A DNA stretch of 29,627 nucleotides. Source: Candidatus Hydrogenedentota bacterium (lineage in GTDB: Bacteria > Hydrogenedentota > Hydrogenedentia > Hydrogenedentales > SLHB01). The DNA lies in the NCBI GenBank assembly GCA_034408725.1, contig JAWXCN010000024.1, positions 1 to 29,627 on the forward strand. The letters run 5' to 3'. Numbering within the stretch: position 1 is the stretch's first letter; every line of letters begins with the position of its first letter. The notes under the pieces were generated by a model. That model worked only from the letters and a program-made list of their open reading frames with translations. It ran no database searches and was not told the origin of the DNA. Positions 1 to 29,627 of this stretch are shown here, in pieces. The position numbers and the translations under genes are program-made.

Positions 1-324
1 AGCCGGGTTGGGGGTATTGCTGCAAGACTGAGTCTACGCAAAGCGGTGGCTGCGCTACCCGCTTCGCCACCGCAGTCCAAGGCGCTGCGCGCGGGCTAGT
101 GTGGTTTGAGCCGGGTTGGGGGTATTGCTGCAAGACTGAGTCTACGCAAAGCGGTGTCTGCGCTACCCGCTTCGCCACCGCAGTCCAAGGCGCTGCGCGC
201 GGGCTAGCGTAGTTTGAGCCGGGTTGGGGGTTTTGCCGCAAGACCGAGTCTACGCGAAGCGGTGTCTGCGCTACCCGCTTCGTCACCGCAGTCAAAGGCG
301 CTGCGCGCGGGCTAACGTGGTTTG
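1..324. repeat. Tandem array of three 108-bp units, each with a REP-like hairpin (AAAGCGGTGGC...GCCACCGCAGTCCAA); may continue upstream of the window
   Basis: Units start at 1, 109 and 217 (AGCCGGGTTGGGGG...). Unit 1 vs 2: 3 substitutions; unit 2 vs 3: 8. Unit 1 has a perfect stem GCGGTGGC (43-50) / GCCACCGC (66-73). Confidence 0.95.
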
Positions 325-394
325 TAGCGGGTGCAACGCGCAGGGCGTAGGTATAAGCGCACATTATGCCAACACATCCAACTGGGGGAGACCC

Positions 395-1378
395 ATGCGC
401 AAGATAATGCGATACATTCCACGGCTTTTGCCCATTGCACTGCTTCCATTGTTGTCCTGCGCGCACGCGCCCGTAGTGGAAACGCAGTCGTTCGCCGAGC
501 TCATGGACGCGGTCACTGCAGCGTCACGTTCGCTGATTGACGATCACGCGCACACAATTGAAGAATTGCGCGCGCACGAGCGGACGGAAACCGTCACTGT
601 TACCGAATACCCCACTGCATTCGACCCAGATATTGCGCGCACCGTTGCACCAGAAGACCCCGGCATCGCGGGATTTCGCAATGCGGTGCTCGCACTCGAC
701 CTCTATCGCGGCGCGGTACGCGCCGCGTCGGAAGGGCACGACTCCGGCGCGCTCGAACATAGCGCGAATGCCGCCGCATCGCTTCTCTCGATCTCGAACG
801 TTTCCGCCGGTTTGCCCTTGGGCAGCGCCATCTCTGGATTGGTGCGATTTCTGGCGGATGCCCGCGACCGCGCTGGTCTGAATAAAGCTATCCGTTCAGG
901 TGCGCCCGCGGTCGGCGAAATTCTCGACGTGCTCGGCGCGGCGACGCCGGACTTATACCGTGTCCGCGTGGGCGTGACGGGCGAGGCCATTGCGGACCTG
1001 GCGTTCAAACAGGAATCCATCCTGACGGAAATAGACCGTATCGCCGGAGAACACGCGCCGCCCGATGCGGGAACACCAGACGCACTGGAGCGCGCGCGGC
1101 TTGAGGCGGACGTTCACGCATTGCGAATGGCCTTGTCACCGGACGCGCCGCCGCGCGCATTGCCGGTGGGCTCGCGCCCGCACGATTCCCTGGTGCAACA
1201 ACGGCTCGCCCAACAATTGCGCGTCGCCCAAGGTCTGCACGAACAGCAGCGCGCTCATACGGCCGATATTCTCCAGTTCCACTCCAAGCTCGGCGGCTAT
1301 GTCCGCTTGATTACGGAAACCCAAAACCAACTCACAGCTTTGAATTCGGCGTCGCAGGCGAAAGGAATCCGGCCATGA
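395..1378 (+). CDS. Hypothetical helical lipoprotein (~327 aa)
   Basis: ATG at 395 after GGGGGAG (384-390); signal peptide with lipobox LLPLLS-C; Ala/Leu-rich helical composition. The ORF-track start at 224 lies inside the repeat array. Confidence 0.8.
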   Translation: MRKIMRYIPRLLPIALLPLLSCAHAPVVETQSFAELMDAVTAASRSLIDDHAHTIEELRAHERTETVTVTEYPTAFDPDIARTVAPEDPGIAGFRNAVLALDLYRGAVRAASEGHDSGALEHSANAAASLLSISNVSAGLPLGSAISGLVRFLADARDRAGLNKAIRSGAPAVGEILDVLGAATPDLYRVRVGVTGEAIADLAFKQESILTEIDRIAGEHAPPDAGTPDALERARLEADVHALRMALSPDAPPRALPVGSRPHDSLVQQRLAQQLRVAQGLHEQQRAHTADILQFHSKLGGYVRLITETQNQLTALNSASQAKGIRP

Positions 1379-2394
1379 GCACATTCAATGAGGATATCGG
1401 CCGGGTGTACGCCGAAGCGCTGGACCGGTTGTCCCGTATGTTGCACGCGCCCGGCATTCCCCACGCTGAGCGCATGCGAATACATACTGCGTTGCGGCGT
1501 CTGCACCGGGCTTATGCGCACACCGGCATCACGTCACTCGCGGAGCGCGCGGTGACATTGAACGCGCTGGCCGAATCGTTGCATAGCGTATTGGGCAGAC
1601 CGCTGGCGGCAACACCGCTCGACGCGCTGGTGCTGCGGCAAGCCGTCGAGGACGCGCGCCTCCTCCTTCTCCGCGCCGCCCGCGAAGAGTTCCCGGATAC
1701 GGCCGCGGCCTTGCTTGATGACCCAGACCGCATTGCAGATGACGCAGAAGTCCCGGCGGCGCTGCCGTCTGCATCGGCAAATGAACAGCATAGTCCACGG
1801 CCCTCAAGCCTGGCCCCCGCCGACAAGCGCATGGAATATGAAACCATGTTCGCGCAGTGTGTGCTGCGACCGGATAAATTGGCGACCGTGAACTGGTACG
1901 CTGCGAACGTGTGCAAACACCGTGAGCGGTATGCGGCGGTGGGCGGCGCACTGAACGTGCCTTGGTGGTTTATTGGCGCCGTTCACGCGCTCGAATCTGG
2001 TTTCTCATTTTCAGGACATTTGCACAATGGCGATCCACTCACCGCGCGTACGCGCCGCGTGCCATCCGGCAGACCACTCCAAGGTGAACCACCCTTTTCC
2101 TGGGAAGTTAGCGCCGCGGATGCGCTACGGTATCAAACCCTCGATCGCTGGGACGATTGGAGTGTCTCGGGCGCGTTGTTTCAATGGGAGGCGTATAACG
2201 GTTTCGGTTACCGCAAACACCGCGTGCCATCGCCCTATTTATGGAGTTTTTCCAATCACTACACGCAAGGCCGATATGTTCGCGATCACGTTTTCGATGC
2301 AGACGCCGTGTCAAACCAATGCGGCGCCGCGACGTTGCTGCGCGCGTTGGTGAATCAGGGAGTAGTCGGGATGACTCGGGCCAACGTGAATTAG
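1375..2394 (+). CDS. Lysozyme-family (COG5526-like) peptidoglycan hydrolase with an N-terminal helical extension
   Basis: Motifs RY..V....VPWWFIGAVHALES, HLHNGDPLTART..VP.GRP, WE.SA.DAL, EAYNGFGY, PSPYLWSFSNHY..GRYV.D and VS.QCGAA; ATGA overlap with the upstream stop. Confidence 0.85.
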   Translation: MSTFNEDIGRVYAEALDRLSRMLHAPGIPHAERMRIHTALRRLHRAYAHTGITSLAERAVTLNALAESLHSVLGRPLAATPLDALVLRQAVEDARLLLLRAAREEFPDTAAALLDDPDRIADDAEVPAALPSASANEQHSPRPSSLAPADKRMEYETMFAQCVLRPDKLATVNWYAANVCKHRERYAAVGGALNVPWWFIGAVHALESGFSFSGHLHNGDPLTARTRRVPSGRPLQGEPPFSWEVSAADALRYQTLDRWDDWSVSGALFQWEAYNGFGYRKHRVPSPYLWSFSNHYTQGRYVRDHVFDADAVSNQCGAATLLRALVNQGVVGMTRANVN

Positions 2395-2400
2395 AAAGCG

Positions 2401-4494
2401 TCAGTTCGTAAGGCGCGCGAATACAATGCTCGGGCGGCCGGTATTTGCCGCATGCGTGACGGCCCAATCCCCGTCACGGGTTATCGTAACCTCGCGGGCC
2501 GTTCCCGCGTCCAGAAACGTGAGTTGGGTGCGCTTGGCGGGAGCGTCCGCGCGCACCTGCCACAACTGCGCCGCTCCGTCTCGATCCGGCGCCGAGAACA
2601 CAATGGCGTTGCGCGTGATGTCCCATGCGCCGCGCAACCCGGCGCCGATATGCGCAACGGTTTTGCCCGACGCCGTCGCGATAGCTTCAAGCGATCCATT
2701 TGCGTCATCGGCTACGAGTATTGCGCTGGCATCCTGATTGAATGCCGCGTTTCCTATTGCAATAGAACCTTCCGCGATGGGCGCCGGTTCTTCCACGACT
2801 CCTGTCGCGGGTATCACGCGCAACGCGAACTTTCCGCCGCCGATTTCGCGAAGAAAGGCAATCATATCCCCATCGGGCGAATACTGGACACGTGAAATGC
2901 GCACGCCACCCGGGGAAAGTACCGTCTCGGTGACTACGCCATTTTCCCACGCATACCCCGCCAACAAATGGGCGCCGTTTCGCTCGATGGCGGCAACCCA
3001 ACGCGAACCGGATGGATGCATGTCCGCGACCTCGAACGATTCGGGTAAGACCGTCATCGGCGCATTGGAATGTGTTGCGCGCAACGACATGAACGCAGAT
3101 TCAGAGCCTGCATGCACAAGTGCGAATCCATCGAACAACGATCCCTGCATCCCATGCACCGCGGCGGACAGTTGCATACGCTGCGTTCCGTCTGACACGA
3201 GCCGGAGCCGCGCGTCCTGATATGTGGGCGATACGATGCACAGCGCGTGTTTTCCCCCGGCGCCCTCCTGTTGGACAACTACGGCGACCGCGCCGTCTGC
3301 GCCGGCATTGGTTATCGACGCAACCGAGTAGCCCGGAAATTGGAGCTCGGCGAGGTGTACGTTGTTGCCTTCACTGCTGAACGCCGCGACCCGAGCCGGG
3401 GCGAACCACGTCGAGACGCCGGCCTGGGGCACGGAGAGCGTCGTGGCAGGACCGGCCAGCCAGGATATGCCGAACCACGCGAGCGCGCCAACGGAAAGGA
3501 ATATGCCGGCGGCCATTGTGATTCGCCGGCGGCTGAATGCCGATGTCGCGGCCTTATTGTGCGCCGGGTTTTTCGATTGCGCGGATGACGCCAGCGAACG
3601 GCGGAACTCTTCGATGGTGTCCGTTGACCGCGCCTCACTGGCGTCAAGTGGCTTGCCCGTCAGCACGCGCTCGATAGCTTCACAAACCACATGGCCGTTG
3701 GCGGGCCGGTGCTTCGGGTTCATTTCCATGAGCCACGCGACGAGCCGCTCGACGTCTTCGGGCACGCCGGGCACGAATCCGCGCACGCGAGCGGGCGGCT
3801 CCGAGATAATCCGTTGAATCATTTCGACCGGCGTCGAGGCTTCGTAGGGCAGACGCCCTGTAAGCATCTGAAACATCAGCACGCCCAGCGAGTACAGATC
3901 GCTCGACGAAGTCACGTCGCCGTTCTTGCAGCGTTCCGGCGCCATGTAATGCGGCGTTCCCAGGCGCGTGCCATCAACGGTAAGGTTATCGTCCAACGTA
4001 AGGATTTTCGCGATCCCGAAGTCCGTGACATAAGCGTGCCGCCGATCGTCGAGGAGTATGTTCGGCGGTTTGACATCGCGATGGATGACATGGCAGTCGT
4101 GCGCGCACGCAAGCGCCGCGGCAATCTGTTTGCCAATTTCGAGCGCATAGGTCCAGTCCAGCCGGTGCTCGCGCTGCATGACCGCGCTCAGCGGCATTGC
4201 ATCAATGTATTCCATCGCGATGAACGGGGTACGGTCTACCGCGCCAACGGAATAAATCTGCACGATGTTCTTGTGATCAAGCCGCGCCGCGGCCTGTGCC
4301 TCGCGGCTGAACCGCGTCACGATGGAAGGATGCGACCGGAGGTCGTCGCGCAGAATCTTCACGGCGACTACCCGGTCCAGCGACAAATCCAGCGCGCGGT
4401 AGACAATGCCCATGCCGCCGCGGCCCAACTCCTCGAACAACTCGTAGTTCCCGAGTATGTGCCGCGCTGGTAACGCGCCGCCCCCGTTTCGCAT
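2401..4494 (-). CDS. Hanks-type Ser/Thr protein kinase with TM helix and C-terminal TolB/PD40-like beta-propeller
   Basis: GRGGMG, VAVK, HRDVKPPN, DFG, GTPHYMAPE; TM segment ITMAAGIFLSVGALAWFGISWL; blade-like motifs QYSPDGDMIAF, AFNQDASAI, ITRDGDWAV. Confidence 0.92.
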   Translation of the reverse strand: MRNGGGALPARHILGNYELFEELGRGGMGIVYRALDLSLDRVVAVKILRDDLRSHPSIVTRFSREAQAAARLDHKNIVQIYSVGAVDRTPFIAMEYIDAMPLSAVMQREHRLDWTYALEIGKQIAAALACAHDCHVIHRDVKPPNILLDDRRHAYVTDFGIAKILTLDDNLTVDGTRLGTPHYMAPERCKNGDVTSSSDLYSLGVLMFQMLTGRLPYEASTPVEMIQRIISEPPARVRGFVPGVPEDVERLVAWLMEMNPKHRPANGHVVCEAIERVLTGKPLDASEARSTDTIEEFRRSLASSAQSKNPAHNKAATSAFSRRRITMAAGIFLSVGALAWFGISWLAGPATTLSVPQAGVSTWFAPARVAAFSSEGNNVHLAELQFPGYSVASITNAGADGAVAVVVQQEGAGGKHALCIVSPTYQDARLRLVSDGTQRMQLSAAVHGMQGSLFDGFALVHAGSESAFMSLRATHSNAPMTVLPESFEVADMHPSGSRWVAAIERNGAHLLAGYAWENGVVTETVLSPGGVRISRVQYSPDGDMIAFLREIGGGKFALRVIPATGVVEEPAPIAEGSIAIGNAAFNQDASAILVADDANGSLEAIATASGKTVAHIGAGLRGAWDITRNAIVFSAPDRDGAAQLWQVRADAPAKRTQLTFLDAGTAREVTITRDGDWAVTHAANTGRPSIVFARLTN

Positions 4495-4517
4495 GGTGAA
4501 TGCTCCGTCCCGTTTCG

Positions 4518-6791
4518 CTAGGTTTGGTCTTTGATGATCGACACAGCGTGCGACGCGGTCCGCGTTGGAGTGCTGACTTCGAGATCGACGAATACTACAC
4601 GCACGCCGTCCTTGCCTTGCGCAATGCCTGCCGCCCAGCGGTCATCCGCCGATACCGCCGTCACGTCACCAACGCCTTGATCAAGCGAAGTCAACGTTCG
4701 TTGATCCAGTGGCGTGGCCAGCGTGATAACGTGCAGTTGCCGCAATCCATTCTCTTCACGCACAGCGGCGACCAATGCGTCAGAAGCGCGCAACCAGGCA
4801 TCGTGACCCACGGTGGCGTTGCCGAGCCGGTACACGACCGAACCATCCGACGCATCCAGCACGCGCAATTCTGGTTGATCCCCAGGGGTGGCGCTCCACG
4901 CCGCGGCGACACGGTCTCCCGACGCGCTAATGGCATACTCGCCGGTGAAAAAGCCGATCGACAGCAGCGTTCCGTGTCCGCCGGACACCGGCGCGCTCCA
5001 GAGTTCCTGTTTACCACTTGGATCGTGACGCAGGAATAACACGCGGTCTCCCGCAGGGGTGTATTGCACTGAATGAGGCGCGATACGCGCGCCTGGTCCG
5101 GTTAATGGTGTCATTGGTGATCCGCCATATACACGTTGCTCGGCGAGGTAATTTCCACCGTCCTCGTTTTCGATCACCATGCAAACCGCGCCACCGTCGG
5201 GGCGCAATACGGCATGTAAGCATTGCGCGGTCGCGTCCTCGCTCCACGGCGCGGCCTTCCGCTTCACGGTCTCGAACGCCGCCAGGGGATTGATCGCGGG
5301 CGCGCCTTCGTTCCATTGCTGGGCAAATAACAGACCGGTGAACGTATCGTCATTGATGCTGCCGCGCTGGCCCAACAATATCGCCGGGGCGGTCGTTGCC
5401 GTCCGTTGTCCGCTGGTCAACGCCAGGGGAAACGCCGCGGCTGCGTCCACGCCCTCGGCGAGCGTCGCGCCTGCCGGCATCACCAATCCCATGCAACGTG
5501 TCGCGACCGGGTCAAGCGCAAGTATGCCTGCGCTTCCGCGCGTCATCGCGTAATCAACGCCGTTCGCCTCGACGAATAGCGTATCCTCGGCGCCCGCCCA
5601 ACTCAGGCGCGCCGCCTGGAACGCTGGCGCGGGCAAAGCTGCAATCACGCTGCCGTCGCGTTGGGGAATGAACTGGCAACTGCCGATCTCCTGCGCGGCT
5701 ACGGTTGCCCGGGTGTCGCGCATGGCCAGCCCGGTGGACACGATTGTGATAACGGCCATGGTCATCACGACGCCGCAAGTGACCGCCAGCATGCGCCGGT
5801 TTAACGTCCTGGCGCCCGTGCTATCGGGCTTTACAGGTTTCGCCTTGTCTTTCGACGGGGGCGGCGTCATGAGTCGCAACGGAGAATCCTGCGCTTGCTC
5901 TCGCACGTAGGCGGCGAGCGCCTGTGGTATCGCGGACCGCCCGCCCTCTTCCTGTTGGAGGCGGTCGATGGCCTGGCAAACGAGCCGGGCGCTTGCGGGG
6001 CGATCATTTTCATTCTTCTCGAGCAAGAGCGCGACGAATCGCGCTACATCGTCTGGCACGTCCGGCCGGACCCGGTTCAATCGCGGCGCGGATTCCGATG
6101 CAATCAGCCGCATCAGGGCCTGCGGCGAATCCGTCTTGAACGGCGGTTGCCCCGCTATCATTTGAAACAGCGTGACCCCGAGTGAATACAGGTCCGTTTT
6201 TTCGCTCACCTCGCCACCGGCGCACTGTTCTGGACTCATGTATTGCGGCGTGCCGATGATGCTCGGTTCAGCGCCGGTTTGTTCCACCGTGCGGACCCGG
6301 GCAATCCCAAAATCCGCCAGACGCACTCTGCCCTGTCTGTCCAGCAAAATGTTCGCCGGTTTCACGTCCCGGTGAATGATTCCCGCGTCGTGGGCGCATT
6401 GAAGGGCATCCGCGACCTGGCCCCCGATATACAGCGCGGCCTGCCAGGCTATTTGGCCCTTCCGCCGCAGAAATCGGTCCAGCGGTTCGCCCGGCACATA
6501 TTCCATCGCGATATAGGGCGTGCCACCTTCGATGCCCGCGGAATACACGCGCACAATGCCTGGGTGGCGTAGTGGGGCGGCGGCCTGGGCTTCACGGTAA
6601 AAACTGCGTACCATTGAAGGGTTTCGCGCGATGCTGCCCAACAAGACCTTCAGGGCGACCTGCCGGTTCAGGGCTATGTCGCGGGCAAGATATACGGTTC
6701 CCATGGCGCCTCGCCCGATAAGGGTTTGCACCTCATATCCGCCAAAGGCGAAGCCTATGAGAGAGGCATGACCTGACATTTGGGACGCCAT
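4518..6791 (-). CDS. Hanks-type Ser/Thr protein kinase with TM helix and C-terminal beta-propeller-like domain (paralogue of the neighbour)
   Basis: GRGAMG, VALK, HRDVKPAN, DFG, GTPQYMSPE; TM segment MLAVTCGVVMTMAVITIVSTGL; QYTPAGDRVLF, AISASGDRVA, AVSADDRWA. Start could alternatively be 6779. Confidence 0.92.
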   Translation of the reverse strand: MASQMSGHASLIGFAFGGYEVQTLIGRGAMGTVYLARDIALNRQVALKVLLGSIARNPSMVRSFYREAQAAAPLRHPGIVRVYSAGIEGGTPYIAMEYVPGEPLDRFLRRKGQIAWQAALYIGGQVADALQCAHDAGIIHRDVKPANILLDRQGRVRLADFGIARVRTVEQTGAEPSIIGTPQYMSPEQCAGGEVSEKTDLYSLGVTLFQMIAGQPPFKTDSPQALMRLIASESAPRLNRVRPDVPDDVARFVALLLEKNENDRPASARLVCQAIDRLQQEEGGRSAIPQALAAYVREQAQDSPLRLMTPPPSKDKAKPVKPDSTGARTLNRRMLAVTCGVVMTMAVITIVSTGLAMRDTRATVAAQEIGSCQFIPQRDGSVIAALPAPAFQAARLSWAGAEDTLFVEANGVDYAMTRGSAGILALDPVATRCMGLVMPAGATLAEGVDAAAAFPLALTSGQRTATTAPAILLGQRGSINDDTFTGLLFAQQWNEGAPAINPLAAFETVKRKAAPWSEDATAQCLHAVLRPDGGAVCMVIENEDGGNYLAEQRVYGGSPMTPLTGPGARIAPHSVQYTPAGDRVLFLRHDPSGKQELWSAPVSGGHGTLLSIGFFTGEYAISASGDRVAAAWSATPGDQPELRVLDASDGSVVYRLGNATVGHDAWLRASDALVAAVREENGLRQLHVITLATPLDQRTLTSLDQGVGDVTAVSADDRWAAGIAQGKDGVRVVFVDLEVSTPTRTASHAVSIIKDQT

Positions 6792-6851
6792 ATCTAGGGG
6801 TGGCCTTATACCTGGTTCAAACTAATAGTGTACTTTAATGGTCTCATGGGA

Positions 6852-6880
6852 AATTTAGCAAGAATTTGGCATTATGTCAA
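6852..6880 (-). promoter_or_regulatory. Sigma70-type promoter for the kinase pair
   Basis: Minus strand TTGACA (6880-6875), 17-nt spacer, TAAATT (6857-6852) preceded by an extended TGn, in an AT-rich intergenic region ~60 nt upstream of the 6791 start. Confidence 0.75.
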
Positions 6881-6983
6881 GTGTTTACTGTTTGCGCATA
6901 ATGCCTTGCCGGAAAAGTGGCAGAAATGGGCTCAATGAAGGGAAAACGTCTGCGGACGGGAACCCGGCCGCCTGAATGAAATC

Positions 6984-9638
6984 TTACTTGGCGGCCGCCT
7001 TGGCGCTTGCGAAAGCGTGAAGTTGCTTGTTCCAATTTTCCAAAACGGGCGCGACGGGATACTGCCGGCCGCGGAGCCAGTCAAACTGGATGTAGTAGGT
7101 GAGGGGAACACCGCGTTCGATTTTGATAACGACGTGGTTTTCTCCGGGCACATCTCCTTCGCGAAGGAAGCGTTCCGGCGGAAACACAACGCCGAGGCCA
7201 ATCGTGCCGATGGATTGTAATTGCGATCCCCACGCGGCCATTACGCCGGCCGCGGGATCGAGCGCGTATTCCTGATGCACCAGCTTTGTCAACCCGATTC
7301 CGAGTTCAAGCAAATCGTTGCTCTCGGCCCCCTCGACGAGCACTTCCACCGCGGTTTCACGATGGCCTGCTTCGATGGTAAAGCGCATGCGAACGGTATA
7401 GACATTGCCGATTGGCCCTACATTCGATGCCTTCATTTCGACAATGGCGCGGTTATTGTTCTGCTCGACAAGACTCTTCTCGAAAGTTACCACGCCGTTG
7501 CCGCCCGGACTGCGCACGGCGTTGGGCTGGCCGTTCACGTACAGCGTCAGACCACCCAGTCCGCTCGTATCGCGAACGTTTAGCGCATCCATTCCCCAGG
7601 AGGTGTCGGCCTGGTTGTTCGCGTCCACCGATGCGTCTGAAAGCACCAGGCGCTGCTCGCGTTTCCCGAAGATATCGACTTGGCCCCAGTATGCGCGATA
7701 CGAAGCCTGCTCCGATTCCCAACCGACACTGTCGGGAATCCAGTCAATCGCGGAGCCCACGCGCGGGTTTGGATTTGCCTCCGCGTCTCGCGCGGCGATC
7801 CAATCCGTGTACGGTGTCAGGGCCGTTGTGAGCGCGAATTCCTGTTCTACCAGCAATTGTATTTTCGCGTAATCACCCAGGCCGCGCGCGTCTGCGACGG
7901 TTTGCCATAACGCGGCATTGTCGTGCAGTTTTTTCAATTGCACGAGATACGCGTCTTTCGTCACATCAAGGTAGTAGCGAACCGATTCCGCGCTCGACAC
8001 GATTTTCGATGTGATGGCAGGGTTCACAGTTTCGGCGCGAAAACCGTTCCGCACGAATGCCGCTGAATCGCCGGCGGCGTTTGGATCGGCCCCTTTCGCG
8101 GTGATCGCCTGTTCCAGGCGTTGCGTTAATGCATATAGTGCGGCAGGCAACGCGGCCAACTCCGCGGATTGCAGGGCATAGACGTCCTGCCACGCCCAGT
8201 TGACGGCTGTCACCGGGGCAGGCGACTTCCAGGAGTCGTCCTCCTTGCCATCCGCGTCGACGTCAATGCTCCACGTATCAATCGCGCCATCGCTGTCCGA
8301 ATCGGTGAATGCATATTTCATGTCGGCAACACGATCGTAATTGGCGTCGACGTCGAGCCAGGCACGTTTCGCGCCGGAGAGATGGAAACGGTGATCAGCG
8401 GGATGGAAGTATACGGCGGCGGGTTTGCCGGTTTGCACGGCGAGCTCGAAGCGCTTGTTCAATGCCCCGGAATGCGGACCGCCGACCTGATCGAACCCTT
8501 CGACACCTGTCGGGACCACGCCTTCCCAGCGTTCATGCCGGTCCGTGAAATCCACGCCCTCGACGTTGTCGTCGTTTTCGTCCCACGTAAGCAGCATGCG
8601 GTCCCACACCACGGCAGGAAGAATGGCTTGCGCGGCATCGAACCGGAGAAAGGGTCCGGCGGGGACGCCGCGAATGTCGGTCCGCTCGATGTCCGTTTCG
8701 GCGATAGCAATGCCCTCCGCGGCGGCGCGCGCCGTAATCGACACGTCATAGTCATGTTGCGCGTTGATTGTATGGTCGCCATCAGCGTCGAAGCTGTGCC
8801 GCATGGTACGGAGCGCGAGACCATCGGCCTCAATGCGGAGATTCTCCTCGCTCATGACATCGCCGTCTCGGTTCATGAAAAAGAACGGCGTATCGCCCGC
8901 GGGTTTCCATTCCGTGGCGTCCGGCGCGAGCACGAAACCGCAATGCATTTCGTTGCCGCCAAAATGGCTGTTCCACTGGGCCAACGCGAGGTCGTATCCA
9001 TAGCCCGCGTTCTGCCACAACAGATTGTCATCGCCAAGGTCCCGGCTCCACCACGCGGTCATGACGTTCTCGTCGCCGTTCGCAAGCGCGCCACCCGCGC
9101 GGTACAACACCAATTCCGCAATATCCTGGTCGGCGTCGCGGTCGATATAGTCGGCCGCTGCGTCTATGACACCGTCGCCTTTCCAATCCGCAATGTAGAG
9201 ATCGCTGTCCTGGTCCGGTTCACCGCCTTCAACCAGATCGCCATCTTCATCGATGACGCGCACCAGCAGCGGACGCATCGCTTCGGGATGCCGAAGATCA
9301 GTATCGACGAACCAGACTTCCTCCGGTTTCCCGTCGACGTTCATGTCGACGTAATGCCGTTTGCCCGGTGTATCTTTCACGACCTGCGCGCTAAAAACCG
9401 GATCAAATACGATAGCTTCGCCAAACACCCGGACAAAGGTCTGGTGAACGACGGGAGAAGATGGCGGAGCGGGAGGCGCCGGAGCGGGAGCAGATTCCGG
9501 CGATGGAGCGGGTTCCGCGGGCGCTGGCGCGGCGGGTGCAGGCGCAGCAGGCGCGGGCGCGGGTTCCTGCGCGTTTGTCAGAAACACGCAACCAGCTCCT
9601 AGAATAACTATAAAAAAGGCCCGCGCAATCTCACGCAT
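6984..9638 (-). CDS. Large secreted protein (~884 aa) with many Dx[DN]xDG-like motifs and a C-terminal DUF4861-like domain
   Basis: Start MREIARAFFIVILG..TNA-QE at 9638 after GGGAG; Pro/Ala linker; C-terminal DSVGWESEQASYRAYWGQVDIFGKR...GMDALNV..TSGLGG resembles DUF4861 conserved blocks. Confidence 0.75.
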   Translation of the reverse strand: MREIARAFFIVILGAGCVFLTNAQEPAPAPAAPAPAAPAPAEPAPSPESAPAPAPPAPPSSPVVHQTFVRVFGEAIVFDPVFSAQVVKDTPGKRHYVDMNVDGKPEEVWFVDTDLRHPEAMRPLLVRVIDEDGDLVEGGEPDQDSDLYIADWKGDGVIDAAADYIDRDADQDIAELVLYRAGGALANGDENVMTAWWSRDLGDDNLLWQNAGYGYDLALAQWNSHFGGNEMHCGFVLAPDATEWKPAGDTPFFFMNRDGDVMSEENLRIEADGLALRTMRHSFDADGDHTINAQHDYDVSITARAAAEGIAIAETDIERTDIRGVPAGPFLRFDAAQAILPAVVWDRMLLTWDENDDNVEGVDFTDRHERWEGVVPTGVEGFDQVGGPHSGALNKRFELAVQTGKPAAVYFHPADHRFHLSGAKRAWLDVDANYDRVADMKYAFTDSDSDGAIDTWSIDVDADGKEDDSWKSPAPVTAVNWAWQDVYALQSAELAALPAALYALTQRLEQAITAKGADPNAAGDSAAFVRNGFRAETVNPAITSKIVSSAESVRYYLDVTKDAYLVQLKKLHDNAALWQTVADARGLGDYAKIQLLVEQEFALTTALTPYTDWIAARDAEANPNPRVGSAIDWIPDSVGWESEQASYRAYWGQVDIFGKREQRLVLSDASVDANNQADTSWGMDALNVRDTSGLGGLTLYVNGQPNAVRSPGGNGVVTFEKSLVEQNNNRAIVEMKASNVGPIGNVYTVRMRFTIEAGHRETAVEVLVEGAESNDLLELGIGLTKLVHQEYALDPAAGVMAAWGSQLQSIGTIGLGVVFPPERFLREGDVPGENHVVIKIERGVPLTYYIQFDWLRGRQYPVAPVLENWNKQLHAFASAKAAAK

Positions 9639-9799
9639 GCCGCGTACTCCCACCAAGTAGTAAATCACCAATCGTGCGCGCGAAGTGAAGCATATACCTC
9701 GAATTGAATTCAATGGCGATGCTCGATTATCCGGCCAAACTTACATTCCCCTGTCGTGCCCGCTACAATGCGCCCATTATTTCACGGGGGGACCCGAAG

Positions 9800-11968
9800 A
9801 TGCACCGTTTCAACATCATGGCCGTCGCGCTATGCGGCCTGGCGCAGGCGCAGGACATCACGGCGTCCCGCGTCGATCCCGTTTCGCGTAATATCCATAT
9901 TTCTTATACAGTTCCCGCAACCGCGCCCGACACCGTCACCGTCGCATGCGCGTGGTCGCTGCCGGGGGCCAATGACTGGCGGCCGGCGGATGTCATGCCG
10001 CTTGTGAGCGAGACAGCATACAACATGGTCGAAGTGCCGACGTGGAACCTGTGGCACGCTGAAGGCCGCATCGTTGAACGGCGGGCCGCCGGCCTTGCGC
10101 GGACTATCGTATTTAACCCATATCCAGACGCGACGCGCGAAGGACAGGTCAATGTGGATTTCCGCGTGACGGTCGAGGGGGCGAGCGGCGAGCCGCTGGG
10201 CCAGGCGCAAACGCTGATCGAAGCAGACAACCGCGATGTGGTCTATATCGAGGATTGGTCAAGAGTCCTCCAACAGGATCAACTTGTGCCCGGCGCGAAG
10301 GCCTGGGGGTTCCGCACCGACTATGCGCTTGCCGATGGCATGTCGCTGGGCAACGCGCTTGCGGGATACATTGATGCGGCTACGCCGCTTCCCGCATTGA
10401 CGTATCCGCTTGCGCTCAAGGGGCATTACGCCATTTACCTGTGTACGAATCCGGCGGCGGGCGCGATCCGGCTGCGCCTCACGGGCGATGAACGCGCCGA
10501 TCAACTTGGGAGCCGGTTTCCGCGCGAAGAAGTCTTGTGGCGTTGGACGCGCATGGACCGGCAGAATCTTGTGCTGCGCCAAACGCACAATTACACCGGC
10601 TGGCAGCAGGCGCACGTCGATTACATCAAACTCGTCCCGCTGCCGGACGCGAGCGTGATCGAACTCGATGCGCGATTCGGCGGTCCCGTTGATCGGCTTG
10701 TTGCGGGATATTGGGAACCCTATTCCTGGGCATTTTGGGACAACGTCACCGAGACACTCCAGCATCGCGAACCGCTTTCGGCGTTTGCTGAAGCGCGCAT
10801 CAAGATCGTCGATACGCAGATAGGCCGGTTCGGAATGAAGGTGGTCTACGAATCGCGGCAGACCGATCCGCTGCTCTATTCGACCATCGGCGATCCCATC
10901 GGCGATATCGCCGTCCCGACGACCGACAACGTCGGCAAGATGCAGCAGTTCACGAATACGCTCGATGCGACGCTGCGGTATACCCGCGAAATGATGCTCG
11001 CGCCGCACGCGAATTTTGGCGCTACAAACTGCTACCCCGGCTCACCGCTGCAAGGCGATTTCTCGAAGGAGCACCCAGAATGGATGCGCGGCCACGTGCT
11101 GCGGTATGAAGTGCCGGAAGTGCGCGCATATATTCTCAGCCTCTACCGCGAAGCGCTCGAGATTGGCGCGCCCGCGGTGTCCATCGATTTCTGCCGGTAT
11201 CCCGAAGGTATCGACACCGCGGAAACCTGCACCGCATTTTTGCGCGAATTGCGCGCACTCGCAAACGAGTTCGGAAAAGCGCGCAACAAACGTATTCCGA
11301 TTCTGATCCGGTTCCCCGGAGCTGGCGTGCGGCTTGCCGGGCAATTTGATTATGTTACGTGGGTCAAAGAAGGACTGGTTGATTATCTTTGCCCAAGCAA
11401 TATTCAGGGCAGGCACATGCACATCGACATGACACCCTACCTCGCCGCCGTGAAGGATACGTCGTGCATGTTGATGCCCTGCATGGACGCGCTGAGTTGG
11501 GGATTGCCTTTTCCCGGACCGTTCATGTGGCGCGCGTCGCAGCTTTACAACCAGGGTGTGAAGGCCGTGTATGTGTATCAGGCGGATGGGCGCGTGCTCG
11601 GCCTTCCGTCGGACAAGCGGCACATGCGCATGCTCGCGAGCAGCGCGGCCATTGGCCGGTTCTGGCACGAAGACACCGTGCAACGGCCCCTGCGCAGCAA
11701 GGGCATTTACATCACGCCGCCGCACCAGTTCGGCAAATACAACGGTTGGGAACGCATTCGTATTTGGACAGAAGGCGTCGCTCTCGGTGCGCTCGAGGTT
11801 TATCTCGACGACGCGCTCGTCACGCGCATGGAAGGTCCGCCGTACCTCGTGGGCACGGAAGACAATGCCTCCGATGGCGTGATACCCGCCGGCGAACACG
11901 TGCTGCGCATCCGCGCGCAGGACGGTGACGGCTGGCTCGAACAAACGTTTTCAATCACCGGCGAGTAA
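9800..11968 (+). CDS. Secreted glycoside hydrolase-like protein, GHL10/DUF187-type TIM barrel plus accessory beta domains (~722 aa)
   Basis: Signal MHRFNIMAVALCGLAQA after GGGGGGA; motifs FSKEHPEW, Y.VPEVRAY, SIDFCRYP and DYVTWVKEGLVDYLCP. Confidence 0.65.
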   Translation: MHRFNIMAVALCGLAQAQDITASRVDPVSRNIHISYTVPATAPDTVTVACAWSLPGANDWRPADVMPLVSETAYNMVEVPTWNLWHAEGRIVERRAAGLARTIVFNPYPDATREGQVNVDFRVTVEGASGEPLGQAQTLIEADNRDVVYIEDWSRVLQQDQLVPGAKAWGFRTDYALADGMSLGNALAGYIDAATPLPALTYPLALKGHYAIYLCTNPAAGAIRLRLTGDERADQLGSRFPREEVLWRWTRMDRQNLVLRQTHNYTGWQQAHVDYIKLVPLPDASVIELDARFGGPVDRLVAGYWEPYSWAFWDNVTETLQHREPLSAFAEARIKIVDTQIGRFGMKVVYESRQTDPLLYSTIGDPIGDIAVPTTDNVGKMQQFTNTLDATLRYTREMMLAPHANFGATNCYPGSPLQGDFSKEHPEWMRGHVLRYEVPEVRAYILSLYREALEIGAPAVSIDFCRYPEGIDTAETCTAFLRELRALANEFGKARNKRIPILIRFPGAGVRLAGQFDYVTWVKEGLVDYLCPSNIQGRHMHIDMTPYLAAVKDTSCMLMPCMDALSWGLPFPGPFMWRASQLYNQGVKAVYVYQADGRVLGLPSDKRHMRMLASSAAIGRFWHEDTVQRPLRSKGIYITPPHQFGKYNGWERIRIWTEGVALGALEVYLDDALVTRMEGPPYLVGTEDNASDGVIPAGEHVLRIRAQDGDGWLEQTFSITGE

Positions 11969-11973
11969 CTTTA

Positions 11974-12079
11974 CGGAGGGCGGGTAAGCCAACCCGCCAT
12001 TCTCTTGATAAACTGCGGATTGCACACTCGCTGTTTCTGGATTAGACAATCAATGGCGGGTTGGAAAACCCGCCCTCCG
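11974..12079. repeat. REP pair (REPIN/BIME-like): two inverted ~25-bp palindromic units
   Basis: CGGAGGGCGGGTAAGCCAACCCGCCAT (11974-12000) and ATGGCGGGTTGGAAAACCCGCCCTCCG (12053-12079); a related copy lies at 25036-25109. Confidence 0.85.
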
Positions 12080-12098
12080 ATGAGGAAAGGTGTTCGTG

Positions 12099-12968
12099 AT
12101 GGCATCCGGGGGGAATATCGATGTCAGCGTGACTTTGCTGACGCGCAACGCGGGGCCGTTGTTGGACCGCGTGCTTCGCGCCGTCCGCGCGCAGAGCACT
12201 TCCCGCCGTGTCGAGATTGTAGCGATTGACTCCGGCTCGTCAGACGGTACGCTCGCGGTACTTGCACAACACGATGTCGAGGTGGCGCAAATACGATCGC
12301 GTGATTTCGATTTTGGCCGAACGCGCGACCAGGTGTTCGAGATGTCGCGCGGCAACGTAATCATCGCCCTTTCGCAGGACGCCGTGCCCGCGCACCCGCG
12401 TTGGTTGGAGAATCTGATTGCGCCTTTGGAAGACGAAGCGGTTGCCGTATCCTGCGGACGATCGGTTCCTGATACTGAACGGGATTATGCGCAATTCGTA
12501 TGGGAGCGCAACGGCTTGTTTTATTTCACTCGGGAAATGCGCCAGTTTTCGCAGCGTCACGGGCGGGGGCTTTCCAACGCAAACGCCGCATACAAACGCG
12601 CTGTTTGGGAGAAGCTCAAGTTTGGCGCCCAACCCATCGGCGAAGATTTCCGGTTTCAAACCAAACTGCTGGCCGAAGGATTGCGCGTCGCGTTTCCCGA
12701 TAGCGCGGAAGTGTTGCACCATCACGCGTACACACTTTCCGCGCTATACAAACGCTGCCGCAACGAAGGCCTCGGGCTGCGCACGCTTGGCTGCGCGTTG
12801 ACAGAAGCCGATCTTGTCCGCGATTTTCTGCGCCTGGATGTACACCGCGCCTGGTGGCGCGAACTGCTGCGCGGCAATCTGCGGCGTCCCGCTGATTTCC
12901 TGTTTCCGGTGGTCCGCCCGTGCGCAGTCTATGTGGGAAGCCGGTTCGCGCGGCGATTCGCGCCATGA
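12099..12968 (+). CDS. Glycosyltransferase family 2 (rhamnosyltransferase-like)
   Basis: VSVTLLTRNAG, IDSGSSDGT, FDFGRTRD, LSQDAVP, SNANAAY, GED; SD AAAGGTG upstream. Confidence 0.88.
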   Translation: MASGGNIDVSVTLLTRNAGPLLDRVLRAVRAQSTSRRVEIVAIDSGSSDGTLAVLAQHDVEVAQIRSRDFDFGRTRDQVFEMSRGNVIIALSQDAVPAHPRWLENLIAPLEDEAVAVSCGRSVPDTERDYAQFVWERNGLFYFTREMRQFSQRHGRGLSNANAAYKRAVWEKLKFGAQPIGEDFRFQTKLLAEGLRVAFPDSAEVLHHHAYTLSALYKRCRNEGLGLRTLGCALTEADLVRDFLRLDVHRAWWRELLRGNLRRPADFLFPVVRPCAVYVGSRFARRFAP

Positions 12969-13711
12969 ACAACGCGATACAATCCTTTTATCGCGACAAC
13001 CCGCTCATGGTGAGTTCGCCGTTCGGGGGAGTATCGGGCGTACACCAGGCTCTCGTTGACGAGGTTTTCGCGGCGCTCGACGTTCGGCTTGATGGCAAAT
13101 CCATTCTCGATGTCGGATGCGGGCGAGGCTTCATGGGCGACATTGTGCGCGAACGCGGTGGACGGTACACCGGCGCGGACCTCGTTGCGAATGTGTCGGG
13201 CATTCCGCTTGCCATTTCCGACGCGGCGCGCCTGCCGTTTCAAGACGCATCGTTCGATGGTGTATTCTGCATCGACGCGTTTGAGCACATTCCCGACGGC
13301 GCCGAGGCCGTGCGCGAGTTTCGCCGCGTGCTCCGGCCGGAAGGATTCATGTTTCTTTCCGCGCCGAATTACGGAAACGTCGCGGGCCTTGTAAAGTGGT
13401 GGTGCGAGGCGACCGGCCAGTATAGGAAACATACGTGGGCGCCGTTTCGCCGGTGGCAGCCGCAGGAACTCGAACAGCCGCTGACGGCGCGGCGCATCGA
13501 ATCGCAGTACCGTGCGGCGGGGTTCACGCGCATTCGCAACATAGGTCACGTGGCCGAAGTGGGGTTGGGGGTTTTTCCATGGATCGATCATCCGCGCATG
13601 CCCGAACGGATTCAGTTCCGGCTCCAACGCTTGTTCGCCAGGATTGCGCTGTCAGTTGTTCGTATGTGGCCGGGCGCGAGTCTTCATCTGTTCTGGAAGT
13701 TCGAGGTTTGA
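12965..13711 (+). CDS. Class I SAM-dependent methyltransferase
   Basis: [39 protein letters not shown] overlap with the GT2 stop. Confidence 0.9.
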
Positions 13712-13712
13712 G

Positions 13713-14231
13713 ATGCGCATTGGGCGGCTGATTCAAAAACTGAAACTCCGCTATGGATCGCAGGAAACCGTCATCGCGACGTTGCGGAAAATGGGCGTGC
13801 AGATCGGCGAGCGCTGCCGCATCTATACCACCAATTTCGGCGGGGAACCGTATCTCATTCGCATTGGGAACCACGTCGGCATCGCCAATGACGTGACATT
13901 CGTCAACCACGACCTCAACTGGGTGTTTCAGGATAAGTACAAAACCTTGACGAGTTTTGGGCCGATTGAAATCAAAGACAATTGCAACATCGGCGTGCGC
14001 GCGACAATACTTCCCGGCGTCACCATTGGGCCGAACAGCGTCGTCGGCGCGTGCAGCGTGGTGACGAAGGACGTGCCGCCGAACGTTGTCGTGGCGGGAA
14101 ACCCCGCGCGCGTGATCTGCACGCTGGAAGAGTACGAACAAAAGGTGCTCGCGAAACACATTGATATTCCCGAGGATCGCGACGCCGCGCGCGCATTCCT
14201 TATCAAGCGCTTCTGGGGAGAACGCGGTTGA
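13713..14231 (+). CDS. Hexapeptide-repeat (LbH) sugar O-acyltransferase
   Basis: [61 protein letters not shown]. Confidence 0.9.
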
Positions 14232-15391
14232 AGCTCGCGCTGCTCATGGGCAACCGCTACAACCCCTGGCACCTTCAGGCTTTCAAACGCCTGCGAAACG
14301 CGCCGGAGATCACCGCGTTCCGCGCGGAGTCGCAAATCCAGGAATATTTTAACGAGCGCGGCGACGGCACAGACGGCATGCGCCGCGAACGCATTTATTT
14401 CGACACGCAATCCGGCCCCGCCTGGGCGCAACGCCTGAATGTGTTTCGCGAACGGTATGCGCGCCGCGCGCCGCGCATACTTCCGTTTCATGATCAGTTG
14501 CAGGGTCACGACGTCATTCACTCCTGGGAATTGTTCACCGACTGGTCTGAATCCGCCGCCGAAGCGCGAGAACGCTACAAAATTCCACTCGCGATCACGG
14601 TGTGGGACTTGCTCGCTTTCAACATGGAGCGCGAACCGTGGCGGCGCGCGTTAAAGCAGCGCGTTGCAACTTGCGCGGATCGCTTTGTCGTCTACAGTGA
14701 ACGATCCGGCGCGATGCTTGCCTTCGAGGGTGTAACCGCAAATCGTATCGCGTACGTGCCGCCGGGCGTGGATACAGAGCTGTTCTGTCCCGGCGATACG
14801 TCGCGTGAATTCGGGTTAAAGGAAGATGATTTCGTGCTGCTTTTCGTGGGGTGGTTCGCGCCGCGCAAAGGGATCGACTTTCTGTTATTCGCGCTGCGCA
14901 AACTCATCGACGAAGGCGGTGCGCAGGCCAAAAGAATCAAGTTGCTCATTGTGGGCAGCGGCGCGGGACAGGACCGTGTCGAAGCGTTGATCGCGCGGCT
15001 CGGCCTCGGCGAGCAGTGCGTCATAACCGGCGCGCTGACGTATGACCGCATGCCCGCGGTTTTTCGCATGGCCGACGTGTTTGTATTGCCCAGCGTCGCC
15101 AGCGGCGAATGGCAGGAACAGTTCGGCATGTCGCTCATTGAGGCGATGGCCACTGGAAAGCCCTGCATTGCATCTCTCAGCGGCGCGATGGAAGAGATCG
15201 CGGGCGACGCCGCGTTGCTGGTTCAACCCAACGATTTTCTGGCATTGCACCGCGCGCTCAAGCGGCTCGTGCAAAACAACGATGAACGCGCGCGGCTGGG
15301 CGCGGAAGCGCGGGCGCGCACACGGCGCTTGTTTGACGTGCAGGCGCAAGCGAACGCGCTTTCCGATCTCTACGACAGCCTGACGCTATGA
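14228..15391 (+). CDS. Glycosyltransferase family 4
   Basis: TTG start overlapping the upstream [38 protein letters not shown]. Confidence 0.9.
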
Positions 15392-16296
15392 ACGAGAGCA
15401 GGCCGCGCGCAGCTTTACAAAACTTTGTGCGGCGCATTCGCTGGACCGCGCGCCGTGCGCTACGCAGGCCCGTGCGCATCGTCGTGGAAATGCGGTGGCG
15501 CCTTGGCGATGAGATCATGGCGATACCAATTTACGAGGGCATCAAGCGGCGGTATCCGTTTTGTCATCTGACGGTCTGGTGCAACTATCCCGACGTGCTA
15601 TGGCGCAATCCGCACGTGGATTCCATTCGTGATGCAAGCGCCAATCCGCCGGTCTGCGATCGGTACATTCTGCTGCGCGGCGCGCCGCGCTTGGTGAAAC
15701 GCATCGACCATTACGCCTCGCGCGCGGATATTCCAATACCGCCCATGCGGCCGCGGCTCTATTACGATGATTGGGCCAACGCCGCGCTCGCGCAACACGG
15801 TCTGCGAGCAAAAGAGTTCGTAGCCGTTTGCACCGGCGCGACCTGGGAAACGAAACGCTGGCCGCGTGAATGCTGGCAATCGTTGTGTGACGCTCTGGAG
15901 CTTGATGGTCAAACGCTCGTCCAATTGGGTCATGACGACGTTGCATTGCATGTCGCACATGCGATGCAAGAAAAAACTTCCGTTCGTGAAGCCGCGTGCA
16001 TGTTGCGCGGCGCGCGATTGCTGATTACGCACGATACAGGCCTCATGCATCTCGCGCTGGCCGTAGGAACGCCGGTACTGGCGCTATTCGGGCCAACCGA
16101 CCCCGCGTTTCTCGTGCGCGATACGGAGGCGCTTTCGGTCCTCACGAATGGCCGGCCGTGTCAGGGCTGCTGGAACCACAGGGAAGACAACCTCACAGAA
16201 GGCGTCTGTCCGCTGGGCATTGTCCCCTGCATGGGTTCGTTGACGGTCGACAGCGTGTTGGCGCGCGCGCGGGAATTGTTCGGCAATGGCGCGTAA
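15388..16296 (+). CDS. Glycosyltransferase family 9 (heptosyltransferase-like)
   Basis: RLGDEIMAIP, GATWETKRWP, THDTGLMHLALAVGTPVLALFGPT, C-terminal PC..C motif. Confidence 0.88.
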   Translation: MNESRPRAALQNFVRRIRWTARRALRRPVRIVVEMRWRLGDEIMAIPIYEGIKRRYPFCHLTVWCNYPDVLWRNPHVDSIRDASANPPVCDRYILLRGAPRLVKRIDHYASRADIPIPPMRPRLYYDDWANAALAQHGLRAKEFVAVCTGATWETKRWPRECWQSLCDALELDGQTLVQLGHDDVALHVAHAMQEKTSVREAACMLRGARLLITHDTGLMHLALAVGTPVLALFGPTDPAFLVRDTEALSVLTNGRPCQGCWNHREDNLTEGVCPLGIVPCMGSLTVDSVLARARELFGNGA

Positions 16297-17326
16297 GCCG
16301 AGCATCCTGTTTCTCACCTTGTATCCGAGCTCTGCGGCGAGCCCGCGCTACCGCGTCGAACAGTTCATTCCGTATTTGAACGACCAGGGGTTCCAATGCA
16401 CCGTCGCCAGCGCATTGACCGCGAAAGAATACGGCGCACACCTGTCGCCGCGCCGGTATCATGTTATCGAAACGCGCCGTCGCATCGGGCAACTACTTTG
16501 TGCGCAGGCCTACGACATTGTGTTCGTGCAAAAAGCGATCACTACGGCGTATCTGCGCGGGATGCACGCACTGTTACGCGCCATGGCCCGACGCGTGGTC
16601 TATGACATCGACGACGCCGTCCACCTCGCGCCACCGCATCCGTTGGGCGCGACATGGCGCGCATTCGAGGACGCCGCGCAAGTCACGCGCATGATGCGGA
16701 ACGCCGATCTCGTGCTTGCAGGCAATCAATGGCTGGTCGAGCAGGCGCGACAACACGCGCGGCGTGTCGAACTATTTCAAACAGTTGTGGATACGACCCG
16801 CTTCGTTCCCGCAAGGCAAACCGCGACAGAGCTGGTCATCGGCTGGATGGGGGGCAGCAGCACAACGCCGCATCTTCAAGCCGCCGCCGGTCTCGATAAA
16901 CTAGAAGGCGTTTCGCTGCGCTGTATCGGCGCGGACCCTGCGCGAGTCCCCTGGGAGAACGCGGAGAAGCGCCCGTGGTCGTATGAGGGCGAGGTTGCCG
17001 AGTTACAGCAGTTCGCAATCGGCGTCATGCCGCTGCTTCAAGACGAGTGGACGCGCGGGAAATGCGCACTTAAGGCATTGCAATACATGGCCTGCGGTAT
17101 TCCGTGTATCGCGACACCCTTCGGCGCTATTCTCGATATCGGCGAACACAATCAGAATGTGTTGTTCGCGAATTCGCCGGGGGAATGGCGCGCAGCGATT
17201 GGTCAGCTACGCGATCCACTCGAACGCGAACGCATCGGCGCCGCGGGCCGCGCAACGGTCGAGCGGCATTACTCGCTCGACAAGGCCGCGCCGCGTTTTG
17301 CGGCGCTGCTGGAATCAGTTGCATGA
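16286..17326 (+). CDS. Glycosyltransferase family 4 (GT-B)
   Basis: ASPRYRVEQF, YDIDDA, IGWMG, IGVMPL, GKCALKALQYMACGIP. Confidence 0.88.
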   Translation: MARKPSILFLTLYPSSAASPRYRVEQFIPYLNDQGFQCTVASALTAKEYGAHLSPRRYHVIETRRRIGQLLCAQAYDIVFVQKAITTAYLRGMHALLRAMARRVVYDIDDAVHLAPPHPLGATWRAFEDAAQVTRMMRNADLVLAGNQWLVEQARQHARRVELFQTVVDTTRFVPARQTATELVIGWMGGSSTTPHLQAAAGLDKLEGVSLRCIGADPARVPWENAEKRPWSYEGEVAELQQFAIGVMPLLQDEWTRGKCALKALQYMACGIPCIATPFGAILDIGEHNQNVLFANSPGEWRAAIGQLRDPLERERIGAAGRATVERHYSLDKAAPRFAALLESVA

Positions 17327-18447
17327 ACGGTGCGCCGCGAAAACCCGGAATCTGCTTCGTCATTCCGTCGCTCAATCCGGGCGGCACGGAACGGCAGTTG
17401 CTCTATTTGATCGAAGGTTTGCGCACGACGCATGACTGTACCGTTGTCTGCACGCGCGAAGCCGGCGCGTGGGCCGATATAGCGCGGCAATCGGGCGCGA
17501 CCATTTACGAACTAAAGACCTGGGGCGGGTGGGACCCGCGCATTGGGATGCGAATCCGGAAAGTTTTGCGTGAGTGCAAACCGGACATCGTGCATACGTT
17601 TATGTTTGGGTTCGATCTTCCGATCAATCGTGTGGCGCGCGCGGAAGACGTGCCGGTTATCGTGTCGAGCCGGCGTGAACTTGCCGCATGGATGAAGCCG
17701 CGTCACCTGCGCCGGCAATGCGCCGCGAATGAATTGGCCGATTGCACCGTCGCGAATAGTCACGCAGCAGCGCAGTTCGCCGCGAAACTCGAGGGTCTCG
17801 ATGCCGCGCGCATCCGCGTCATCCACAACGGAATCGACGCCGGCGCGCTCGCCGCACAGGTAAAGCCGGTAGAACTTGCACTCCCCGCCAATGCACGGAT
17901 TGTTGGCATGGTGGCGAATTTTAGTCCAGTGAAAGACCATGCATTGTTCGTGGAAGCTGCCTCGCGGTTGGCTTCAACGCGCTCTGATGTACACTTTCTG
18001 CTCGTGGGCAGCGGCGGATTGAGGCGAAACATCGAAGGCACTATTCAAAAGCACGGTATGCAATCACTATTCAATATCATTTCCACCTCCAACGAATGCG
18101 CAAGTCTTCTCGCGCGCATGGACGTATGTGTCTGCACGTCGCTCCGGGAAGGATTTCCAAACGTGATACTAGAAGCGATGGCGTTACAGCGTCCCGTCGT
18201 TGCCACTGCCGTCGGCGGTATTCCGGAAATAATAGAAGATGGTGTAACCGGACTGCTGGTGCGCTCACGCAATCCTCGCGACTTTGCCTCGGCCATCGCG
18301 CGTGTCCTTGGCGACCCGGCATTGGCTGCCTTGTTGGCGTCGAACGCCGTAGCGCGCGTGTGCACATCGTTTCCCATTGCGGCCATGGTGGAATCGCATC
18401 GCGCGCTGTACACCGAACTGCTCGCGAATCCTGGAAACCGAGCGTAA
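17323..18447 (+). CDS. Glycosyltransferase family 4
   Basis: ATGA overlap at 17323; GGTERQL, VIHNGID, VKDHALF, EGFPNVILEAMA, VGGIPE. Confidence 0.9.
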   Translation: MNGAPRKPGICFVIPSLNPGGTERQLLYLIEGLRTTHDCTVVCTREAGAWADIARQSGATIYELKTWGGWDPRIGMRIRKVLRECKPDIVHTFMFGFDLPINRVARAEDVPVIVSSRRELAAWMKPRHLRRQCAANELADCTVANSHAAAQFAAKLEGLDAARIRVIHNGIDAGALAAQVKPVELALPANARIVGMVANFSPVKDHALFVEAASRLASTRSDVHFLLVGSGGLRRNIEGTIQKHGMQSLFNIISTSNECASLLARMDVCVCTSLREGFPNVILEAMALQRPVVATAVGGIPEIIEDGVTGLLVRSRNPRDFASAIARVLGDPALAALLASNAVARVCTSFPIAAMVESHRALYTELLANPGNRA

Positions 18448-18452
18448 GTTTT

Positions 18453-20342
18453 ATGTGCGGCATCAGCGGAATAGCGTACACAGACCGCGCGCAACGCGTG
18501 GACCGCTCCCGCTTGCGCGCGATGAACAAGGCGCTGCAACACCGTGGCCCGGACGACACGGGCATCTGGTTCGGCGGGCACGTCGCGCTCGCCATGCGCC
18601 GGCTCAGTGTGATTGATCTGTTTCGCGGCAAGCAGCCAATTATGAACGAGGAAGGCACGATTGTCCTCGTGTACAACGGCGAAATTTACAATTACCGCGA
18701 GTTGCGCCACGATCTGGAACAGCGTGGGCACGTATTCCGCACCCTGAGCGATACCGAAGTCGTGTTGCGCGCGTACGAGGAGCACGGCGATGACGCATTG
18801 CTGCGGTTCAACGGAATGTTTGCGTTCGCGCTATACGACGCGCGACACGATCGTTTGTTAATCGCGCGGGACCGGGCCGGCATAAAGCCAATGTTTTTCA
18901 GCTTCCACGATGGCGCACTGCTTTTCGCATCCGAACTCGACGCGCTTTTGCGTTCGGGCATGGTGCGGGGCGCGTTGAACCCATCCGCAATCGACGCCTA
19001 TTTCACTTTGCTCTATATTCCAGGGCCGGAAACCATTTTTCGGGATGTGCAAAAACTACAACCCGCGCACAAGCTCGTGTTTCAACGCGGCTCGCTCAAG
19101 GTCGAACCGTACTGGTCGCTCGAGCTCCGGCCTGACGCCAAATGGACCAGTGACGCCGCGGCGGAGCGATATACGGAATTGCTGAGCGAGGCCGTCAAGG
19201 CGCAGTGCGTCAGTGAAGTGCCGTTGGGCGCGTTCCTCAGCGGCGGAATCGATTCGAGCTCCGTCGTGGCGATGATGCACGTCACCAGCAGCGCGCCGGT
19301 AAAGACTTTTTGCATCGGGTTCGACGACGCGCATGCGAACGAGCTTCACTATGCGCGCATCGCGGCGCGCCACTTTGAAACGGACCACATGGAAGAGTTG
19401 CTGAAGCCAGACATGATCGAAACCGCGCCCTATCTCGCGAAGTTCTTTGGAGAGCCTTTCGCCGATTCGTCCGCGCTTCCGATGTGGCTGGTGTCGCAGG
19501 TTGCGCGCCGCGAAGTCACGGTGGCGCTCTCCGGCGATGGCGGCGACGAGTTGTTCGCGGGATATTCATGGCTGCACATGACGCGGAACGTGTTGCGGTA
19601 TCAGCATGTGCCATCGGTGCTTCGCGGCATCGCTGACGCTGGGTTGCGCGCGCTTCCGCGATCGGCGCGTGTGGCGAAACTTCGGCGGTTCAGCAGCGAC
19701 TCATTTCTCCGGCCCATGGACGTGTTCCGGCGTCGTCAAACGACTATGGACCGCGCAACACGGAACGCGCTTTACGGCCCGGAACTTGCGGGCCGTGTCG
19801 CGCAAGAAGGCGTGGAAAGCTATCAGAAGCAACTGGACCGCGGCGCAGAACTTCCGCCGTTGCAGCATATGCTGAACCATGATTTCTCCGTCTATCTGCC
19901 AGACGATATACTCACCAAAGTGGACCGCATGAGCATGGCGCATTCTCTCGAAGCGCGCGTGCCGTTGCTCGACAATTCGATTATCGATTTCGCGGCGTCG
20001 CTTCCCTTTTCGATGAAGTTGCGCGGCGGTGTGTCGAAATACATCGTGAAAAAAGCCATCGGCCCGATCATGCCGCCTGAACTCATGAAGCAGCGCAAAC
20101 AGGGATTCGCAATTCCCATTCACCGCTGGTTCCGGCAAGAACTGCGCGGCCATTTTCTCGACGCGGTGCTCAGCCACGAATCGCGCAACAGCGCGTTGCT
20201 TAATCGCCGGACCATCCGGGCGTTGTACGACAGCCACATTCAGGAATTCGATGATCACGGGCACCAGCTTTGGGCGATTCTCATGTTCGAGCATTGGCTG
20301 CGATACGCGGAATCGGTACCGGGCCTGTCGTTGTCGATGTGA
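18453..20342 (+). CDS. asnB: Asparagine synthase (glutamine-hydrolysing)-family amidotransferase
   Basis: N-terminal MCGISG nucleophile, HRGPD, RRLSVID, NGEIYN, SDTEV, LSGGIDSS, SGDGGDELFAGY, KVDRMSMAHSLEARVP. Confidence 0.93.
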   Translation: MCGISGIAYTDRAQRVDRSRLRAMNKALQHRGPDDTGIWFGGHVALAMRRLSVIDLFRGKQPIMNEEGTIVLVYNGEIYNYRELRHDLEQRGHVFRTLSDTEVVLRAYEEHGDDALLRFNGMFAFALYDARHDRLLIARDRAGIKPMFFSFHDGALLFASELDALLRSGMVRGALNPSAIDAYFTLLYIPGPETIFRDVQKLQPAHKLVFQRGSLKVEPYWSLELRPDAKWTSDAAAERYTELLSEAVKAQCVSEVPLGAFLSGGIDSSSVVAMMHVTSSAPVKTFCIGFDDAHANELHYARIAARHFETDHMEELLKPDMIETAPYLAKFFGEPFADSSALPMWLVSQVARREVTVALSGDGGDELFAGYSWLHMTRNVLRYQHVPSVLRGIADAGLRALPRSARVAKLRRFSSDSFLRPMDVFRRRQTTMDRATRNALYGPELAGRVAQEGVESYQKQLDRGAELPPLQHMLNHDFSVYLPDDILTKVDRMSMAHSLEARVPLLDNSIIDFAASLPFSMKLRGGVSKYIVKKAIGPIMPPELMKQRKQGFAIPIHRWFRQELRGHFLDAVLSHESRNSALLNRRTIRALYDSHIQEFDDHGHQLWAILMFEHWLRYAESVPGLSLSM

Positions 20343-20346
20343 GCGC

Positions 20347-20428
20347 ATTTGGGACTGGACACCCGGCTCCGTAGGAAGTGAAAGCGGTAGCGCCGTCCGA
20401 AGCGGACTATGCTACCGCAGTCCAAAAT
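20347..20428. repeat. Isolated copy of the REP-like hairpin family seen in 1-324; possible bidirectional terminator
   Basis: AAAGCGGTAGC (20381-20391)...GCTACCGCAGTCCAAA (20411-20426) with inner GTCCG/CGGAC stem; ATTTGGGACTG (20347-20357) is a 10/11 inverted match to CAGTCCAAAAT; sits between convergent genes. Confidence 0.75.
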
Positions 20429-20430
20429 GG

Positions 20431-22191
20431 CTAGTCGAAGATGTTGGACTCGCTCAACGCGCCTGCAACCGCCAATAAATTGTGCGCAGCGTTGTCGATA
20501 CGCAGTTCGTTGTTGTGCTCCGTCGTTCGAATTCCCCCCGTGACGATGTCCCGCTTCGAGACGTAAAACAAGTCGATTGCATTGGAAAACTGTAGCTGCA
20601 TGATGCTGCGCATCCCGCGGCGCAGTGCGGTGCGGTATTGTTCCACGCGTTCCGCATCTTCAGCAGCTACTGCCACGCGATACGCCGCGACCAACCCTTC
20701 CATGTACACGCCGGTGGACGAAGCATGTGGCGGGCCATATCCTTTGAAGTCCGGCGAATAAAAGCGCCCCTTCATGTCGGGATAGGGAGCGTCGTCCCAT
20801 TGCTGCGTCGTCACAAGCCAATCATTCATTTCGAAAATGAAATCCCGCAACGATTCGTCCCGTGTTTCGAGATAGACCAGCGCGTACGCCTGTGTATGCC
20901 ACGGCACAAATGCCGGGTTCCGGTTCTTCCGATGCCAATCCCGGTAATATGTGAATGCCTTCATAATTTTCGCGAGCAACGCCGGGTCCTTTGATTCCGA
21001 ATACAGCGTTCCCCAGGCCAGCAGCGCCTCGCCGGGATAAAAATTTTCGTTGTCGTTACGGTCCGGGGGACGCAAGAACGTCCTGAACTCGCCGGTATCC
21101 GCATTCCACAGATGGTCCATGGTTCGCAGTAATGCCGCTTCCTGTTCCGCGTATTGCGCGCGATCCGGCGATTCCATGATCGCAAGCGCCGCGAGACCCA
21201 CGGCCCCCAGCTTGACGGTATTGCCGTCAATGATGGAGCCGAGTCCATCCTCCGCGCGGTAGTACGCGGAAATGCTCGCACCCAGATTTCTTCGCGCCAA
21301 TTCCTGCACGCCGCCATCATTCGTATGGCGTGCCCAGCGTGACAGCGCGATAGTGCCCAGCAATTCGCGAATCGTATTCGCCGCGTCACTGTACTCTCCC
21401 CGGCTCGGCCAATATTTGTACTTGAAAGAGCCATCCGGCCGCATGTCGTGTTGCATCCATCGCAGCAATCCGTCGCCGAGTGTGCGTACGTTGTCGCGGG
21501 TTACATGTTCAAAAGGCACAATCGTATTGCCGCGATACATCCGGGTAACGACTCCCGTTGGAACGTCTACCATAATCTGGTGAGCATCAAACGCCCTAAG
21601 CATCTCCAATCCGGATTCGCCCGCCCAATCATCGCGCGTCAGCGTTAACGCCTTCTCGAACGGCAAATTGCGCGCGATCATTTCCGTGGGCGCGAAACGG
21701 CGAAGTTTTTGTCCTTTGGCAATTTGCAGACCCAGAATTCCAACGTCCTTGCTTTGCGGCATGCGCGCGCCGCCAACCTCCGCTATCAGCCGGTAGTTGT
21801 GTGTGATGCAGATTTCGATGGTGGTGATCGTGGGCTCGTCAGCCGGCGACACTTCATCCCGCGCGATTGCGACCGCGCGACGAACGCTGTCCAACGCGGA
21901 CTGCTCCGCGGCCCACGCCCGGCCTTTTAACAGCCCATTCGATCTCAACGCGACATAAACAGGCATGTCGCTCGGTTCTGCCGGCAATGGAGATTTTTCT
22001 ATAGCGTTGCGTTGGAATTCCGCGATAGCGGAATCCCCAAGCGCTTGCGCATGTTCCGCAGACAACGCTGTTTCTTCGGTCGCCTTGGGTTGGGCCGCGC
22101 GCAAATTCCCGACCCAAGCTGCCAGCACGGCGCCCACCACCAATATCAATAGGAGTATATAACCCACCAGTCGCGTCCCCGTCCGCATCAC
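20431..22191 (-). CDS. Membrane-anchored protein with an AMMECR1-like N-domain and a six-hairpin-glycosidase-like (alpha/alpha) C-domain; function unknown
   Basis: N-terminal TM helix; PVYVALRSNG; C-domain motifs GSFKYKYWP, N.IR, KLGAVGLA, FYPGEALLA, FVPWHTQA, STGVYMEGL, RIDN..H. Start is GTG 22191 or ATG 22188. Confidence 0.6.
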   Translation of the reverse strand: MMRTGTRLVGYILLLILVVGAVLAAWVGNLRAAQPKATEETALSAEHAQALGDSAIAEFQRNAIEKSPLPAEPSDMPVYVALRSNGLLKGRAWAAEQSALDSVRRAVAIARDEVSPADEPTITTIEICITHNYRLIAEVGGARMPQSKDVGILGLQIAKGQKLRRFAPTEMIARNLPFEKALTLTRDDWAGESGLEMLRAFDAHQIMVDVPTGVVTRMYRGNTIVPFEHVTRDNVRTLGDGLLRWMQHDMRPDGSFKYKYWPSRGEYSDAANTIRELLGTIALSRWARHTNDGGVQELARRNLGASISAYYRAEDGLGSIIDGNTVKLGAVGLAALAIMESPDRAQYAEQEAALLRTMDHLWNADTGEFRTFLRPPDRNDNENFYPGEALLAWGTLYSESKDPALLAKIMKAFTYYRDWHRKNRNPAFVPWHTQAYALVYLETRDESLRDFIFEMNDWLVTTQQWDDAPYPDMKGRFYSPDFKGYGPPHASSTGVYMEGLVAAYRVAVAAEDAERVEQYRTALRRGMRSIMQLQFSNAIDLFYVSKRDIVTGGIRTTEHNNELRIDNAAHNLLAVAGALSESNIFD

Positions 22192-22221
22192 CGCAACGCC
22201 TTGCGCGACGGCCCTGCTCCC

Positions 22222-23796
22222 CTACGCATTGATGCGCCGTTCCGTTCCGTGACAGGCGCAGCCCGGCCAATTTTTGGAGTAGAGGAACGACTCCGGGCGC
22301 ACGCCGAGTTTGCCATTTACGACAAACGGTTCGCCACGTTCGGCGAGATGTTCGATCATGCGGTCGCGCCATTCGCTCAAATGCCTGCTGCCGTCGCTGG
22401 CGAGGTCGTGTTCCTCATTGGGGTCCTCGCGCAAGTTGAAGAACTGTTCCTCGCCGGTTTGGACATGAAAGATATACTTCGACTTTCCATCGGTCATGCC
22501 GGTCCAATGGTTCGATGCGTCGTAACAGACGTCATGCTCCAGATCGATCGCGTCACGCCAGTTGGGATTCTGATCCGCGATTAGCGGCAAAATGCTTGTG
22601 CCATCGAGTCCTGCCGCGGCAGCAGCGTTTCCCGCGGCATCGAGACACGTCGGGAGTATGTCCCGAATTTCGACGGGCTGATCCAAAATTTTTCCACGCA
22701 ACTCGGACAATGCACCCTTGGGCCAGCGCACGAGCAGCGGCACCTTCGCCGATGCTTCATACGCGTACGACTTACGCCACAAATGATGATCGCCCGTCAT
22801 GTCGCCGTGATCGGAAATATAGAGGATGAGCGTGTTCTCAAGTTTGCCTGCTTCCTCGAGCGCCGCGAGGATTCGGCCAATCTGTTCATCCACAAACGAA
22901 ATCGAACCGTAATACCCCTGCCGGGCGGTGCGTACAGTGTCCGCGCCCATGTCACCGTGCCAGTAATCGGGGAAATCTTCGCCCGGCTGCGCATACTTCT
23001 CGGCCCATTTGCCTACGCGCGCCTTGGGAAGATCGGTTTCTGCATACCGGTCCCACCAACGTTGCGGTGGGTCCCACGGACTGTGCGGACGCGCAAACGA
23101 CACTTTCAGAAAAAACGGTTCGGGCTGCTGATAAGTTGAAATGAAATTTACCGCGGTGTCGCCGGTCCAATGCGTCGGATGCGCTTCATCCGCCAACTTA
23201 TAGGGCCACGCGCGATGATCATTGAACGTCAGGCCGGTAACATCAGGGTCGATGGTGGGATAGTTCGTCATGAGCCACGCGCGATAATCGCTTCGAAATT
23301 CAGGAGTCATCTCGCGGCCCGATTCATCGAGAATTGTGCGATGAAACCCGTGCAATTGCCGTTGCGGGTGCCAGTGCATTTTGCCGATGCCCAGCGTGTA
23401 ATAACCTGCGTCCCGCATCGCCTGCGGCATTTCCACCGCATATCCCTCGCCGATGCGGCCGTAACCCAACATGCCATGCCGCCACGGCGCGAGACCGGTG
23501 AGCAATGCCGTGCGCGCAGGGGTGCAGGTCGGCGTCGTTGAATACATGTTCGCGAACCTCGCGCCTTCACGCGCAAGCCGATCCATGTTCGGCGTGTGGA
23601 CCGCGGCGTTGCCCGCGCAACCCATTGTATCGCCGCGATGCTGGTCCGACATCAGCAACAGCACGTTTGGCTTGCTGAGCGCCGGCAATTGCTCCGCGCC
23701 ACGGGCCGCTGGCGCGATGCCCGCCGCGGCCGCCACCGCGCCCAACTTCAGCATGTTGCGCCGCGTAAGCACTGGATGATTGCTACGGATCGGCAT
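22222..23796 (-). CDS. Tat-exported Cys-type arylsulfatase/choline-sulfatase-like enzyme
   Basis: TRRNMLK Tat signal; PNVLLLMSDQHR; CTPAR (CxPxR) followed by ALLTG; GKMH; SDHG; SD GGAGGA. Confidence 0.92.
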   Translation of the reverse strand: MPIRSNHPVLTRRNMLKLGAVAAAAGIAPAARGAEQLPALSKPNVLLLMSDQHRGDTMGCAGNAAVHTPNMDRLAREGARFANMYSTTPTCTPARTALLTGLAPWRHGMLGYGRIGEGYAVEMPQAMRDAGYYTLGIGKMHWHPQRQLHGFHRTILDESGREMTPEFRSDYRAWLMTNYPTIDPDVTGLTFNDHRAWPYKLADEAHPTHWTGDTAVNFISTYQQPEPFFLKVSFARPHSPWDPPQRWWDRYAETDLPKARVGKWAEKYAQPGEDFPDYWHGDMGADTVRTARQGYYGSISFVDEQIGRILAALEEAGKLENTLILYISDHGDMTGDHHLWRKSYAYEASAKVPLLVRWPKGALSELRGKILDQPVEIRDILPTCLDAAGNAAAAAGLDGTSILPLIADQNPNWRDAIDLEHDVCYDASNHWTGMTDGKSKYIFHVQTGEEQFFNLREDPNEEHDLASDGSRHLSEWRDRMIEHLAERGEPFVVNGKLGVRPESFLYSKNWPGCACHGTERRINA

Positions 23797-23892
23797 GGTA
23801 TTTCCTCCGATAGGCCTCGTTGCACCCAGTATAGGGAAATCTCCGACCCAATTGCGCTGCCGCTTTTTTTGAGTCTGTGTTCCTGTCTCATG

Positions 23893-23919
23893 GGTCCCAT
23901 ACGTCCTATTGGTCCTATG
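23893..23919. repeat. Three degenerate 9-bp tandem units
   Basis: GGTCCCATA-CGTCCTATT-GGTCCTATG in a divergent intergenic region. Confidence 0.55.
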
Positions 23920-23981
23920 GGCCGCTTGCGCTCACCACCAATCCTTGACCCATAATCACCGCTGCTGTCACACTTGCGCGC

Positions 23982-25034
23982 ATGAAAAGCAAACTGTCCT
24001 TTTCGATAATCGCGATTTCAATTCTCGCAACCTCAATCGTCTGCGGTTGCGCAACAACTTCGTCTGCTCGCCTGTCGCAACAAATCGGCGAATCTTGCGT
24101 GTTCATCGGCGAACAGCCTGCCAAATTCGCGTTCGTACCCGAGCGCAATGCGCCTATTGTTGTGCGAAACACCTACTTGCCGGGAACCGATACTACTGGA
24201 TTTGTTGAAAGCCGGGACTACGTAATCGACTATGCGAATGGCACGGTCCGCCGAACTTCCGAATCGCGCATCCCCAATTTTCAAAAAAATATCCTTTACG
24301 GTCAGGACAACTTTGACCACAACAAATTTCCCGGATTCGGGAACAAAGGCTACTTCGCGTTTGTCGACTACACGCCTAAGTCGAAGTTCCAATGGCCCCG
24401 CCGGAAGGGCCAAACCAAACTGCTGAAAAATGCGCGCGCGAAATTGCGAAGCGGCGCGCCGGTCAAGATTGTCGCCTATGGCGACAGCATCACGTCGGGT
24501 GGCGACGCCACAAAACTAGAACTGATTTTCTGGCGACGCTGGGCAGATGCGTTGCAAAAGAAATATCCGAGCGCGGCAATCACCACAGTCAATGGCGCGA
24601 CGGGCGGCGACAGTACGGTGCAAGGCCTCGCGCGGCTGCAGGAGAAAGTGCTCGGGGCGCAGCCCGATCTGGTGTTAATCGGCTTTGGCATGAATGATCA
24701 CAATCGCGGGGGCGTGCCGATTCCGCAGTTTGAATCCAATCTCAAGGAGATGATCGCGAAAATCCGCGCGGCGACAACAGCGGAGATCGTGTTGTTTTCC
24801 GCATTTCCGCCCAATCCCAAATGGACCTACGGCACGCACAACATGGAAGCCTACGCCGTCGCCACCGGGCGTGTGGCGGCGGAAACGAACTGCGCATTCG
24901 CCGATGTGTTCAGCAACTGGCAGACTATCGCAACCCGGAAAAAGCCCGAAGACCTCCTCGGCAACAACATCAACCATCCCAACGATTACGGCCATTGGAT
25001 TTATTTTGAAACACTGAATGCAATGGGATTGTGA
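23982..25034 (+). CDS. SGNH/GDSL hydrolase-family lipoprotein
   Basis: Lipobox-like IVCG-C; block I AYGDSIT, block II NGATGG, block III IGFGMND, block V NNINHPN. Confidence 0.88.
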   Translation: MKSKLSFSIIAISILATSIVCGCATTSSARLSQQIGESCVFIGEQPAKFAFVPERNAPIVVRNTYLPGTDTTGFVESRDYVIDYANGTVRRTSESRIPNFQKNILYGQDNFDHNKFPGFGNKGYFAFVDYTPKSKFQWPRRKGQTKLLKNARAKLRSGAPVKIVAYGDSITSGGDATKLELIFWRRWADALQKKYPSAAITTVNGATGGDSTVQGLARLQEKVLGAQPDLVLIGFGMNDHNRGGVPIPQFESNLKEMIAKIRAATTAEIVLFSAFPPNPKWTYGTHNMEAYAVATGRVAAETNCAFADVFSNWQTIATRKKPEDLLGNNINHPNDYGHWIYFETLNAMGL

Positions 25035-25035
25035 T

Positions 25036-25109
25036 CGGAGCGCGGGTTTTCCAACCCGCGATTGATTTGTCCTATCATGAAATCGGCGGGTTGGCTTACC
25101 CGCCCTCCG
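25036..25109. repeat. REP pair, inverted relative to the 11974-12079 copy
   Basis: GGCGGGTTGGCTTACCCGCCCTCCG (25085-25109) is the exact reverse complement of 11974-11998; left unit CGGAGCGCGGGTTTTCCAACCCGC. Confidence 0.85.
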
Positions 25110-25129
25110 CAAAATGGGGATTTTAGAAC

Positions 25130-26011
25130 ATGGACGTGGTTCGGGTTCGATGGACGGTATTGGTGGTCGCGATTGTAGTGAGCTTTTACGCGTTCGCAGA
25201 AGATAACGCTTCGGCGGTTGAAGAATTCGCGGTTACCATCGGCGATCGAACCGTCAATGTCCGTGTACTCACGCCTCCCGCGGAGAAATTGAGTGCCGAG
25301 CCTGCTCTCCTTCTGACGTTCGCCACAGACCGTGTGACGAACCTGACGAAACCGCCCTACTCGCTCACCGCCGAATATTTTCTTGCGCAAGGCCATCGCG
25401 CGGCAAGTTTTGATCTGCCGGCGCACGGCGAGCGCGTCGATGCGCATGGCGGCCAAATCGAAGGGTTGCGTAACGCATTTGTCGCGGGAGTGGACCCCTT
25501 CGCCATGCTGGTGGAAGACGGCATAGCCGTCATTGACGAATGCATCCGGCGCGGGATCGCGAAAGAGGGCCGTATCGCCGTTGCGGGCACGTCACGCGGA
25601 GGGTACATGGCGTTGCGGCTTTTCGCGGGCGACAAACGTATCGCCAGTGCCGCGGGCTATGCGCCCGTAACGGATTGGCGCGTGCTCAGCGAGTTTGTCG
25701 CGGATAAAGAGAACGCGGACGTCGCGAAACTCGCGCTCAAGAATTTTGTGAATGACATGAATGGCCGCCATGTGTTTGTCGCCATCGGCAATGCAGACGA
25801 ACGCGTTGGCACGGACGACTGTGAACAGTTCGTAAAGGCATTGGTCGATGCGAATAAAACACCGGGGTTCGACCCGTCCCTCGTGGATTTTCACCTCACG
25901 GAGGACAAAGGCCATTCGCTCAGCGATGATTGGTACAGGCGTGGTAGAAAGTTTGTGTTTGAACACGCGACAAGTTCAACCCCCGAAAAATTGCCAAACA
26001 CTACCCGTTGA
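25130..26011 (+). CDS. Secreted alpha/beta-fold hydrolase (S9 peptidase/esterase-like)
   Basis: Signal peptide ending AFA-E; DLPAHGER; nucleophile elbow GTSRGG; candidate triad Asp (DERV) and His (KGH). Confidence 0.82.
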   Translation: MDVVRVRWTVLVVAIVVSFYAFAEDNASAVEEFAVTIGDRTVNVRVLTPPAEKLSAEPALLLTFATDRVTNLTKPPYSLTAEYFLAQGHRAASFDLPAHGERVDAHGGQIEGLRNAFVAGVDPFAMLVEDGIAVIDECIRRGIAKEGRIAVAGTSRGGYMALRLFAGDKRIASAAGYAPVTDWRVLSEFVADKENADVAKLALKNFVNDMNGRHVFVAIGNADERVGTDDCEQFVKALVDANKTPGFDPSLVDFHLTEDKGHSLSDDWYRRGRKFVFEHATSSTPEKLPNTTR

Positions 26012-26188
26012 CAGCGCCAGCGGTCTCGTGCGATCATGCGCTAAGCAATTCATGGTCGCTTTTTTCCCAGCGCTGCACCTGTAAGCGACCACAGGCTTTC
26101 CCGATCTTTGTTGTGCAACGCAGTTTCGTTGAGTCCAATCCACCAGATTTAGTGTGTAGACGGCGTGTTTCTCGCGCGGGAGACCACG

Positions 26189-26968
26189 ATGATTGCTCGG
26201 CCTTCTGCAGTTGTCCTTTCTCCAGTTGTTCCGCAGATCATATTTTTCGCCGCGATTGTCTTGGTTGGCGTAATGTCAGGCTGTGGCGTCAAGGCGGTGC
26301 CGAAATCGGCTGAGGTTAAAACCGAAAAATCACCCGCGGAGACCAAGCCGCCGGCACTTTCCGCCGAAACGCCTCCGTCATCTGACACATCCGCGATCGA
26401 CAATCTTCACGATTTGGCGACCGAGCCTTTGAAGGAACCGCTGTCCATCACGGACGAAAAGGCCGGGTTTGAATTCAGGGTCCCGCCAGGCTTCCGCTTT
26501 CCACGCTCATGGGATGGGGACGTAGACTTTGACGAGCAAAACAAGACACTGATGACCGAGTATTTCGTCGAGCCCGTGGATGATGCAAGTTGTCGAGTGG
26601 CCGTATTCCGTGTGCCGGCAAAATTGTCAGCACTTAAAGAAGAAAGTGAATTACTGCAAATGGCGGCGCAATGCGCCATGTCCTGGGACGAAGACAACCT
26701 AATCCAGGTAACAAAACAGTTGGGCGCCCGGGAATTGGACTTTGGCGACGCGCCAAACCAAGAGTGGCGGGTCCAGGCGAATATCGGTGGTAAGCCGCTC
26801 TATGCGCGAATCGTGGCATTCCTCATCGCGGGTCCCACGTTCGATACTGACCGAATTTGCACTGTTATATACGTTGACAAAACAGAAGAGGCGCTTGATG
26901 GTGAGAACGCCGAATTCTTTCTTGCGTCATTGAACATTTATAAAGTAAAGGTCAACAATCCCACCTAG
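26189..26968 (+). CDS. Hypothetical lipoprotein, possibly PsbP/Mog1-like fold
   Basis: ATG after GGGAG; hydrophobic stretch ending VMSG-C; Pro/Ser/Glu linker; DEKAGFEFRVPPGF opens the globular domain. Confidence 0.65.
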   Translation: MIARPSAVVLSPVVPQIIFFAAIVLVGVMSGCGVKAVPKSAEVKTEKSPAETKPPALSAETPPSSDTSAIDNLHDLATEPLKEPLSITDEKAGFEFRVPPGFRFPRSWDGDVDFDEQNKTLMTEYFVEPVDDASCRVAVFRVPAKLSALKEESELLQMAAQCAMSWDEDNLIQVTKQLGARELDFGDAPNQEWRVQANIGGKPLYARIVAFLIAGPTFDTDRICTVIYVDKTEEALDGENAEFFLASLNIYKVKVNNPT

Positions 26969-27038
26969 GAAAATCAAAGGTAATCGGTCTGCGAATCCAT
27001 TCGACGAGGCTAACGCGCGGATTTCCTTTGCAATACGC

Positions 27039-27878
27039 TTAAGCTTCCCAAGTCCCCGTATACACCTCTGTCGCTGGGCCTTCCTGATAAACAAATCCGT
27101 CCTCTGCCCATTCAATCGTGAGCGTGCCGAAGACAAGGTGAACGTTTACCCTGCGATTGGTGCGGTCCGTTATCATGCACGCTAGCGCGGACCCGCACGA
27201 CCCGCTGCCGCTGGCCATGGTAATGCCGCTGCCGCGTTCCCAGATGCGCATGACAATGTTTTGGCGATCCTGCACGGTGACAAATTCAACATTCGTCCGT
27301 TGTGGAAACACGGGGTGATGCTCGATCTTTGGTCCGATCTCCGCCAAAGGCATTTTTGTCGCGTCATCGACAAAAAACACCGCGTGCGGATTTCCAATGT
27401 TCGCGCACGTGACGCGCATCGTCGTGCCGGCGACGTCTATCGGTTCTTCCAACACGCGGCCGGGCGCGCCGATCATCGGAATCTCCGCGCGATCAAATTT
27501 GGGTTTGCCCATGTTCGACCGCACGCGCGTGACGATGCCGTTTTCCACCGTAAGTGTCACGCGGTTTGGTCCCGCGAGCGTGTCGATCACGAAATCAGTC
27601 TTCTCCGTCATACTGCGTTCGTACACGTACTTTGCGAAACATCGAATGCCGTTGCCACAGGTTTCCGCTTCGCTGCCATCGGCATTGAATATCCGCATGG
27701 CGAAATCCGCGCCGTTCTTCCCCGGCTCGATCAGAATGATCCCGTCAGACCCCGCGCCAAGATGCCTATGACTTATCAATTTCGACAATGCGGGTGGATC
27801 AGCAATGGGATACTTCGCAGTTTCGATGAAAAAATAATCGTTGCCAAGCCCATGCAATTTTGTAAATTCAATCGTCAT
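27039..27878 (-). CDS. dapF: Diaminopimelate epimerase-family protein (second catalytic Cys replaced by Ser)
   Basis: FTKLHGLGNDY, GSDG, FNADGSEAETCGNG, GNPHAV, TNVEF, WERGSGITMASGSG; SD AAGGTG. Confidence 0.88.
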   Translation of the reverse strand: MTIEFTKLHGLGNDYFFIETAKYPIADPPALSKLISHRHLGAGSDGIILIEPGKNGADFAMRIFNADGSEAETCGNGIRCFAKYVYERSMTEKTDFVIDTLAGPNRVTLTVENGIVTRVRSNMGKPKFDRAEIPMIGAPGRVLEEPIDVAGTTMRVTCANIGNPHAVFFVDDATKMPLAEIGPKIEHHPVFPQRTNVEFVTVQDRQNIVMRIWERGSGITMASGSGSCGSALACMITDRTNRRVNVHLVFGTLTIEWAEDGFVYQEGPATEVYTGTWEA

Positions 27879-27893
27879 CGAAACACCTTTTTA

Positions 27894-28374
27894 ACCACGA
27901 AGACACGAAGAACACGAAGGAATCAAATCTGATTCGGTTCAATTCTATTACATAACAAGTCGGCGAATGCCATCCTTCAGGTAATGTTCATTAAAGTTTG
28001 GCAGCAATCCGGTTTTGATCCTGGAAAGCTTTAGATATGTCAATACCTGTGTGTTGTGGATCGGTAACAGTGAATCGACGCTTTTCAATTTCGTGACCAA
28101 CGAATCCTCGACCACGAGATCGAGTCGATATCCGCAGTCTAGCTTGAGCCCTTTGTACTCGATTGGTAACGGGGCCTGCGCCCGGAAAGCTATTCCCGCA
28201 AATCCAGCTCGTGCTTTAAACACCGCTGAGATGCGGATTCCAAAAGCCCAGGACCAAGTTCTCGATGAACCGCTAACGCGCAACCAATCACCCTGTTTGA
28301 CAAAGCATCAAATTCCATTGCAAGCCCCTTCCCGTTTTCTCCTTCTTCCTTCGAGTTCTTCGTGTCTTCGTGGT
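27894..28374. mobile_element. Putative inverted-repeat-bounded GxxExxY cassette inserted between ddl and dapF
   Basis: ACCACGAAGACACGAAGAACACGAAGGAA (27894-27922) and TTCCTTCGAGTTCTTCGTGTCTTCGTGGT (28346-28374) are 28/29 inverted matches; the interior is visibly more AT-rich than the flanking genes. Confidence 0.65.
27948..28318 (-). pseudogene. Frameshifted GxxExxY protein (PD-(D/E)XK nuclease superfamily, PDDEXK_3)
   Basis: From ATG 28318: MEFDALSNRVIGCALAVHRELGPGLLESASQRCLKHELD, with TAG shortly after; a second frame continues AGIAFRAQAPLPIEYKGLKLDCGYRLDLVVED...QVLTYLKLS..KTGLL.NF. Total 371 nt implies a 1-nt loss near 28200. Confidence 0.88.
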
Positions 28375-28377
28375 GAG

Positions 28378-29376
28378 CTATTTCTTTCTTCCCAGCGCCT
28401 CTTCCAGAAACAACGTCAGCATCTCCGGGAACGGTATCCCCGCCGCCGCCGCCGCCTGCGGGAACAGCGACGTCTCCGTCATGCCCGGAATTGTATTCAC
28501 TTCGATCCAGACCGGGTCATCGCCGTCGAGAATGAAATCGCTGCGGGAAAATCCCTTGCACCCCACGACGATATGCACACATTCTGCGATGTCCTGCACC
28601 TTCTTCGTGAACTCCGGCGAGATGCGTGCCGGCGTGATTTCATTGCACGCGCCCGGCGTGTATTTCGCTTCGTAGTCAAAGAACTCCGAATGCACCGGGC
28701 AAATCTCCGTCACTGGCAGCGCCCGAGGCGGTTTTGCCGGTTCTGTGTCCAGCACTGCGCACGTCAACTCGATGCCATTGATAAACCGCTCGATCATCAC
28801 CAAATCGCCGTACATGAATACATCGAGCAAACTCTTCTTAAAGTGCCCGGCATCTTTAGGAATGGCCATGCCGATGCTCGACCCCTGGCACGGACTCTTG
28901 ATGAGACACGGGTACCCAAATTCTGCGGCAACCCGCTTTAACGCGCCTCCCTGGTCCGCGTCCCATTCCGCGCGCGTGAGCAGAAACTGGTCCGATACCC
29001 GGACTCCCGCCTGCCGCGCCACGGCTTTCGAATGTATCTTGTCAATGGCCAACGCGCTTGCCGCGCACCCCGAGCCGGTATAGGGCAATCCATACAGATC
29101 GAATAATCCCTGTAACCGCCCGTCCTCGCCGAAGGGTCCGTGCAATGCGATGAACGCACAATCGACGCGCAATTCGCGCAAGCGTGGGAGAGCGCCGTAA
29201 ATGTCCAGCGGGTCCTCCCCCGGAAACTTCCATAGCCCGTCTCGCGAAATAATCGCCTGGGTGACGTCGTATTTTGCGCGGTCCAGGTTTCCGCTCACCA
29301 TCGCGCCACTCTTGAGCGACACTTCGTGCTCCGAACTCACGCCTCCCATTACCACGGCCACATGGGTCTTTTTCAT
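28378..29376 (-). CDS. ddl: D-alanine--D-alanine ligase
   Basis: VVMGGVSSEHEVSL, ALHGPFGEDG, QGSSIG, FFDYEAKY (Tyr, D-Ala-D-Ala type), EVNTIPGMTETSL; ATG at 29376 after GGGAGA. Confidence 0.95.
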   Translation of the reverse strand: MKKTHVAVVMGGVSSEHEVSLKSGAMVSGNLDRAKYDVTQAIISRDGLWKFPGEDPLDIYGALPRLRELRVDCAFIALHGPFGEDGRLQGLFDLYGLPYTGSGCAASALAIDKIHSKAVARQAGVRVSDQFLLTRAEWDADQGGALKRVAAEFGYPCLIKSPCQGSSIGMAIPKDAGHFKKSLLDVFMYGDLVMIERFINGIELTCAVLDTEPAKPPRALPVTEICPVHSEFFDYEAKYTPGACNEITPARISPEFTKKVQDIAECVHIVVGCKGFSRSDFILDGDDPVWIEVNTIPGMTETSLFPQAAAAAGIPFPEMLTLFLEEALGRKK

Positions 29377-29530
29377 GGTCTCTCCCGCTTCCTGTAAAGA
29401 AGGCGGCCGCGCGGAGCCGCCCTGACAATCCGGACGCGCCAGCATAGCATCGGGCGCGCGCGCGCTTCATTGATCCCTTCGCGATGCGCCAAAGTTTCTT
29501 GGAGATCGATAGTTGTCGTTTTCAAACGAC

Positions 29531-29561
29531 ATCCCCCTAAATCCCCCTTCAAAGGGGGACT
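29531..29561. repeat. Short palindromic extragenic element ATCCCCCTAAATCCCCCTTCAAAGGGGGACT
   Basis: TCCCCCTT (29542-29549) / AAGGGGGA (29552-29559) stem preceded by a direct repeat of ATCCCCCT. Confidence 0.6.
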
Positions 29562-29627
29562 TAATGCAGGCCATTCAAAAGCTTGTGATACACAAACGCT
29601 AAATGGCCCAATCTCCTCTAACAGCCC

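Follow-up and report, generated by a model that had tools for sequence, protein, structure and literature searches.

An inverted-array cassette with a broken GxxExxY gene between ddl and dapF of a Hydrogenedentota bacterium and its possible relation to REPIN/RAYT-like systems

The window analysed here is a 29,627-nucleotide stretch of contig JAWXCN010000024.1 from a Candidatus Hydrogenedentota genome (G000), a draft MAG of 5.17 Mb in 280 contigs that is 92% complete. Two host genes are located on its minus strand, ddl upstream (28378..29445, stop codon TAG at 28378-28380) and dapF downstream (27039..27878). They encode a D-alanine--D-alanine ligase and a diaminopimelate epimerase, respectively. 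Both are open reading frames whose identity is supported by Pfam and NCBIfam profiles: PF07478, PF01820 and NF002378 (308.7 bits) for ddl, PF01678 and TIGR00652 (289.8 bits) for dapF. Between them, and co-oriented with both, is a small cassette in which a gene of the GxxExxY family is enclosed by inverted repeats. The anatomy and insertion of this cassette, the structure of its repeat family, and conservation and turnover among relatives are shown by the analysis.

The inverted repeat has 29-nt arms that are complementary at 28 of 29 positions (97%) and are separated by 423 nt; in a search of a 1.1-kb stretch every other pair was 18 nt or shorter. The dapF-side arm (27894..27922) contains three exact CACGAAG units, at 27896, 27904 and 27913, phased at a spacing of 8 and 9, and it ends in ...GTGGT in the gene orientation. 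The ddl-side arm (28346..28374), which is the 5' arm in the gene orientation, reads ACCACGAAG-A-CACGAAG-AA-CTCGAAG-GAA. It has exact CACGAAG units on the minus strand at 28358 and 28366 and a degenerate third unit with one mismatch, CTCGAAG, at 28349-28355. An earlier sequence-only reading of this DNA had described 28/29 inverted repeats with three CACGAAG units in each arm. The repeats were confirmed, and the units are all exact on the dapF side, but on the ddl side only two are. The two-unit pattern has two matches in the window against 0.24 expected, both within the cassette arms. The same reading had placed one arm 3 nt past the ddl stop and the other 15 nt ahead of the dapF ATG, with an AAGGTG before dapF and no target-site duplication, and this agrees with the letters. 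The distances are 3 nt and 15 nt, the 15-nt minus-strand spacer TAAAAAGGTGTTTCG (27879..27893) holds a Shine-Dalgarno-like AAGGTG at 27884-27889, and the bases outside the arms (…TTTTTA on one side, GAGCTA… on the other) form no direct repeat.

The enclosed gene is a pseudogene. A purine-rich minus-strand leader, GAAGGAGAAAACGGGAAGGGGCTTGCA (28319..28345; read directly), connects the ddl-side arm to the ATG of the cassette gene, and a single frame of about 115-130 codons is absent, the gene being split across two reading frames of the minus strand. The N-terminal fragment (28190..28318) has 42 codons followed by TAG and matches PF13366 positions 2-38 (E 1.2e-8). The C-terminal fragment (27948..28199) is in the other frame, matches PF13366 positions 38-117 (E 4.5e-23) and ends with TAA at 27948-27950, and a minus-strand spacer (27923..27947) leads from this stop to the dapF-side arm. 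The frameshift site is a three-G run in TTGCGGGAATAG on the minus strand (28196..28199), where the homologous frame resumes one base back (GGA ATA GCT ...). PF13366 gives 82.3 and 35.8 bits on the two fragments (cut-off 22) and TIGR04256 gives 84.3 and 36.8 bits (cut-off 35). The earlier claim that the cassette contains a GxxExxY gene is therefore correct as to the family, but the gene is broken. Alignment with three intact paralogues and 83 family members revealed two further lesions. The GxxExxY motif reads GLLESAS, a Y to S change, and the catalytic ELK reads KLK, an E to K change. In the 83 family sequences G30, E33, Y36 and K85 are invariant, and D73 and E83 are at least 90% conserved. 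The gene is dead through a frameshift, loss of the motif Y and loss of the catalytic E, and since it is a pseudogene it cannot mobilise anything now.

The frameshift letters are identical in contigs from other sequencing runs (two contigs, 0 differences, 0 gaps), so the break did not arise in the assembly of this record. In four other runs there are contigs that span the frameshift and both cassette junctions, all unchanged, and none contains a direct ddl-dapF joint; these runs may sample one population. An apparent joint from 27919 to 28356 was rejected because other letters lie between its two sides, and it derives from gene-less hairpins elsewhere.

Comparison with relatives shows that the cassette is an insertion. 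The ddl locus was compared in 29 relatives, from congeners out to members of the same order, all of them draft MAGs. The sequence-only reading had proposed that related genomes be searched for an empty junction, and a GxxExxY match was found at none of the 29 ddl loci, an outcome in its favour. In 23 of 29 relatives dapF follows ddl, with a gap that is usually -4 to 120 nt (range -4 to 239, with one of 856), and in six it is not within 1.5 kb of ddl. In G003, the nearest congener with synteny (ddl 85% identical), the ddl-dapF spacer measures 73 nt and has no arrays. This spacer holds CTTCGTAGGTT, which resembles the arm end CTTCGTGGTT and may be a relic or chance. Three other congeners (G001, G002 and G004) have no arrays within 700 nt upstream of dapF, and in G004 about 2 kb of other DNA lies between the two genes. 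The relatives are different species from G000, and the comparison is one between species, not between filled and empty alleles; read in this way, it indicates that the cassette was inserted into a short ddl-dapF spacer in the G000 lineage.

The CACGAAG unit is not confined to this locus. When arrays of at least three units were counted in G000 with up to two substitutions allowed, 35 were found for CACGAAG against 0-1 for each of eight permuted units. They are spread over 22 contigs and include 14 inverted pairs. Exact three-unit CACGAAG arrays number 19, against 0 for a reversed-pattern control. The ddl-dapF cassette is the sole gene-bearing member of this family, and the rest are mostly short gene-less hairpins. 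A count of 120 arrays for three copies of CGGGT was discarded as evidence, as permuted controls gave 20-176.

There are five GxxExxY loci in G000, named here by contig. Inverted three-unit arrays lie around all of them, and the unit differs from locus to locus. The ddl-dapF copy (C24) has CACGAAG and a dead gene, C56 has CACGGAG (24 arrays) and an intact gene, and C173 has CACGGGG (18 arrays) and a gene with two stops. C113 has CACAGATT (CACAGAT; 18 arrays) and an open frame, and C272 has CACCGATGAA (CACCGAT; seven arrays) and an intact gene. The CACGAAG family is thus the largest in G000 and has many perfect copies, although its gene is dead. The sequence-only reading would have been refuted by other GxxExxY genes without such inverted flanks. 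Inverted three-unit arrays are present at all four, which is in its favour, but their units differ from CACGAAG. Gene-less copies of the repeat, which it had proposed to count, are numerous. Four families together contain 30 inverted pairs, whose arms are 28-489 nt apart, and GxxExxY homology lies inside two of these (C24 and C56), which leaves 28 without a gene.

Every array begins ...CCAC. In copies that were chosen on units 1 and 2 only, unit 3 carries 1.0-2.0 bits per position in at least five of its seven positions (all seven in two families and five in a third, where the other two have 0.5 bits each). The two-base spacer before unit 3 has mostly 0.5-0.9 bits, apart from a single position with 1.6. 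Past unit 3 the values are 0.1-1.2 bits, mostly below 1. Conservation resides in the units, not in the spacers. The outer flanks also have family-specific extensions, such as AAGA...TTTCA ahead of CCACGAAG.

The GxxExxY protein has about 125 residues and is predicted to have a PD-(D/E)XK (RecB/Cas4-like) nuclease fold. Residues E33, D73, E83, K85 and Q97xxxY101 are invariant or nearly so among the 83 sequences, and Q97-x-x-x-Y101 is a motif of the RecB/Cas4 type. An AlphaFold model of the C56 protein (pLDDT 96.1, pTM 0.89) has the Cas4 protein SSO0001 as its top structural neighbour (Z 7.7, rmsd 3.1, 98 residues aligned), followed by a restriction-endonuclease-like protein (Z 7.5), BpuSI, NucS and Hjc. 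The best neighbours are all PD-(D/E)XK nucleases, and the placement of GxxExxY in this superfamily, which had been stated in the sequence-only reading, is borne out by the modelled fold. Z values at this level are evidence of fold and not of function. A PDB sequence search with the family profile gave no matches at E up to 1, and Foldseek against the PDB gave nothing at E up to 0.001.

A second protein family occupies the same architecture. Of six G000 loci for PF05635, a four-helix bundle named '23S rRNA IVS protein', five are bracketed by inverted arrays, with the units CGGGTWTC, ACGAGC, TTTTAGA, CACGGAC and ATGGGA; no arrays were seen at the sixth, C255. The CAC-type unit CACGGAC is carried by the four-helix-bundle gene C259, so the unit classes of the two cargoes are imperfectly separated. 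Flanking repeats were then scored in other phyla, a locus passing with an inverted-repeat score of at least 14 that was also above all 20 shuffles. Eighty GxxExxY loci were taken from public genomes, 75 of them with sufficient flank, and 45 of the 75, from many phyla, passed with CRCNRAG-type units at a period of 8-9. For PF05635, 80 loci collected with a single query protein included 76 with sufficient flank, and 59 of these passed. Their units are contiguous 7-mers, for example GGGTCTA and AGGCAGT, and the GxxExxY and PF05635 sets have none of their most frequent repeated 5-mers in common. Within the GxxExxY family the fit between protein and unit is weak at a fine scale. A FastTree tree of 38 proteins required 22 unit-label changes against 25.1 in shuffles (9 of 1000 as low), and the C24 gene was no nearer to homologues armed with CACGAAG, the best of which ranked 20 of 83, than to those armed with CACAGAG.

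It could be that the cassette is mainly an RNA-level element similar to the intervening sequences (IVS) of 23S rRNA. The arms would then form a stem of about 29 bp in the ddl-dapF transcript that is cut by RNase III, which would free the cassette mRNA and part the ddl and dapF messages. The units would be a by-product and DNA mobility would be rare. In keeping with this, the 511-nt cassette RNA is predicted to fold so that a long arm stem closes the cassette (-174.2 kcal/mol, z -4.5 versus shuffles). The cassette is also co-oriented with its neighbours, and a scan found neither a promoter-like site on its own (minus) strand nor a terminator-like site. The 23S rRNA intervening-sequence family in Pfam takes its name from relatives of the four-helix-bundle cargo, and in passages of PMC4990558 the Coxiella IVS is described as selfish and as bearing an S23p ORF. 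However, G-U pairs on the sense strand are not significantly favoured among the arm mismatches (32 vs 22 at GxxExxY loci and 27 vs 36 at PF05635 loci), and about half of these mismatches are transversions. No RNA run was found among the sequencing runs listed for this DNA. It is the units rather than the spacers that are conserved, a pattern that a plain stem does not need, and there is no Rfam match within 27700-28500. We consider a mainly RNA-level element quite unlikely.

Some of the gene-bearing copies have counterparts in congeners. C56 corresponds to G001:C4, C113 to G001:C20, and C272 to G004:C20, where the gene has decayed. Three G000 cassettes out of five therefore have a counterpart at the orthologous locus of a congener, and it follows that gene-bearing copies move rarely. 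The C56 cassette has the same 5' arm in G000 and G001 at 27 of 27 positions, whereas 49-59% of the synonymous sites in the flanking genes are different. The GxxExxY genes of G000 and G001 have pN of 0.14-0.22 and pS of 0.85-0.89 (pN/pS about 0.16-0.25), and this pS is higher than that of the flanking genes (0.49-0.59). Orthologous positions for three cassettes, purifying selection on the protein and the unchanged C56 arm are what would be expected if the cassettes were domesticated modules of benefit to the host, for example in setting relative expression within operons, and not selfish DNA. This is improbable. The ddl-dapF copy is decayed and was found in none of the relatives compared. C24 and C173, two of five G000 genes, are broken, the G004 counterpart of C272 has decayed, and copy numbers vary widely between congeners.

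The extent of this variation can be seen in counts of exact three-unit arrays. CACGAAG arrays number 19 in G000, 0 in G001, 8 in G002, 5 in G003 and 0 in G004; for CACGGAG the corresponding counts are 12, 8, 12, 0 and 2. Detection of a cognate gene was limited to G000, for both families, and G001, for CACGGAG. In all three cases the gene was seen where arrays are abundant, and abundant arrays without a detected cognate gene account for three of six genome-family cases (CACGGAG with 12 and CACGAAG with 8 in G002, and CACGAAG with 5 in G003), in assemblies that are 87-93% complete. An intact CACGAAG-cognate gene may sit in the unassembled part of G000, and one could have been missed because the genomes are draft MAGs.

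Turnover is also apparent at individual sites. Among nine CACGAAG-array loci of G002 and G003 that were sought in G000, two map to one array, C70:20843, and five matched no single locus. One of the others maps to the gap-pgk spacer, where the hairpin is of the CACGAAG family in G003 and of the CACGGAG family in G000 (C232:14121-14195), and one to an orthologous site at which a CACGAAG hairpin in G002 corresponds to an ATGGGA-type hairpin in G000. A DNA search with a 3.3-kb hairpin region of G000 against four congeners was too noisy for empty sites to be defined and returned mostly matches to multi-copy repeats. After the C56 gene, G000 has an extra segment of about 110 nt that ends in a second right arm, and at C113 it has a complete gene-less hairpin on both sides of the gene where G001 has single arms. 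The arms also act as rearrangement sites.

Multiplication of cassettes was observed in G007, a member of the same family as G000 with 42 PF13366 matches. Six contigs each carry a cassette copy, and these copies share 88-91% identity over about 575 nt, have outer terminal inverted repeats and lie amid unrelated flanks; no target-site duplication is evident at four of them. In all six the HMM match is broken at one and the same profile position. In the three copies that could be parsed the insertion that causes the frameshift is at a common site, and they drift neutrally (pN/pS 0.8-1.05), from which it follows that cassettes multiply without their own product. In another relative, L230, two cassettes are in tandem, 642 nt apart.

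The hairpins themselves may be mobile or self-renewing through host processes or an unlinked enzyme, for example by template switching at hairpins or recombination between arms, with the GxxExxY and four-helix-bundle genes as passengers in the loop. The nuclease could then act in defence or addiction, or as a homing-type endonuclease by which its own gene is copied into hairpins that lack one. Two unrelated protein families in one architecture are consistent with passengers, as are the dead cassettes that multiplied in G007, the arrays that persist without a cognate gene, the replacement of one hairpin family by another at the same site, and the whole gene-less hairpins that flank the C113 gene in G000 where single arms are found in G001. 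The higher pS of the cassette genes (0.85-0.89) than of their flanks (0.49-0.59) fits gene exchange between cassettes, but it could also reflect weak codon bias in a poorly expressed gene. Passengers would not be expected to number one gene per unit family, as they do in G000, nor would the unit class be expected to track the cargo family across phyla. On balance we regard passenger genes as rather unlikely, though worth keeping in view.

The reading that we prefer, with a chance that we put slightly below even, is that the ddl-dapF cassette is a dead member of a REPIN/RAYT-like system of repeats plus a nuclease, in which an intact GxxExxY protein would work in trans on the arrays of its own unit class. 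The three alternatives, genes as passengers of mobile hairpins, an RNA-level element and a domesticated module, can in part hold alongside this reading. The binding, cleavage and transposition chemistry assigned here to the GxxExxY protein is argued from analogy. An intact protein would recognise the phased units of an array, probably as an oligomer and probably on DNA, and would cut at or near the conserved CCAC/GTGG termini. Such cutting would maintain and spread, in trans, both the gene-less hairpins and the gene-bearing cassettes, and new copies would prefer intergenic spacers, often ones that already hold such a hairpin. In the transcript, base-pairing of the arms may give a long stem that seals the cassette, after the manner of 23S rRNA IVS with an ORF. 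The sequence-only reading had proposed a selfish RAYT/REP-like element moved by its nuclease. The REP/RAYT-like layout, the empty junctions and the gene-less copies agree with this, but the local gene is dead and the role of the nuclease can only be put conditionally. The reasons for this caution are the dead local gene, the differing units, the congener arrays that have no gene, the multiplying pseudo-cassettes of G007 and the cargo that is not a nuclease.

Apart from the enzyme class and the periodic arms, anatomy and population structure agree in every point with REPIN/RAYT systems (PMC3116915, PMC3337134 and bioRxiv 10.1101/2022.05.22.493013). Short inverted-repeat doublets occur by the tens between the genes of a genome, each repeat family goes with one gene that is flanked by its own repeats (five loci and five families here), and this gene is largely inherited vertically at a fixed locus. 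RAYT is an IS200/IS605-like HUH Y1 transposase and REP is a single palindrome, whereas the cassette gene encodes a putative PD-(D/E)XK nuclease (PF13366) and the cassette arms are phased arrays of three 7-10-nt units. Several cassette repeat families also coexist in one genome, and the activity of the cassette is putative.

The cassette resembles 23S rRNA IVS in having a small promoterless ORF between inverted ends that are able to pair into a long stem, and PF05635 genes, in G000 and at 59 of the 76 surveyed loci, share the array-bounded layout. However, the ddl-dapF cassette is between protein-coding genes and not in helix 25 or 45 of 23S rRNA, and its cargo is a predicted nuclease where that of IVS is a four-helix bundle. 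Terminal inverted repeats, many short gene-less copies and discrete ends are features of MITEs and insertion sequences, to which the G007 copies, 88-91% identical amid unrelated flanks, also bear a likeness. The cassette differs from these in that it encodes no recognised transposase family, has internally periodic arms and, at ddl-dapF, is without a target-site duplication. Integron gene cassettes are promoterless ORFs bounded by attC, with an integrase and attI upstream. A single promoterless ORF with a hairpin-forming repeat that is like a recombination site is common to both, and the tandem pair in L230 adds to the resemblance, but the hairpin cassettes have repeats on both sides of the ORF, appear to have no attC consensus and are scattered within operons. 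STRR are heptamer repeats of cyanobacteria, and these may be related to the hairpin arrays.

It may also be proposed that GxxExxY and PF05635 proteins are dedicated trans-acting proteins of a very large class of hairpin-array elements that crosses phyla and is so far undescribed. Each lineage would read its own phased units, and the elements would spread by replacing or entering existing intergenic hairpin sites, which would explain the different families at the same site in sister species. The ORF-bearing 23S rRNA IVS and many 'unexplained' short tandem intergenic repeats would be members. This wider proposal is doubtful at present but within reach of the evidence. In the openly accessible literature that was searched, no description of array-bounded cassettes was found. 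GxxExxY serves only as a domain label in the passages of PMC8934634, and a table row of PMC3424549 gives the function of PDDEXK_3 as 'Unknown'. PF05635-type genes occur within cas operons according to part of PMC3936711, and flanking repeats are mentioned neither there nor in a second passage on such genes. A hairpin-repeat family in which each member is linked to its own small gene is widespread and, it appears, undescribed.

GxxExxY/PDDEXK_3 and the 23S rRNA intervening-sequence protein are among the largest 'function unknown' families of small proteins in bacteria. If the preferred reading is true, both would gain a concrete and testable role as partners of repeats, and the REPIN/RAYT paradigm would have a nuclease-based counterpart. 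It would explain why such genes are found wedged within operons, including the cas operons noted in passages of PMC3936711, and annotators would be warned that these genes are insertions rather than members of the operon. G000 offers a compact system in which to examine such a role, with one repeat family for each of its five nuclease genes and with intact as well as dead examples.

The ddl-dapF junction is unstable within the genus. In the congener G004 (C63:5632-7600) about 2 kb separates ddl from dapF, and the interval opens with an ORF that bears a P-loop-like motif, GPNNSGKTT. Comparison of the ddl and dapF loci of two other congeners, G001 and G002 (L003-L005 and L244-L246), placed the two genes on separate contigs in each genome. 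At two other orthologous intergenic sites sister species carry hairpins from different unit families. The gap-pgk spacer holds a CACGGAG hairpin in the source genome (C232:14121-14195) and a CACGAAG hairpin in G003 (C602, L256:1503-1570), and the second site holds an ATGGGA-type hairpin in the source genome (C48:~690-860) and a CACGAAG hairpin in G002 (C11, L248:1574-1750).

Five of the six loci in the source genome that encode four-helix-bundle (PF05635) proteins (L115-L119) are surrounded by inverted arrays, each with its own short unit: CGGGTWTC at C254:9929-10240, ACGAGC at C161:529-840, TTTTAGA at C161:7513-7809, CACGGAC at C259:6950-7156 and ATGGGA at C183:11105-11323. These units form tens of arrays across the genome, a count to be read against 20-176 in permuted controls for CGGGT and without a separate control for the other four units.

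Arrays and cassettes are also found in tandem. A run at C35:46667-47200 of the source genome consists of modules of about 117 nt in which CACAGAT, CACGGAG and CACGGGG unit arrays alternate in a single orientation, with near-identical flanks, GAAGAAATTGAAACCAC... The relative G012 (L230, C76:1120-2112) has a tandem pair of GxxExxY genes whose starts are 642 nt apart, and CACCAAG-type arrays surround each gene; this pair is a small cassette array. G007, from the same family as the source genome, has six copies of a GxxExxY cassette of about 575 nt on six contigs (L257-L262), with 88-91% identity and terminal inverted repeats, CCCCAATCGCCGGATAA..., at their outer ends. The HMM match splits at profile position 69/70 in all six copies, and the three that were parsed evolve neutrally.

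On C113 of the source genome the CACAGATT-family GxxExxY protein (L033:741-1109), which is 77% identical to its G001 orthologue, has an open frame, yet a G stands at the position of D73, a catalytic residue nearly invariant across the GxxExxY family. Orthologous cassette genes (L031:754-1140 with L226, and L033:741-1109 with L237) have diverged at synonymous sites with a pS of 0.85-0.89, much higher than the 0.49-0.59 of flanking genes. Such high values could reflect gene exchange between cassettes, or else weak codon constraint.
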